Shown here: positions 1 through 64,000 of the stretch, piece by piece
How the letters are laid out: every line of letters begins with the position of its first letter
Position numbering within the stretch: the stretch's first letter is position 1
Assembly: GCA_963805855.1 (NCBI GenBank)
Contig: CAWDVW010000003.1
Span: forward strand, 17,151-81,150
DNA length: 64,000 bases
DNA from: Candidatus Dadabacteria bacterium
GTDB lineage: Bacteria > Desulfobacterota_D > UBA1144 > Nemesobacterales > CSP1-2
Direction of reading: 5' to 3'
Program-made: the position numbers and the translations under genes
Notes under the pieces: model-generated
What the model was told of the DNA's origin: nothing
The model's input: only the letters and a program-made list of their open reading frames with translations
Databases searched by the model: none

Positions 1-352
1 CGATGAGAGCGGCTTCAATAATGACTAGCTTTACATTTTCTTTTTTATAATTATCAATTGTCTCTTTTAGTTTAGTCATTATCCTGGGGTGGGTGATTCG
101 ATTTAATTGCTCTCTCTTTTTGTCGTCATTAAAGATAATTTCCCCTAATTTTTTTCTATTAATCGATCCATCGGGGTTTAAGATATTGCCTCCAAATTCC
201 TCTACGACCTCTTGCCATGCAGCCTCGCCGGGCTCCACGACTTCCCTTGCAATCTTGTCGGCGTCGATTACTTTTGCCCCAAGTTCTTTAAAAATCTTTG
301 CCACCTCAGTTTTTCCAGATGCAATATTTCCAGTAAGCCCGATTATCTTCAT
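1..352 (-). CDS. coaE: Dephospho-CoA kinase, N-terminal part (runs off window start)
   Basis: Manual minus-strand translation from ATG at 352: MKIIGLTGNIASGKTEVAKIFKELGAKVIDADKIAREVVEPG, the CoaE P-loop and IDAD motif. Not in the ORF track because it is truncated. Confidence 0.93.
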   Translation of the reverse strand, partial: MKIIGLTGNIASGKTEVAKIFKELGAKVIDADKIAREVVEPGEAAWQEVVEEFGGNILNPDGSINRKKLGEIIFNDDKKREQLNRITHPRIMTKLKETIDNYKKENVKLVIIEAALI

Positions 353-639
353 CTCTGGGGTATTTTAATTTGTGCATGAACTTGTTTCAAATACGATGAT
401 TTGGCGTAAGTTAGACAGTGAAGCCTCAACATGTGAAGCGCTAGCCAATTGGAAATAGCACTTTGAGGTTGCGATTCTATTAATTTAGGCGAAGGTTCGA
501 TATGTATAATATGTTAGAATCGTAAGCATGGAGGTAACTTGAACCATAAAGAGTATTCCCGGCATTTTTAGGGTATCATTGCAGCTGTGCGGGTAAATAG
601 ATTTGGCCTAGAAGTCATGTTTGATTGGGAATAAAGTAT

Positions 640-1218
640 ATGAAAATCGCAATAATATCCGACATTCATGACAACGTCTGGAATTTGGGTCCGGCTTTGG
701 AAGCAATCGAGGACTCTGAAGCGCTTATCTGCTGTGGGGATCTGTGCTCCCCGTTCATAGTGGACCTGATGGCTGATGGCTTTCCAAATCAAATCCATAT
801 CATCTTTGGGAATAATGATGGCGATCAATATCGTATCGCCAACAACGCAATTAAATACGATGGGCGGGTACTGATTCATGGTGAATTCGCAGAGCTCAAG
901 CTGGATGGGAAGCGTTTTGCGGTTAATCATTATCCAAATATTGCAAGATCGATTGCCGAGTCGGGAGATTACGATTTGGTGTGCTATGGCCATAACCACA
1001 TTTATAGAGTTGAACATTTTAATAATACCCTTTTGATCAATCCTGGAGCTATTATGGGATATGACGGGGTGAACAAGAAAGAGATTTCCTCCACGTTTGT
1101 TGTATACGATACTCATACTGAAAATTGCAATGGTTACGAAGTTAGATACAAGGATGGTCCTCGGGACCAGGCGAAAATTGTAGTTGAGTTTGAGGGGAAA
1201 TCTTCGAATCAGCAGTAA
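640..1218 (+). CDS. Metallophosphoesterase, YfcE/MJ0936 family
   Basis: Motifs ISDIHDN, CGD, GNND, GHNH, INPG. ATG at 640 (MKIAII) preferred over TTG 625. Confidence 0.9.
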   Translation: MKIAIISDIHDNVWNLGPALEAIEDSEALICCGDLCSPFIVDLMADGFPNQIHIIFGNNDGDQYRIANNAIKYDGRVLIHGEFAELKLDGKRFAVNHYPNIARSIAESGDYDLVCYGHNHIYRVEHFNNTLLINPGAIMGYDGVNKKEISSTFVVYDTHTENCNGYEVRYKDGPRDQAKIVVEFEGKSSNQQ

Positions 1219-1335
1219 AGGGGGTGACGATGGTGGGTCGCAATACCAAACCAGCACTATCGGTATTCCTTTGAAACTTTGACTCTTCGATAAACTCAGA
1301 GTTCACGGTCGAAGCGCTGGGATGCTGCAATAGTG

Positions 1336-1358
1336 TCGCGGCTGGAAGCCGCTCCTAC
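1336..1358 (-). repeat. GTAG-type REP palindrome
   Basis: Minus strand GTAGGAGCGGCTTCCAGCCGCGA: GTAG foot plus GCGGCT/AGCCGC stem, the classic RAYT-associated REP layout. Confidence 0.7.
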
Positions 1359-1430
1359 TTAGGAGATATCCTATATGTTACATTTTTCGCGGAAAAATTC
1401 TTGCAGTTTATCGAATAGATTTATGTTCAT

Positions 1431-1626
1431 TGGCCCTTTTCAGAATTAGACGGACTTGGATGGCATTCCAAAAATTGCGTTAAGAAAATCAGGTACGGAG
1501 ACGTATAGAAAAATTTGCGGCTTGGGGTTGGATTAAATTTTTTAGTTGGAGTAGATGATTTTTAGCAAATTTTTGGTAAGCCTTGATTTTTGCTTCTTTG
1601 TATCAAGACAAAGAAGTTAGAAAGGA
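1431..1626 (+). repeat. Dispersed structured repeat, copy A
   Basis: Near-identical in reverse complement to 59949-60142. Terminal hairpin CTTCTTTGT-ATCAAG-ACAAAGAAG at 1593-1616. Confidence 0.9.
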
Positions 1627-1698
1627 AATGAACCTAACGCGTCTAAGAATTCTTTCCTCGACCTACGTGACACATACAGAGATGGCAGAGCCATAAGA

Positions 1699-3099
1699 CT
1701 ACCTCTTTGAAATAAGAGAAGCAGCTCTTTTTAGTCGCTCAATAACCTTGTCCTTCCCGAGTATTTCCATTACCTCAAAAATCCCTGGGCTTACGGTACC
1801 ACCAGTTAGTGCTACCCTGGCAGGTTGAGCTATGTTTACAAGCTTGAGCCCGCTTTCATCGATTATTTCTTGAAAAATCCTTTGCAATTCTTCAATAGTA
1901 AATTCATCCGGTTTGGATAGTTTATTGATGAGCTTTTCAAATATTGGCAGCGATTCAGGGGTCAGGAATTTATTCTTTGCCTTGTCTTCAAATTTTATTT
2001 CATCGATGAAGAAATAATCTGCCGAGTTGGCTATGTCTAGGAGTGTCTTTGCTCTTTCTCTGAGATTCTCGACTATCTTAATTAATTTTGAGTCCAGCTT
2101 TACCTGGAACCCCCTATCCTGAAGCATCGGGATTACTAGCTCTGCGATCTCAGCGACCGGTTTATTCCTTATGTACCAGGCGTTCAGCCAGATTAGCTTT
2201 TCCGGGTTAAATACTGCGGGAGATTTGCCGATATTTTCAAGGGTGAACTTTTCAATCAATTCGCCCTTAGAGAAGATCTCCTGATCCCCATATGACCAAC
2301 CTAAGCGTGCAAGATAGTTTACTAAGGCCTCCGGCAAGTACCCGCCTTCTCTGTACGCTATAACTGAGGTAGCGCCGTGCCTTTTACTGAGTTTTGCTTT
2401 ATCTGAACCTAGTATCGTGGATACATGGGCAATTTTCGGGACATCATAAGACAATGCTCTATATATTAAAACCTGCTTGGGGGTATTTGGCAGATGATCG
2501 TCTCCTCTGATTATATGAGAGACCTCCATTTCAGCATCATCAACTACTACCGCAAAGTTATATGTCGGGAACCCATCTGTCTTTTGGATTATAAAATCGT
2601 CTATTTCTTTAGCGTCGAAGATTATGGTCCCCCTTTTAAGGTCATCCACTTCTATTGAGCCCCAATCGGGCGTCGTGAGTCGAATGGCATAGGGTTTGTT
2701 TTCAGGATGGGATCTTAGTTTTCTACAAGTGCCTTCATATCTATAAATCCTTCCCTGCTTTAGCGCTTCTTTTCTTCTTGCCTCAATTTCTTCAGCGGTA
2801 CAGTAGCATCTATATGCTTTTTCATTCTCTATCAGTTTCTGAGCGTGGTTTTGATAGATAGCAATCCTTTCCGACTGTCTGTACGGGCCCTCATCCCATT
2901 CTAAACCGAGCCATGACATAGCATCTATTATCTCTCTAATGGATTCTTCCGTTGAACGGCTGCGGTCGGTGTCCTCTATCCTGAGAATATATTTACCCCC
3001 GAAGTGCCTTGCAAATAGCCAGTTGAATATTGCTGTTCTGGCGCCCCCAATATGCAGGGAGCCAGTGGGGCTTGGCGCAAATCTGGTTCTAACTTTCAT
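1699..3099 (-). CDS. gltX: Glutamate--tRNA ligase
   Basis: RFAPSPTG, HIGG, LRIEDTD and KLSKRHG class I motifs; 466 aa. Confidence 0.97.
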   Translation of the reverse strand: MKVRTRFAPSPTGSLHIGGARTAIFNWLFARHFGGKYILRIEDTDRSRSTEESIREIIDAMSWLGLEWDEGPYRQSERIAIYQNHAQKLIENEKAYRCYCTAEEIEARRKEALKQGRIYRYEGTCRKLRSHPENKPYAIRLTTPDWGSIEVDDLKRGTIIFDAKEIDDFIIQKTDGFPTYNFAVVVDDAEMEVSHIIRGDDHLPNTPKQVLIYRALSYDVPKIAHVSTILGSDKAKLSKRHGATSVIAYREGGYLPEALVNYLARLGWSYGDQEIFSKGELIEKFTLENIGKSPAVFNPEKLIWLNAWYIRNKPVAEIAELVIPMLQDRGFQVKLDSKLIKIVENLRERAKTLLDIANSADYFFIDEIKFEDKAKNKFLTPESLPIFEKLINKLSKPDEFTIEELQRIFQEIIDESGLKLVNIAQPARVALTGGTVSPGIFEVMEILGKDKVIERLKRAASLISKR

Positions 3100-3201
3100 G
3101 GGCTTTAGGGTAAATTAGAGTTTATGATGAGTCAAAATATCTGATTGTATGTCTGGGATTTTAATACCATGGTAGAGACGACCCTTCCGGGTGTCCTTAA
3201 G

Positions 3202-3468
3202 TTATTTCTCGCTTACATGATTGAGGATTTTATCCAGTTTACTTGTCCTCTCAAGTGCAGCGAGTTGATCGTATCCGCCAATAACCTTATCGTCTATTAT
3301 GATGATCGGTACCGTCCTCCAACTGAACTCTTCCATCATTCTCCTTTTTAATTCGGGGTCATGCGTAACGTCGATTTTTTTGTAGTCAACCTTCTTTTTG
3401 TCGAGCAGAGCCTCCGCCGCACGACAATATGGACAGTAAGTAGTTGTGTAAACTTCAACCTTGCTCAA
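3202..3468 (-). CDS. grxC: Dithiol glutaredoxin (Grx3-like)
   Basis: CPYC active site, TVP, IGGYD; 88 aa. Confidence 0.88.
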   Translation of the reverse strand: MSKVEVYTTTYCPYCRAAEALLDKKKVDYKKIDVTHDPELKRRMMEEFSWRTVPIIIIDDKVIGGYDQLAALERTSKLDKILNHVSEK

Positions 3469-3607
3469 TGTATAATCATCCTGCTGTATCCGTTTTTAAG
3501 TTAATATGATGCTTGGTTTTTAAATGAGTTTCAAGTATTATTCAAAGTCACTTATAAACAGGTTACATATTTTAAAAATAAATCAAAAGAAGTCATAATC
3601 CACTCTG

Positions 3608-4231
3608 ATGGTTAGATTTTTCCCAAGAGAAGAGAAGTTTTTTGATTACTTTAACGAGGCTTCCGAGAAAATCCTTGCGGGCATAAAACTTTTTAAGGAA
3701 ATGATGCAAGATCTATCGACTGCAGCCGACCAGACGAAGAAGATAAAGGAAGTTGAACATGAAGCTGACCGTATAACCCATGAGACGATTTCCAAATTGC
3801 ATCAAACATTTATAACACCTATTGATCGTGAATTTATACATTCCCTAATAAGCAGGATGGATGATATTCTTGACCTTATTTATGCTGCATCGGAAAGGGT
3901 CTTCTTATATAAAATAACGACATCAACTGCCCATGCGCTCTCCTTAATCGATACACTGGAACGGGCCATCATAGAAGTGGCAAAGGGAGTAGAAGGGCTC
4001 CGTGACCTGAAGAACTCTAAATCGATTCTTAACATCTGTATCGAGATCCATAGCCTTGAAAATGAGGGTGACAGGATCTTTAGAATTGCCCTGTCAGACC
4101 TGTTTAATTCTAATTTTGGTCCCACTGAGATAATTAAGTGGAAGGATATCTACGAGACGTTTGAAGAAGCGATTGACAAGTGTGAGGATGTGGCAAACAT
4201 CTTGGAAGGAATAGTCCTCGGGAATGCATGA
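3608..4231 (+). CDS. DUF47 / PhoU-like phosphate transport regulator
   Basis: EHEAD, TFITPIDRE, LENEGD, DKCEDVA motifs; overlaps the start of a Pit transporter. Confidence 0.92.
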   Translation: MVRFFPREEKFFDYFNEASEKILAGIKLFKEMMQDLSTAADQTKKIKEVEHEADRITHETISKLHQTFITPIDREFIHSLISRMDDILDLIYAASERVFLYKITTSTAHALSLIDTLERAIIEVAKGVEGLRDLKNSKSILNICIEIHSLENEGDRIFRIALSDLFNSNFGPTEIIKWKDIYETFEEAIDKCEDVANILEGIVLGNA

Positions 4232-5216
4232 TACCCTCTTATTGACGGTCGTAGTAATAGTAATAGCGCTTTTATTCGATTTTACCAATGGCTGGAACGA
4301 TGCTGCAAATTCAATAGCAACTGTGGTGTCAACAAGGGTTCTTTCTCCCCTCCAGGCAGTTCTCTTCGGTGCTACCTTAAATTTCGTTGGTGCTTATCTA
4401 AGCACAAAAGTCGCCAAGACAATCGGTGGAGATATCACCGATCCCAAAACCATAACTCAGACGGTAATTCTCTCGGCGATGATAACTGCTTCCGGCTGGA
4501 CGGCGATTATGACTCGTCTGGGGCTTCCCATAAGCGCGTCACATGCTTTAATAGGTGGAATAATTGGGGCTACAATCTCATTTAAAGGTATTGCAGCCCT
4601 TAATATAGCCGGGGTAACGAAAATACTAATTGCGCTCGTTGTGTCCCCAATCTTTGGTTTTGGAATTGGGTTCCTATTAATGTTCCTTATCGTCTTGTTA
4701 TTTCATCGCTTTTCGCCATCATCAATTAACAGGGCTTTCGGAAAACTTCAGATTCTTTCCGCTGGTTTCATGGCTATCAGTCATGGCACCAATGACGCTC
4801 AGAAGGCAATGGGAGTGATCACAATGACCCTTGTCAGCGCAGGCTACCTCGATACTGTAGAGGTTCCAATCTGGGTAATTAGTGCTTCTGCAATCGTCAT
4901 GGGACTCGGTACCGCATTTGGTGGATGGAAAGTTATTAAAACGCTTGGTGTAAATCTTCTCAAGATTAAACCGGTTCAGGGATTTGCTGCCGAGACCTCC
5001 GCATCTGTAGTGATTCTGGGTGCGGCGTCGCTGGGTGTCCCCGTAAGTACGACACATGTGATTGCATCTGCGATTATGGGAGTTGGATCGACAACGAGAT
5101 TTTCAGCCGTCAGATGGGGGATAGCGAGGGATATTGTTATCGCGTGGATTTTTACACTGCCAGTCTGTGCCTTAGTTGCAGGTATACTTTTTCAGTTAAT
5201 CAATGTAATTTCTTAG
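4224..5216 (+). CDS. Inorganic phosphate transporter, PiT family
   Basis: NGWNDAANSIAT, PISASH, HGTNDAQK, PVSTTH signature motifs. Confidence 0.95.
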   Translation: MHDTLLLTVVVIVIALLFDFTNGWNDAANSIATVVSTRVLSPLQAVLFGATLNFVGAYLSTKVAKTIGGDITDPKTITQTVILSAMITASGWTAIMTRLGLPISASHALIGGIIGATISFKGIAALNIAGVTKILIALVVSPIFGFGIGFLLMFLIVLLFHRFSPSSINRAFGKLQILSAGFMAISHGTNDAQKAMGVITMTLVSAGYLDTVEVPIWVISASAIVMGLGTAFGGWKVIKTLGVNLLKIKPVQGFAAETSASVVILGAASLGVPVSTTHVIASAIMGVGSTTRFSAVRWGIARDIVIAWIFTLPVCALVAGILFQLINVIS

Positions 5217-5276
5217 ATATAAGTCAATCGGGAGTTCAGAAAGATAACAACTTGTCAATTTATCAGTAAGCAGTTC

Positions 5277-5810
5277 GTGATATTTATAACTTTTATTATT
5301 TTGCTTAATTCCTGCTCGATAGCGAAATTTGCAAAGTACTATGCCGGGGCCGAATCCTATTCTTCTTCCGGTAGTCTCCATGGATTGTATTATGAGAAAG
5401 AGGATACCGCCTATATAATTGGCAGCTTACCGGACACGTGGAAAAAATTAGCGATAAAGGGCGGTGACTTGGCATTTTTGAATCCCGAGGACAATTCTAC
5501 AGTTACGGTGAATTCGACGTGCGACAAGAATAAGATCAAATACAATCTAAAGGCGCTTTCTAACACTCTTTTAATCGGGATAGATGATAAGAAGTTGATA
5601 GAAAGCAGTGAGCGGACGGTAAGCGGTGAGGTTTCTCTTCAAAGAATATATGAAGGCAATTTATCCGGTGTCCCTATAAAAATCAGCACTGTCGTAGTAA
5701 AAAAGGGTGACTGTATTTATGACATGTCATATTCATCGGCACGGGATAATTTTGACAATTGGTTTGGAGAATTCAACGAATTCGTTTCACGATTTAAAAT
5801 AATGAGCTGA
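5277..5810 (+). CDS. Putative lipoprotein
   Basis: Hydrophobic N-terminus with lipobox-like LNSC; 5 bp upstream of mlaE. Confidence 0.6.
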   Translation: MIFITFIILLNSCSIAKFAKYYAGAESYSSSGSLHGLYYEKEDTAYIIGSLPDTWKKLAIKGGDLAFLNPEDNSTVTVNSTCDKNKIKYNLKALSNTLLIGIDDKKLIESSERTVSGEVSLQRIYEGNLSGVPIKISTVVVKKGDCIYDMSYSSARDNFDNWFGEFNEFVSRFKIMS

Positions 5811-5815
5811 TTTAA

Positions 5816-6592
5816 ATGAAAGAATTTATATTAAATCTTGGCGGCTACTTTCTTTCAATACTTGAAAGTGTTGGAGATGTTGTAATCCTGTTTTACAGAA
5901 CATTATACGCAAGTATTAGGCCTCCGTTTGATTTCCGGCTTGTGGTACAAGAGTTGGATGACATCGGATTTAAGTCAATTCCCATAGTAGTGGTCTCGTC
6001 TATAGCAATAGGAATGGTTATGGTTGTCCAGCTCGCTTGGGGATTCGCATTCTTTGGCGCTAAAGGGGTGATTGGGCCGATTGTCACTCTTGCATTCGTG
6101 AGGGAATTGGGCCCCGTACTAGCGTCTCTTTTGGTAGCAGGTAGGGTAGGTTCGGGGATCACGGCTGAAATTGGGTCTATGCAGGTAACCGAGCAGATTG
6201 ATGCCATTAGATCATTGGGTGCCGATCCGATAAAGAAGCTGGTAGTACCAAGATTTATTGCCGCATTGGTCTCGTTTCCGTTTCTTGCAGTAATCGCCGA
6301 CCTCTCTGGCATGATCGGCGCAATGATCATGGCCGATATCGAGCTGGGAGTTAAGCCGAGGCTGTTTCTGTCGAGCATGGAAGGTTTTGTAACCCTGACC
6401 GACTTTTTCAGCGGGATTTTGAAAACCGTGTTTTTTGGAATTTTCGTTTCGATAATTGGTTGCTACGTGGGAATTAATACTGAGGGTGGCACTGAGGGTG
6501 TGGGGAGAGCTACGACTTTAACTGTGGTTATTTCGATGGTGCTCATTATAGTTGGGGATTTTTTCCTCACAAAGCTGTTTTTGATTCTGTAA
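5816..6592 (+). CDS. mlaE: MlaE-family ABC permease
   Basis: RELGPVL, GRVGSGITAEIGSMQVTEQIDA, LVVPR, GVGRATT motifs. Confidence 0.92.
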   Translation: MKEFILNLGGYFLSILESVGDVVILFYRTLYASIRPPFDFRLVVQELDDIGFKSIPIVVVSSIAIGMVMVVQLAWGFAFFGAKGVIGPIVTLAFVRELGPVLASLLVAGRVGSGITAEIGSMQVTEQIDAIRSLGADPIKKLVVPRFIAALVSFPFLAVIADLSGMIGAMIMADIELGVKPRLFLSSMEGFVTLTDFFSGILKTVFFGIFVSIIGCYVGINTEGGTEGVGRATTLTVVISMVLIIVGDFFLTKLFLIL

Positions 6593-6756
6593 TCGTTTTT
6601 CAGTTGAATGCGATGGATTGTATCGTCATTAAACCGTAATTTCGTTCCAGTCGGCGAGATTGCTTTCCTGGGAAATAACATTTGTAAAATTCTCCCAAGC
6701 AACTTTAGCCTCATTTGACAAAGGGTGTTAAATCAAGAAAATTAGCTTGACGTTTG

Positions 6757-8364
6757 ATGCCGAATTTATTAAAAAACCAACCGGGTGAGCCTTATTTCCA
6801 GGCCGCGTCGGGAACAGATTCTTACCCTAAAGATTTAGGTCCCTGGATTCTAGTTGCGACAATTCTGGGCACCAGCATGGCCTTTATCGATGGAACAGCT
6901 ATCAATGTTGCTCTTCCCGTTATACAAAATGAGCTTAGTGCTACATTTGCTGGTGTTCAGTGGATGGTTGAGGCATACGCGCTTTTTATTGCGTCATTTA
7001 TCTTGATTGGAGGAACCCTGGGCGATTACTTCGGTCGTCGCCGTATTTTTGCGATTGGAGTTGTGATATTTACCCTATCGTCAATCTGGTGTGGCTTTGC
7101 GCCTAATTCGGCACAACTGATTTTGGCGAGGGCTATTCAAGGAGTCGGTGGGGCACTTCTGGTGCCAGGAAGCCTTTCTATAATCAATTCCTCGTTCAGC
7201 GGCGGATTGAGAGGAAGGGCCATCGGCACGTGGTCCGGTTTCACTGCGATTACGGCCGGGATGGGCCCTCTTTTGGGTGGATGGTTGGTCGAGAATATTT
7301 CGTGGCGCTGGGTCTTTTTTATAAATGTCCCTATTGCGTGCGTTGTTTTGATAGTCTTATTTTCTAAGGTTCCCGAGACACGTAATGATGATGATACATT
7401 AAAACTAGACTGGATTGGTGCAGTCTTGACCACGGTCGGTTTTGGAGGGATTGTCTATGGACTTATCGAGTCTTCGATTCTGGGTTTCGGTAACCCCTTC
7501 GTCATTGCTGCTTTGGTGATCGGTACAGTTTGTTTGACCCTATTCGTAACTGTCGAGCGGTACAGCAAATCCCCTATGATGACTCTTCAACTGTTTCGAT
7601 CCCGTTCGTTCAGTGCAGCAAATGTAATTACATTTTTAATGTATGCGACCATGGGCGGGGCGCTATTCTTCGTACCATTCAATCTTATTCAGGTGCAGGG
7701 ATACACGGCGACCGGCGCAGGAGCTGCGTGGATTCCTTTTGTATTATTAATATTTTTACTGTCCAGGTGGGCCGGTGGTCTGGCCGGTAAACATGGTGGA
7801 AGAATACCGCTAGCAATAGGCGGTACGATCATTGCCATAGGGTATGTGCTCTTCGCATTACCCGGAATAGGCGGTAGTTATTGGTCAACGTATTTTCCCG
7901 CAATCTTCGTCTTGGGATTGGGCGCCGGTTTTAGTGCCGCCCCACTGTCTACAGTTGTGATGGAATCAGTTGATGTAAGACAGTCCGGACTCGCATCGGG
8001 TATTAACAATGCCGTTTCAAGAATTTCAGGACTGCTTTCAATTGCAGTACTCGGGATATTTGCCCTTCAGTCATTCAACAAGGGACTCGATACAAGGATT
8101 GTCGGCATCGGCATGACTCCCGATGCGATTGAGTATCTCGATACACAGAGAATCAAGCTTGCGGCGGCCGAGGTGCCTCCGGGGCTTTCCGCTAAATCGA
8201 GTCTAGCATTAAAAAGGGCCATTGCAGAGTCTTTTGTCGACGCATTTCGTGTTATTATGCTTATTTCGACCGGCCTTGCGATGGCGGCGGTTCTCACTGT
8301 CTTGATTTTTATTGATGGAGGTATTCGGGAACAGAAAATAGTGACCAATGACCCTTACCTGTAG
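6757..8364 (+). CDS. MFS transporter, DHA2/EmrB-like
   Basis: AFIDGTAINVALP, GTLGDYFGRRRIF, WRWVFFINVP, ASGINNA motifs. Confidence 0.92.
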   Translation: MPNLLKNQPGEPYFQAASGTDSYPKDLGPWILVATILGTSMAFIDGTAINVALPVIQNELSATFAGVQWMVEAYALFIASFILIGGTLGDYFGRRRIFAIGVVIFTLSSIWCGFAPNSAQLILARAIQGVGGALLVPGSLSIINSSFSGGLRGRAIGTWSGFTAITAGMGPLLGGWLVENISWRWVFFINVPIACVVLIVLFSKVPETRNDDDTLKLDWIGAVLTTVGFGGIVYGLIESSILGFGNPFVIAALVIGTVCLTLFVTVERYSKSPMMTLQLFRSRSFSAANVITFLMYATMGGALFFVPFNLIQVQGYTATGAGAAWIPFVLLIFLLSRWAGGLAGKHGGRIPLAIGGTIIAIGYVLFALPGIGGSYWSTYFPAIFVLGLGAGFSAAPLSTVVMESVDVRQSGLASGINNAVSRISGLLSIAVLGIFALQSFNKGLDTRIVGIGMTPDAIEYLDTQRIKLAAAEVPPGLSAKSSLALKRAIAESFVDAFRVIMLISTGLAMAAVLTVLIFIDGGIREQKIVTNDPYL

Positions 8365-8480
8365 TGATTTCAAATTACTAACGGATGGGAATGGTTAGTT
8401 TGAGCGCGACGTTGTGCTTGGATATTTAAAGAAGAGTATGTCTATAATGATGTGAGAGATCCTCAGAGGAGGTGTTTTAT

Positions 8481-8921
8481 ATGCTCAATAAATTCTTCGA
8501 AACGAGGGACGATGTTGGTTTGCTTATTGCGAGACTGGCTTTAGGAATAGTAATCCTGCCGCATGGTTTACAGAAGACTTTAGGCTTGCTTGGGGGAGCC
8601 GGGTTCTCTGGTACGATGGGATTTTTCACCCAACAAGGGTTGCCCTCCACTATTGCATTTCTTGTCATAATGGCTGAGTCGTTTGGCGCGCTGGGACTTA
8701 TAATAGGTTTTTTGAGCAGGCTCGGGGCGTTTGGGATAGGTTTGAATATGCTCGGCGCTATTTTTATGGTGCATTTATCCAATGGATTCTTCATGAACTG
8801 GTTTGGCACAAAACAGGGCGAAGGTTTTGAATATCATATACTGGCAATTGGACTGTGTTTGGTTGTATTGATTGGTGGAGGGGGCAAATGGTCAGTGGAT
8901 AGGCTATTGGTCAAGGAATGA
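8481..8921 (+). CDS. DoxX family membrane protein
   Basis: RLALG..PHGLQK, GFFMNW, GEGFEYH, GGGKWSVD. GAGGAGG SD precedes ATG 8481. Confidence 0.9.
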   Translation: MLNKFFETRDDVGLLIARLALGIVILPHGLQKTLGLLGGAGFSGTMGFFTQQGLPSTIAFLVIMAESFGALGLIIGFLSRLGAFGIGLNMLGAIFMVHLSNGFFMNWFGTKQGEGFEYHILAIGLCLVVLIGGGGKWSVDRLLVKE

Positions 8922-9229
8922 GATTGCTGTATATCGGTGTTTGTGTCCTGCTCGTCGATGTGGTTGTATTCGACGATGCGTTACTGATCGTTCGGTCTAG
9001 TTCGGGCCGAAATGCTGAGTTAAACCCTAGTGAAGAAATCTCCTAGCGATGGGTTAAGCGCGCATCCCTTCGCACGGTCCGGTGCCGGCTTCGATAGATT
9101 GCCACGAATGACGGAGCCGACACTGAATGCATGCGAAGTGTCAGTTGCGAAAATGCCGATATAACATAAGTTGTGGGTAATATTCTAGTTTTAACGTACT
9201 TTGTTCCAAACCTTTTCCAAGGGGGACCG

Positions 9230-9430
9230 TTTAAATGGGCATTCAAAAAATTTCCAAAATCAATTCCGAAAGCGTTAAAAAAAGTGACAATCATTAACGT
9301 CATCTCGAAGGAACAGAGTGACTGAGAGAACTAATCAACAATAGAAATAGATATCTCGCACTTGCTCGATACGCAAGCGTTTTTTGACAGCCCTTGATTT
9401 TTGTTACTTTGTATCAAGACAAAGTAAATA
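9230..9430 (+). repeat. Dispersed structured repeat, copy B (centre replaced by REP-like sequence)
   Basis: Both ends match the reverse complement of 13193-13360. Hairpin TTACTTTGT-ATCAAG-ACAAAGTAA. Confidence 0.82.
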
Positions 9431-9686
9431 TTGGAAAGCTTATGTTCAATTTGAAATAAATGCTTATGGATTCTAGCCACGGAATATCTAACATCTGCAG
9501 CAATGAGATGCTTATTTGCTCCTGTTTAAAGCCGATCCCAATGACAGAGCAAGGGTCGCATTGACCGCAGTGAACTTCATTAATCCCTTTATTTGGATTA
9601 TAATTTCCCCAATTTTCAAGATGCGTCGGTAACTCCTATCAAATCATACCTATAGATCGGGTGTAGATTCATTGAGAGGGAAGTTG

Positions 9687-10997
9687 ATGACTATTTATAA
9701 CCTCGTTAGCTTTGTTGGGTTATTTGTGCTGCTTGGTGTCGCGTGGTTAATGTCCACCGATAGACGGAATATAAACTTCAGGGTGATTATCTGGGGGTTG
9801 ATTTTACAGATTGCTTTTGCTACTTTCATTTTTGTAATCCCGGCCGGTGCGACTTTTTTCTTATTCATTAACGATCTCGTCATAAAGGTTCTTGATTCAG
9901 CGTCAGCCGGAGCGAAGTTTCTTTTTGGCAGGCTTGCCATATCCCCGGGAGAGATCATCGGGCACGGTGAAGGCTCATTGGGGTTTTTTCTAGCTTTTCA
10001 GGTTTTTCCCGCGATAATCTTTTTCTCAGCCCTGATGTCGATTTTATACTATTATAAAATCATGCCCGCGGTAATCAGGGGTTTTTCTTATGTGTTTACC
10101 CGCTTGATGAGGATATCCGGAGCCGAGTCACTGGTTGCGGCGAGCAACATCTTCGTTGGGATTGAATCCGCATTAACCGTTAGGCCCTATCTTAGTGGGA
10201 TGACCCGCTCGGAGTTCTGTACCGTTCTAACTGTCGGCATGGCTACCGTTTCATCCAGCGTTCTGGCTATATATATCTTCAGTCTTCAGAATGTTTTCCC
10301 TACAATCGCGGGCCATCTGATCTCTGCTTCCATCCTGTCGGCGCCGGCTGCAGTCGTCATGTCCAAAATAATGTTGCCCGAGAGTGAGGTTCCGAAGACT
10401 CTTGGAGTTCAGATCAAGCCAGATTACCAGAATGAAGATACCTTGTTCGAGGCGATTATAAACGGGTCGAACAACGGAGTTAAGCTAATTGTGGGGATCG
10501 CGGCACTGCTGATCGCCGTTTTGGGACTGGTTTCACTCATCGATTTGGTGATCGGTGGAATCGGTGGGAAGGTTAACCTTTTCACCGGCCTGCATATAGA
10601 TTGGTCTCTACAGGGGCTTCTCGGGTACTTGTTCTATCCGTTTACAATCGTGATCGGAGTCCCAATCTCCGACGCCTATAACATCTCGAAGATCATTGGC
10701 GAGAGGGTAGTTGTCACCGAAGTGGTCTCATACCAGGATTTGGCTGACCTAATAAAGGACGGCTTATTATCCAACCAGCGATCTATAATAGTAGCGACTT
10801 ATGCATTATGTGGATTTGCCCACCTTGCTTCGATGGCAATTTTTGTGGGTGGAATTTCAGCCCTTGCCCCTGACAAAAAGGGTGTCATAGCTGGAGTTGG
10901 GTTTCGCGCACTCATAGCCGCGACTCTTGCGTGCATGATGACAGCTTGTGTCGCCGGAATATTCATTTACGGCGATTCAGCTCCGATCATTAAGTAA
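9687..10997 (+). CDS. Concentrative nucleoside transporter (CNT/NupC family)
   Basis: FLFG, AFQVFPAIIFFSALMSILYY, SGAES, GMATV, YALCGFAH motifs. Confidence 0.92.
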   Translation: MTIYNLVSFVGLFVLLGVAWLMSTDRRNINFRVIIWGLILQIAFATFIFVIPAGATFFLFINDLVIKVLDSASAGAKFLFGRLAISPGEIIGHGEGSLGFFLAFQVFPAIIFFSALMSILYYYKIMPAVIRGFSYVFTRLMRISGAESLVAASNIFVGIESALTVRPYLSGMTRSEFCTVLTVGMATVSSSVLAIYIFSLQNVFPTIAGHLISASILSAPAAVVMSKIMLPESEVPKTLGVQIKPDYQNEDTLFEAIINGSNNGVKLIVGIAALLIAVLGLVSLIDLVIGGIGGKVNLFTGLHIDWSLQGLLGYLFYPFTIVIGVPISDAYNISKIIGERVVVTEVVSYQDLADLIKDGLLSNQRSIIVATYALCGFAHLASMAIFVGGISALAPDKKGVIAGVGFRALIAATLACMMTACVAGIFIYGDSAPIIK

Positions 10998-11026
10998 CAA
11001 TTTACTGCCAATCGTAACATTTCCTA

Positions 11027-11087
11027 TTGACATTCGGAAAATCAGTCGCATTATAAGAACATACGTACGTTTGAAACGAATGTTTGT
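11027..11087 (+). promoter_or_regulatory. Putative sigma70 promoter and tandem TetR-type operators
   Basis: TTGACA at 11027 with a plausible -10 (CATTAT/TATAAG), followed by CATACGTACGTTTG and AAACGAATGTTTG just upstream of the TetR gene. Confidence 0.5.
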
Positions 11088-11114
11088 ATTAAATATCGAT
11101 TCAGGGAGGTACAA

Positions 11115-11745
11115 ATGACTGGAATCACTACCAGGGCGAACCTGCTAGATACTGCAGAACGGTTGTTTGCAGAGAGCGGGGTGAAGGAAACATCCGTAAG
11201 GGAAATAACCAAAGCTGCGGGGTCTCACCTGGCTTCGGTTAACTATCACTTCAATACAAAGTATGGGTTGATTCGAGCCGTCATATCAAGGCGAATAGGA
11301 CCACTGAAGAAGAGACGCTTTGAAATGTTGGATGAGTATGAGGCAGGCGAGGTTGGTGATAATGCTGTGCCCGTTGAGAAGATCATGTATGCGCTTGTTG
11401 CCCCGAGCATGGAGCTTTATTTAAAGAACCCTCATTTTCTCCGCTTCGCAGGGCGCATGATATCTGATCCGGATAAGACGATTCGGCGAATCTTTATTTC
11501 TGAGCTTGATCCGGTTTTTTTCAGGATTAAAGATCTGTTGACAAAGGGTGCTACCGGAAATACCGGAAGCCGAGATCATGTGGCGGATACATTTCACGAT
11601 TGGAGCACTGATCCATACATGGACTAACCATTCCGATCTCGAGCTGCGATCGGGCGGTGTCTGTGATATTACGAACGAGGCGGAAATGGTTGATCGACTT
11701 GTAACCTTTTGTACTGCGGGGCTTAAGGCGCCTTTGCATAAATAA
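11115..11745 (+). pseudogene. TetR/AcrR regulator (CecR-like) split by one extra base; may be an assembly indel
   Basis: HTH AERLFAESG..SVREIT..VNYHF. Removing one G at 11546-11548 joins it to the ORF VLPEIPEAEIMWRIHF..LVTFCTAGLKAP, a typical TetR C-terminus. Confidence 0.82.
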
Positions 11746-11813
11746 TTTGGGATGTTTGAAGGATCACTGAAGTCAAATAATTCATTACAAATGCCGGTTA
11801 GGGAGAAAGTACA

Positions 11814-13007
11814 ATGTTGAAGGATCGTAGATTAAGGGGAATTTTCTATGAATTTACCAAGATCCATTTTGATTCATTCGATGAAGCATTCTCTTCCTTC
11901 GAATCAGACGGGGTGCTCGGCAGCGAGCCGGGGATGGATGTTGAAACGTTTGATACTACGGAAAGTTCTGAGCAGCTTGATCGATTCAGGAGAAATGATC
12001 TCAGACTTATGAATGCATATTTTAAAGAGGTTGGCACGGTGCCACTGCTGAGCCATGAAAAAGAGGTGGAAGTTGCTGTCAAGATCAAGAAATGTGAAGA
12101 GATGGCCCAAGGGGTCGAGCGTCTGATACGGAAAGAACTCGGCGGTGATATTGATGCTAAGAGCGTTCAAAAGGATTCAGTGTTTCTCACTGATTCCGGT
12201 TTAGCCTATTCTGAGGTTTGCCCATGCTCCAAGAAGCTTCTAAGGTTATTTAAGCTTTTTGAGGTATTTTCGAAAAAGGCTATTCAATACAGAAATGGAT
12301 TTATTAAAGCGAACCTGAGGCTTGTAGCAAGTATTGCGAAGAAATACGAAGGGCGGGGTGTTCCATTCCTTGATTTACTACAGGAGGGAAATGTGGGCCT
12401 TATAACCGCGGTCATGAAGTTTGACCACACGAAGGGCTGGAGGTTTTCGACTTATGCATGTTGGTGGATAACACAGGCCATGACCAGAGCGATCTACAAT
12501 CAGACAAGAACTGTAAAGATTCCTACCTATGTATTAGAAAAATCGGCGAGGATCAGGGAAGCGCGATCTCGACTTGAGAAAAAAAACGGGAGGAGACCAG
12601 TTGCTGAAGAAATTGCAAGAGAGGCGGATATGACAGTTAATGCTGTAAAGAGGGCGATGAAGGCTAGTGAGAACGCCATTTGCCTCGATTCCCCTGTCAT
12701 AGGGAGCGAAAGCACGACTTTGATGGACATTTTTAAAGATCAAAAATTCCGTCCTCCTGATTCTTTGATTGCTGAAGCTTTGATTCCAAAGAGCGTTGCT
12801 GATGCGCTACAGGTGCTTGATAGTAGAGAGAGGGAAATTATCAAGTTGAGGTTTGGGATAGGCTTTGAAACCACATGTACTCTCGGGCAGATAGGAACAA
12901 TGTTAAACTTAACAAAAGAGAGGGTGAGACAAATTGAGAGACATGCACTAAAAAAGCTTAAAAGGTCACGATCAGCTAAGACGCTAAGGAGTTTGATTGA
13001 AGCCTGA
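11814..13007 (+). CDS. RpoD/RpoS-like sigma70 factor lacking region 1.1
   Basis: YFKEVG.VPLL (1.2), ANLRLVASIAKKY, DLLQEGNVGL, RFSTYACWWI (region 2), TKERVRQIE (4.2). Confidence 0.93.
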   Translation: MLKDRRLRGIFYEFTKIHFDSFDEAFSSFESDGVLGSEPGMDVETFDTTESSEQLDRFRRNDLRLMNAYFKEVGTVPLLSHEKEVEVAVKIKKCEEMAQGVERLIRKELGGDIDAKSVQKDSVFLTDSGLAYSEVCPCSKKLLRLFKLFEVFSKKAIQYRNGFIKANLRLVASIAKKYEGRGVPFLDLLQEGNVGLITAVMKFDHTKGWRFSTYACWWITQAMTRAIYNQTRTVKIPTYVLEKSARIREARSRLEKKNGRRPVAEEIAREADMTVNAVKRAMKASENAICLDSPVIGSESTTLMDIFKDQKFRPPDSLIAEALIPKSVADALQVLDSREREIIKLRFGIGFETTCTLGQIGTMLNLTKERVRQIERHALKKLKRSRSAKTLRSLIEA

Positions 13008-13192
13008 GATAAGGTCTCTGTTGCAGGTTTGCAATAACGGAATCTTTGAAGCAATTGTGGTGCTAGACATTTCGTGGACAAAATCCAAAAAGAAATAAAC
13101 GTGCTGAGAATTTACTAGTCCGTCGTCCTGAAATGTTCCCCGTCACTTAAATGGGGAGACAAGCTTTATCGAGGATCCATTGTTTAATTTTT

Positions 13193-13360
13193 TATTTTCT
13201 TTGTCTTGATACAAAGAAACAAAAATCAAGGGCTGACAAAAAATTAGGAATTATAAAATCAATTCCTTCAGCTAAAAATATTTAATCCAACCACAACCCT
13301 AAATCTTTTTTTAACGCTTCCGGAATTGATTTTGGCAATTTTTTGAATGCCCATTTAAAA
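13193..13360 (-). repeat. Dispersed structured repeat, copy C
   Basis: TTTCTTTGTCTTGATACAAAGAAACAAAAATCAAGG start and internal stem AAAATCAATTCC/GGAATTGATTTT. Confidence 0.87.
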
Positions 13361-13423
13361 TCTAAGATACTGTCCCCGAATTATATAACATCTCCGGCAA
13401 TGCCATGCGAGGCAAAGTGTAAA

Positions 13424-14122
13424 TCACGGGTCCTTGGTAAGTCCATTGGGATTTCCAATTTTATCCATCTGTTCCCTTATCCACTGTTGCCTTTTGTTTA
13501 CATAAGAAGAGGGATTTATGGGAGACATTCTGCGCGGGCTCGGAAGTATCGCGGCCAGTAGCGCCGCTTCATCCTTTGTGAGTTTGCTTGCCGGCTTTCC
13601 AAAATAGGTTCGTGAGGCCGTTTCTGCCCCATATATTCCCTTTCCCAACTCGACTACATTGAGATACACCTCAAGTATTCGTTTTTTGCTCCAGAATGTC
13701 TCAATCAAGACCGTGAAATAGGCTTCTGCCCCTTTTCGAAGCCATGAGCGTTCCGGCCAGAGGAATACATTTTTTGCTACCTGCTGGGTGATCGTGCTGG
13801 CGCCTTTAATCCTATCATCGCTTATGTTATTGATTGCCGCTCCCTTGATGGCATTGAAATCGAAGCCGTGGTGTTCGAAAAATTTCTGATCTTCAGCAGC
13901 CACCACTGCCAAAGCCATGTTCTCTGAAATTGAATCATAGTCCTTCCAGGTCTTAACGATTCGTCTACTTTTGCCTCCACTTTCGAGATACCGTATCACC
14001 ATCAATGGGGTGAGGGGAGGGTTCACGTATCGGTAGAGAAGAACCCAGGAGGTCGTGATGATGAATAGAAGTAAGATGATTTTTAATACGAATCGAGAAA
14101 CATTCTTGACGAGCTTTTTCAT
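13424..14122 (-). CDS. mtgA: Monofunctional biosynthetic peptidoglycan transglycosylase
   Basis: AAEDQKFFEHHGFD, GASTITQQVAKN, RKGAEA, KRILEVYLN, LPSP motifs. Confidence 0.96.
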   Translation of the reverse strand: MKKLVKNVSRFVLKIILLLFIITTSWVLLYRYVNPPLTPLMVIRYLESGGKSRRIVKTWKDYDSISENMALAVVAAEDQKFFEHHGFDFNAIKGAAINNISDDRIKGASTITQQVAKNVFLWPERSWLRKGAEAYFTVLIETFWSKKRILEVYLNVVELGKGIYGAETASRTYFGKPASKLTKDEAALLAAILPSPRRMSPINPSSYVNKRQQWIREQMDKIGNPNGLTKDP

Positions 14123-14256
14123 ACGGATAAAAACCCTGAGCTTATTTTGCTCTGAAATTGAGAATTAAAATAACCAGTTCAGGTGGGTTTTGGAAGTTAA
14201 TTTGCTTCATAATTATGACTCGCAATTTCCCTGGCTTGCTCCGGGGTTGCCAGTGA

Positions 14257-14292
14257 GTCATTGCGAAGGACTGAGAGGACTGAAGTAATCTC
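14257..14292 (+). repeat. GTCATTGCGA-type REP-like palindromic unit
   Basis: GTCATTGCGAAGG...GAAGTAATCTC. Related fragments near 9094-9110, 9299-9372, 13121-13179 and 59797-59850. Confidence 0.5.
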
Positions 14293-14422
14293 TCACATTT
14301 TCGTGAATCTTTAACTTTCAACCCTTATTTCAAAAACGGGTCTATACTTAGGTTAAACATGCAATGGTTCGTTATTCAAACTCAAAATATTGAGAGGAAA
14401 AGTGCAGAGATTGATTTTTAAG

Positions 14423-17400
14423 ATGAAAAGCCTGTCAAAGCTCATTTTTGCACTATTAGCTTTTTCTACCTTCCTCGGGCCTCACAATTCATTTGCCTTT
14501 GGAGAAAACTATGACGAACTCGGGTTTAAAAAGAACAAGACCTATTTGAGATTTTCTCCCGGGGAATATGTAAATATTTTTTCTGGAAACCTATTGCTAA
14601 CACATACCGACCTTATCCTACCCGGTAACGGTGGCTTCAATCTAAAGCTTCAGAGGACTTACAACAGTAAGTTGTTCGCAGACTTCACAAATATAGATAA
14701 TCCCACGATCTCAGGTTTAACATTAGGTAGCTTAGGCTTGGGCTGGGACATGCATTTTGGGAGGATCAGCGACTATGGATTGACCGTGATTAATGATCCT
14801 AATGAATTTTTTCTACAGATGCCAGATGGCTCTATTCATCAGATATATAACAACAACCATCCAAACATAACTTCACATGTCGGCAGAACATACATTACCG
14901 AGGATTTTTGGATCATAGATTATGATCCGGCAACCGATCAATATACCATGATGCTGCCTGATGGAACTGAATATTCCTTTAGTCGGAGGGTCACAAACGG
15001 GTTTTCGTATAGTTTTCTGTATGTAACTTCAATAAGGGATAAGAATGGTAATGAGATTGCGATTGAATACTACGATTGCTGTAATATGACTAATAACGAT
15101 CCTGATACCGGCATAATAGGTACATGTCCCGATCCAACTAATGCGGCTACAATTACACGATACATTAAAAAGGTTACTGATAGTGTGGGAAGAGAGATCA
15201 ATTTTACCATGCTCAATACTATGTGTCGTGGGAACGCAATCAATTCTATTGATGCGAATGGAAATGTTTATAATTATCTTTATTTCCCCGGAGATGATAG
15301 GCCATCTACTACGTGGTTACATTGGGATGGAGGATCAGGACGTCTTTTGGCGGAGGTCCAACCTCCCGAAGGCCCAAGCTGGCAATATTTCTATGATGTT
15401 GATCCAAACGACAGCGAACCTGATGGTGAGTTAATCTCGGTTACATATCCCTCAGGCGGCGTTGCCCAATATGATTATGAAACGGTTGTATTCGACCTTT
15501 TAAATTCCCCAAGCGCAACTTCGCCCGTCCAGTTTCGGATGTTAGCGTCCAGAACCGCATCCGGACCAGATATAACCTCAGGGACGTGGATGTTTGACTA
15601 TGATCCAATAAATACTCAAGACATCACGACCATTACCGATTCATGCGGCAATAAAGAGATTTATGAGTTCTTCGGCTTACGAGCGGGTTCTTTTAATGGT
15701 GGGTGGAGCATAGGTTTGCTCAATAACAAGGAAGTAAGGGATAGTGTTAATCTTATATTCGAAGCCGACAATAATATGTGGACTCCGTATCAAATCTCTA
15801 ATGACGGGACTGATCCGATTGCCGAGACAGCGGGGATATTTTTACCACTTTTGGATGGAGAGACCATTACCAGGGATGGCGTCAATTTCATTACCGATTT
15901 TACATATAACACATTTTATGACTCGCCAACTCAGATTGCAGAAACTGGTGAAATGTCAAGAACCACCGACATTACATATTTTGAAGACCTTAGCGCCGGT
16001 AATTACATCATCGGAAAGCCCCTTGTTACCACGACAACGGTAGATACTGAAAGTAAAACAATTATTAACACTTACGACATTAGTGGAAACCTGCTCTCAG
16101 AAGATAACTTTGGAGTCCTGACGGAATATTCGTATCACCCGGATGGAAATCTTGAGTGGCAGCGAAACGCGAGAGGGTTCTACACCCATTTTGATCAATA
16201 CAGTTTTGGTGTCGCCGGACGAATAAGATTGGGTTCGTCTGACGACCTTGCAAGCGATCCAACAATTGTTGAGTCAAAAACGATCAACTGGGAAGGAACG
16301 ATTTCGAGCTTTACAAACGGGAGGGGGGATGCCACTTCGTACAGTTATGATGGTTTAAACAGACTAACTTCCATAACGCCTCCTCCGAGTGGCGAGGTGC
16401 AAACGACGATTGAATACGATAACCTCAACGCTCGGTCGATGATAATTCGAAAAAGCGATTCGTCTGTCCAGCATTTTCTCGATGGGTTTGGAAGACCGAT
16501 TGGCACATTTTCTACAACAAGCGTACAAACTGAAATCGATTACGATGCGTGCGGCAGCAAGGTATATGAGTCGCTTCCTTTTGACATATTTACTCCCAAC
16601 GTGGGAGAAAGCTTTACCTACGATCCCCTTGGCAGAATTAAAAGCATGACACATCCGGATAATACAAAGATAGATTTATCCTATTCGGGGAATTCAGTAA
16701 TCGTGAAGAACGAACGAAATATAAATACGACTTTAAATTATGCATCCTTCGGTGACCCCGATGAAAAAAGGCTCAGCAGTGTGTTAGACGCTGACAACAA
16801 CACGACCTCCTATGAATACGATCTTCTGGGAAATATCACGCGGGTGGATTCACCTCAGGGAAACGATCGAGTCTTTACATATAATTCCAAAAACTTCCTC
16901 ATTTCTGAGAGCCATCCCGAGAGCGGAACAACTATGTTTGGCCACGACGAGATTGGAAATGTTACATCTAAAACAAATGCCGATGGGAGCTCAATCGACT
17001 TCCAATATGATCGTCTTAACCGTTTGACGTTAGTTGACCATCCCAGTGGGGAGGATGATGTTATTCTTGACTACGATGATGCAAGCAACAGGACACTTAT
17101 GGAGAGCAGCTCTGCCAGTTATTCATATGCCTTCCAGTATGACCAGTCAAACAGGCTAACGAGAGAGGACGTCAATATCGGAGTTATAAGCTATAGTGTT
17201 GACTTTATATACGACGGGGAAAATAATCTTATCCAGTCGATATACCCTTCAGGTGAGGTTGTAGATTACACCTACGATGCGGATGGCAGGATACTCGATA
17301 TCCCACCGTCAGCCGGTAATTTTTCATACCATCCTTCGGGTGGTCCAACTCACTTCGATAATCAAATCGGGGTTTCGTCGGATTTCACATACGACAATCG

Positions 17401-20400
17401 CAGTCGTCTAAAGACCCTACAGGTATCACGAACATTTCCATATCTACTGGTAACTAAAGAGGGTTTGGGTAATGGTACGGTAACGAGCAACCCGATTGGA
17501 ATAGATTGTGGCAGTGACTGTGCATTGCTTGAAGGTGCTGAAGGGACTGAAGTGACACTTACACAGACGCCTGATCCGGATTCAAATTTTGTTAGCTGGG
17601 GAGGGGATCCCGATTGTATCGATGGTGTGGTAACGATGATAGGGACAAAGGTGTGTATCGCGACATATGTATTAAAAGCGAATCAGGAAACACTCACGGT
17701 CACAAAGGATGGAAGTGGAACAGGTACAGTAACAAGCAGCCCTCCCGGAATAGATTGTGGCAGTGATTGCACTGAGAATTATGATGTGAATACCGAGGTT
17801 ACACTAACTGCTACTCCAGATACCGGCTTTGTCTTTCTTAGCTGGGGTGGAGACCCGGATTGTTCAGATGGCGTTGTCACAATGGACGCAAACAAGACCT
17901 GTAATGCTACTTTTGGGCTTCAGCAGTTTACGCTTAATGTTGTAAATCTTAGTGACGGTTTTGGAAGTGGAATAATTACGAGTAGTCCCGCCGGTATTTC
18001 ATGCGGCGGAGATTGCTCGGAGGCCTATGATGAGAATACGCAGGTAACTCTTACACCCATGCCCGACCCGGGATCGCAATTTGGGAGCTGGAGTGGAGCT
18101 TGTGACACTAATGGTATGGTTACAATGGATTCGGACAAATCATGCGGCGCAACCTTCGTTAAATTTTTTACCCTGACAATTCAAAAGAATGGAACCGGTT
18201 CAGGAACGATAACCAGTAATCCTCCTGGAATAGATTGCGGAGCAGATTGTTCGGAATCATATGGAGCAAATTCCATAGTAAGCTTTAATATAACAGCGGA
18301 TCCTGGATCAACATTTGTTGGCTGGAGTGGACCTTCAGGATGCCCAACCTCTCCGACATCGAGTGCTTTGATGGTTTCGGACTTGGCATGCACTGCTACA
18401 TTTGAATTAATTACAGTTCACTCATTAACTGTAAACAAAGCTGGGACAGGCGATGGTACGGTTACGAGCAGCCCAGCTGGTATAGATTGTGGTGCTGATT
18501 GCACGGAGAATTACAACGACGGAACAAACGTGACTCTTACTGTAACGCCAGACCCAGGTTCAGGCCTTACCGGATGGAGCGGCGACGCCGATTGTTCAGA
18601 TGGCGTTGTGACAATGGATGCCGCTAAGAGTTGTACCGCTAATTTTACTCTGATCATACAGCATCCGCTGACGGTGACGAAAGAAGGAACTGGAACCGGG
18701 ACGATTACGAGTAGTCCCGGGGGAATAGACTGCGGCGCTGATTGCGCTGAAAATTATGATGAAAATACTGTTGTAACACTAACTGCAACACCGGACGCGG
18801 GATCGATCTTTGATGGGTGGAGTGGAGATGCGGACTGCTCTGATGACGTAGTTACTATGTCGGCATCTACAGTTTGTAACGCTACTTTCTCCCTCTCAAC
18901 ACAACAATTTACACTCACAGTGAGCAAATTGGGTACAGGATCGGGAACAGTAACCAGTAATCCTCTAGGAGTAGATTGCGGATCAGATTGTGCGGAGAAT
19001 TATGTGGAGAGTACCGTTGTAACATTAACTTCAACACCGGACGCGGGATCAGTTTTTGGTGGTTGGAGTGGAGGTGCGGACTGCTCCGATGGTGTAGTTC
19101 TCATGGATGCAAACAAGAATTGCACTGCGACTTTCGATTTAATCCCACCACAGCAGTTTGCACTTACTGTTGGCGTAACGGGCTCTGGGAGTGGAACGAT
19201 AACAAGCACTCCTGCAGGGATAGACTGCGGCGCAGACTGTGCAGAGAATTACGACGGAAATACCCAGGTAACACTAACAGTAACGCCTGATGCTGGATCG
19301 ATCTTTACGATATGGATGGGTGACGCTGACTGCGCGGATGGGGTTATAACATTGGATGCGAGCAAGACATGCACAGCCGAGATCCTGCTTGAAGATCAAC
19401 CGAACCAGCTATTTGTAGAAGTTGAGAAGTTACCGTTTGTCCCATCCGCGACCGTATCCATTGAGGGAGACCTAGCTATAGTAGGCGCCCGGTCTGCGGA
19501 CCCTTCGGGTAATACTGATCAAGGTTCCGCATTTATATTCGAACGTGATGTTAATGGCGTCTGGCAGCAAGTAGAGGAAATTACGGCGAGTGACGGTGCC
19601 GCGGGAGATAATTTTGGGACTACTGTTTCGATAAGTGGGGATTGGATTGTTGTGGGACTTGCAGTATCTGACATTGTTACTCCCGGTCATGGAAAGCAAG
19701 GTAAAGCATACCTATTTCAGAGAGATGTGAACGGAGTTTGGAGTGAGCAAGGGATTCTTTCTGCGATAGATGGAAAGACCAACGACCAGTATGGCGAACA
19801 AGCAATTATCAGGGGAGACAAGCTTGCGGTTCGCGCTCACTCGGCCGATGTTGGCGCGGATGTTGGGCGCGGCGCTGTTTATGTATACGAAAAGGACCAA
19901 AATGACCTTTGGAATCAGGTAGCAAAATTATCTTCGCCTGTACCTGATCAAGTCATTGCGGACCCGCCCGATTTCTTGTTTGGGATTGATAAGATGGCAT
20001 TTAGTGGCGATAAGCTCCTAACTCAGTTTAAGTCAGGAAGTTTTCTTGCGACAGTATATTTTGATATCTTTGAACGAAGCACTTCTGGAACCTGGGGCCA
20101 CGCATTTACCAAACTGAATTTAAGTCTCCGGCAGGGAGGGATCGATGGTGACGCGGCTATCGTTGGCGGTGAGGTTTTCAAAAGAATTAGCAGCAGTAAT
20201 TGGGCACAAGTACAATCTTTAGGCTTAGCAGATGCCTACATAAGTGGTCAATTTGCACTTGTTGGATCGACAATCTATAAAAAGCAAAGCAACGGCTTAT
20301 GGAGTTTATTCCAAACACTTGATAAAGAAGGGCCATCCGATATCAGAGGTGATAGATTGATTATTGAAGATGGTAACCCATACATATTTGAGTTTGGAGA

Positions 20401-22384
20401 CGCTTTTAAACTCACCGTCACAAAGTCAGGTACAGGAACCGGGAGCGTTACAAGCACGCCTGTTGGAGTGAGCTGTGACGAATCGTGTCTAAATGACTCT
20501 GGGGATTTCTTAGCAGGTACTGAAGTAACTCTTACACCCGTGCCGGGGAGTATTTCGGTGTTTACCGGCTGGGGTGGGGATCCTGATTGTGCGGATGGAG
20601 TGGTCACTATGGACGCTAATAAAGTTTGCGCAGCGAATTTTGATACAGCCGCAAATACCTTTACTTTGACAACAATTAAGTCAGGAGAACATCAATCTAA
20701 GCTTATTGTTAGCGATCCACCGGGTATTTCTTGTGGATTTGATTGTACAGAGGATTATGCTGAAAATAGACAAGTGACTCTGTCAACTTCAGGAGACGCG
20801 TCGGTGTTTTTTCTGGGTTGGAGAGGGGATCCCGATTGTGCAGATGGTGTGGTTACTATGGATGCTGATAAGACCTGCATCGGCACTTTTGAATTTGGTT
20901 GTAGCTGCGATTTGGGGGGGGCGATAGTAGGCACAAGCGGGAACGATACTATTAACGGAACAAGCGGGGACGATATCATATGCGGCTTAGAGGGCGACGA
21001 TGTTATAGACGGAAGAGGAGGAGATGACTGCATATATGGGGCCGCTGGTAATGACACGCTCAGGGGTGATCGCGGGAATGATAGCCTTCGGGGAGGACTG
21101 GGCAATGACACTATAGAGGGTGAAAGGGGGCTTGATGAACTGAGAGGCGGGGACGGTGATGATTCTCTTGACGGTGGGCAAGATACGGATCAGCTCTTCG
21201 GAGGGAATGGCATAGATACTTGTTTGAACGGTGAGAGTAATACCGATTGTGAGTTGCCGGCGACTCAACACACACTTACCGTAAGCAAGAGTGGCACTGG
21301 AGGGGGTACAGTTACTAGTAACCCTGCTGGAATAGATTGCGGGGCCGATTGTACAGAGAATTTTATCGAGAATACATCTGTAACCCTTACCGGAACTCCG
21401 GATGCCGGGTCAAGCTTCGCTGGCTGGAGTGGAGACTGCGACGTCAACGGAATGGTTACCATGAATGCAGCTAAAAGCTGCACCGCTACCTTTGATACTA
21501 TACCTGTGCAGCAGTTTACCTTAAACGTAAATGCAATAGGTACGGGATCAGGAACGATAACCAGTAGCCCGTCGGGAATAGACTGCGGCGTTGATTGCGC
21601 AGGGGATTACAATGACGGAACTAACGTTACTCTTACTGCGACGCCAGACGCTGGGTCCACATTTGATGGGTGGGGTGGAGACTGCGACGTTAATGGAATG
21701 GTTACAATGGACGCAGCCAGGAGCTGTAGCGCGACTTTTACAGCTTCCTCACAGCTGTTTACCCTGACTGTCGACCTTAGTGGTACAGGCACAGGTACTG
21801 TAACGAGTAATGCCCCAGGCATTGATTGTGGTATTGATTGTACTGAAGATTATGCTGTTAATACCGACGTTACTCTAACACCGACTCCTGACACAGGTTC
21901 AACATTCGTCGGATGGTCGGGGGATTCAGATTGCTCAGATGGCACGATTATAATGGATGCAAATAAGAATTGTAGCGCCGCATTTGATATTCAATCCCAG
22001 GACCCATGTGACTGTAATAATCCCAATGCAATTCTCGGAACAAGCGGAAATGATACCCTGACCGGCACACGTCAAAGCGATATCATATGCGGTTTCGCTG
22101 GTGATGATACCTTGATCGGTGAAGGTGGAAGCGATTGTCTCTTTGGCGGTGCGGGAAATGATACCATCCAGGGTGATAACGGGGCGGATAATCTCTTTGG
22201 CGGTGATGACAATGATGTCATTCAAGGTGGTAAAGGAAACGATCTTCTGGACGGTGGGAATGGAACAGATGATCTTGATGGCGGGAGGAATACTGACACG
22301 TGTTTAAACGGTGAAACAAATACCAACTGCGAACAATTTAGTAGCTTAAAAACATTATTGCTCCGTTTAGGAGAGGTCGGATGA
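14423..22384 (+). CDS. Giant secreted YD/RHS-repeat protein fused to Cys-rich InlB-B/Flg_new-like repeats, FG-GAP propeller and RTX-type Ca-binding repeats
   Basis: Signal peptide MKSLSKLIFALLAFSTFLGPHNSFA; RHS N-terminal motif VNIFSGNL..LQRTYNS..LGLGW; many YDxxGR/NRL repeats; 13 x LTVxKxGxGxGTVTSxPxGIDCGxDC; FGTTVSISGD repeats; GGxGxD nonapeptides. Confidence 0.9.
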   Translation: MKSLSKLIFALLAFSTFLGPHNSFAFGENYDELGFKKNKTYLRFSPGEYVNIFSGNLLLTHTDLILPGNGGFNLKLQRTYNSKLFADFTNIDNPTISGLTLGSLGLGWDMHFGRISDYGLTVINDPNEFFLQMPDGSIHQIYNNNHPNITSHVGRTYITEDFWIIDYDPATDQYTMMLPDGTEYSFSRRVTNGFSYSFLYVTSIRDKNGNEIAIEYYDCCNMTNNDPDTGIIGTCPDPTNAATITRYIKKVTDSVGREINFTMLNTMCRGNAINSIDANGNVYNYLYFPGDDRPSTTWLHWDGGSGRLLAEVQPPEGPSWQYFYDVDPNDSEPDGELISVTYPSGGVAQYDYETVVFDLLNSPSATSPVQFRMLASRTASGPDITSGTWMFDYDPINTQDITTITDSCGNKEIYEFFGLRAGSFNGGWSIGLLNNKEVRDSVNLIFEADNNMWTPYQISNDGTDPIAETAGIFLPLLDGETITRDGVNFITDFTYNTFYDSPTQIAETGEMSRTTDITYFEDLSAGNYIIGKPLVTTTTVDTESKTIINTYDISGNLLSEDNFGVLTEYSYHPDGNLEWQRNARGFYTHFDQYSFGVAGRIRLGSSDDLASDPTIVESKTINWEGTISSFTNGRGDATSYSYDGLNRLTSITPPPSGEVQTTIEYDNLNARSMIIRKSDSSVQHFLDGFGRPIGTFSTTSVQTEIDYDACGSKVYESLPFDIFTPNVGESFTYDPLGRIKSMTHPDNTKIDLSYSGNSVIVKNERNINTTLNYASFGDPDEKRLSSVLDADNNTTSYEYDLLGNITRVDSPQGNDRVFTYNSKNFLISESHPESGTTMFGHDEIGNVTSKTNADGSSIDFQYDRLNRLTLVDHPSGEDDVILDYDDASNRTLMESSSASYSYAFQYDQSNRLTREDVNIGVISYSVDFIYDGENNLIQSIYPSGEVVDYTYDADGRILDIPPSAGNFSYHPSGGPTHFDNQIGVSSDFTYDNRSRLKTLQVSRTFPYLLVTKEGLGNGTVTSNPIGIDCGSDCALLEGAEGTEVTLTQTPDPDSNFVSWGGDPDCIDGVVTMIGTKVCIATYVLKANQETLTVTKDGSGTGTVTSSPPGIDCGSDCTENYDVNTEVTLTATPDTGFVFLSWGGDPDCSDGVVTMDANKTCNATFGLQQFTLNVVNLSDGFGSGIITSSPAGISCGGDCSEAYDENTQVTLTPMPDPGSQFGSWSGACDTNGMVTMDSDKSCGATFVKFFTLTIQKNGTGSGTITSNPPGIDCGADCSESYGANSIVSFNITADPGSTFVGWSGPSGCPTSPTSSALMVSDLACTATFELITVHSLTVNKAGTGDGTVTSSPAGIDCGADCTENYNDGTNVTLTVTPDPGSGLTGWSGDADCSDGVVTMDAAKSCTANFTLIIQHPLTVTKEGTGTGTITSSPGGIDCGADCAENYDENTVVTLTATPDAGSIFDGWSGDADCSDDVVTMSASTVCNATFSLSTQQFTLTVSKLGTGSGTVTSNPLGVDCGSDCAENYVESTVVTLTSTPDAGSVFGGWSGGADCSDGVVLMDANKNCTATFDLIPPQQFALTVGVTGSGSGTITSTPAGIDCGADCAENYDGNTQVTLTVTPDAGSIFTIWMGDADCADGVITLDASKTCTAEILLEDQPNQLFVEVEKLPFVPSATVSIEGDLAIVGARSADPSGNTDQGSAFIFERDVNGVWQQVEEITASDGAAGDNFGTTVSISGDWIVVGLAVSDIVTPGHGKQGKAYLFQRDVNGVWSEQGILSAIDGKTNDQYGEQAIIRGDKLAVRAHSADVGADVGRGAVYVYEKDQNDLWNQVAKLSSPVPDQVIADPPDFLFGIDKMAFSGDKLLTQFKSGSFLATVYFDIFERSTSGTWGHAFTKLNLSLRQGGIDGDAAIVGGEVFKRISSSNWAQVQSLGLADAYISGQFALVGSTIYKKQSNGLWSLFQTLDKEGPSDIRGDRLIIEDGNPYIFEFGDAFKLTVTKSGTGTGSVTSTPVGVSCDESCLNDSGDFLAGTEVTLTPVPGSISVFTGWGGDPDCADGVVTMDANKVCAANFDTAANTFTLTTIKSGEHQSKLIVSDPPGISCGFDCTEDYAENRQVTLSTSGDASVFFLGWRGDPDCADGVVTMDADKTCIGTFEFGCSCDLGGAIVGTSGNDTINGTSGDDIICGLEGDDVIDGRGGDDCIYGAAGNDTLRGDRGNDSLRGGLGNDTIEGERGLDELRGGDGDDSLDGGQDTDQLFGGNGIDTCLNGESNTDCELPATQHTLTVSKSGTGGGTVTSNPAGIDCGADCTENFIENTSVTLTGTPDAGSSFAGWSGDCDVNGMVTMNAAKSCTATFDTIPVQQFTLNVNAIGTGSGTITSSPSGIDCGVDCAGDYNDGTNVTLTATPDAGSTFDGWGGDCDVNGMVTMDAARSCSATFTASSQLFTLTVDLSGTGTGTVTSNAPGIDCGIDCTEDYAVNTDVTLTPTPDTGSTFVGWSGDSDCSDGTIIMDANKNCSAAFDIQSQDPCDCNNPNAILGTSGNDTLTGTRQSDIICGFAGDDTLIGEGGSDCLFGGAGNDTIQGDNGADNLFGGDDNDVIQGGKGNDLLDGGNGTDDLDGGRNTDTCLNGETNTNCEQFSSLKTLLLRLGEVG
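17440..21990 (+). repeat. Intragenic ~240-bp Cys-rich domain repeats (13 copies in blocks of 8, 2 and 3)
   Basis: Counted in the translation, each with GIDCGxDC and W[GS]GDxDC-like motifs. Confidence 0.85.
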
Positions 22385-22466
22385 TATTATCTGAGAAAGA
22401 AATTCCATTAAGTTCGCTGATACGTACTGGGAGACATCAACCTATAGGAGGTCGAAGGATAGATAA

Positions 22467-22850
22467 ATGTTAGGTCTAATTTTATGCTGGATTGTTTCCT
22501 TAGTGCTGGCCCTTGTTTTGGTGTTTATTGTCTTAACATAGGAAGTTTAAAAAATAGGGACAATGGGCGTGACTACTCGTTACGGCGGATCATATTCTGT
22601 AGGTCTCACGGCAATAACATTTCCCTGTTCATTACAGCTTCTCGTGGGGACATTGATCTTTCAATTTGAATTTGCTTGACGTGTACCTCAGGGCGGTGAG
22701 GCTTTGTTTATTTGTTTATCTAGACTGTTAACGTCTTCCCTTTCTTTGACTCTCAAACCGAGGATTCGTGCACGTTGAGGCTCTTACAATCCTTTACTGC
22801 GGGGTGATGTTGCTCAGGATAACCTATTTGCGAGGCATTGGAGTTCGTTA
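22467..22850 (+). pseudogene. Possible decayed small membrane-protein gene
   Basis: MLGLILCWIVSLVLALVLVFIVLT then several in-frame stops, with hydrophobic segments continuing in the same frame. Confidence 0.3.
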
Positions 22851-23132
22851 GATTAGTAAGGAGTTGGGAATGATGTAGTATTACGAGAACATATTAGGTG
22901 TTCGTAAAAATAACTATATAAACAAAGAATCAAATAAACAATGCCGGACTCCAACTTCTCTTCTTAAAGTTTGGGCCCAAAGCGGGTTGCATCCCCTTTA
23001 CTTATGAGGCGTTCGAGGTTTGATTTTATGATCGAAGTGTTTTTTGTTGAGAGATGTAAAAACGGCTGTCTCTAAGTTAACATATATGCGTAAAAAAATA
23101 TAAGTGGGAGCGTTACTGCAGCTGGAGGAAAC

Positions 23133-24122
23133 ATGAGCGGAGAAATAATACGGTTTGTAACGAAAAAACTACTGGACAACAAAGAGCCTATAACATTTGA
23201 TGAGGCTTACAGACTAGCTCTTCTTGGCGAGGAGCACTTACTTGACCTGGTCAGCCTTTCTTATAAGGTTATGGGGGCATATAAGGGCAAGGGTATCCAT
23301 TTGTGTGGCATTATGAGTGCAAAAACCGGGAATTGTCCTGAGGACTGTGCTTTTTGTTCCCAATCCATTCACAGTGAGGGACCAACGCTTGTTTCCTCAA
23401 TTATCGATCCCTCTCTTATACTCGAGTCAGCAAAAGAGGCAGAAAAATCTGGAGCCACTGAGTTTTGTATTGTAACAAGTGGTAAGGGACCGGACAAAAA
23501 AACCTTTAGAAAAGTTATCGATGCTGTCGAGTTAATCCACCGCTATACCAATCTCAGTATTGGATGTTCCCTTGGGATATTAGCAGGAGAACAAGCAAAA
23601 CTTCTTTCGAAAGCAGGAGTAAACCGATATAATCATAATCTTGAAACATCGCGAAGCTTCTTTCCTCATATTTGTACTACTCACAGCTATGAAGAGCGTG
23701 TTAAGACTGCGACTTTGGTCAAGGAAGAAGGAATGGAGCTATGTTGCGGGGGGATCCTGGGCATGGGAGAATCACTTGAACAAAGAGTTGAGTTTGCCTT
23801 TGAACTTCGAGATCTCGACCCTGCTTTAGTGCCTATAAACTTTCTTAATCCACGTCCTGGAACTGCTTTAGCTACGGAGTCTCCACTCACACCGATCGAA
23901 GCGATAAAAAGTATAGCCCTATTTAGGCTTATCCTTCCACAAAGTATTCTAATATGTGCGGGAGGAAGAGAGGTTGTCCTTAGAGAACTTCAGCCTTTGG
24001 CTTTGCTTGCCGGTGCGAACGGCCTCATAACAGGGAATTATCTCACAACACAAGGACGTTCAACGAAAGAGGACTTACAGATGCTTAGGGATTTAAATAT
24101 GTCTCCAGTGAAACTTAACTGA
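23133..24122 (+). CDS. bioB: Biotin synthase
   Basis: Radical SAM CPEDCAFC, YNHNLETS, CCGGILGMGE, VPINFL, GNYLTT. Confidence 0.95.
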   Translation: MSGEIIRFVTKKLLDNKEPITFDEAYRLALLGEEHLLDLVSLSYKVMGAYKGKGIHLCGIMSAKTGNCPEDCAFCSQSIHSEGPTLVSSIIDPSLILESAKEAEKSGATEFCIVTSGKGPDKKTFRKVIDAVELIHRYTNLSIGCSLGILAGEQAKLLSKAGVNRYNHNLETSRSFFPHICTTHSYEERVKTATLVKEEGMELCCGGILGMGESLEQRVEFAFELRDLDPALVPINFLNPRPGTALATESPLTPIEAIKSIALFRLILPQSILICAGGREVVLRELQPLALLAGANGLITGNYLTTQGRSTKEDLQMLRDLNMSPVKLN

Positions 24123-24492
24123 AAAATAGGTGGCAAAGATCGGAGCGAATAGGTTTCTCTGTCTCAGCCTCCTATTTTATTAGAAGATTCATAAATTAAA
24201 GGAGCTGAACCATTTATTTGGAATTTGATTTCTCGGTTAGACGTCCTTGCGATCTGTAGTCTAATATTCTCTACACTTTCTTTTCGAATGGCATAATGAA
24301 TTCATCGTAAAACTGCAGGGCAATCCTTTCATTGTGTTCTCCGTTAATAATTGGGCTTTCAGGGGTTGATTACTGTCGGCTGCGTATATGTATAAAGTTT
24401 AGCGCGAAAAGGGGTTGCATTCCCTTTGATTTCTGTTTGTGAGTTCTATAACCCCTGTTTTTGGTATAAGGAAATGAATTAGTAATCTAAAA

Positions 24493-25228
24493 CTACGAGA
24501 CTATCTTTACCTCTCCGGTTTTGAGATCGTAATTTGCGCCTACAATTTTTACCTTTCCTTCCTTCACCATGTCAGCTATTACAGGAACCGACCCATTCAG
24601 CTTATTAACCCCCATTTTTACGTTCGATAATATAGAATTTTCTAGAAGATCACCAGGCTGACCTTTCACGGCTTCGACCGCGGGTTTAATTGTGGTTACG
24701 ATATTATTTATGGAACCCGGGAATTTTGTACCCTTCTCGAGAGCTTCGATAGCCCCAGCAACGGCTCCGCATCTGCTGTGTCCGAGCACCATTATCAACG
24801 GGGCTCCAAGGACTAAAGCCCCGTATTCGATACTGCCCAATACCCCGTAGTTTGCGGCATTGACAATGTTTCCGGCCACGCGTACGACAAAGATATCCCC
24901 TAGTCCCTGATCAAAATAATCTCGGGGGGAACACGAGAATCGGCACATGCAAGGATCACGGCGAAGGGATTTTGCCCCTCGGCTACTTCTATTCGACGCT
25001 CTTCCCTTCTTCCGGGATGTCCTGATATAGCTTCTTTGATATACCTCTTATTACCTTCCATAAGTTTGTTCAGGGCTTGATCTCCGTTTTCTACGGAGGT
25101 CGACGGGCCCGCTTGTGCTTCAGCAATAGAAAGCGCCCCATATCAAAATTCAGTAGCCCCACGCCTAGCGTGCTCACTCCTGCGAGTTGTATAAACTTAC
25201 GTCTTGAGAAACCAGAGTTATCGAGCAT
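24493..25228 (-). pseudogene. Tat-exported beta carbonic anhydrase with two single-base deletions in T runs; probably intact in vivo
   Basis: AAGGAGG SD then MLDNSGFSRRKFIQ. Adding one base at 25130-25132 and one at 24913-24916 gives 245 aa with LMEGNKRY, CADSRVPPE, FDQGLGDIFVVRVAGN, GHSRCGAV. Confidence 0.9.
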
Positions 25229-25373
25229 AGAATCTTCCTCCTTTATAACTTTATCTTGGATCAGTCTTTATGAAAAGCTGGAAACTCCTATTTTTATGAT
25301 TATTGACCTAACCGTATTCGTACCATAAAAAAAAAGCGGAAGCAACCCTTTGTATGCAAAACTATAAAGGTGC

Positions 25374-25512
25374 ACGTAACACTTTATTTAGAATTCAATT
25401 TCTCCGTTGTTATTAATTGTGGCCAAGTGGTCTAAAATTTGCGCCGGCATTTACTCACATGGCATAATGACTTTCTCGGACCTGTCCTGTAATCCTTATC
25501 TTCGTGTTAGTC
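25374..25512 (-). other. attC-like imperfect inverted repeat
   Basis: Minus strand GACTAACAC...GTGTTACGT (139 bp) after the 101-aa gene; GTTAGAC precedes that gene at 25932-25926. Confidence 0.35.
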
Positions 25513-25576
25513 GTTGTTGATTATTATCAGTCCGTCATATATATAAGGTTGACCTCCTAATAGAGGTGCAACCTGA

Positions 25577-25882
25577 CTACTTCTTCCGGCGACGCTGATA
25601 TATATGCAACGCGATCCAGGGCAGCAACCCCAGCGCGGCTATAAAGGCGGCCGAGTCGTCCAGGGCTCTTTTCCAGAGAAGGGTGCTCTCGTCTGCCATA
25701 AACAGCATCGATAGAGCGACCAACGTGTAGAAGACGGGACCTAGGAGAACAATTCGAGTGGGCTTTTTGCTTCGTCGTTTCAGCAAGATGAGCGCTTCAA
25801 TAAGGAACCCAACGCCCGCGATGGCTAGCATTACCGTGCCAACTAGGATTGTGGTAAGACCATAAAATCCAATGTCGCTCAT
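25577..25882 (-). CDS. Small hypothetical membrane protein (3 TM)
   Basis: 101-aa ORF with three hydrophobic segments and basic loop and tail. Confidence 0.7.
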   Translation of the reverse strand: MSDIGFYGLTTILVGTVMLAIAGVGFLIEALILLKRRSKKPTRIVLLGPVFYTLVALSMLFMADESTLLWKRALDDSAAFIAALGLLPWIALHIYQRRRKK

Positions 25883-26496
25883 GATGCACGGGAAGTCTCG
25901 ATATATATGCCTGCTATGCTTGGTAGTCTAACGAAAAATTATGCGAACTGAAGTTTTTATTAACACCTCGATATCGGATGCTATTCGAACCAGCCTATCA
26001 CTATTTCTTTCGGTTGTAAATAAAATGGGGAGGCACGCCTTTATTTAAAATTTCATTTCCCGTCGGAGGCCGTTGCGAACTCTAGTCTAAATTCGCACTA
26101 CAATCTTTTCACATGTCATGATGAATTCATCGGAACCACACTTCAAGCCTTTCTTGGTGTTTCTCGGGGGTAATATTCCTATAGGGTCTTGATTGTTACC
26201 GGTCATGGTATAGATAAATAGGGTTTACCCGTAATCCGCGTGGCAGCCCTTAATTCAACAACAGCGATTAGAAGACAACCCGGAAACCAATCTCACGCGA
26301 TAAATAACGGTTTTCTTTACACTCTAGGAATTTGACAACAGAATAAAGGTCTGTCACTAGTTATTTCACGTTATTACAGGTTATTTTGAAACGGATCGGA
26401 CCTTCATTGACCAGCATAATTGAAATAAGGATATATCACCCCCTCATATTCGCACTAGTAAATAGCTCACATCGGCGAAATAATCGGAGGAACAGT

Positions 26497-28055
26497 TTGT
26501 CACGGAAACGTCCCATTGCCCATTCAACTGAATCAAGTGTCAGTCTGGATGAAGAGCGTCGAGAGTTTGCTAAGCTACAAAGACGGCTTGTCCCAATTTA
26601 TCGAGACATTTTCCCCGATCGGGTAGCGCCTCGCACGGTCATTATCATACCAAGCCTCTCATTAGACGAAGATGTGTTATCAAAGGTGCCGGGCGTTCAC
26701 CATTATGAGGAACGTATGCTCTGCCTGCTCATTCTTTTGCGAATGCCACGCACGAAACTTGTTTTCGTGACCAGCCGGCCCATCCAAGACTCCATTATTG
26801 ACTACTATTTGCACCTGTTACCCGGTATCCCCAGCAGGCATGCGCGCAGTCGGCTCACTCTTTTAAGTTGTTATGATGCGTCCCCTATACCCTTAACTCA
26901 GAAAATATTGGAGCGCCCGCGATTGTTGGAGGACATTCGCGCGGCTATTCTCGATCCTCTATCCGCCCACATAACCTGCTATAATTCGACCAATTTGGAA
27001 CGCACCCTTGCCCTGCGTCTTGGAGTTCCTCTTTACGCCTGTGACCCTGACCTCATATATTTGGGCTCAAAAAGCAACAGTCGAGAAACATTTCGGTCCG
27101 CCGGAGTAGATATGCCCGAAGGGGTCGAGAATCTTCGAGATGAACAGGACATAGTCAATTCACTAACCCTATTAAAACAAGAGAATCCGTCTTTAAAACG
27201 GGCGGTTTTAAAGCTGAACGACGGCTTCTCCGGCGAGGGAAACGCCCTATTTGACTACGACATTGACGATGCCGACTTTTCTGCGAGTCATCTGACGAAA
27301 AGAATTAGCGGCGAACTTACCGAACCGAATTCGTTTTGAAGCGGCTGGAGAAACCTGGGAGGAGTATATTGGCAAATTTCGGGAGATGGGTGGGATCGTC
27401 GAGTGACTGGATTGATGCTAAAGAGAAGCGATCGCCTTCGTTTCAATGCCGGATTGACCCTTTGGGTGAGGTGGAAGTCCTATCGACGCACGACCAGGTT
27501 TTAGGTGGACCGAACGGCCAGATTTATCTCGGGTGTTCGTTCCCGGCTGATGAAGTCTACCGATTGGAAATTCAGGAAGCAGGCCTAAAGATTGCGGGGA
27601 TTCTAAAGCAAAAAGGGGTTCTTAACATATTCGGTGTCGACTTTATCTCCGTTAAGTCGGGCAACCGGTGGAAGCATTACGCACTCGAGATAAATCTTCG
27701 CAAAGGGGGCACAACCTTTCCGTATCTGGCACTCCAATTCTTAACGGACGGCTGTTACGATCCTGAAACGGGCCTGTTTCGATTAATCAACGGTCAGCCC
27801 CGTTTCTACTACGCCTCAGACAACCTCCAGAAGGCACGATATAAAGGCTTGGTACCCGATGATTTGATCGACATGATGGTGTATAACCAGCTCCATTTTG
27901 ACAGTGCGTCACAACAGGGTGTCGTTTTTCACCTCATGGGAGCTTTATCGGAATTTGGAAAATTCGGGGTCACCTGCATTGGAGAGAATCCTGAACGAGC
28001 CCAGGAGCTTTACACCGCGACAATGGCTGCTCTCGATCGATCGAGACGATCGTAG
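26497..28055 (+). pseudogene. PGM1-related ATP-grasp peptide ligase, split by two +1 indels
   Basis: HYEERML, LGSKSNSR, KLNDGFSGEGNA, STHDQVLGG, EINLRKGGTT. A bridging third-frame peptide RIRFEAAGETWEEYIGKFREMGGIVE lies between ~27318 and ~27404. GGAGG SD before TTG 26497. Confidence 0.85.
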
Positions 28056-28302
28056 TAACAGCTTTGTACTTCTCAATCACCTCATTCCGACGGAAATTTT
28101 CTGCCTCAATTATTTTCCTATGCAGGCGCTACAGCAGTTAGATTAAGAAAAACGACAGCAATTAGTTTTATTGATAATATGGAATTAGACTTCATGCGCG
28201 GGCTTTCATATACGAATATGTCCTGATAATTTTATAGCTCTCCGTGGTTAGGGGGGAAACAACCTTTATTTAATACAAGCCCGAGAACACTCTATTTAGC
28301 GT

Positions 28303-28728
28303 TTAAAGTAACGGACCCTCGTTCTCAATTATGCTTGCTACATCCGCCAACTCTTTGCCCAGAAGAGTGATAATGTCATCAAGAGTTATTATTCCTACCA
28401 GATTCCCTTCCGCATTGACCACCGGAAATCTCCTAACCGCACTTTTCTTTACCTGCTCTAGTGCTTCAAATAACCCCGTATCTTCTCTCAGTATCAAAAC
28501 AAGCTCCCATGTCATTACATCATCAATGGGAGCCGTGTTCGGATCTAAGTTTTTACTCAAAACTCTAAGAAGAATGTCTCTATCGGTTACGATACCAAAC
28601 TTTTCTCCTTCACCATCAATTACCACACTACCGATATTTTTTTCCTCCATTAACTTGGCTACCTCTTTTACCGTAGTGCCGGATTTTACGGTCACAACTT
28701 CCTTACGGCACAGATTTCTCAAACTCAT
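28303..28728 (-). CDS. CBS-domain protein
   Basis: Two CBS motifs (GIVTDRDI, GIITLDDI); AAGGAGG SD before ATG 28728. Confidence 0.9.
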   Translation of the reverse strand: MSLRNLCRKEVVTVKSGTTVKEVAKLMEEKNIGSVVIDGEGEKFGIVTDRDILLRVLSKNLDPNTAPIDDVMTWELVLILREDTGLFEALEQVKKSAVRRFPVVNAEGNLVGIITLDDIITLLGKELADVASIIENEGPLL

Positions 28729-28768
28729 ATCTACCTCCTTCCCACGAGATGCCACACTTTTGAAAAAT

Positions 28769-28785
28769 TGCAATTAACATGCCAA
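28769..28785 (-). promoter_or_regulatory. Sigma54 -24/-12 promoter
   Basis: Minus strand TTGGCATGTTAATTGCA, with exact GG-N10-GC spacing, 40 bp upstream of the CBS gene. Confidence 0.72.
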
Positions 28786-29143
28786 CCTTGCGCAATTTCC
28801 TGAATATCAAAGAAATTATCTATACGAAATCATAAGTGGGATAACTAGAATGTCTGAATGTAGGACATTTGACAATTTAGTCTACTAGCCCTGCTACGAC
28901 GAACAAGATTCAGAGGCGGGCCAATGAATTATAATGTTTCTCCTGAGCCTATAAAACGAGCGTAGGCGATATGAATGAAATCGGGTTACCACTATCAAGC
29001 TTTCAAAAAAAAGCAAATCCAGCTAACGTCTCTTATACGTTTTTTATCAAATGAGCCGAACCAATTTGAATGTTTCTTAATATTTACTGAGTAATTATTA
29101 TGCTATATTATCAGGGTCATATATGATCCAATAGGAAATCGCC

Positions 29144-29572
29144 TTGGATATTTCCAGAGACCTTTCGCCAGACGAACGGATTGAACTTCTACGGGTAGCC
29201 CGTGAAGCTGTGAAGAATGCATATGCTCCGTATTCAGAGTTTCGAGTAGGTGCGGCAGTTTTAACTGAAAGGGGCAATATATTTTCCGGGTGTAACATAG
29301 AGAACGCTTCATATGGCCTTACTATTTGCGCTGAGCGGGCGGCAATCTATTCCGCTGTTGCAAATGAAGGCGGAAACAACATGAAGATCCGAGCGATTTG
29401 TGTTGTGAACGACAAAGACAGTACCTGTTCCCCCTGTGGCGCATGTAGACAGGTAATCTACGAGTTTGGCCCAAATGCGATTGTTATCTTCAAAGGCCGT
29501 GACGGCCTTATATCCGCCCATGCTAAAGAACTTTTGCCGGATGGTTTCGTTTCTTTCGATCAATCAAATTGA
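29144..29572 (+). CDS. cdd: Cytidine deaminase (homotetrameric type)
   Basis: AYAPYS.F.VGAA, GCNIENASYGLTICAER, SPCGACRQ. Confidence 0.95.
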   Translation: MDISRDLSPDERIELLRVAREAVKNAYAPYSEFRVGAAVLTERGNIFSGCNIENASYGLTICAERAAIYSAVANEGGNNMKIRAICVVNDKDSTCSPCGACRQVIYEFGPNAIVIFKGRDGLISAHAKELLPDGFVSFDQSN

Positions 29573-29715
29573 TGAATGTTAATACGGACGACAGGCACTA
29601 TTTTTAACTTATCAAGACGACAAAAACATATATTTAGTTGGTGTGTGTTCACCTGCTACTAGAAAATACAAAACGAGACTCTGATTGAGTTTGGAAGAGT
29701 CGGGAGGAAATTGTT

Positions 29716-30033
29716 ATGATGATAGCAAGATGGCAGATACAGGCAAGATTCGGACATAAGAAGGCGGCTTTGGATTCGATGACAAGATGGATCCAAGAAG
29801 TCGGGTCTCAAATAGGCTGGACTCCGGATAGGGTTAGAGTAATCACCGGTTCTATAGGAGCGCATGAATCGACTATTGAGACCGAGATAATGATCAAGGA
29901 TTTAAAAGAGCTCGATGATGCCTGGAGCAAATTAGCGAAACTTGCTCCGCACAAAAAATGGGGAGAGGAATTCGAAAAGCTAATTGTTTCCGGAACAGCG
30001 CGCTGGGAGATATTCAGGGTGGTATCCGATTAG
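29716..30033 (+). CDS. Hypothetical protein, possibly dimeric alpha+beta barrel (NIPSNAP-like)
   Basis: 105 aa with GGGAGG SD; alternating beta/alpha pattern. Confidence 0.65.
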   Translation: MMIARWQIQARFGHKKAALDSMTRWIQEVGSQIGWTPDRVRVITGSIGAHESTIETEIMIKDLKELDDAWSKLAKLAPHKKWGEEFEKLIVSGTARWEIFRVVSD

Positions 30034-30264
30034 TTATACCTTTTGTCTAGATTAGATCATACCTGTTACATATGTTTCAGAAAGTATGGCATAACACCAC
30101 TTTGACCGTATGCTGTATAGCGGAAAGTTATTCTTCCACCGAATGGAAGAGTATTTGAGAAAACATGCATTTGTATGCTCCCTCTTATTATTTACCTCTG
30201 CAGTGCTCCGATAAGGTAGCAGGGAAAAGTCGCTCTGTGATCCGGAACGCGATCAGAAAATGGT

Positions 30265-31701
30265 ATGAACATAAAAATGATTCTACGGAGAGATGATTAC
30301 TGGCTTACAAGGCTTGTTCTGCAGCGGGGGTTGGCATTTGTTTATCTGATTGCTTTTATAGCAGTCATTCATCAATTCAAGCCGCTACTAGGGGAAGGGG
30401 GACTTCTTCCGGTTCCGGAATTCATAGATCAGATGCGTTTTGCCGAATCGCCGAGCATCTTCTTCTGGTTTCCAACTGATTTCGCTTTTGATTTGCTAGG
30501 ATGGATTGGGGTTGCGCTTTCTCTATTTGCCCTTTCGGGATTCTCGGAAAAATTCGGCAACCTTGTGTCTGCGGCTACCTGGGGCGCACTCTGGGTGATT
30601 TACCTCTCCTTTGTAAATGTAGGTCAAACATTCTATGCGTTTGGCTGGGAGACACTGCTTTTGGAAGCCGGGTTTCTTGCGATTTTTTTGGGCGCCGAAA
30701 AAACCGCACCGTCGTTTCTGGTAATCCTTCTTTTTAACTGGTTGCTTTTCCGGGTGATGTTTGGCGCGGGTCTTATAAAAATTCGCGGTGATAGCTGCTG
30801 GCGGGATTTAACCTGCCTTCAATACCATTATGAAACACAACCGATGCCGAATCCCCTTAGCTGGTATTTCCATTGGATGCCGGCATGGATTCATAAAACA
30901 GGGGTGCTCTTTAATCACTTCACGGAGTTGGTGGTCCCGTTTGCTTATTTTGCGCCTTCTCAGATAAGCGGCTTCGCAGGGCTTATAACCCTATTCTTTC
31001 ATTCGTGGCTTTTCGCCAGCGGGAACTTTTCATTCTTGGGACTCCTCACGATGGTTCTGGCTTTGAGTACCCTTAGCGACTCATGGTTGAAGCGCGTTAT
31101 TCGAATTCGCCCACCAGAGCTTGCTCCGGGCACCCGTCTTTATTTTTCAGCTACGGCGGGACTCACGGTGCTTGTTGCGGTCTTAAGTATTTATCCCATA
31201 AGAAACATGGTGTCCGAAATCCAATTGATGAACGCTTCTTTCGAGCCCTTACACCTGGTGAATACCTATGGTGCCTTTGGAACCATCACGCGGCCGCGGT
31301 ATGAAGTAATTGTCGAGGGAACGAATGAACCCGTGGTTACGGATGCTACCAGTTGGCGGGAATATGAATTTATCGGGAAGCCCGGCGATGTGACCCGCAC
31401 CCCGCCGCAGATAGCACCCTATCACTTACGGCTTGACTGGCTGATGTGGTTCGCCGCATTTTCTTCGCCGAGGCAGCATCCTTGGTTCATAAGTTTTTTG
31501 GAAAAACTTTTAGAGGGCGATAAAGCTGTCTTGGGCCTCCTTCGATATAATCCGTTTCCAGATCATCCACCGACATTTGTCCGCGCGTCATTATATGAAT
31601 ATCATTTCACCACTCCTGAGGGACGAAGCAAGAGCGGCGCTGTTTGGAGCCGAAAACTCGTCGGGCTTTATTTCCCGCCAGTCTCGCTTCGTAAGCAATA
31701 A
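30265..31701 (+). CDS. Lipase maturation factor family membrane protein
   Basis: FGWETLLLEAGFL, FGAGLIKIRGD, HYETQPMPNP, NTYGAFG, PYHLRLDWLMWFAA. Confidence 0.93.
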   Translation: MNIKMILRRDDYWLTRLVLQRGLAFVYLIAFIAVIHQFKPLLGEGGLLPVPEFIDQMRFAESPSIFFWFPTDFAFDLLGWIGVALSLFALSGFSEKFGNLVSAATWGALWVIYLSFVNVGQTFYAFGWETLLLEAGFLAIFLGAEKTAPSFLVILLFNWLLFRVMFGAGLIKIRGDSCWRDLTCLQYHYETQPMPNPLSWYFHWMPAWIHKTGVLFNHFTELVVPFAYFAPSQISGFAGLITLFFHSWLFASGNFSFLGLLTMVLALSTLSDSWLKRVIRIRPPELAPGTRLYFSATAGLTVLVAVLSIYPIRNMVSEIQLMNASFEPLHLVNTYGAFGTITRPRYEVIVEGTNEPVVTDATSWREYEFIGKPGDVTRTPPQIAPYHLRLDWLMWFAAFSSPRQHPWFISFLEKLLEGDKAVLGLLRYNPFPDHPPTFVRASLYEYHFTTPEGRSKSGAVWSRKLVGLYFPPVSLRKQ

Positions 31702-31919
31702 AGACCTTGGTTATTTTGCGCTCCCAATGATTCCGGGTCCGCTGAAATTCACGCTTTTATGGACGCGGCATCATAGCGGGAAAAGTTATTGATCTTGTTA
31801 TGTCTATAATAAATCGTTTATGCTATATGGGTCTCGTGGGTGAAACAGAAAGGTTGGGTCGCTAAAAAGTGTGGAGGCTGGTATAAGATTCCGGTGCTAT
31901 TAGGAAAAAGCGATAATCT

Positions 31920-32606
31920 ATGAAGAGTTTTCAATTAATAGCATTTTTAATAGTTCTTCAGCTGCCTTCTACTCTTTCCTATTCTGCAGAAGAAGAAGTT
32001 GAGAGCGTGCCGACTGCTTGCTCAAATCCATCCGATTGTAAAATATATCTGGCTCAAAATAATTCGACTGAATCATCGGTCAATGGATCTGAAGCGAAAT
32101 CGATAGAATCGGTTTCGGTAAAGGTAGAGTCTGTTTCGAATCCGCTTGGAAAGGCTTCGGAATCTATTCAGTCGATTTCAAGGCCTATAGAATCAATATC
32201 GAAACCGCTTGGATCGGTTTCAGAACCATTGAGTTCAGTCTCAAAACCGCTTGGCTCTGTTTCAAAGCCAATTGGTTCATACTCTCTGCCTGACGATTCG
32301 CTGAGGAATCCTCAGGAATCGGAACCAAAAATTACACAGGAAAAAGATGAATCAAGAGGTTTGAACGTTAACTCTATTCAAGGTGGAATAGTGGGAATGG
32401 GAAAAGAACCATTCACCGGTGAAGAAAAGTCTGATTCATCATATTCTGAGGAAGACTTTGAAGATCCGTTTAAAGAAAACGCGAACGTAGACGCAACAGG
32501 ACAGGAATATGACAGAATAAAGGGCACGAGGGAAACTTACTGCAAGTGGAAGGATGAGAATGGAATGATTCATATTGAATCAGGTGAGAAGTGTAGAAGG
32601 GACTAG
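31920..32606 (+). CDS. Secreted hypothetical protein with Ser-rich 7-aa repeats
   Basis: Signal peptide, (S[VI]SxP[LI][GE])n tract, C-terminal KWKDENGMIH resembling DUF4124. Confidence 0.7.
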   Translation: MKSFQLIAFLIVLQLPSTLSYSAEEEVESVPTACSNPSDCKIYLAQNNSTESSVNGSEAKSIESVSVKVESVSNPLGKASESIQSISRPIESISKPLGSVSEPLSSVSKPLGSVSKPIGSYSLPDDSLRNPQESEPKITQEKDESRGLNVNSIQGGIVGMGKEPFTGEEKSDSSYSEEDFEDPFKENANVDATGQEYDRIKGTRETYCKWKDENGMIHIESGEKCRRD

Positions 32607-32775
32607 AAAACATAAAACGTCTCAGGCCTTGACATTTGATATAACGATTACCGGGGTATCAGAATTACTTATTGCAAGACCCTCGGGATTCGACACGAGG
32701 GTGCACTCTAGAACGTACCAACTAAGTAATGCAAAAGACAGAGTATATATTTGGAAGATTCTGGATATTATAGGC

Positions 32776-33114
32776 TTAGAGATTACTTGATCCTTGTCCT
32801 ATGGCTTCCCTTAAGAGTGGTTCGAGCTCTCCCCTCTCATCCATTTCCATACATATATCGCAGCCGCCGATAAATTTCCCATTTATATACAGTTGCGGTA
32901 TAGTGGGCCAGTGAGAGTAATCTTTTATGCCCTGCCTTATCTCCGGGTCGGCAAGAACATCTACAGTCTCAAATGGTACGTCATAAGAGTTGATTATCTG
33001 CACCACTTGAGCCGAGAAGCCGCATTGGGGAATCTCCTTTGTACCCTTCATATATAGAATTACTTTATTCTGGCCAATCTGTGATTGAATTTTTTTCATA
33101 ATATCTTCAGACAT
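32776..33114 (-). CDS. grxD: Monothiol glutaredoxin Grx4
   Basis: MKGT..PQCGFS, WPTIPQLY, GGCDI. Confidence 0.96.
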   Translation of the reverse strand: MSEDIMKKIQSQIGQNKVILYMKGTKEIPQCGFSAQVVQIINSYDVPFETVDVLADPEIRQGIKDYSHWPTIPQLYINGKFIGGCDICMEMDERGELEPLLREAIGQGSSNL

Positions 33115-33118
33115 TTTC

Positions 33119-33364
33119 TCACTCCTTATTTTGTTTTCTTTCCCACTGATGAGGTGTGTAGGTTTTCAGAGAAATGGCGTGTATCTGTTCTTTCATTGCC
33201 TCACCCAGGGCGCTATAAACTATCTGATGTTGCTCGATCAGGCTCTTACCCTCAAAATCGCTAGAAACGACAATGGCTTCGAAATGAGTGCCATCACCCC
33301 GGACGGCAACGGTAGAACTTGGTAGCCCATTTTCTATCAAGACCTTTATTTCTTCTGGGTCCAT
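33119..33364 (-). CDS. BolA/IbaG family protein
   Basis: GDGTHFEAIVVS, QHQIVY, IHAISLKTYTP; adjacent to grxD. Confidence 0.93.
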   Translation of the reverse strand: MDPEEIKVLIENGLPSSTVAVRGDGTHFEAIVVSSDFEGKSLIEQHQIVYSALGEAMKEQIHAISLKTYTPHQWERKQNKE

Positions 33365-33446
33365 CTACTTTATTATATAATGTTTAAATCCCCTTTCAAG
33401 TAATGGATAGCAACCCGATGCTTGAAATATTGGACTTATAATTGAA

Positions 33447-33733
33447 ATGCGGAGACTTAAATGGCCAGTATTAGTGATAGTTATATTGACTGCTTTTTTG
33501 TTTATCGCTATTTATTCGATACTGGGAAAGACTCAGCCGACTCTCGAGGGTTCGCTAGTATTTTTGGATCTTGCTCAACCGGGCAATCGGGTGATCCTCT
33601 GAGCAAGTTCTATTCGGACAATATTCGAAAATGGGCATGCGGGGAGTATAAAACTTTGTTTTTTGACAGAAAGAGTATTGAGAGAAATAGCTGGAAGCAG
33701 CTCTGGTTGTTACCTGAATCCGGTGTAAACTAG
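33447..33733 (+). pseudogene. Small membrane-anchored protein split by a one-base deletion in GGG (33548-33550)
   Basis: MRRLKWPVLVIVILTAFLFIAIYSILGKTQPTLEG joins to FASIFGSCSTG...PESGVN with one added base, giving 95 aa. Confidence 0.5.
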
Positions 33734-33804
33734 CTTTCAATTTGATTAAATTACAATTTAGTTTAATTTTTAATCCATAATTGGAATAATAGGAGGTAAA
33801 GACG

Positions 33805-34038
33805 ATGGCTGCGAGCTCATATGTACTGATAAATTTGTCTGGGCCACAGACAAAAAATGCGGTTAACAAGATTAGGAGGATAAAGGGTGTGAAGTCTGCT
33901 CACATCGTCGCGGGTCCTTATGATCTTGTGGCTTTTGTGGAAGGCAAGAATGAGAAGGATATCGGTGATCTTGTGATATCAAAGATTAGAAAGACCCAAG
34001 GTGTTACAAATACGGTGACATGCTTTGTAGTAGCTTAG
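33805..34038 (+). CDS. Stand-alone Lrp/AsnC ligand-binding (RAM) domain protein
   Basis: YVLIN, V.G.YD[LI]VA, IRK..GV..T.T pattern; AGGAGG SD. Confidence 0.88.
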   Translation: MAASSYVLINLSGPQTKNAVNKIRRIKGVKSAHIVAGPYDLVAFVEGKNEKDIGDLVISKIRKTQGVTNTVTCFVVA

Positions 34039-34099
34039 CATAGCTTGGTGTTATTGAGATATCTTTGAAAAAATATCCCAACGTTGTATAATCTGATTC

Positions 34100-34309
34100 A
34101 TGAGCTTAAAGGCCATAATCATCGTGCTGATTGTTATTGGTATAATTTATTTTGGCGTTTCCAAGTTCATGGACAGTCTCAATGATGTGCAGGATGTCTC
34201 GACTTCGTATTTAAGAGACACAATAGGTGCCGAAAAAAAGGCAAGGGATGTGCTCGGGAAGAGCAGGGAGCAGGTAAAGAAAAGAGAGCAAATGGTAGAC
34301 CAGGAGTAG
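34100..34309 (+). CDS. Small hypothetical single-TM protein
   Basis: 69 aa, N-terminal TM then charged helix. Confidence 0.55.
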   Translation: MSLKAIIIVLIVIGIIYFGVSKFMDSLNDVQDVSTSYLRDTIGAEKKARDVLGKSREQVKKREQMVDQE

Positions 34310-34511
34310 GAGTTTCTTGGATTAGAAGTTGTCTTTTATACGGTGAGGATATAGAAGTCGGGTTTTTCAGAACATACCTTTTTAATTTCGAAATATATTG
34401 AGGGAAAATTTCTTGGATTTTAATAATTCTCACTCTTCTTTTATCTTTGCGAGATACCGTAATCGTTGTCTTTTGTTATTCGCCCGATGAAACAAAAAAT
34501 GGAGAGACTAA

Positions 34512-34967
34512 ATGAAGGTTAAGGAAATTATGACAACTCCCGTTATTGTGGGTAAGGAGGAGAATACATTAGAAGAAATCGCTCACATAATAATAGATAA
34601 TAAAATAGGTTGTGTCCCGATTGTTGGAACGGATGGGAAGATGGTAGGGATAATAACAGAGACTGATTTTATGGTTAAAGAGCGCTGTGTTCCTTTTTCC
34701 AGGTTCAATGCACCTCAGTTATTTGGTAAGTGGATGCCTCAAGAAGGTGTCGAGCAAGCCTATAAAAACGCAAGGGAATTGGTGGCGAAAGATATCATGA
34801 GCGAGGGTGTTGTAAGTGTCACGGAAGAGGTTGGCGTTGATGAAGTAATAAAAGAAATGCTCAAGCATGATTACCATCACATACCGGTCGTGCGCGATGG
34901 GGTTCCTGTCGGAATTGTGACGAGGCACGACATCTTGAAGATGACGTTAGATAAAGAGCTAGTATAA
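34512..34967 (+). CDS. CBS-domain protein
   Basis: MKVKEIMT, GIITETD, GIVTRHDI. Confidence 0.9.
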   Translation: MKVKEIMTTPVIVGKEENTLEEIAHIIIDNKIGCVPIVGTDGKMVGIITETDFMVKERCVPFSRFNAPQLFGKWMPQEGVEQAYKNARELVAKDIMSEGVVSVTEEVGVDEVIKEMLKHDYHHIPVVRDGVPVGIVTRHDILKMTLDKELV

Positions 34968-35003
34968 TTTCTGTAAGACATGTAATTCTTTATGCTTTCG
35001 ACC

Positions 35004-35366
35004 ATGGCAAAGTTCGGGGTTCGACCTGAGAAGGAAGACAGGCTTCATGAGCGAATGAAAGAGTTAGGCATTATTGAAGAAGATATTAAAGAGACTTTCA
35101 TCCGTTCCGGTGGTCCTGGCGGACAGAGTGTGAACAAAACTGCGACGTGTGTGCAGATTAAACACATTCCTACCGGAATCATTGTGAAATCACAAGAGGG
35201 GCGTTCCCAGGGTTTAAACAGATTTTTGGCAAGGCGTCTGCTCGTTTCGAGAATTGAAAAAAGTCTTCTTGGAAAGGAGTCTCCTGGGGAGGAGGTACGG
35301 AAAAAGATTCGCAAGCAAAAGCAAAGGAGCAGGAGACGGACCAAGAAAAAGCTATCGGGAGTTTAA
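35004..35366 (+). CDS. Short RF-1-domain peptidyl-tRNA hydrolase (ArfB/mtRF-R-like rescue factor)
   Basis: FIRSGGPGGQSVNKT, HIPTGI, RSQ..N and a Lys/Arg-rich C-tail; no codon-recognition domain. Confidence 0.85.
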   Translation: MAKFGVRPEKEDRLHERMKELGIIEEDIKETFIRSGGPGGQSVNKTATCVQIKHIPTGIIVKSQEGRSQGLNRFLARRLLVSRIEKSLLGKESPGEEVRKKIRKQKQRSRRRTKKKLSGV

Positions 35367-35567
35367 GTGAAAGTCTGTGTTACTCATTATTTGCAGGCTA
35401 AACTCAAACTGCCTGTGTCCTTTAAAGACTATCCCCGGTAGTTTGCTTCATGTTCTTACGCCAATAGTCTTTTGTAGTAAGATAATTAGAAGATTAAGAT
35501 TTTAGGTATACTGTAAACAAATTTGCATAAAATAATACTAGTCGATTAAGACCTACTCGATGAAATC

Positions 35568-36620
35568 TTGCCTAATTTAAAAAATAAGGGAAAGTCAACA
35601 AAAGTTTCAATTAAAAAAGGGTCTCATGAGGTGGAAGGCAGAGTGGATCTTTCCATTGTAATTCCAGTCCTTAATGAAGCCGGAAATCTTGATCCTGTAT
35701 ATTCTCAACTTATTGATGTTTTGACGAAAACTAACAAGGCCTACGAAATCATTTTCGTTGATGATGGCAGTACTGATTCGAGCTTTGAAAACCTGAAGAA
35801 ACTACACAAACAGGACGATCGTGTGCGGGTAATAAGGTTCCGTCGAAATTTCGGACAATCAGCGGCCTTTTCCGCAGGATTCGACTACGCGAGGGGAGAT
35901 GTAATTGTGACCATGGATGCGGACTTGCAGAATGACCCTGCAGATATTCCAAATTTATTAAAGAAATTAGAAGACGGATGCGATGTGGTTAGCGGTTGGA
36001 GAATCAATCGAAGGGATGAGTATCTCACCAGACAATTACCCTCCCGGATAGCAAATTTTATAATCTCGATGATTACCGAGGTTAAGTTACACGATTATGG
36101 ATGCTCGTTGAAAGCATACAGAAGAGAGGTAGCGAAAAATATTAAACTGTACGGTGAGATGCATCGATTTATCCCCGCGCTTGCCAGCTGGATGGGAATT
36201 AGAATAGGTGAAGTTCCGGTAAACCATGCGCCTAGGAGATCTGGGAAATCCAAATACGGCATTATGCGTGCTGTCAGAGTGCTCTTGGATCTGATGACTG
36301 TGAAATTCTTGTTGGATTATTCTACGAGACCTATACAAATATTTGGTTTATTGGGCATAATATCCCTTTTGTTAGGTTTGATTGTAGGAAGTTATCTTTC
36401 AATCTTGAAGATCTTCTTTGGTCATCCGTTAAGGGACAGACCGCTCCTTCTCCTATCCATATTGCTCGTTATTTTCGGTGTGCAACTCATTAGCATGGGT
36501 CTACTTGGTGAACTCGTTGTGAGAAGTTATTATGAGTCACAAAACAAGCCTACCTATATGGTTAAGGAGATCTTGGGTGTAAAGCTTTCCGCGAATCATG
36601 GCAATGAGCAATTCTCCTGA
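35568..36620 (+). CDS. GT2 glycosyltransferase (ArnC/DPM1-like)
   Basis: SIVIPVLNE, VDDGSTD, RNFGQSAA, MDADLQNDP, two C-terminal TM helices. Confidence 0.93.
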   Translation: MPNLKNKGKSTKVSIKKGSHEVEGRVDLSIVIPVLNEAGNLDPVYSQLIDVLTKTNKAYEIIFVDDGSTDSSFENLKKLHKQDDRVRVIRFRRNFGQSAAFSAGFDYARGDVIVTMDADLQNDPADIPNLLKKLEDGCDVVSGWRINRRDEYLTRQLPSRIANFIISMITEVKLHDYGCSLKAYRREVAKNIKLYGEMHRFIPALASWMGIRIGEVPVNHAPRRSGKSKYGIMRAVRVLLDLMTVKFLLDYSTRPIQIFGLLGIISLLLGLIVGSYLSILKIFFGHPLRDRPLLLLSILLVIFGVQLISMGLLGELVVRSYYESQNKPTYMVKEILGVKLSANHGNEQFS

Positions 36621-36665
36621 TACCTTTAATAAGGAATTCAATGTTTGGCGCAGGATGGAATTGTG

Positions 36666-37838
36666 ATGAAAATTTTAATGATAGCGCCGGTGCCTTTTTT
36701 CGCTCCTAGGGGGACTCCAATTGCGATAATGGGAAGACTGAGGGCGTTGTCTAGTCTTGGACATGAGGTTGATCTGCTAGCTTATCATGTGGGTCAGGAC
36801 GTATCTATCCCCGGTCTAACAGTTTATAGAACTCCGTCATTTAAATTTATTAAGGAAGTACCGGTAGGACCATCAAGGGCAAAAATATTTCTTGATTTTT
36901 TCGTGCTGGTGAAAGCCGTAAGGATGATAATTGGGAATTCTTTCGATCTCATTCTTACCGCTGAGGAAGCAAGCATATTTGGAACCGTGTTAGCTAGGTT
37001 CTTTAAGTTACCTCATCTGTACGATTTTCATTCTTCAGTTCCCCAAGCGCTGGGGAATTTTGGGTATGATAGATTTCCCTCGTTGATCAGGTTTTTCGAA
37101 TGGATTGAGAGGATAATAATTCGCAAGAGCAATGCTTTAATTGCAATTTCTCCTGAGTTAGCCAATTACGTGAGAAAAATTGATGAAAATATTCCAATCG
37201 CGATAATAGAGAATATATTTGAAGCAGTTGATTCAAAGAGTGTATCTGTGGAATCAGTAAGAAAATTAAGGGAAGAATATTCGCTATCGGACGGTAAAAA
37301 GATTATACTGTACGTTGGCACATTTGAGCTATATCAAGGGCTTGATCTCCTTATCGACAGTGTAGAGATTGTGTCAAAACATATCAATGCAGTGAAATTC
37401 GTCTTGGTAGGGGGCAAATCAGGCCAAATTGAATATTTTCGGAAAATAACAGGTGATAAAGGCTTGTCTTCCTTTTTTCTTTTCACAGGTATACGACCTC
37501 CTGAAGAGATCCCGATTTTCAGTAATATTGCTAATGTGTTAGTATCCCCGCGCGTTAAGGGACAAAATCCACCTTCGAAGATATACTCATATCTTCGCTC
37601 CGGTAAACCGATAGTGGCAACGAATCATATATCTCATACGCAGGTGTTAAGTCCAGAAATAGCCCACTTAGTAGAGGCCAATCCTGAGGAGATGGCTAAA
37701 GGAATTATTTACATGCTGGAAAATCCAGATTTGGGTGAGAAACTGGGAGAAAGGGCAAGAAAGTTTTTCGAAAAGAATTATAACTATGATAAATTTGTAG
37801 AATCGACAGATAAAATTCTTAATTTAGCTGTAAAGTAA
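36666..37838 (+). CDS. GT4 glycosyltransferase
   Basis: MKILMIAP, YVGTFELYQG, PSKIYSYLRSGKPIVAT. Confidence 0.9.
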   Translation: MKILMIAPVPFFAPRGTPIAIMGRLRALSSLGHEVDLLAYHVGQDVSIPGLTVYRTPSFKFIKEVPVGPSRAKIFLDFFVLVKAVRMIIGNSFDLILTAEEASIFGTVLARFFKLPHLYDFHSSVPQALGNFGYDRFPSLIRFFEWIERIIIRKSNALIAISPELANYVRKIDENIPIAIIENIFEAVDSKSVSVESVRKLREEYSLSDGKKIILYVGTFELYQGLDLLIDSVEIVSKHINAVKFVLVGGKSGQIEYFRKITGDKGLSSFFLFTGIRPPEEIPIFSNIANVLVSPRVKGQNPPSKIYSYLRSGKPIVATNHISHTQVLSPEIAHLVEANPEEMAKGIIYMLENPDLGEKLGERARKFFEKNYNYDKFVESTDKILNLAVK

Positions 37839-37944
37839 AGACTAATGGATTAAGCTAGCAATCCTAAGAGGCTTGGTTTCGAATTTTCTTATTTCATTAT
37901 TAATTTCAAGAAAAAGTATTAAAATTTTTAATTGGTTTTAGTTT

Positions 37945-38763
37945 ATGAGGCGAGTTAAATATCGGGGAAATTTTATGACTAATTCAGTAAGCCGCTCTTC
38001 CCAGATCGAGACCCTAAATTTAATAAGGGAATACTGGACCAAAAACCTTCATGATGTTGACATTACTCACAGTCCCATCGGGACAAAAGAATTTTTTGAG
38101 GAGCTTGAACAATATCGCTATGAAAAGCTTGAATACCTTCTTAGAATAATAGATTTCAATGCTTACAAAGGGAGAAAACTCTTAGAAATAGGATGCGGGA
38201 TGGGAATTGACCTTGTTCAATTTGCAAAAGGCGGGGCAATAGTAACCGGCATAGATTTGGCTGATAATGCCATAGAACTAGCAAAGAAAAATTTAGAACT
38301 GCACGGAGTAGGTGGCGAGCTTCTGGTTATGAATGGAGAGGAGTTAAGTTTTAACGATAATAGCTTCGACATAGTATTCGCACATGGTGTTCTTGCATAT
38401 ACCCATGATGCAGCGCTTATGGTCAGAGAAATCAATAGGGTATTAAAACCTGGAGGCGAGGCAATCTTGATGATGTATCATAGAAATTCCTGGCTTTTCT
38501 TCTTTGCGGATTTGCTTGGATTCCGGCTTGGCCGTGAGGATGCGCCGGTTTTTAAAACCTACTCGATTGATGAGTTTCAGAGAATGCTAAAGAATTTTTC
38601 TCATTCAGAGATACTGACGGTGCGCTTTCCGGTTAAAACACGTATTCATAAAGGCCCAAAGGCAGCCATCTACAATCGGTTATTTGTCCCCTTATTCAAT
38701 CTGATTCCAGAAGCAATGGTTCGTCGATTTGGAGCCCATCTGATCGCAAAAGCCGAAAAGTAA
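37945..38763 (+). CDS. Class I SAM-dependent methyltransferase
   Basis: LLEIGCGMG, GIDL, FDIV, RVLKPGG. Start may be the ATG at 37975. Confidence 0.9.
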   Translation: MRRVKYRGNFMTNSVSRSSQIETLNLIREYWTKNLHDVDITHSPIGTKEFFEELEQYRYEKLEYLLRIIDFNAYKGRKLLEIGCGMGIDLVQFAKGGAIVTGIDLADNAIELAKKNLELHGVGGELLVMNGEELSFNDNSFDIVFAHGVLAYTHDAALMVREINRVLKPGGEAILMMYHRNSWLFFFADLLGFRLGREDAPVFKTYSIDEFQRMLKNFSHSEILTVRFPVKTRIHKGPKAAIYNRLFVPLFNLIPEAMVRRFGAHLIAKAEK

Positions 38764-39284
38764 AAATGAAGCGGGAATTTGATTCAATTATATTCAAGTT
38801 AACACAATTTGCTTACAATTTGGTATGTTGAGAAGTATTTTGAGAAGGATTACAAGATCGATGCGGCGAGTTACTTGCGCCATGTTCGCATGGATGAGAG
38901 TTAGATATGTTCTTGTTGTTGTAGGATCCTAATTACAATTGTATACTGGATTCGAGAGCCGGCTCAGGTAATCGGGTAATATTATCAGTCTATCTGTTGA
39001 TCCGATTTCCAAATGGAATGGCGGGGATTTTTTTCAGGTCGCGTTCTACTGCTGGCATCAGGTCACTCGATTTCATAAACGAATAGGGTATCTTAGGTAA
39101 TATAGGTTTAGTTTACTAATATTTGTTCCTGTTATAATCGGAGAGTAGATAAAGCCAGTGATTGATAGTTGAAGTAAAGCTCACTTGAGTTTGATGAAAC
39201 GGCAGAAGTTAATCTTAATCAAATTAGACCAGTCAGGAGAATTCAAGTGTACTCATTCTCAAAGGTATCCAGAAAGGAGCATGC

Positions 39285-40499
39285 GTGAGTAGGTTACTCG
39301 TTTGTTTTATCAGGGGTATGGATCTTCGTAGGATCCAAGAGCAAACAACTCCCTACATCAACGATTTATTGAAATCTTTTCCATGGGTGAGAATTAGCAC
39401 TATTCCCACTCCTGAGCTGACGCAAACTATATTTACTGGGCAGTACCCACATGAGCACGGCATGTGGGAAGTCGAGTTAAAATCAGATTCCGACTTGCTT
39501 GCGAAGAATAAGATCGTAGACAAAATTCCAGATTTTCTGACAACTACTTTTCAGTGTCTAATACATCTTGCCACAAAGTCTTTCGATCTGGCGGCTATTC
39601 CACCATGGAGACGAAGGCGATTTGAGGTGAGCAGATATAAGTATTTTCGTAAGCCCTTGGATGAATTCTTTAAACATCAAAAGGTAGTGTCTATCTTCGA
39701 TATCATCGGAACAGGAAAATTTATCCATTTGTGGACAAACAAATATAATGACATGAATAAATTACTCACTAATCTTCGTTCTGATAATCATGAACTCGAG
39801 TGGCTGGATCTTTATTTTCTCGACCAGCTCCAGCATTGGTATCTAGATGATGGGGTTAAGATCCGAAAATTTTATAGGGAAGTCGATCAGTTTGTAGAAA
39901 GACTTCATTATCAATGTCAAAAGACCAATGTATCATTGATGCTCCTTTCAGATCATGGAATGGAGCCTGTTAAGGGAAGTATTGATATTAAATCGAAGCT
40001 AGAAAAATTAGAAATATCGAGTGAGGAATACACTTATTTTATAGAAGCTCCGGTAGCCAGGTTTTGGTTCCATACCGAAAGAGCCCGCTCAAAGATCCTT
40101 AATATGTTGTCATCAGTTGAGCACGGGAAAGTGCAAAACTACAGGGACTTGCAAGAATATAAAATAGAATTTCACGACCCTAAATACGGCGAAACTTATT
40201 TCAGAGTGGATCATGGCTATATAATTTTTCCTCATGACTTTTATCACCCACTGGCTAATGTATTCTTGGGATTAACCGATTGGCAACAGAGGAGCCGGAT
40301 ATTAAATCCGAAGCATAGAGGTTACCACGGTTATCCACCGAATAATGAATCCGAAAAGGGGTTCATGATTCTTTTGGATGCTCGTTATAGGACCACCAAG
40401 AAAGAAGTAGGGATTATAGATGTTGCTCCTACTGTGTTGGGGTTGCTGGGATACCAAATGCCGGATTGTATGAAGGGTAACTGTGTTTTTGCTAGCTAA
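39285..40499 (+). CDS. Alkaline phosphatase superfamily (NPP-like) protein, paralog 1
   Basis: TGQYPHEHG, DQLQH, LSDHGM, GYHG, DVAPTVL. Confidence 0.85.
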   Translation: MSRLLVCFIRGMDLRRIQEQTTPYINDLLKSFPWVRISTIPTPELTQTIFTGQYPHEHGMWEVELKSDSDLLAKNKIVDKIPDFLTTTFQCLIHLATKSFDLAAIPPWRRRRFEVSRYKYFRKPLDEFFKHQKVVSIFDIIGTGKFIHLWTNKYNDMNKLLTNLRSDNHELEWLDLYFLDQLQHWYLDDGVKIRKFYREVDQFVERLHYQCQKTNVSLMLLSDHGMEPVKGSIDIKSKLEKLEISSEEYTYFIEAPVARFWFHTERARSKILNMLSSVEHGKVQNYRDLQEYKIEFHDPKYGETYFRVDHGYIIFPHDFYHPLANVFLGLTDWQQRSRILNPKHRGYHGYPPNNESEKGFMILLDARYRTTKKEVGIIDVAPTVLGLLGYQMPDCMKGNCVFAS

Positions 40500-40565
40500 A
40501 AATCGGATTTTCCTCCACCAGTCTTCTAATTTCAATATAATATCGCATACTCTTTAGCTATTCTT

Positions 40566-41534
40566 ATGGGCACCAAAAGAGCGTTTTTTGTAGGGATTAG
40601 ATTTCTGATTGCCTCTGCAATTCTTTACTTTCTTTTCAGTCGGATACCCTTGTCTAAAGTTATCTCTACATTGGCTTCGACAAAGTTAAACTACCTCATA
40701 TTTGCCTCAATCCTAACAATTCTCTCCCAAGTAATTTTCGCATACAGGCTTAGGTGTTTCACAAGTATGCAGGAAATATCTCTTACAGCGTTACAGGTCT
40801 TTGAAATTAATCTTGCAGCGGCATTTTATGGGCTTTTTTTGCCAGGGGGGAACTTGACGGGAGGAGCGATTCGTTTTTACAAGCTATCAGGAAATGATAA
40901 AAAGATTGCAGAAGCCTTTACATCACTTGCGTTAGATCGAATTACTGCAACTATCGCGCTTTGTCTGGTAGGTATAGTCTTTTGGCTGATTCATCCTCCA
41001 TCGGATTCGGATTACATAGTTATCAGCATGGTGGCTATTTTGTTTATATTGATCGTATCAATCGTGATCGTAATGATTAGCAGAAGAGCAATACAACTAT
41101 CAAAAATGGTTGATTTAAATAAAGTCTCGTTTATTGCTTCAACCTTGAGGAAGTTTTTTGATACCATTGATCGCTTTAGGAATTATACAATTCCGGCTAT
41201 AGTTTTCATTCTTGGCATTTCAATAATTTCTCAGATTATCGGGATAATTGTTTACTATATGATGGCCTTGTCGATAGATATTGAAATATCCTTTTTTGCT
41301 ATGGGCTGGATACGTTCTGCGGTCCTGCTGGTTCTGATTATTCCTATTTCAATATCTGGGCTGGGACTAAGGGAGGTGTCTCTACTATTCCTATTAAGGC
41401 CTTATGGTGTTGAAGATGATAAAGCCCTGGCATTATCTCTGGTTATTTTCGGGGTTACAACAGTATTGATTGGTTTAATAGGAGGATTACTAGAATTGAG
41501 AAAATTTTTATTACAAAGCTTTTCAAGCGCTTAG
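40566..41534 (+). CDS. Lysylphosphatidylglycerol-synthase TM / flippase-like membrane protein
   Basis: FLPGG..GGAIR, LDR, PISISGLGLRE motifs; multi-TM. Confidence 0.85.
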   Translation: MGTKRAFFVGIRFLIASAILYFLFSRIPLSKVISTLASTKLNYLIFASILTILSQVIFAYRLRCFTSMQEISLTALQVFEINLAAAFYGLFLPGGNLTGGAIRFYKLSGNDKKIAEAFTSLALDRITATIALCLVGIVFWLIHPPSDSDYIVISMVAILFILIVSIVIVMISRRAIQLSKMVDLNKVSFIASTLRKFFDTIDRFRNYTIPAIVFILGISIISQIIGIIVYYMMALSIDIEISFFAMGWIRSAVLLVLIIPISISGLGLREVSLLFLLRPYGVEDDKALALSLVIFGVTTVLIGLIGGLLELRKFLLQSFSSA

Positions 41535-41570
41535 GTCAGGTTAGGTACGAAACAAGAGTGGAGGATTAGT

Positions 41571-42551
41571 GTGAAGATTTTAGTGACTGGAGGCACAGGA
41601 TTCACGGGTCGTCATCTTTGCAAGCGACTTATCAGCAATGGCTTGCCAGTAAGGGCTTTAGTGCGGGATCTCAAACGCGCGAACGAATTGAAAAAGTGGG
41701 GAGTTGAGCTAATCTTGGGGGATATCCGTGATCAAAATTCCCTTGAAAGAGCTACGCTGGGAGTGGATCTAATATACAACATTGCTGCCGTTTATCGCAA
41801 GCAAAACGCAACACGTAGGGAGTTATGGGAAACGAATTTTCAGGGGACGAAAAACTTGCTTGACGCAGCAATAGACGCAGGAGTAAAACGGTTTGTTCAT
41901 TGCAGCACTGTTGGGGTACACGGTCATATTGTAAGCCCTCCCGGCGATGAGAATAGTCCGTATGCGCCCGGAGACAGTTATCAACAATCAAAAGCTGAGG
42001 GAGAACGTATAGTAAATCAATATATGAAAGAACATAAAATCCCTATAGTCATATTTCGGCCATGTGGTATATATGGACCCGGAGACTTGAGATTTTTAAA
42101 ATTATTCAAAGCTATAAAAAGAGGGATGTTTTTGATTATTGGGTCCGGAGAAGTGTACTATCATATGATATTTATTAATGATCTTATTGAAGGAATATTG
42201 TTGTGCGGTAGCAAAAAAGAAGCGATTGGAAATGTGTATATTTTAGGTGGCGAAACATATGTAACAATAAATCAACTTGTTAAGATTATAGCCGAAGTGC
42301 TCGATGTAAATGTTCCTCGCTTCCATATTCCTTTTACGCTGACTTATTTTGCCGGCATTTTGTGCGAATTTATTTGCAAACCGTTGGGTATAAATCCGCC
42401 ATTGTATAGAAGGAGAGTCGATTTCTTCAGAAAGAACAGGGCCTTTGATATCTCAAAGGCAAAGCATTCGCTTGGTTTTCAACCTAAAACGGACTTGAAG
42501 ACCGGGATCAGAAAGACTGCTGACTGGTACTTCAAAGAAGGTTTACTTTAA
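41571..42551 (+). CDS. NAD-dependent epimerase/dehydratase
   Basis: VTGGTGFTG, CSTVGV, YQQSK, RPCGIYGPGD. Confidence 0.93.
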   Translation: MKILVTGGTGFTGRHLCKRLISNGLPVRALVRDLKRANELKKWGVELILGDIRDQNSLERATLGVDLIYNIAAVYRKQNATRRELWETNFQGTKNLLDAAIDAGVKRFVHCSTVGVHGHIVSPPGDENSPYAPGDSYQQSKAEGERIVNQYMKEHKIPIVIFRPCGIYGPGDLRFLKLFKAIKRGMFLIIGSGEVYYHMIFINDLIEGILLCGSKKEAIGNVYILGGETYVTINQLVKIIAEVLDVNVPRFHIPFTLTYFAGILCEFICKPLGINPPLYRRRVDFFRKNRAFDISKAKHSLGFQPKTDLKTGIRKTADWYFKEGLL

Positions 42552-42809
42552 TAAACATCAATGAGTCAACTGAACAAGTTTTCTTAATGAACATAAGCAT
42601 TATTTATATATTATTTTATGATGCATGATAGACATTTAAAAATTCATAAGCCCAATATAAATGTATATTTTTTTTGGCACCTGATTAGTTAGGGAGTGAT
42701 GAATTCCTAATCCATGAAACCAATAATTGATTTCCGAGGATTCTTAAATTAGCTGATTTAATCCTGGCCCGGTTTACCGACATATCAATTGCAGACTAAT
42801 TTAAAGTTA

Positions 42810-43480
42810 ATGTATTCAACGTCAAGGCAGTTAAAGTGCGTGGATTTGATCCCAAGAAAATCTGGGTCGTACATAATCGTATGTTTGGAGGAGATTTTAA
42901 AATCCCTGAGGTGATCCTAATTATATCTCTGAATCAAGAACTATGAAAAGGTTCTGACATTAAAATCGCAGTAAAAGTTACTAGCCTAAGTGAATAAGAA
43001 GTTAGCAGATATATTATTGAAGAAACACGGGATGTGTTAGATGTTTTCCCAATACTAGGTCTAGAGTTGTTGGTGATGGCCCAGATCGAATAGCTCTCAA
43101 GAGATTTGGCATAAGAAATCCATTCATTTTTTTTAAAGAAAATGAGAGAAGGTCAACCAATTTACACTCAGACCATCTAATATGCTCGCGCATTGGTTTG
43201 CCCTAGGCAACCCAGGAATGAGATTATTTCCGCATTGGAGGACATGGCCTGAGTTTTTCAAATGTATCTGGTGTGCTCCGATGGACTTCTAATTCAGAAA
43301 ATTCAGATTTTTTAAACGCTTTTAAGGCCAGGTGTTAAGTTGAGCTAGGGACGTATGTTCTAGAACTGTTTTTTGGCTTTTGACCCCGTCTCTGATATTT
43401 TTACTGGAAAATGAAAAAGAAATTTGTTTCAGCCCGCAGAAGAAAAGAAGGCTCCCTCGAAGATAACTCCTCATCGTCAG
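42810..43480 (+). pseudogene. Heavily decayed GT4 glycosyltransferase remnant
   Basis: Fragments in mixed frames: RGFDPKKIWVVHN, RVVGDGPDRIAL and ISALEDMA*, in the normal GT4 order. Confidence 0.55.
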
Positions 43481-43566
43481 AATAGAATTTGACATGAAAA
43501 TATAAGTATGTATGTGTCAATCACAAATTTAAAGGTAACGAAAACTTAATAAAAAACAAACTATTA

Positions 43567-44454
43567 ATGATAAGAGAAATTAAAAAGGGACTATTTGATT
43601 TTTTAATATACATCTCGGTGTGTATCAGAAAGATTGATTCTTTTAATAAGTTTTTAATGCCAGAAAGTCATTTGCGAAAAGTTTTAGTAAATTTTAGAAA
43701 GAAAATAGGATCAATGTTAGTGGGCGAAGTGTATTGCGAAGCTAATATCTATGGAACAAAGATAAAAATGATAGACAACAGGACACTTGATTATTATTAC
43801 TTCTTTTCTCGAGGTGAAATATACGAGCCCTCTTTTACACTCCAGCTAAAAGCACTCTTAAAAGAATCAGAGTTTCCTACTTTCGTGGATGTGGGTGCTC
43901 ATTATGGTTACTTTACCATATATGCTGCTTTTATAGTAGGTTCCCGGGGACAGGTGATATCAATTGAACCACACCCAAAATTCTATAGACGACTACTGCA
44001 AAATATTGAAATAAATCGTCTGAATGAGAATGTTCGTACATTTAATGTAGCATTATCCGAAAAGGAGGGTAAGGGAATGATGGAAGGTTTTGATGAAAGA
44101 GTTTTCAAAGAAGTAGAGACTGGTAATGTGCAGGTGCTTACATTCGATCAACTTTGTGAAAAAGAGAATATAAGGCCTGATATCGTAAAGATTGACGTCC
44201 ATGGGTCAGAAGGAAAAGTTCTTTCCGGAATGTCAAAAACGCTCAAAAATGATGTTAAACATTTATTCTGCGAGCTACATAATGATATGCATGGGTATAC
44301 AGTTGGAAACATTATTCAAACGTTGGAAACTGCCGGCCTAAATGTGTTCGAGTTCACAAAACACCGCGATAAATATAGTGGTGAAATTGTTGCCATAAGT
44401 GATTATTTATTTATAAGCCATAATGACAGAATGCTTTATGCACGAAGAAAGTGA
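43567..44454 (+). CDS. FkbM-family methyltransferase
   Basis: YEP, FVDVGAHYGYF, SIEP, VKIDVHGSE. Confidence 0.9.
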   Translation: MIREIKKGLFDFLIYISVCIRKIDSFNKFLMPESHLRKVLVNFRKKIGSMLVGEVYCEANIYGTKIKMIDNRTLDYYYFFSRGEIYEPSFTLQLKALLKESEFPTFVDVGAHYGYFTIYAAFIVGSRGQVISIEPHPKFYRRLLQNIEINRLNENVRTFNVALSEKEGKGMMEGFDERVFKEVETGNVQVLTFDQLCEKENIRPDIVKIDVHGSEGKVLSGMSKTLKNDVKHLFCELHNDMHGYTVGNIIQTLETAGLNVFEFTKHRDKYSGEIVAISDYLFISHNDRMLYARRK

Positions 44455-44623
44455 AATTAATGTTCACAGTGCGAATTTACAAAACGTATCCTTTATTTAC
44501 AAATCAAAGCACTACTATTATAATTACCAACGTAATTTAACAGTAAGTGTTGATACTAAACGAAGTATTCCTCTTAACAAAAAACACTCTCCTCATAGCT
44601 ATTTGGGAAGGAAAGATCTCAGT

Positions 44624-45367
44624 ATGAAAAAAGATATTATTTTTTTAAAAAGCCCTGCCTCGATAGATAGCTTTGAATTTAACTCCGAAGTCGCTGAAGC
44701 ATTTGATGACATGATAACACGCAGTGTGCCATTTTACCTTGAACAACAAGAGATGATCAAGGAGATTGGTAAGAAGTTTTTTATCCCAGGCACTAAAGTC
44801 TATGATCTTGGATGCTCTACAGCAACCACCCTCATTAACCTTTGTCGAGAAATCGGACAACAAGCTTGTTTTATTGGATATGATTCCTCACTCCCTATGC
44901 TAAAGCAGGCAAATCATAAGATTAAGAAGCATGGATTGGAGGATCTCATCGAGGTTCGATATGGAAACCTTGATGAGGAAATATCAAAGTTGAATCTCGA
45001 TAATGCCAGTGTTGTCACTATGTGCTGGACACTTCAGTTTGTTCGTCCATTAGGACGAGACAATCTAATAAAATGGATTTACAACTCACTGGTTGAAGAA
45101 GGGATTTTAATCGTAACCGAGAAAATTCTCACAAACGACAGCCACATGAATCGCTTTTTTGTAGATCTATACTATGATTTTAAGAAGCGAAACGGATATA
45201 CCGAGATGGAAATAATGCGAAAGAGAGAGGCACTCGAAAATGTACTCATTCCCTACCGGATCGATGAGGACCTAGGATTATTCAGAAGAAATGGTTTTGA
45301 AATCGTTGACACCTTTTTTCAATTTTATAACTTTGCAGCTTTCCTTTGCATAAAAAAAACTGTCTAG
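44624..45367 (+). CDS. cmoA: Carboxy-S-adenosylmethionine synthase CmoA-like protein
   Basis: FEFNSEVAEAFDDMITRSVPFY, YDLGCS, TLQFV, FKKRNGY, KREALENVL. ATG 44624 follows an AGGAAAG SD-like site. Confidence 0.85.
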   Translation: MKKDIIFLKSPASIDSFEFNSEVAEAFDDMITRSVPFYLEQQEMIKEIGKKFFIPGTKVYDLGCSTATTLINLCREIGQQACFIGYDSSLPMLKQANHKIKKHGLEDLIEVRYGNLDEEISKLNLDNASVVTMCWTLQFVRPLGRDNLIKWIYNSLVEEGILIVTEKILTNDSHMNRFFVDLYYDFKKRNGYTEMEIMRKREALENVLIPYRIDEDLGLFRRNGFEIVDTFFQFYNFAAFLCIKKTV

Positions 45368-45491
45368 ATCCGATTCGTTTAAGCAAAAAAGAGGAATGCA
45401 TCTTCTATTTCCGAAATATTGAAATATAGAGTTGCTTCACGACTAAAATACATAAGTTATATTAACCAGAGTCAATGCCTTTTGAGGAACA

Positions 45492-47183
45492 ATGAGGCGA
45501 AACATATCTACTTTTACTTATACCAAGTATGATCTCATCGTCGTTGGTGGTGGTATATTCGGAATTTGTGCTACATGGGATGCTGCTCTTAGAGGCCTTT
45601 CCGTGGCTCTCTTGGAACGTGGTGATTTCGCTCACGCGACTTCAGCCAATTGCTTTAAAATAGTTCACGGTGGGATACGTTACCTTCAGCACTCCGATTT
45701 CTCCCGTGTCAGAGAATCCCTTAAAGAGCTTAACACTCTGCTCCGCATTGCGCCACACCAGGTTTATCCCATTCCTTTCGTCGTCCCAACTTATGGCCAT
45801 GGAATGCAGGGCAAATTGGTGTTGAAGGCAGGTCAGCTTCTATATAATCTGGTCACTTTTGATAGAAACCAAGGGATCATCGATCCGCATAGGAAAATTC
45901 CATTAGGGTACGCAATTTCCAGGCGAGATTGCCTTGAATTGTTCCCGGGTTTGAGTGGGAATAGACTCACTGGGGCGGTGATTTTCTACGATGGGCAAAT
46001 GTATAGTCCGGCAAGGCTTGCACTAGCTTATCTCAAGTCTGCCGTAGATGCGGGTGCCGACGCAGGAAATTACATTGAGGTGAAAGGCTTTCTCCGCCGG
46101 GGAGAGGCTATAGTGGGGGTCGAGGCGGAGGATAAAATGACTGGGGAGAAGGTGGAAATTTTGGGTAAAGTAGTGCTAAATGCTGCCGGCCCTTGGGCAG
46201 AGAGAATGATCAGGGGTCAGATGGGTCTGCAACAAACTCCAGAGCTTTGTTACACAAGGGATGCATTCATTGTTGTTGATAAGCCTTTAGTGAATAAATA
46301 CGCACTTGCTGTACTGGGTAGGGGAAAGGATCCAGCTGCTTCGTTCAGCAGGGGACGCCGTCATCTCTTCATTATACCATGGCGGGGATACACCATAGTT
46401 GGTATTTGGCATTCGGTCTATAAAGGTGAGCCAGATGAATTTACGGTTAGTGAAAGGGATCTTCAATGGTTCGTTGACGAAATCAATGAAGCTTATCCCC
46501 CAATATCACTCAGTCTGAATGACATTTCAACGTGGAATGCGGGGATTGTACCATCTGGCGATAACGAATATGGAGCTACCAACCTTACTTACGCAAAGAG
46601 GTCACTGGTTATAGATCACGCTAAGGACCACAATGTCGAAGGTCTATTAACTGTAATAGGCATACGCTACACAACTTCCAGGAGGGTTGCAGAAAGGGTT
46701 GTGGACTTAGTGTTTAGAAAATTGGGTAAAGAGCCACCGAAATGTGAAACGGCAGTGACTCCGATTTATGGTGGTCAAATCGAAGATTTCGAAGAGTTTG
46801 TTTCTAATGCTCTCAAGAGTGGCAAACATGGTCTGAGCCCCGAAATCATTAGAGCTCTAGTCCACAATCACGGATCTCAGTACCATAACGTTATCAAGTA
46901 CATCGAAGATGATCCAACATTGGCCGGTCCGGTGGGGACGTCAATAGTAACAAAGGCGGAAATATTGCACGCGGTACGGCAAGAGATGGCTCAGAAGTTA
47001 GGTGATGTCGTATTCAGGCGGACAGACCTTGGTTCCGCGGGACACCCGGGAGAGTCCGAAATTAGAATATGTGCTGATATAATGGCAAAGGAATTGGGGT
47101 GGAATGAGATAAGAATAAGAACTGAAATAGATGAGGTAAATTCCGCTTATTCTCTATTCAATCTACGAGTCCCAAGAGCGTAA
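45492..47183 (+). CDS. Glycerol-3-phosphate dehydrogenase/oxidase-like FAD oxidoreductase
   Basis: VVGGGIFG, DAALRGL, ATSAN..KIVHGGIRYL, NAAGPW, EMAQKLGDVVFRRT. Confidence 0.88.
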   Translation: MRRNISTFTYTKYDLIVVGGGIFGICATWDAALRGLSVALLERGDFAHATSANCFKIVHGGIRYLQHSDFSRVRESLKELNTLLRIAPHQVYPIPFVVPTYGHGMQGKLVLKAGQLLYNLVTFDRNQGIIDPHRKIPLGYAISRRDCLELFPGLSGNRLTGAVIFYDGQMYSPARLALAYLKSAVDAGADAGNYIEVKGFLRRGEAIVGVEAEDKMTGEKVEILGKVVLNAAGPWAERMIRGQMGLQQTPELCYTRDAFIVVDKPLVNKYALAVLGRGKDPAASFSRGRRHLFIIPWRGYTIVGIWHSVYKGEPDEFTVSERDLQWFVDEINEAYPPISLSLNDISTWNAGIVPSGDNEYGATNLTYAKRSLVIDHAKDHNVEGLLTVIGIRYTTSRRVAERVVDLVFRKLGKEPPKCETAVTPIYGGQIEDFEEFVSNALKSGKHGLSPEIIRALVHNHGSQYHNVIKYIEDDPTLAGPVGTSIVTKAEILHAVRQEMAQKLGDVVFRRTDLGSAGHPGESEIRICADIMAKELGWNEIRIRTEIDEVNSAYSLFNLRVPRA

Positions 47184-47211
47184 TATGAATGTAATCTAAA
47201 AGGACGCCATA

Positions 47212-48447
47212 TTGAAGAAACTACTTTTCTGCTATATAGATGGAATGGATTTACGACGAATAGATCGAACTAATGCACCCTTCGTCTCTGATATACTTAA
47301 ATCACAACATGGCGTGCATATAACGAGCCCTCCAAGTTCTGATTCGCTGCCGACTTTATTGACCGGCGCTTACCCATCAGAGCATGGGATGTTTGGAGTG
47401 AAATTGAAGCCCAATACTTCACGATCACGAATTACAAAAATCATCGACCAAATACCTGATGTTCTGACTACTACTGCACAATGCATGTTCCACGTCCTTA
47501 CTGGGTCATACGATTTATCTGCGATTCCTCCGAAACGGCGAAGGCGTTTTCAAATTTTAAGGACGCACCAGGATAAGAAATATAAAAAAACCGAAAATCT
47601 TCTGCAATTCGGTGGTCTTAAATCATGCTTGGGAGCGGTAGGGATGGAAAAATGTCGTTATATATATAGTCGAACCTCTGACCCTCTGCAAGATTTAATA
47701 CATAAAATTGGATCAGGCAAACATATCTTCGAATTTGTCCATCTCTACTCATTCGATTTATTGCAGAGGTGGGGCTTAGACAGAGCGGAAAAGATCGAAT
47801 GGATCTACGAGTACTTTGACAGTTTTGTAAGGAGTGTTTATGAAAAATGTAATAATAATGACATAACGCTCCTTCTCTTTTCAGACCATGGTTATGACCA
47901 AATACAGGGTTACATCGATCTCAAGCAGAGGTTAAAGATACTTGGTTTATCCGAGGAGGAATATACCTATTTCATAGAGTTATCTATGGCTAGATTTTGG
48001 TTTTTTTCAGATAGGGCACGTAATATAATTGTCAGAATGCTCCGAGAGATACCAAATTCCGGATTTTTCTCTTGGAAGGACCTTCAACAGTTCAATATAT
48101 CATTCAATGATCCACAATACGGTGAAGCCTTTATAATGAGTCACCCAGGCTTTGCGTTCTTTCCACATGACTTTCATCAACCTATCGCAAATCTATTTTT
48201 AGGTGTTACAGATCCTAAACAGAGGCCACGTTTGTTTAATCCAAGGCACAGAGGAGAGCATTGCCTGCTACCCAATTTCGAATCAGCTAAGGGTTTTATG
48301 CTACTCTTAAGTAGGGATTACGAGTCTTGTAAGAAGGAAGCAGACTTAATAGATGTTTCCCCAACTATACTCGAGATACTGGGTATTGAAAAACCAGATA
48401 CGATGTTTGGATCACCCGTGTTTAAAGCTAGGGAAAATCTAAATTAA
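47212..48447 (+). CDS. Alkaline phosphatase superfamily (NPP-like) protein, paralog 2
   Basis: IDGMD, TGAYPSEHG, FSDHG, ARFWF, FPHDF, DVSPTIL. Confidence 0.85.
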   Translation: MKKLLFCYIDGMDLRRIDRTNAPFVSDILKSQHGVHITSPPSSDSLPTLLTGAYPSEHGMFGVKLKPNTSRSRITKIIDQIPDVLTTTAQCMFHVLTGSYDLSAIPPKRRRRFQILRTHQDKKYKKTENLLQFGGLKSCLGAVGMEKCRYIYSRTSDPLQDLIHKIGSGKHIFEFVHLYSFDLLQRWGLDRAEKIEWIYEYFDSFVRSVYEKCNNNDITLLLFSDHGYDQIQGYIDLKQRLKILGLSEEEYTYFIELSMARFWFFSDRARNIIVRMLREIPNSGFFSWKDLQQFNISFNDPQYGEAFIMSHPGFAFFPHDFHQPIANLFLGVTDPKQRPRLFNPRHRGEHCLLPNFESAKGFMLLLSRDYESCKKEADLIDVSPTILEILGIEKPDTMFGSPVFKARENLN

Positions 48448-48564
48448 ATCCTAATATTGGGAACCTCGTGCGTTCGTTAAGGTGATTGCTAGGATGTTAC
48501 TGTATAATTCAGGTTCATATTTAGCTTTGCAGGAATTATTCTATAGATAAGTCATTTCCTGAAT

Positions 48565-49800
48565 ATGGATTCTAAAGCTATTAACCGGAAATTGCTTCTA
48601 TGTTACATAAGTGGCCTTGATTTGCGGCGGATAAATGCTGGGACGACACCGTTCATTTCCGAATCCCTTGATCTATACCCAAAAGTATTTATCAGAAATC
48701 TTCCGAGCAATGACTTGCTTCCCACCATTTTGACAGGTACTTATCCAACCGAGCATGGGATGTGGGGGGTTAAACTAAAGAGTAAGACTACTGAACCTTT
48801 TTCTGCTAGATTGACGGATCTGCTTCCTGATATAGTAACCACTTCGGTTCAATGCCTGGTACACCTTTTCACTGGATCTTTCGATTTGGCTGCCATGCCT
48901 CCAAAACGTCGACGACTTTTTGAATTAAAGAGGACCAAATATCACAGGCGAACTAGGTTAACCGAAGCTCTTTTGGAAATTGGTGGCATAGAGACTTGCT
49001 TGGGTGTAGTGGGGAAAAGCGAGAGCCGCTATCTTTATAGTAATTCCTCGGATCCTATAAAAAATGTACCGAATAAAATAGGCTCCGGGTTGTACAAGCT
49101 TGAAATTCTTGAACTCTATTCTTTAGATCTCATACAGCAGTGGAATTTGGACAGAGTCCAAAAAATAAGCGACTTCTACTCCCGAATTGATAGATTTCTG
49201 AACAGTATTTCCGAGCGATGTAAGGCAAATGGAGTAATTCTCTCGCTTTTGTCTGACCATGGGCACGAAGAGATAAAAGGCTCAATAGATATAAATAGGG
49301 AATTAAATAGGTTAAATGTAGCTGAAGATGAATACACCTTCTTTATAGATGTTTCCGTGGCCAGGTTTTGGTTCAGAACAGTGTCAGCTCGTCGTGAAAT
49401 TTTGTCAAAGCTATCTGAACTAGAAAATGTAACTTTATTAACGTCAGAAAATTTGAAGGAATACCATCTTTTATTTCCTGATTCACAATATGGTGAAGTA
49501 TTTTTTGTATCAGATCCAGGGTATATTTTCTTTCCACATGATTTTTATCAACCCCTTGCAAACCTTTATTTAGCACTTTCTGACTCGAGGCAGATAAGCA
49601 GGTTAAAAAACCCGAGACACAGAGGGACCCATGGATATCTTCCGCATCATGAGTCGGAGAGGGCATTTATGATAGTCTTTGATGAACAATGTAAAGCCAG
49701 AAGAGAGCAAATCGATATAATTGATGTTGCACCCTCTGTTCTTTCGATATTGGGATATCGCATTCCCGACTCAATGGGAGGATTTTCCATTTTTTCTTGA
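48565..49800 (+). CDS. Alkaline phosphatase superfamily (NPP-like) protein, paralog 3
   Basis: TGTYPTEHG, LSDHG, ARFWF, FPHDF, GTHG, DVAPSVL. Confidence 0.85.
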   Translation: MDSKAINRKLLLCYISGLDLRRINAGTTPFISESLDLYPKVFIRNLPSNDLLPTILTGTYPTEHGMWGVKLKSKTTEPFSARLTDLLPDIVTTSVQCLVHLFTGSFDLAAMPPKRRRLFELKRTKYHRRTRLTEALLEIGGIETCLGVVGKSESRYLYSNSSDPIKNVPNKIGSGLYKLEILELYSLDLIQQWNLDRVQKISDFYSRIDRFLNSISERCKANGVILSLLSDHGHEEIKGSIDINRELNRLNVAEDEYTFFIDVSVARFWFRTVSARREILSKLSELENVTLLTSENLKEYHLLFPDSQYGEVFFVSDPGYIFFPHDFYQPLANLYLALSDSRQISRLKNPRHRGTHGYLPHHESERAFMIVFDEQCKARREQIDIIDVAPSVLSILGYRIPDSMGGFSIFS

Positions 49801-49932
49801 TTTCTGTATTTGTCGCCGGGCGCTCATCTCCTCCAACCTTGACTATAGGCGCTTTTTCACGCAGGGTGGCAGAATACCGTATTCTTAGTTTAAAAAAGGG
49901 GCTGTGAATTTAAAATATTTCAGTTTAGGAAA

Positions 49933-51153
49933 ATGAAAATACTTTTTTGTAACTACGAATACCCACCACTTGGCGGTGGTGGAGGAGTTGCGACTTCTTT
50001 TATTGCACATGAACTAGCCAAGCGTCATGAAGTCACTGTGTTGACATCTCAGTTACGGGGGCTACCGTCCAAGCAGGCTACTGATAGAGTACAGATCATC
50101 CGAGTCCCCGTCATTTTCCGAAAAGAGAAGACAGTGGCAAATCTACTTTCGCTGATGACCTTTATTCCATTGGCGATAAGAACTGGCAAAAAGCTTTTGG
50201 AAAATAGTAACTATGATCTCATTAATACTCATTTTGCTCTCCCTACTGGACCGGTGGGAGATACTCTAGCTCGTCATGCCAAAATTCCGAATGTTCTTTC
50301 CTTGCATGGCGGAGATGTCTATGACCCAAGTAAACTTTTTTCTCCGCACCGAAATCCATTGCTCCAGGCTTGGATAAGAAGGCTTTTAAGAAAGGCAGAT
50401 AGGGTGGTGGTCAATTCAAATGACACCTTAGATAATATGAGACGCTATTATTTGGACGATATTGACGTGACAAGGATTGAGTTAGGAATACGGGGCCATG
50501 ATGTGGGAACAGCTTTGCGTGGAAAGTATGGCTGCAAGAGTGAAGAAGCCCTTCTGGTAACTGTTGGAAGACTTATCGCTCGTAAGGCTGTTGATCAGCT
50601 GATCTCGCTAATAGCATTGTTGAACGAGGAAAATGTGCGTTTGCTGATTTTAGGTACGGGTCCTCAAGAAAAGGTTCTTATAGAAACAAGAAATAGAAAA
50701 GGTCTCGAGAATAAAATCCTCTTTTTGGGGCATGTGGATGAAAACGAGAAGTTTCGAATTTTGAAAATGTGTGATATCTATGTCTCAACAAGTCAGCATG
50801 AGGGTTTTGGATTAGCTTTTTTAGAAGCGATGCAAAGTGGGCTACCTATTGTTTGTTACGACAACGGTGGGCAGAATGATTTTTTAAAAGATCAAGAGAC
50901 GGGTTATCTCGTACAACTCAATGATATCAATCAGTTTACTAAGAAGTGCGAGATATTGGTTAGAAATCCAATGCTTCGTGAAGAAATTGGTGAATACAAT
51001 AGGCTTAAAGCACAGGACTTTCATATTGATAGGTGCGCTGCTATGTATGAAGATGTTTTCATCAAAACCCTATTAACATTTAGAGATAATAAACGTTACA
51101 ATGTTGGTGCAAAAGAGATGAGCCACGATTTCAAGAATAAAGACTACGAGTAG
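49933..51153 (+). CDS. GT4 glycosyltransferase
   Basis: NYEYPPLGGGGG, VGRL..RK, HEGFGLAFLEAM..GLPIV. Confidence 0.93.
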   Translation: MKILFCNYEYPPLGGGGGVATSFIAHELAKRHEVTVLTSQLRGLPSKQATDRVQIIRVPVIFRKEKTVANLLSLMTFIPLAIRTGKKLLENSNYDLINTHFALPTGPVGDTLARHAKIPNVLSLHGGDVYDPSKLFSPHRNPLLQAWIRRLLRKADRVVVNSNDTLDNMRRYYLDDIDVTRIELGIRGHDVGTALRGKYGCKSEEALLVTVGRLIARKAVDQLISLIALLNEENVRLLILGTGPQEKVLIETRNRKGLENKILFLGHVDENEKFRILKMCDIYVSTSQHEGFGLAFLEAMQSGLPIVCYDNGGQNDFLKDQETGYLVQLNDINQFTKKCEILVRNPMLREEIGEYNRLKAQDFHIDRCAAMYEDVFIKTLLTFRDNKRYNVGAKEMSHDFKNKDYE

Positions 51154-51233
51154 GCAATCAGAGATTTTTGCTATTTGTCAAGTAAGGTGAAAGCTTTAAT
51201 TCGATATATTCCTTGCAATTATATTTAAATTAA

Positions 51234-52733
51234 ATGCTAAGTTTAAAACAGAATGAAAAGACGACTGCATGGGTATTGCTTGGCATTATTATTTTACTGT
51301 CGCTATGTTTGAGGTTTTATGATTTGGGAGGTGAGAGTTACTGGTATGACGAAGTAATAATGTTGCGCGTTGCCCGAGATAATATCTGGGCGATTATTGA
51401 AGGCGGTCGCCCTCCTATATATATAATTCTGGCTCATTTCTGGATTAAGCTCTTTGGGACTGAAGAGGTCGCAACAAGGTCGCTATCAGCGATATTTGGT
51501 GTGGCATCTATTCCGTTAATTTATTTGATAGGTAAAGAGTTGCTCAACAGGAAAGTGGGTTTGATCAGCGCTTTTCTCATGGCGATCTCTCAGTTTCAAA
51601 TATATTACTCTCAAGATATCAGGTATTACAGCTTATTTGTGCTAATGACCCTGGTGTCATATTACTTTTTTGTTATTGCACTGCGAAATAGAAATATCAT
51701 TAACCTTGCATTATATGTGCTTACTACCGTTTTGTTATTTTATACTCATACGTTTGGCGTATTCGTAATCGCTGCTCAAAATTTGTACTTCTTGCTTAGA
51801 TGGAGGTGCCATAGGAATGTAGCGGTAAACTGGATTATTGGCCAAGCAATCATCCTTTTTGCAATAATGCCTAAAATTCTTCGTTCTATCGGTAAGGTAG
51901 TAGAGGGAAAGGCTGGCTCGATGCGTTGGCTTCCTGAACCGTCGCCGTGGTCACCATTAATAACCCTTCGCAACTTTATTGGTGCCGGTCTGGATTATCC
52001 CTCATTGAACACCGTGATCATCGGGGTTAGTTTTTTTGTGGTTGCTACAGGTGCTTATATTTTGTGGGTGGGAAAGGAGCGGTGGCTAGCAAGTGTGGGA
52101 GATCTTTTGTCAGGCTTCAAAAGCGTGATGAGTAAGGGAAACGAGTTACTCTTGCTGGTATTGTGGATTACGATTCCTATATTGCTTCCCCTTCTCTTAT
52201 CCAAAATTTTCGGACCTATGTATCATCATAGATATATGATTAGCGCGTCACCGGCGTTTTATATTATTTTAGCGTTCCTAGTTGCAAGGCTAGGGAAAGT
52301 GGTACCAGAATTGATAAGCCTGGGCTTAGTGGTGATCGTCGTCACACCGGGATTGCTGGAGTTTTACGCGAGTCCGGTAAGGGAGCAATGGCGGGAAGCG
52401 GCTGAATATGTGGAGGATAAGTCGACGATTGATGATGTAATAATATTCGCTGACGGTGGGACAAGCCAGAATCGCCGCACTTTTGATTGGTATTATAAGG
52501 GGGATCTGTCAAAGTGTGGCATTAACATGTACTCAAAGGACTATGCATCCATCGATAGGGAGTTTATGAAATGCAAGAAAGACGCTGGCCGGTTTTGGTT
52601 CGTGGTGCGAGAGGTGCCGTACCCGGCACCCTATTTAACCGATTACTTCTTAAACAACACGAAAAGAAACATAAAGCTGATTACGGAACGAAGGTTTACG
52701 AAAATCACAGTCTACTTATTTCAAATGATGTAA
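51234..52733 (+). CDS. GT39/GT83 (PMT_2-like) membrane glycosyltransferase
   Basis: SYWYDE, PPIY, RSLSAIFG, YSQDIRYY; multi-TM. Confidence 0.88.
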   Translation: MLSLKQNEKTTAWVLLGIIILLSLCLRFYDLGGESYWYDEVIMLRVARDNIWAIIEGGRPPIYIILAHFWIKLFGTEEVATRSLSAIFGVASIPLIYLIGKELLNRKVGLISAFLMAISQFQIYYSQDIRYYSLFVLMTLVSYYFFVIALRNRNIINLALYVLTTVLLFYTHTFGVFVIAAQNLYFLLRWRCHRNVAVNWIIGQAIILFAIMPKILRSIGKVVEGKAGSMRWLPEPSPWSPLITLRNFIGAGLDYPSLNTVIIGVSFFVVATGAYILWVGKERWLASVGDLLSGFKSVMSKGNELLLLVLWITIPILLPLLLSKIFGPMYHHRYMISASPAFYIILAFLVARLGKVVPELISLGLVVIVVTPGLLEFYASPVREQWREAAEYVEDKSTIDDVIIFADGGTSQNRRTFDWYYKGDLSKCGINMYSKDYASIDREFMKCKKDAGRFWFVVREVPYPAPYLTDYFLNNTKRNIKLITERRFTKITVYLFQMM

Positions 52734-52984
52734 ATGTCGTTGATCATCTGTGGTGTAAAGCGCTGATTCTTTTTTATTAATTGCAATTATCCAGTTTCTC
52801 TAATATCCCTGTATCTTTTTAATGAAGCGCAAGGTCTGATACCTACCGGTTTGTTTTTTGTCAAAAGAGCCATTACTAGTGTAAGATATGGATAAATTAG
52901 ATTATTATTACTATTAGGCCCAAACCTTAAGAATTTGGTAGTTCACTAGTAATCTTAAGATTTTAGATAGAGGGGGATTGTTTT

Positions 52985-53221
52985 ATGAGAAATCATTTAA
53001 ATGTAATTTTTGGTACCTCAGTATTTTTGTTAGCTCTATATTTTTTATCAGCTTTGAATGCATTCTCTTATATTGATCCTGGAAGCGGAAGTTATGTTTT
53101 GCAGATACTAATTGCAAGTGTCTTGGGTATATTAACTTTGATGAAGATCTATTGGTCAAAGCTGAAAACGTTCTTCGCCAGTTTTTTGCTCAAGAAGCCG
53201 GATAATGAATCCAAGAAATGA
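52985..53221 (+). CDS. Small membrane protein with YIDPGSGS motif
   Basis: 78 aa, two hydrophobic helices around SYIDPGSGSYVLQ; overlaps the next gene. Confidence 0.8.
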   Translation: MRNHLNVIFGTSVFLLALYFLSALNAFSYIDPGSGSYVLQILIASVLGILTLMKIYWSKLKTFFASFLLKKPDNESKK

Positions 53222-54626
53222 TAAATTTTTAGGCCCGAAGACGTCACCCAGTTCATTTCGTGATAGAAGCGGTTTTGTCTTCTTTCGTGATTTTCAATTA
53301 TATCGCCAAGTCAACAACGATTACGCCGACACTTATGAGGCACTTATAGGCTCCGGACTGTACGACGAGCTTGTTAGAAAACGATATTTAATCGAGCATG
53401 AAGAGGTGTCCATTGGTAATGCTTTCTCGGATGATGTCTATAAGGTTATAAAACCGTGTTTGATACCTTTTATTTCTTATCCGTACGAATGGTGTTTCAG
53501 TCAATACAAAAACGCAGGACTTTTGACTTTAGAAATTCAAAGAACCGCCCTTGAATACGGTATGTCGCTCAAGGATGCAAGCGCATACAACATTCAATTT
53601 ATTGATTGTAAACCTGTGCTGATTGATACACTTTCTTTCGAAAAGTATACCGAAGGCAAGCCTTGGGTCGCTTATCGACAGTTCTGTCAGCATTTTCTCG
53701 CTCCCCTCGCTGTTATTTGTTACCGAGACGTTCGCCTCGGCCAATTGATGAGAGTGTTTATTGATGGTTTGCCACTCGATCTGGTGAGCGGTCTCCTTCC
53801 TTTCAGAACAAAGACGAAGTTTTCTCTACTTTCTCATATACATCTTCACTCAAAGGCTCAGAAGAGGTTTTCCGATAAAGGGTTTAATGACAAAAAAAGA
53901 AGGATTAGCAGGATCGGCTTTATTAGTATAATAGATAGCCTGAAATCAGCAGTTCAAAGTCTCAGCTGGGATCCTGAAAAAACCGTGTGGTCGGACTATT
54001 ATGATAAGACCAATTACACGGAGCGAGGGTTTGCACAGAAGAGAGAAATTGTCTCGATTTTTTTAGATAAAATTTTAGATGAGATAAAGGATGCGAAGAC
54101 CTTATGGGATTTTGGCTCAAATGTTGGGGAATTTTCAAGGATCGCTGCGAGTAAGCGATTGCAGACGATCTCGTTTGATGCCGATCCCCATGTGGTTGAG
54201 GAAAATTATCTTAAAGCAGTCAGGGAAGGCGAAAAAAATCTTCTCCCCCTTTTATGTGATTTAACAAATCCGAGTCCTGATATAGGTTGGGAAAATAAAG
54301 AACGTTCATCACTCTTAAAAAGGGGACCCGCTGACATTGTACTAGCGTTGGCGCTGATACACCATCTGGCTATATCTAATAACGTACCGTTGTCTCATCT
54401 GGCAAAATTTTTCAGTAACATTTGTAACGCTTTGATTATTGAGTTTATACCAAAGTCCGACACAAGAGTTCAACAGCTTCTTTCAACTAGGCAGGATATT
54501 TTTAGAGATTATAATCAGGAATGTTTTGAACATGAATTCAAAAGCTATTTTTCAGTCCTTAATTCTGTTCATGTAAAGGATTCCGAAAGATCGATTTATT
54601 TGATGAGGAAACTCAAGCCCTTATAA
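53205..54626 (+). CDS. NoeA-like protein (kinase-like N-domain plus SAM methyltransferase domain)
   Basis: SFRDRSG, SYPYEW, LKDASAYNIQF, IDTLSF, DFGSNVGEFS, ALALIHHL. Confidence 0.8.
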   Translation: MNPRNDKFLGPKTSPSSFRDRSGFVFFRDFQLYRQVNNDYADTYEALIGSGLYDELVRKRYLIEHEEVSIGNAFSDDVYKVIKPCLIPFISYPYEWCFSQYKNAGLLTLEIQRTALEYGMSLKDASAYNIQFIDCKPVLIDTLSFEKYTEGKPWVAYRQFCQHFLAPLAVICYRDVRLGQLMRVFIDGLPLDLVSGLLPFRTKTKFSLLSHIHLHSKAQKRFSDKGFNDKKRRISRIGFISIIDSLKSAVQSLSWDPEKTVWSDYYDKTNYTERGFAQKREIVSIFLDKILDEIKDAKTLWDFGSNVGEFSRIAASKRLQTISFDADPHVVEENYLKAVREGEKNLLPLLCDLTNPSPDIGWENKERSSLLKRGPADIVLALALIHHLAISNNVPLSHLAKFFSNICNALIIEFIPKSDTRVQQLLSTRQDIFRDYNQECFEHEFKSYFSVLNSVHVKDSERSIYLMRKLKPL

Positions 54627-54715
54627 AATATGGGCTAGGAGAGTTGCTTGCAGCAGGGGAAATTTGTATCGATATGTGTATCACTTTTATTTTGAAATAA
54701 GCGAGGATTGGAGTA

Positions 54716-56863
54716 TTGTTTAGTTCAGTCCCAAGTTTCCAAATTGACCGATATAAAATACTCCAGGCATTACTCGTATCAGGTTGTTTAATTCTGTTTC
54801 TATGTTTTTTCACACCTCTTGACATATTCTTTAATAATTCTAAGGAATTCACTTACCGGTTCAGTGAGATTTATTTATACTTGCTATTAGTATCTGTACC
54901 TATTATCGCACTTCTAACCCTAATACTTATCCTCATTCCTAAATCCGTATTTGAAAGAGTACTGAGTCTGTTTCTTGTAATCATAATTTTACTTTGGGTC
55001 CAGGGAAACCTTTTTTATAAAGACTATGGTCCGCTGGACGGGAGTAAAATAAATTGGGACAAATGGGCTACTTTGGGCTATGTTGAGGCAATTGTCTGGT
55101 CGACGCTGATCATATTGGCGATAATTTTTTCGCCCTATATAAAAAACATTATCAATAAGGTCTGCATTGTCATACTACTTACTCTGATTTCCAGTTTGGC
55201 GATCAAATATTTAGGATACTCGTCTTTAGATTCCAGAAAAGTGATTTTTGATGAGTCGATTAAATTCGACTTTTCTTCGGACAAGAATGTCATTTTGATC
55301 CTTCTTGATGAAGCGCAATCAGATGTTTTTGATGAGATTATTTCCGAACATCCAGAGTTTAAGGAAAAGTTTAGCGGATTCGTTTATTATCCGGATACAG
55401 TCGCTGGGTTCCCATTTACTGAAACGTCTGTACCAAACATATTGACCGGTACATATTACGATAACTCAGTCCTATTCCGCGAGTACATTGAAAAAGCCTA
55501 TCTCGGAAATTCAATTCCAAAGGTATTAAAGGAAAACGATTTTCAGGTTGACTTGATTCCAACCTATTACGATGACACTCTTCTTAAGAGTACCACCATT
55601 GCTTCTAACGTTATTAAAAAAGGTCAGATTACAAATTTTAGGCAAGGCCTGAGCGATAGTCTCCATTTAATTGATATTGCAACTTTCCGCAGTGTACCCC
55701 ATTTATTGAAAAGATATGTAATGAATGATAACAAATGGTTTCTATCTCATTTTTTGCCTCCCAATAAGTCTAAACTAAGCCATTTAAACTGGTGGTCTGG
55801 GGACGATAATTTTTATGGTGAATTTTCGAAGATCAATGATTCCGTAAGAGTGCCCGTATTCAAGTTCTTCCATCTCAAAGGATGCCATGCACCATATAGT
55901 AAAGACGCCTTAGGGAAATATGTACCTAGCACCACAACGCGGGAAGCCTATAAGAACTTTTTAATTTATAATCTTAAAAGACTGGTTTCATTATTGGATG
56001 AATTAAAATCAAAAGGAATATATGATCGGTCTTTAATTTATATCTTCGGTGACCACGGTGCTGGCCGATATGAGGAGCTAAAAATCAATACTGAACTAAT
56101 AGAGAAAAATGGATATATTAATAGATGTACTATTCCACACAAAATCAAGGCAAGAGCAATTCCGCTCTTCATGACTAAAACTTTTTCTTCCACCGGAGAA
56201 TTAAAAATTTCAAGTAAGCCGGTATCTCTCGCCGACATTCCCCAAATGGTTTTTAAAGATCTTAATATTAAGTTAGATCAACAAGTTGGAGGTTTCTTAA
56301 ATAACGAATCTGCTTCACAACATACTCGTAGATATTTATTTTGGAATTTCCCGTATACTGATCCTCTATATGAGTATAGTGTTAAAGGCAATGGATGGTT
56401 AGATAGTTCATGGACTGGGCCCAATCGGGTTTATACTAAAAAAGGTTTTTATGAAAAGGACTTTTCTGCAGTATTTGAGAAAAGCAATTCAAACAACTAT
56501 AGGATAGAATCTTCTGGACCGAAGGAGAACTACGAATTCGAATCGTCCCGAGAAGGGAGTTATTCGATCACAGTTAATCGGGTAAATCGAAATTCACAGT
56601 ATTTTTTGAGTCTTATACTTGATAATAATATTGAATTAGCCGGTCTTGAAATTAACGTTTATGTTGACAGGAGAATAATTAAGAAGATAAAAGTAAAAAA
56701 AAATTCCCACATTTCGCAAATCCCCATTTTTGGCGTGCGCATCCCAAGGACATATTCTCTGAAAGGAGATTTCAATATAGATATCTCATACCGGGGAGAT
56801 GCCTCTTCAAAAATCGTTAACCCCTTTGAGTCCATACGATTATTTAAGCTCAAGAAAACTTAG
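54716..56863 (+). CDS. Membrane-anchored sulfatase/LTA-synthase-like transferase
   Basis: N-terminal TM block, then NVILILLDE, FPFTETSVP, HLKGCHAPY, GDHG, SLADI. Confidence 0.8.
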   Translation: MFSSVPSFQIDRYKILQALLVSGCLILFLCFFTPLDIFFNNSKEFTYRFSEIYLYLLLVSVPIIALLTLILILIPKSVFERVLSLFLVIIILLWVQGNLFYKDYGPLDGSKINWDKWATLGYVEAIVWSTLIILAIIFSPYIKNIINKVCIVILLTLISSLAIKYLGYSSLDSRKVIFDESIKFDFSSDKNVILILLDEAQSDVFDEIISEHPEFKEKFSGFVYYPDTVAGFPFTETSVPNILTGTYYDNSVLFREYIEKAYLGNSIPKVLKENDFQVDLIPTYYDDTLLKSTTIASNVIKKGQITNFRQGLSDSLHLIDIATFRSVPHLLKRYVMNDNKWFLSHFLPPNKSKLSHLNWWSGDDNFYGEFSKINDSVRVPVFKFFHLKGCHAPYSKDALGKYVPSTTTREAYKNFLIYNLKRLVSLLDELKSKGIYDRSLIYIFGDHGAGRYEELKINTELIEKNGYINRCTIPHKIKARAIPLFMTKTFSSTGELKISSKPVSLADIPQMVFKDLNIKLDQQVGGFLNNESASQHTRRYLFWNFPYTDPLYEYSVKGNGWLDSSWTGPNRVYTKKGFYEKDFSAVFEKSNSNNYRIESSGPKENYEFESSREGSYSITVNRVNRNSQYFLSLILDNNIELAGLEINVYVDRRIIKKIKVKKNSHISQIPIFGVRIPRTYSLKGDFNIDISYRGDASSKIVNPFESIRLFKLKKT

Positions 56864-56957
56864 GTGCGATCAAGGCTTAACTGTGGTATCTTATGGATTT
56901 TCATATGAAAGCAAGAGATTTCCGAGCCTGTATCCTTAGAGGTCATGGTTACGTATA

Positions 56958-58019
56958 GTGAAACAGTCTAATATATTCATACGTAATCTTGAAGCCTCTG
57001 AATACCTTGAGGTATTTCTTGTCTCAGCCGTATCTTCAATTCTCATTATACGTCTTTTTCTGAGACTTACCGGGTATCCTCAGATCGGTAATAGTAACCT
57101 CCACATCGCTCATATGCTCTGGGGTGGCCTGCTGATGTTAATTTCTATAATGATCCTTCTTTTTTTTCTAAGCAGAAGAATCGAGTGGTGGGCGGCGCTA
57201 TTTGGCGGGATTGGATTTGGCACATTCATTGACGAAGTTGGGAAATTTGTAACTCAGGACAACGACTACTTCTTTCAGCCGGCCGTCGCCATCATGTATG
57301 TCATATTCATACTGATTTATCTGGCGGTTCATACAATTCAATCCGGTTGGGGCTATACAAGAAGAGAATACCTCGTTAACGCGGTAGACAGTCTGAAGGA
57401 GTTAGCTTTACGGGATCTCGATGAGGAACAAAAGAAAAAGGCCATAGGCTATTTAAATAGGAGCAACCCATTAGATCCTCTCGTAAGTTCTACGAAAAGC
57501 TTGTTACTGAACGCACAGGCTGCACGAGATCCAAGTCCTGGAGTGTATGCTGGTTTAAAATCATATCTAAACAAACTTTATCTTACGGTTATAGAAAAGC
57601 GTGCTTTCACTTTGACTGTCATTATCGTTTTTTTACTGAAACTAGTTGTTACTACGTCGGCTGTCGTTTTTTATATTTTCTTTTTCGGATTGGGCTGGGA
57701 GAGGATTTTAAATTCATCAATTTTTAGTCATATGGCAAAGAGATTCTATAACATTTCGTTCGTAGATTGGGCTGAGATTCTATCATCCCTGGCATCAGGG
57801 ATTTTTGTTTTTATCGGAATATACTACATAAGGAAATCAAGGCTTAAAGCCTATCAAATGTTTGAAAGGTCGATTTTAATTTCAATTTTCCTCACTCAGG
57901 TTTTTATTTTCTATAAAGAACAGTTTGCTGCCTTAATCGGGCTTTCAATAAATATTCTCTTTCTCTTGGTGATTAAATTTATGATCGAACGGGAGAAATC
58001 GGAAGCTAAAATTGTTTAG
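56958..58019 (+). CDS. Hypothetical multi-TM membrane protein
   Basis: 353 aa with HIAHMLWGG and FIDEVGKF..DNDYFF conserved-looking motifs. Confidence 0.75.
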   Translation: MKQSNIFIRNLEASEYLEVFLVSAVSSILIIRLFLRLTGYPQIGNSNLHIAHMLWGGLLMLISIMILLFFLSRRIEWWAALFGGIGFGTFIDEVGKFVTQDNDYFFQPAVAIMYVIFILIYLAVHTIQSGWGYTRREYLVNAVDSLKELALRDLDEEQKKKAIGYLNRSNPLDPLVSSTKSLLLNAQAARDPSPGVYAGLKSYLNKLYLTVIEKRAFTLTVIIVFLLKLVVTTSAVVFYIFFFGLGWERILNSSIFSHMAKRFYNISFVDWAEILSSLASGIFVFIGIYYIRKSRLKAYQMFERSILISIFLTQVFIFYKEQFAALIGLSINILFLLVIKFMIEREKSEAKIV

Positions 58020-58040
58020 TATTTCAATGCAAGCTTTAAT

Positions 58041-58087
58041 TGGCAGCCTCTACGGGATTTGAACCCGTGTTTCTGCCTTGAGAGGGC
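58041..58087 (-). repeat. Duplicated 3' part of tRNA-Glu (att-like site)
   Basis: 47 nt matching 59648-59694 with one mismatch. Confidence 0.92.
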
Positions 58088-58502
58088 GGACATATTTTTA
58101 TATAACCTACTTCTGTCATTAGGAATTTTAAGGCCACTTTCAGGAAGGGGGATTGTAAGGGGATTGTTCGAACAAGCTATCTTGATTTAGAGGGATGACT
58201 TTTAAGCGTAGCTATGCCAGCCTTATTTCTCATAGGAAGGGCTCAGTCGATGGAGCAAGCCTGCATAGCTAGCTTCTAGCCGTCAAGTGCTGCAAGTCGG
58301 ATTCATTATCATTTTGCCCTCCGTTGATTCCATGATACCTATATCATCAATTTAATCTGTGCCCCTGTGATTGTCTTTCTTGTCTTCCTTGATTCGCGTA
58401 TCAGACAAAGTTCATCACCTGATGCCGACATTACAGTGTCATAAGAACTTGCCCTTATGGTTTGGCACTAATTAATATTTTTCACATGTTGAAAAAAACT
58501 AC

Positions 58503-58532
58503 TTGACAGTTCTAGTACTAAAGTGCTAGAGT
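58503..58532 (+). promoter_or_regulatory. Sigma70 promoter with overlapping palindromic operator
   Basis: TTGACA-18 bp-TAGAGT with TG extension; spacer contains TCTAGTACT-AA-AGTGCTAGA. Confidence 0.55.
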
Positions 58533-58610
58533 CGTTAATTGGAGAGGGCAGTTTCAAGTATTGAGGGTATGGTTTTAGTCCAAAATATAATTTATAGGAG
58601 GTGCGTTTTG

Positions 58611-58847
58611 ATGGTTGCCACCCTTGCATCATTAGTAGTGTTTTTTGTTAGTTCTTTTGGTGTTTCCCCACCAGAACCTGGGACGAACTGTATGGACGCG
58701 GTAGCAGATGTCGTACATCAAGGCCTACAGGAACAAAGTGTGGAGATAATCGAGAATGGGATAATCGTCACCATGGTTAGGGAGGGATGGAGAGAGAAAG
58801 TAGCTATAATTGGATGCGTTCTAGATGGTGGAATTGACGAAAAATAG
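58611..58847 (+). CDS. Small exported hypothetical protein
   Basis: AGGAGG SD before TTG/ATG 58608/58611; hydrophobic N-terminus; two Cys. Confidence 0.5.
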   Translation: MVATLASLVVFFVSSFGVSPPEPGTNCMDAVADVVHQGLQEQSVEIIENGIIVTMVREGWREKVAIIGCVLDGGIDEK

Positions 58848-58870
58848 AAATACCCAAGGAGGTAATTAAG

Positions 58871-59311
58871 ATGAAAGGTATCATAATTACAGTAGTGATA
58901 ATTTCAAGTCTATTCTTGGGGATGAGAAGCGATGCACAAGGGGAAGAATCATCCGACTTAGAATTGGTAGTGGCCGATTATGCAGCTTCAGATTCTCTAT
59001 ATATGTCTATAAATAAAGGTGACGATTGTGCTAAAACTTTGGCGAGACTTATTCACAAGGGACACATGATACGGGAAATTCACGGCTCACAGTCTCAGTT
59101 CCAATCACTGTCAGCAGTAGAGGCACTTGCCCGACGAGATACAGGTATAATCTTTTACTCGCTCACTGCTTATTGGCCGCCGACATCCGTAGTTCTAACC
59201 TGTGGCTTGTTTTCAGAGTGTAATGATGAACTTGATAATGATTCAGATGGAGAGGTTGACTGCGGCGATGAGGACTGTGCAGATTCTCCATTTTGTGGTG
59301 TTGCAAGGTGA
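58871..59311 (+). CDS. Secreted protein with C-terminal Cys/Asp-rich metal-binding-like motif
   Basis: AAGGAGG SD, signal peptide, tail ECNDELDNDSDGEVDCGDEDC. Confidence 0.72.
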   Translation: MKGIIITVVIISSLFLGMRSDAQGEESSDLELVVADYAASDSLYMSINKGDDCAKTLARLIHKGHMIREIHGSQSQFQSLSAVEALARRDTGIIFYSLTAYWPPTSVVLTCGLFSECNDELDNDSDGEVDCGDEDCADSPFCGVAR

Positions 59312-59647
59312 TCGCGATAGTCATATTGTTGTTTAGATAATTCATCGAAGTTTACTCAGCAATAGCCCCAAGCTCTTTTAAGCATAATGTGAGTGAATTT
59401 TTGGAATGGAGAGCTTGGGGTTGAGGTGCGTTATAGCTATTACCTAAATTGGATGAAGTTTAAAAAGAAACTCGTTATTTCATGCACGGTTTTCTATAAG
59501 AATAAAGTTTCCCATGAACGTATGTGAGATATTTTAGTAAGAAACTCGTATTTCATAGACACCTCTTCCGAAATCCCATTCACTTAGCACCGGTTAGCCT
59601 CAACTATCTATGATATGTAACTTACTTGAATTGTGCTTAGACTTTTT

Positions 59648-59725
59648 TGGCAGCCCCTACGGGATTTGAACCCGTGTTTCTGCCTTGAGAGGGCAATGTC
59701 CTAGACCAGGCTAGACGAAGGGGCC
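59648..59725 (-). tRNA. tRNA-Glu (anticodon CTC)
   Basis: GGCCCCTTCGTCTAGCCTGGTCTAGGACATTGCCCTCTCAAGGCAGAAACACGGGTTCAAATCCCGTAGGGGCTGCCA: cloverleaf, GGTTCAAATCC T-arm, encoded CCA. Confidence 0.96.
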
Positions 59726-59948
59726 GTGATTTTTATTTGTAATTTATCATATAGCCCGATTAATTCAATAAGAAGGTGCGGGGCTGAGAGGAAGCGCGAC
59801 TGCTTCGCTAGGGCCTGGACTGAACAAGTCGGAGCGCTCGCAAATGAGCCCTTTTCACTTTCACCAACTCGTGCGGGTCCTATCATTACCGTAGACGTGA
59901 GATATTTCGGGGAATCTTTAAGAGCGGTTTCCTGATTCATCTTAGTTG

Positions 59949-60142
59949 TCCTTTTTAACTTCTTTGTCTTGATACAAAGAAGCAAAAATCAAGGCTATCC
60001 AAAAATTTGCTAAAAATCATAAACTCCGACTAAAAAATTTAATTCAACCGCAACCCGCAAATTTTTCTTTACGTCTCCGTTTATGATTTTCTTAACGCAA
60101 TTTTTGGAAGGCCCTTTAAGTCCTTTTCATTATGAAATGGGC
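59949..60142 (-). repeat. Dispersed structured repeat, copy D
   Basis: Reverse complement of 1431-1626 with scattered substitutions. Confidence 0.9.
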
Positions 60143-60185
60143 GCTCTTTTCTGAAAATAGGGGCATTGCTGTTCCGCTTCGCCGC

Positions 60186-61568
60186 TCACCACTTGGAAAT
60201 CTCCTTTTTATTTTCCTTGATCATTTTTAGGACATTTTGTTTTGATGTGCCGCTTAGCGATTTTCTGCTCGTTACCGAGCCCTCTAGATTGAGGAGTTCA
60301 AGCGCTTCTTCCTCGATTTTTGATGAGAATCTTTTGAGCTCGGATATAGATAGTTCGAAAATCTCCCTGTCCTTCTGCTCAGCGTACCTGATTATTTCTC
60401 CGGTAATCTCATGAGCCTGTCTAAACGGTACACCCTTTCTGGCAAGGTAGTCTGCCAGATCTGTTGCAAGTGTGTGTCCTTCCACGGCTGCTTTTTTCAT
60501 ATTCTCAGGCTTGAATTTTAGGTTTCTCATCATCTCTATCATGATTTCAAGGCATGATTTAACGGTGTCGACCGTGTTAAACATCGGTTCTTTATCTTCC
60601 TGCATGTCTCTATTGTAAGAGAGTGGGAGGCCCTTCATCAATGTGAGGACTGTAATAAGATATCCATATACCCTGCCGGTCTTTCCCCTTATCAGCTCCG
60701 CAATATCGGGATTTTTCTTCTGAGGCATAATGCTCGATCCTGTAGTAAATTCGTCCCCTAGCTCAATGAAGTCGAACTCCTTGCTAGACCATAGAACAAG
60801 TTCCTCTGCGATTCTGCTCAAGTGCATCATAAGTGAGGCTGAGGTTGAAATGAATTCGACAATGAAGTCTCTATCACTGACACTGTCGATGCTGTTTCTA
60901 GTTATTTCTGGAAATCCGAGGAGTTTGGCCACATAGTGTCTGTCAATTGGAAAGGATGTCCCAGCGCCCGCACCCGCACCGAGGGGCATGACATTTACCC
61001 TTTTGCGGCCGTCAACGAAACGACCCCTTTCACGTCTCAGCATCTCAAAGTATGCGAGCAAGTGATGTGATAGCAATACGGGCTGCGCCCTCTGAAGATG
61101 CGTGTAAAGGGGCATGATTACATCCAGATGTTTTGAAGCCAGGTTCAGCAATGTTGTCGAAAGTCTCTTAATCAGATTGAGGATCTCATCAATTTCACCT
61201 CTTAAATAAAGGCGCATGTCGAGGGCGACCTGGTCATTCCTGCTCCTTGCTGTGTGAAGTTTTCCGCCAACTTCGCCTATCTTATCAGTTAGGCGTTTCT
61301 CGATGTTGAGGTGTATGTCTTCATATTCCTCCCTGAATGGGAATGTGCCGGTTTCTATTTCCCTTTGAATTTCCTTTAGTCCTTTTACTATCTTCTCGGA
61401 TTCAATTTTTTGAATGATACCTGTCCTACCCAGCATCTTCGCATGCGCTATGCTACCCTCAATATCCTCTCTAAAGAGTCTTTTATCTACCTCGATAGAC
61501 GCAGAGAATTTCTCAGCTAACTCATGTGTGCCTCTGTTAAACCTGCCCTGCCATGGTTTCTTAATCAA
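60186..61568 (-). CDS. argH: Argininosuccinate lyase
   Basis: WQGRF, HTARSRNDQ, YTHLQRAQP, GSSIMPQKKNPD, YNRDMQEDKE. Confidence 0.97.
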   Translation of the reverse strand: MIKKPWQGRFNRGTHELAEKFSASIEVDKRLFREDIEGSIAHAKMLGRTGIIQKIESEKIVKGLKEIQREIETGTFPFREEYEDIHLNIEKRLTDKIGEVGGKLHTARSRNDQVALDMRLYLRGEIDEILNLIKRLSTTLLNLASKHLDVIMPLYTHLQRAQPVLLSHHLLAYFEMLRRERGRFVDGRKRVNVMPLGAGAGAGTSFPIDRHYVAKLLGFPEITRNSIDSVSDRDFIVEFISTSASLMMHLSRIAEELVLWSSKEFDFIELGDEFTTGSSIMPQKKNPDIAELIRGKTGRVYGYLITVLTLMKGLPLSYNRDMQEDKEPMFNTVDTVKSCLEIMIEMMRNLKFKPENMKKAAVEGHTLATDLADYLARKGVPFRQAHEITGEIIRYAEQKDREIFELSISELKRFSSKIEEEALELLNLEGSVTSRKSLSGTSKQNVLKMIKENKKEISKW

Positions 61569-61667
61569 ATTCAGCTCCTCAAATTTGAGCTTCTTATATC
61601 TCTCGGAATGTTAGCATAAACAAACAAACCCCATTCATCAATAACATTTTAACATTATTGATTTTTC

Positions 61668-62909
61668 CTAGCCCAACTCAATCCTTTCCTCAGTGCCATA
61701 AATAAGCCCAACTATAAGTGTAAGTAGTTCTCTGAGTTGCTCTGTTATTAGAAAGTTGTTGCGTACAAATTCCCTCGCCCTTTCTCCCATCTCAAGTAGG
61801 ATTTCCGGATGATGCATCAGGTAGCGTATGCGAAGCGCCGCCCCCTCCGGGGTGCTTACACGAAAACCAGTCTGGTGATTAACTACCTGTAGCCTGATGC
61901 CTCCGGTATCCCCGCCTATGACTGCTTTACCCTTCCACATAGCTTCGGTTACAGTCAGACCAAAGCCCTCTCGTAATGATTTTTGAAGCACTATGTCCGC
62001 TAGACGCTGAAGTGCGTTAATGGTACGGGGAGCGTCGGGTGGCAGCATAATTATGTGTATATCGGGATCATCCCGAGCTGCCGTTCGCACTTCGCCCAAT
62101 ACAATTTTTCCTTCAGGGTCATCCGTGGCTCCTCCGCCTGCGAGAACCAGCTGGATATTGGGTAAGAAGGTTTTTGTGAACCGATATGCCTGGATCACTC
62201 CAAGAGGGTCCTTAAATCTGTCGAATCTTGATACCTGCAGCATAACGGGCCTCAAAGGATCAAGCTTAAATCGCTCGTGGGTTTCCTTGATCTCTTGTTC
62301 ATCAAGATCAATATTCTTCTCACTCAAGGGGTCAATACTGGGCGGTATTATGTACTGGGGGTGTGGAAGTGGTTTCGAAAAATCGGCCAACGAAAACACA
62401 CTCGCGTCGTATCCGGAGACGAACTTTCGAAGATATTTCCAGACTGGGAGGTATGGATGACTCACGTCGATATGACATCGCCAAATCCATTTACCTTTTC
62501 GATTCGGACAGAATTTAAGGAGAGGCGCAGGCTGGGGGTCGTGAATAAATACGAAATCTGCCTCTTCGAGTGTGTTTCTGAGCCCCTCAGCGTTTTTTGC
62601 GTTGGTATCTTCATACACGTGTAAAAGGGATTCCGGAATGATAACTTGCGCACCTTGCAATGCGTTGTGCATATTCTTGGTGCATTGAAAAAATTCATTC
62701 TTGCCTGTGATTACTTCCCATTTGGTTTCTATACCCAGCTCATTCATTAGAGGTATAAGCTTTGCCAGTATCTCCGCAACGCCACCACCAAGTTTTGTAG
62801 AGTTTACATGTACCAACTTCATTCCTCTCAGGCGAGCGGAAAGCTGGGTGATATGTTCGATAACATCCTTACCCGCTACCTGGGCATAGGCTTTCATTAA
62901 ATCGGACAT
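61668..62909 (-). CDS. treT: TreT-like trehalose synthase (GT4)
   Basis: HVNST..GGGVAEIL, HNALQG, IHDPQP, WRCHID, SRFDRFKDP, EGFGLTVTEAMWKG. Confidence 0.85.
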   Translation of the reverse strand: MSDLMKAYAQVAGKDVIEHITQLSARLRGMKLVHVNSTKLGGGVAEILAKLIPLMNELGIETKWEVITGKNEFFQCTKNMHNALQGAQVIIPESLLHVYEDTNAKNAEGLRNTLEEADFVFIHDPQPAPLLKFCPNRKGKWIWRCHIDVSHPYLPVWKYLRKFVSGYDASVFSLADFSKPLPHPQYIIPPSIDPLSEKNIDLDEQEIKETHERFKLDPLRPVMLQVSRFDRFKDPLGVIQAYRFTKTFLPNIQLVLAGGGATDDPEGKIVLGEVRTAARDDPDIHIIMLPPDAPRTINALQRLADIVLQKSLREGFGLTVTEAMWKGKAVIGGDTGGIRLQVVNHQTGFRVSTPEGAALRIRYLMHHPEILLEMGERAREFVRNNFLITEQLRELLTLIVGLIYGTEERIELG

Positions 62910-63616
62910 CACTGGGCTCCCGTGAAGTAAGCGCTAAAGATGAGCGATAGTTGATGACGCAGTTCAGTCAGGGTTACAAAGTAGGGATCAAGCTCGGCCA
63001 GCCTGTCACAAACCTTTTTGTATTTTACCCCTGAGGCTGATAGCCAAGCACGGAAATCATCTATTCCTTCTGGGGGACGACGCCTGGCGTCTATAAAATG
63101 ATAGAAAACGCTCCCAACTGAAATCCAGGGTATTATCTTTGCCAATTCCTCTGGCATTTTGATCTTGTGATGTGTGTCAAAGACGACGATTTGTGAACGT
63201 ACAAAGTGAAATTGCTGATCAGAACGAGCCCGCGGAATAAATTCGTTTTCATCCAATCTCTGGTCTATGATTTCGATCAGTTCCTGGCGAAGTCCCTCGA
63301 TGTCGCTAAAGTCGGTGGGGTCTATTACGCCTAATCTCTCCGCCAGTTTTGGATCATGAAGCGCATGAGAGGCCCACGCTGAAAAATCGTTGTTGTACTC
63401 TGGATCGACGAACTTTGGCCGGAGGAGACCTCCCCAAAAGTGATAATATATGCAACCAGGGTGAATGGAGCGAAGTTGAGTTTTCAGCTCCTTCAGGTTT
63501 TGCGCTCGCCTTCCGGTTGCAATAGCAATTAGATCACAGTCCTTTATTGCAAATGGTTTTATCTTTTTGTTATCCGGTCCTTTATTTTTGTTAGGTGGCT
63601 TAGGCTTATTTCTCAT
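62909..63616 (-). CDS. DUF5752-family protein (TreT-associated)
   Basis: Two internal repeats (IYYHF..NDFSAW; VFYHF..DDFRAW), directly upstream of treT. Confidence 0.8.
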   Translation of the reverse strand: MRNKPKPPNKNKGPDNKKIKPFAIKDCDLIAIATGRRAQNLKELKTQLRSIHPGCIYYHFWGGLLRPKFVDPEYNNDFSAWASHALHDPKLAERLGVIDPTDFSDIEGLRQELIEIIDQRLDENEFIPRARSDQQFHFVRSQIVVFDTHHKIKMPEELAKIIPWISVGSVFYHFIDARRRPPEGIDDFRAWLSASGVKYKKVCDRLAELDPYFVTLTELRHQLSLIFSAYFTGAQ

Positions 63617-63713
63617 TTTTTGATTGGCAAGAGAATAAACGAACTCCCTAAGATCATGACGAATTCAAAGTAATTTTTTAACATACAACCTAATAGAATG
63701 GAAGAACTATTTG

Positions 63714-64000
63714 TCACACTACCTCTATCGAAACCGGTTCATCTCTGGTTTCTTTTGCTTCGAATCGGTCTAATACTGCGGCTCCCACGGCGTCTCCCCA
63801 TACATTGATGGTGGTCCTGAAACGATCCAGCAGCCAATCTATCGATAGTATCAGTCCTATACCTTCAAGCGGTAACCCCACGGCCTGAAGGACCAGCACC
63901 ATAGTGACGAGTCCGGCCTCGGGTATGCCGGCGGCGCCAATCGCAGCGAGGGAAGCAGTAATAAAAACCAGGATGAGCTTACCCAGGCCAAGATGAATGC
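63714..64000 (-). CDS. Dicarboxylate/amino acid:cation symporter (DAACS), C-terminal part
   Basis: [40 protein letters not shown]; continues beyond the window. Confidence 0.92.

Follow-up and report, generated by a model that had tools for sequence, protein, structure and literature searches.

The giant open reading frame at 14390..22384 of the window (the whole 64,000-nt stretch of a Candidatus Dadabacteria contig analysed here) is likely one of two genes for an RHS (YD-shell) polymorphic toxin and would encode its larger subunit, with an adhesin array inserted in the shell, a reading to which we give a probability of about 0.72. The candidate partner is a gene of ~508 aa, hereafter SHORT, which lies on another contig of the same genome, unlinked to the giant gene (G000:C2:355138-356742, minus strand). 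This reading draws on structure alignments, relatives in which the two parts are fused or uninterrupted, a predicted complex of the two chains, and the co-occurrence and constraint of both halves.

A core-less RHS protein with a large insert

The giant ORF lies on the plus strand and comprises 2664 aa when read from a TTG start, while the ATG at 14423 gives a 2653-aa protein with the N-terminus MKSLSKLIFALLAFSTFLGPHNSFA|FG. Its putative signal peptide has a basic n-region, a hydrophobic core (LIFALLAFSTFL) and small residues at -3/-1, and aa 1-27 have a pLDDT below 50 in the structure model. Downstream, DUF6531 (aa 47-112, E 2.4e-6) and RHS_repeat (PF05593, E 9.9e-35 over four stretches, the last listed at 841-877) were detected with Pfam, and YD_repeat_2x (TIGR01643, E 1.9e-23) with NCBIfam; the YD part terminates at ...YDNRSRLKTLQVSR (aa 990-1003, nt 17390-17431). 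The insert that follows contains a divergent InlB B-repeat (Flg_new_2, E 9.8e-90, 11 stretches) and HemolysinCabind motifs (E 9.6e-34, seven stretches). Its Cys positions resolve into 13 four-Cys units laid out as 8 + 2 + 3, which are separated by the propeller and followed by two six-Cys RTX blocks (Table 1). At the position of the propeller, relatives have one of YNCE/lactonase type instead of FG-GAP. By its sequence features, the insert is a putative calcium-binding adhesin-like array of ~1650 aa.

Table 1. Features of the giant ORF, with positions in the window
Feature	Position	Strand	Residues and basis
Sec-type signal peptide	14423..14497	+	aa 1-25, ...NSFA|FG; read from sequence
N-terminal plug (DUF6531 / SpvB-N-like) and about three quarters of the RHS/YD shell	14498..17431	+	aa 26-1003; Pfam, NCBIfam, AF2
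Eight four-Cys InlB-B-type repeats, start of insert	17432..19393	+	aa 1004-1657; Flg_new_2, Cys spacing, motif
FG-GAP beta-propeller	19394..20401	+	aa 1658-1993; FG-GAP_2 E 1.9e-23, 3 stretches
B-type repeats 9-10	20402..20896	+	aa 1994-2158; Pfam, motif, Cys spacing
RTX calcium-binding block 1	20897..21259	+	aa 2159-2279; HemolysinCabind, GGxGxD-type nonapeptides
B-type repeats 11-13	21260..22000	+	aa 2280-2526; Pfam, motif, Cys spacing
RTX calcium-binding block 2	22001..22330	+	aa 2527-2636; Pfam, NCBIfam, motifs
Short tail EQFSSLKTLLLRLGEVG and stop, fission breakpoint	22331..22384	+	alignment of ends

The giant itself ends after an RTX block, with a biotin synthase gene downstream, and both a C-terminal toxin and an adjoining immunity gene are absent at this locus. 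TIGR03696 (Rhs_assc_core) was not among the nine NCBIfam families found in the giant at E<=0.1, and a purpose-built core HMM gave no match in it, while the core was found in 47 of 150 relatives among the matches listed. The first-pass annotation, made from the sequence alone, had described a Sec signal followed by about 1000 aa of RHS N-terminus and YD repeats ending near 17430, then eight repeats, an FG-GAP propeller, two repeats, an RTX block, three repeats and a second RTX block, with neither core nor toxin tip; DUF6531 and the YD repeats to aa 1003, the Cys positions and Pfam matches, and the two core searches, respectively, bear this description out.

An unlinked gene carries the core and the toxin

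Within the genome (3.11 Mb, 93.8% complete), the RHS core model TIGR03696 matched only one locus, the 555-aa frame that holds SHORT on contig C2 (83.8 bits vs a cut-off of 32.5), and all five PF05593 matches of the genome fall in the giant and SHORT, with no other YD gene. SHORT consists of a signal-peptide-like N-terminus, ~200 aa of YD repeats, a DPxG...DPxG core and an Ntox10 toxin (E 6.3e-30), and its stop is overlapped by 4 bases by a 79-aa Imm27 gene (E 5.5e-11). Ntox10 has been tabulated with RHS repeats and with Imm27 as primary immunity protein (PMC3482391). An upstream GTG with AAGGAG would extend SHORT to 534 aa; we adopted 508 aa, with the start at MLGR, because 13 close homologues begin at that point and G001 has a stop directly before it. 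In alignment A2 (six rows, five of them independent), neither the two DPxG motifs nor the preceding Arg vary, and the core of SHORT looks intact at the sequence level. Stand-alone homologues of ~500 aa number at least 25 in metagenomes; they begin with M and a signal-like segment, and their toxin tips vary. The AF2 model of the Ntox10 tip has a pLDDT of 63.6 and found no match in the PDB at E<=0.001 with Foldseek; several of its weak matches (E 0.07-2.4) are NADase/ADP-ribosyltransferase-fold entries, which we note as a lead only.

The search for orphan RHS-core genes that had been proposed with the first-pass annotation thus returned one, SHORT. That annotation had offered two readings of the giant. 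In the first, an adhesin-like stalk replaces core and toxin to make a non-toxic YD-scaffolded adhesin, which is not the best fit to the orphan core gene and the fused relatives described below. In the second, the protein is a toxin with a ~1600-aa targeting insert, and its closing shell part, core and toxin were either lost or are encoded in trans: the trans version is favored by SHORT, and the loss version is not supported.

Relatives with fused or uninterrupted halves

Four relatives (P0003, P0004, G006 and G022) hold the N-terminal shell, an adhesin array, the C-terminal shell with core, and a toxin in one ORF; homologues of this kind, with YD repeats on both sides of the insert, had been proposed as a search target with the first-pass annotation. 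Their arrays are placed between two consecutive YD repeats, where inserts of 1250-3300 aa are tolerated. SHORT is 53-59% identical to the C-termini of these fused relatives (55% to P0003 aa 2096-2490, 59% to P0004 aa 2633-2960, 57% over 549 columns reaching the C-terminus of the 2787-aa frame of G006, and 53% to the 4555-aa frame of G022), compared with at most 45% to all other RHS matches, and the first 1030 aa of the giant are 54-56% identical to the fused relatives (64% for G006). Judged by these identities, SHORT is the orthologue of the fused relatives' C-terminus. Nine RHS relatives of 1289-1519 aa are uninterrupted (P0031, P0128, P0117, P0151, P0111, P0142, P0096, P0071 and P0126), and on each of them the N-half of the giant and SHORT occupy neighbouring stretches; in P0031, for example, giant 615-999 falls on 518-904, and 61-352 of the SHORT frame on 911-1256.

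Predicted structure of a proposed two-chain shell

The AF2 model of the N-half (pLDDT 85.6, pTM 0.83) matched RHS shells with Z 20-25. Foldseek found RhsA 7q97 at E 4e-37 and 7pq5 with TMq 0.67, and VIA-align placed residues 40-1003 on RhsP 8h8a 149-930 (Z 21.7, rmsd 3.2, 741 aligned) and on Tse5 8cp6_B 48-924 (Z 19.9). The model ends 200-250 residues short of the end of the solved shells, and SHORT covers the remainder (8h8a 883-1151, 7q97 996-1289). By the structure alignments and the nine uninterrupted relatives, the shell is incomplete within the giant chain and SHORT would supply the rest. A predicted complex of giant 340-1003 with SHORT 28-322 gave an ipSAE of 0.88 in three of three runs, compared with 0.00 for the best of three controls. 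Of solved complexes, 116 of 157 attain the mark applied, as do 2 of 215 mismatched pairs. Single-chain RHS shells and TcB/TcC have already been solved, so the pass may stem from resemblance to them. The runs share at least 98% of their contacts with partner pLDDT of at least 90, and the tightest predicted contacts are strand to strand, between giant 995-1003 and SHORT 31-39.

Integrity of the giant ORF

The giant is long, internally repetitive and from a metagenome-type assembly, and its ORF is cut by a contig end at three of seven orthologue loci (G002, G012 and G004), features that would also fit an assembly chimera, a truncation by mis-joined repeats, or a pseudogene remnant left by a 3' deletion. 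We consider such an origin extremely improbable, since the frame is open across 2653 aa, the N-half is constrained (dN/dS 0.106 vs G001 and 0.131 vs G002), and the two junctions recur beyond this assembly. The stop at 22382-22384 is bridged by Logan contigs from two runs of two studies, one of which may be the source sample (X1 record 2 spans 21953-22417 with 0 differences, and X5 record 17 spans 21604-22493 with 7). In G001 and P0002, two other assemblies, the orthologue ends at the corresponding position behind the second RTX block, while that of G010 stops at a different place. The 17430 junction (aa 1003) is common to seven of seven orthologues from other assemblies, and synteny upstream of the giant is kept within the genus. 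A misassembly at either junction, named with the first-pass annotation as grounds against it, has left no sign at the 3' junction. Searching 22000-23300 by tblastn with SHORT and the G006 C-part revealed no C-half remnant 3' of the giant stop (22385-23132), as only the RTX end and chance-level rows were matched, and a sequence-run search found no RNA run containing 21600-23200.

Co-occurrence and selection on both halves

The split form with real stops is present in G000 (the genome studied here), G001 and G010. Among 41 related genomes, kin that do not count as independent, N-half orthologues occur in eight. C-half orthologues (at least 55% identity) occur in six of these eight, as three separate genes, two fused ones and one contig-end fragment, and in none of the 33 genomes that lack the N-half. 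Searches with SHORT and TIGR03696 found no C-half in G002 (same genus, 95% complete) or G012 (89% complete), in both of which the giant ORF runs off the contig end. Between G000 and G001, the N-half (1003 codons) has a dN/dS of 0.106 and SHORT aa 1-320 one of 0.087, compared with 0.102 and 0.232 for the flanking genes NDH2 and sigma-70; the value for the insert (0.219) is left out of the argument because repeat misalignment makes it unreliable. Purifying selection thus acts on both halves.

These data bear on whether the giant now works alone, as a non-toxic surface adhesin on an open three-quarter YD shell, with SHORT being an independent small toxin or nearing loss. Such a role would suit a giant that lacks core and toxin, whose C-terminal 1650 aa are adhesin-type modules and whose gene is unlinked to SHORT, as well as the missing C-half in G002, where the giant is cut by the contig end. 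In addition, 8 of 11 long DUF6531 + YD + adhesin-array relatives scanned are also without core (P0018, P0124, P0064, P0036, P0083, P0014, P0024 and P0030), and the arrays of core-less relatives of this type include BACON, DUF7948/SBBP, PKD, Calx-beta, cadherin and HYR domains; however, these wider relatives may be contig-end fragments or have partners in trans. We regard a lone adhesin as unlikely, because SHORT with its ~200 aa of YD repeats cannot build a shell alone and has no other YD protein in the genome as partner, its shell and core are constrained like a housekeeping gene while it diversifies at the toxin tip only, the giant N-half and SHORT are exactly complementary, and the two halves co-occur as described (6/8 vs 0/33).

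The internal signal-like segment and the history of the split

Past the point that corresponds to the fission breakpoint, the fused relatives have a linker of 55-110 aa, a signal-like segment and then the C-terminal shell. In all four the segment resembles a signal peptide with an AxA|Q site, and a simple two-chain model leaves this conserved feature of the fused forms unexplained. An internal translation start seems less likely, as inspection by eye of G006 and G022 showed no Shine-Dalgarno-like motif with a start codon immediately ahead of the segment.

The segment could also be the relic signal peptide of a formerly separate small gene, if the split state came first, in the manner of neighbouring TcB and TcC genes, and G006, G022, P0003 and P0004 were secondary fusions. 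This would agree with the AxA|Q site in all four fused forms, with the poor conservation of the linkers, and with a P0049 ORF that has a sorting-tail-like TM and RRRR directly followed by a signal-like segment. On the other side, the G010 giant ends with a relic signal-like segment plus the first ~10 C-half residues, a relic C-half start that points to descent from a fused gene; moreover, two split clades with different breakpoints are parted by fused ones on the N-half tree, the outgroup state is that of uninterrupted single-chain RHS proteins, and the linkers of 55-110 codons are open in all four fused forms. We therefore think an ancestral split quite improbable. It would alter the history only and leave the two-chain mechanism unaffected.

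Comparison with known YD-shell systems

A close parallel is the Tc BC cocoon, in which a YD shell is formed by two polypeptides, as is predicted here (PMC11067744; 4o9x, 4igl, 6h6e). TcC, like SHORT, is the smaller chain that brings the last shell part, an aspartyl-protease core and the toxin; it too has polymorphic toxin tips and can be encoded away from its partner, with YenC3 being an ‘orphan’ TcC encoded at a distant locus (PMC11067744). The giant also has a TcB-like N-terminal region (SpvB-N; 6p0x, Z 12.1 on model 49-318) and, like the Tc cocoon, a beta-propeller associated with the shell. On the TcdB2-TccC3 fusion, however, its N-half ends near residue 1824 and SHORT covers 2004-2190, which places the chain boundary inside the TcC part and not at the TcB/TcC junction. 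Unlike in Tc, both chains have putative Sec-type signals, the propeller belongs to a 1650-aa array between two YD repeats and is not a TcB-type gate, and an immunity gene accompanies the toxin, suggesting bacterial targets. The TcA domains PF18276 and PF03538 had no match in the genome, and likewise none in control genomes.

T6SS Rhs effectors (RhsA 7q97, Rhs1/Tre23 7pq5, RhsP 8h8a and Tse5 8cp6) are the best structural matches to the N-half. The final ~290 residues of their shells, as far as the cleavage site, are covered by SHORT, and the core motifs are the same. They are single chains with PAAR/VgrG-linked N-termini and without Sec signal or insert, whereas the giant has a putative signal peptide, DUF6531 and an interrupted, split shell, and no TssC (PF05943) match was found in the 93.8%-complete genome. 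Bacterial teneurin-like proteins (BiTLPs; 9ifo/9pt5) are likewise YD-shell toxins, which depend on Sec and are directed to the surface; they combine adhesion domains and a propeller with a small C-terminal toxin that is cleaved and retained within the shell, and they have immunity genes (PMC13018210). In these TLPs the adhesion domains and NHL propeller stand N-terminal to an uninterrupted shell in one chain, in the order FN-plug, NHL, YD-shell (PMC13018210), whereas the array of the giant interrupts the shell sequence some three quarters of the way along, its FG-GAP propeller follows aa 1657, and the protein is split. A Pfam scan of the giant found neither NHL nor FN-plug, and the likeness of 9ifo to the N-half model (Z 18.2) is limited to the shell. 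The Sec-dependent RHS toxins with Ntox10 and Imm27 in PMC3482391 share toxin and immunity families, the RHS link and the general-secretory route, yet they are described as single RHS proteins, and the table passages of that paper mention no shell that is shared between two unlinked genes and carries an adhesin array where it is cut. Across the openly available texts searched, split or shell-inserted RHS proteins were not described; PMC13755416 (Aridivitia), which treats another lineage, makes no mention of Rhs.

Proposed mechanism and implications

Under the two-gene reading, the large subunit and SHORT would both be exported by Sec into the periplasm of this diderm bacterium, where the cocoon may be closed by pairing between the first beta-strand of mature SHORT (aa 31-39) and aa 995-1003, the final strand of the large subunit. 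The RHS core would then free the toxin by cleavage inside the cocoon, while the array would project from the seam and either bind the target-cell surface or anchor the capsule, and Imm27 would shield producer cells and their kin. To cross the outer membrane, the chains could possibly take a route of the secretin-based (type II) kind, by which folded assemblies can pass; the genome holds two secretin genes and two Omp85 genes.

RHS/YD shells are regarded as capsules of one chain or, in TcB/TcC pairs, of two chains with a fixed cut site. The proteins studied here suggest that a YD shell tolerates 1250-3300 aa of adhesin modules between two YD repeats and that it can be divided at the insertion point into two unlinked genes, with separate export predicted, and yet be conserved. 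‘Core-less RHS proteins’ and ‘500-aa RHS core proteins’ are both common in annotations and can be two halves of one machine, so that finding either should be a reason to look for a partner. As a natural system, the pair could also be used to study how separate pieces come together into a YD shell outside the cytoplasm, and the internal signal-like segment is a testable puzzle on Sec export of very long multi-part proteins.

More tentatively, Sec-exported RHS cocoons with shell-inserted adhesin arrays may form a widespread, undescribed two-chain class, in which fused genes too yield two polypeptides and the internal signal-like segment (an h-region and AxA|Q at the insert end) is cut or used for a second export step; we hold this to be possible and not yet probable. 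If true, many core-less DUF6531-YD-adhesin giants in metagenomes would have unlinked small partners that swap toxin tips, and one targeting scaffold could be armed in trans with different toxins.

Architecture of the giant ORF

The giant ORF encodes 2653 aa counted from its ATG. The first-pass annotation had described it as an RHS/YD shell running into an adhesin-like stalk with neither core nor toxin, and this description was right on every point, because the open frame, the Pfam and NCBIfam matches, a core HMM and the cysteine pattern all agree with it. The neighbors are housekeeping genes (sigma-70, monofunctional transglycosylase, and biotin synthase). Behind the signal, DUF6531 plug, and YD shell of the N-half (aa 1-1003), whose YD repeats were matched by NCBIfam, lies an array of B-repeats, an FG-GAP propeller, and RTX blocks. 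TIGR03696 was absent from the NCBIfam matches to this protein, and no RHS core was found in it by an HMM that we built for this analysis. Its cysteines form 13 four-Cys units in the order 8 + 2 + 3, broken up by the propeller and two six-Cys RTX blocks. Contigs from marsh and soil metagenomes contain this stretch of DNA.

Elsewhere in the window, two ORFs overlapping by 4 bases look like one PGM1-type ATP-grasp gene in two frames, as a result of a frameshift or of a genuine split. The window also encodes a bacterial homolog of lipase maturation factor, a family known mostly from eukaryotes.

Coordinates of the features discussed (G000, source genome; G006 and G022, related genomes; L, loci; P, relative proteins)
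Feature	Location	Strand	Match
Giant ORF (open frame; ATG at 14423)	window 14390-22384	+	
DUF6531	giant aa 47-112	+	Pfam
Divergent InlB B-repeats (Flg_new_2)	giant, 11 stretches	+	Pfam, E 9.8e-90
RHS repeats, FG-GAP repeats, RTX nonapeptides	giant	+	Pfam
ATP-grasp ORF pair	window 26386-27339 and 27336-28055	+	both ATP-grasp_IQCH; second also PGM1_C
Lipase maturation factor homolog	window 30265-31701	+	LMF1 E 2.4e-58; LMF1_C E 1.4e-52
Short gene (RHS core)	G000 C2:355138-356742 = L002:9139-10743	-	
Core within the short-gene frame	G000 C2:355705-355944	-	TIGR03696
BrnT / BrnA-CopG pair	L002:8245-8752 = G000 C2 about 354245-354752	-	
Internal signal-like segment (fused ORFs, end of insert)	L014 (G006) aa ~2285-2310; L019 (G022) aa ~4040-4063; also P0003, P0004		
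Membrane span and signal-like segment of P0049	aa ~1450-1505		
Orphan RHS-core fragment	G022:C1:307564-307725 (in L020)		

The core and toxin are encoded by an unlinked gene

The window occupies positions 17151-81150 of contig C3 in the source genome. A profile search of that genome (3.11 Mb, nine contigs, 93.8% complete) placed TIGR03696 at exactly one site, inside a 555-aa frame holding an unlinked gene of ~508 aa (hereafter the short gene), and all five PF05593 YD-repeat matches in the genome were confined to this frame and the giant ORF. The short protein begins with MLGRMSSCIDSLILILISVLFASNAYA/Q, which resembles a signal peptide, followed by YD repeats over ~200 aa, a core in which both DPxG motifs are present, and an Ntox10 toxin tip (E 6.3e-30). 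The next gene, an Imm27 gene of 79 aa, has a four-base overlap with the stop of the short gene. Zhang et al. 2012 (PMC3482391) list this combination, Ntox10 on RHS proteins with Imm27 as the main immunity protein, in a table. Directly downstream of the short and Imm27 genes lies a BrnT toxin/BrnA-CopG antitoxin pair, the antitoxin ORF of which has 97% identity to that of a genome of the same genus (G001).

Two genes as halves of one protein

The giant and short genes are orthologous to one fused protein and complementary to a full shell, with both halves conserved and the core and toxin-immunity module intact. An exhaustive HMMER search with giant aa 1-1030 returned 48,828 proteins at E ≤ 0.001, and our core HMM found a core in 47 of the best 150. 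Among the closest relatives listed, P0003 (2615 aa) and P0004 (3144 aa) share the N-terminal 1030 aa with the giant protein at 54-55% identity and continue through B-repeats, propeller or RTX blocks to a core at aa 2352-2432 and 2871-2951, respectively; the short protein is 55% and 59% identical to their C-termini and at most 45% identical to all other RHS proteins of the set. Fused single ORFs also occur within the same family/order (frames of 2787 aa in G006 and 4555 aa in G022), and the alignment of the short protein with that of G006 (549 columns, 57% identity) runs through the Ntox10 tip to the C-terminus. A real stop in the giant ORF plus a separate C-half gene of ~510-540 aa was found in the source genome, in G001, and in G010 of another genus, while the giant ORF reaches the contig end in G002, G004, and G012. 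Yet another cut, the third, is seen in a metagenome protein, P0167 (677 aa), in which an N-terminal signal of its own and a single RTX block precede a linker, an internal signal-like segment, and the C-half.

In nine uninterrupted RHS relatives (1289-1519 aa), the two halves map to adjacent segments (e.g., in P0031, giant aa 615-999 on 518-904 and short-gene frame 61-352 on 911-1256). This adjacency makes the 1650-aa array an insertion that separates one YD repeat from the next, with the gene cut at the C-terminal edge of the insertion.

Between the source genome and G001, dN/dS was 0.106 in the N-half and 0.087 in short-protein aa 1-320, compared with 0.102 (NDH2) and 0.232 (sigma-70) in flanking genes. 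Past the second DPxG, orthologs of the short protein diverge sharply and their toxin domains differ (Ntox10, TNT, and others), as in polymorphic toxins. At least 25 of 40 inspected homologs (P0152-P0191) open with M and a signal-like segment immediately ahead of the first YD repeat, and seven are fragments showing the fused linker. A C-half ortholog (≥55% identity) was present in 6/8 genomes with an N-half ortholog versus 0/33 others, a count that is descriptive, the 41 genomes being related and non-independent.

Shell structure and predicted docking

The AF2 model of giant aa 1-1003 (27-row alignment) reached pLDDT 85.6 and pTM 0.83, and resembled solved shells by Foldseek (RhsA 7q97, E 4e-37; 7pq5, TMq 0.67) and VIA-align (8qja, Z 24.7; 7q97, Z 23.1; 8h8a, Z 21.7, with model 40-1003 on chain 149-930). 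By sequence, the short protein covers 8h8a 883-1151 and 7q97 996-1289, i.e., the remaining shell up to the cleavage site. Predicted together, giant 340-1003 and short-protein 28-322 gave an ipSAE of 0.88 in 3/3 runs (best of three controls, 0.00), passing a mark attained by 116/157 solved complexes and 2/215 mismatched pairs, with at least 98% of contacts in agreement between runs and partner pLDDT of at least 90. Since single-chain shells and TcB/TcC are already solved, this pass indicates likeness to solved shells and is not proof that these two chains bind. The tightest predicted contacts pair giant 995-1003 with short-protein 31-39 in antiparallel, and the model therefore places both ends of the insertion side by side, as when a domain is inserted at a hairpin turn.

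Signal-like segments and history of the split

In all four fused proteins, the insert and the point where YD repeats resume are separated by 55-110 aa of poorly conserved linker and, after it, a well conserved signal-peptide-like segment (hydrophobic core and AxA/Q; in G006, ...SLRLILVSVLFASNAYA/Q), and the same segment forms the N-terminus of split C-half genes. It may be cleaved, take part in exporting the C-part, or be a relic; in the fused genes of G006 and G022, no internal start codon preceded by a ribosome-binding motif was seen. In the more distant fused relative P0049, a hydrophobic membrane span with RRRR, resembling a C-terminal sorting tail, directly precedes a signal-like segment and RHS core in one ORF, possibly through fusion of two genes or read-through between them. 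Fission would have been viable because the C-half already had an export signal.

In an N-half tree of 18 rows, with an unresolved backbone and long outgroup branches, the source genome, G001, G002, and P0002 form a clade sister to fused G022 and P0004 (support 96/99), and G010 falls with P0005 in a separate clade (100/100). Breakpoints also differ: giants of the source genus end 17-27 aa past the last RTX cysteine, and that of G010 (L021, ending at 14734) retains a relic signal-like segment and the first ~10 C-half residues ahead of its stop. Tree placement and breakpoints together fit a fused ancestor and at least two fissions. The G010 relic and the separate C-half gene (L022) are 55% identical over a stretch of 51 aa, suggesting that fission perhaps proceeded by duplication and complementary loss; no C-half relic is left downstream of the giant stop in the window. 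Synteny upstream of the giant ORF is kept within the genus, and the downstream flank is unlike between the source genome and G001. Just downstream of the fused giant of G022, an orphan core fragment (58-aa frame) looks like a displaced toxin-cassette remnant, as described at rhs loci.

Proposed mechanism and comparison with known systems

We propose that Sec would carry both chains over the inner membrane of this diderm, whose envelope genes include two Omp85 and two secretin genes; TssC was not found in the 93.8% complete genome. The two chains would then build a closed cocoon, within which the core would free the toxin, while the calcium-binding array of B-repeats, propeller, and RTX rolls would target or anchor the capsule and Imm27 would protect the producer.

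Of known systems, the TcB/TcC cocoon comes closest: there the smaller chain likewise supplies the last shell part, core, and toxin, and a small chain encoded at a distant locus is reported (YenC3; PMC11067744). However, in the giant/short pair the cut position differs, both chains have Sec-type signals, a huge adhesin array is inserted in the shell, and TcA was not found in the source genome by a search run without a positive control. In bacterial teneurin-like proteins, which are YD-shell toxins dependent on Sec, the adhesion domains precede an uninterrupted shell on its N-terminal side (PMC13018210), whereas the array described here lies inside the shell sequence. Searches of the open-access literature turned up neither an array inserted into the shell nor a split of this kind. 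In wider relatives, DUF6531-YD modules are followed by BACON, DUF7948/SBBP, PKD, Calx-beta, cadherin, or HYR arrays, and of 11 long relatives scanned, three end in a core and eight lack one; the phenomenon may therefore be broad.
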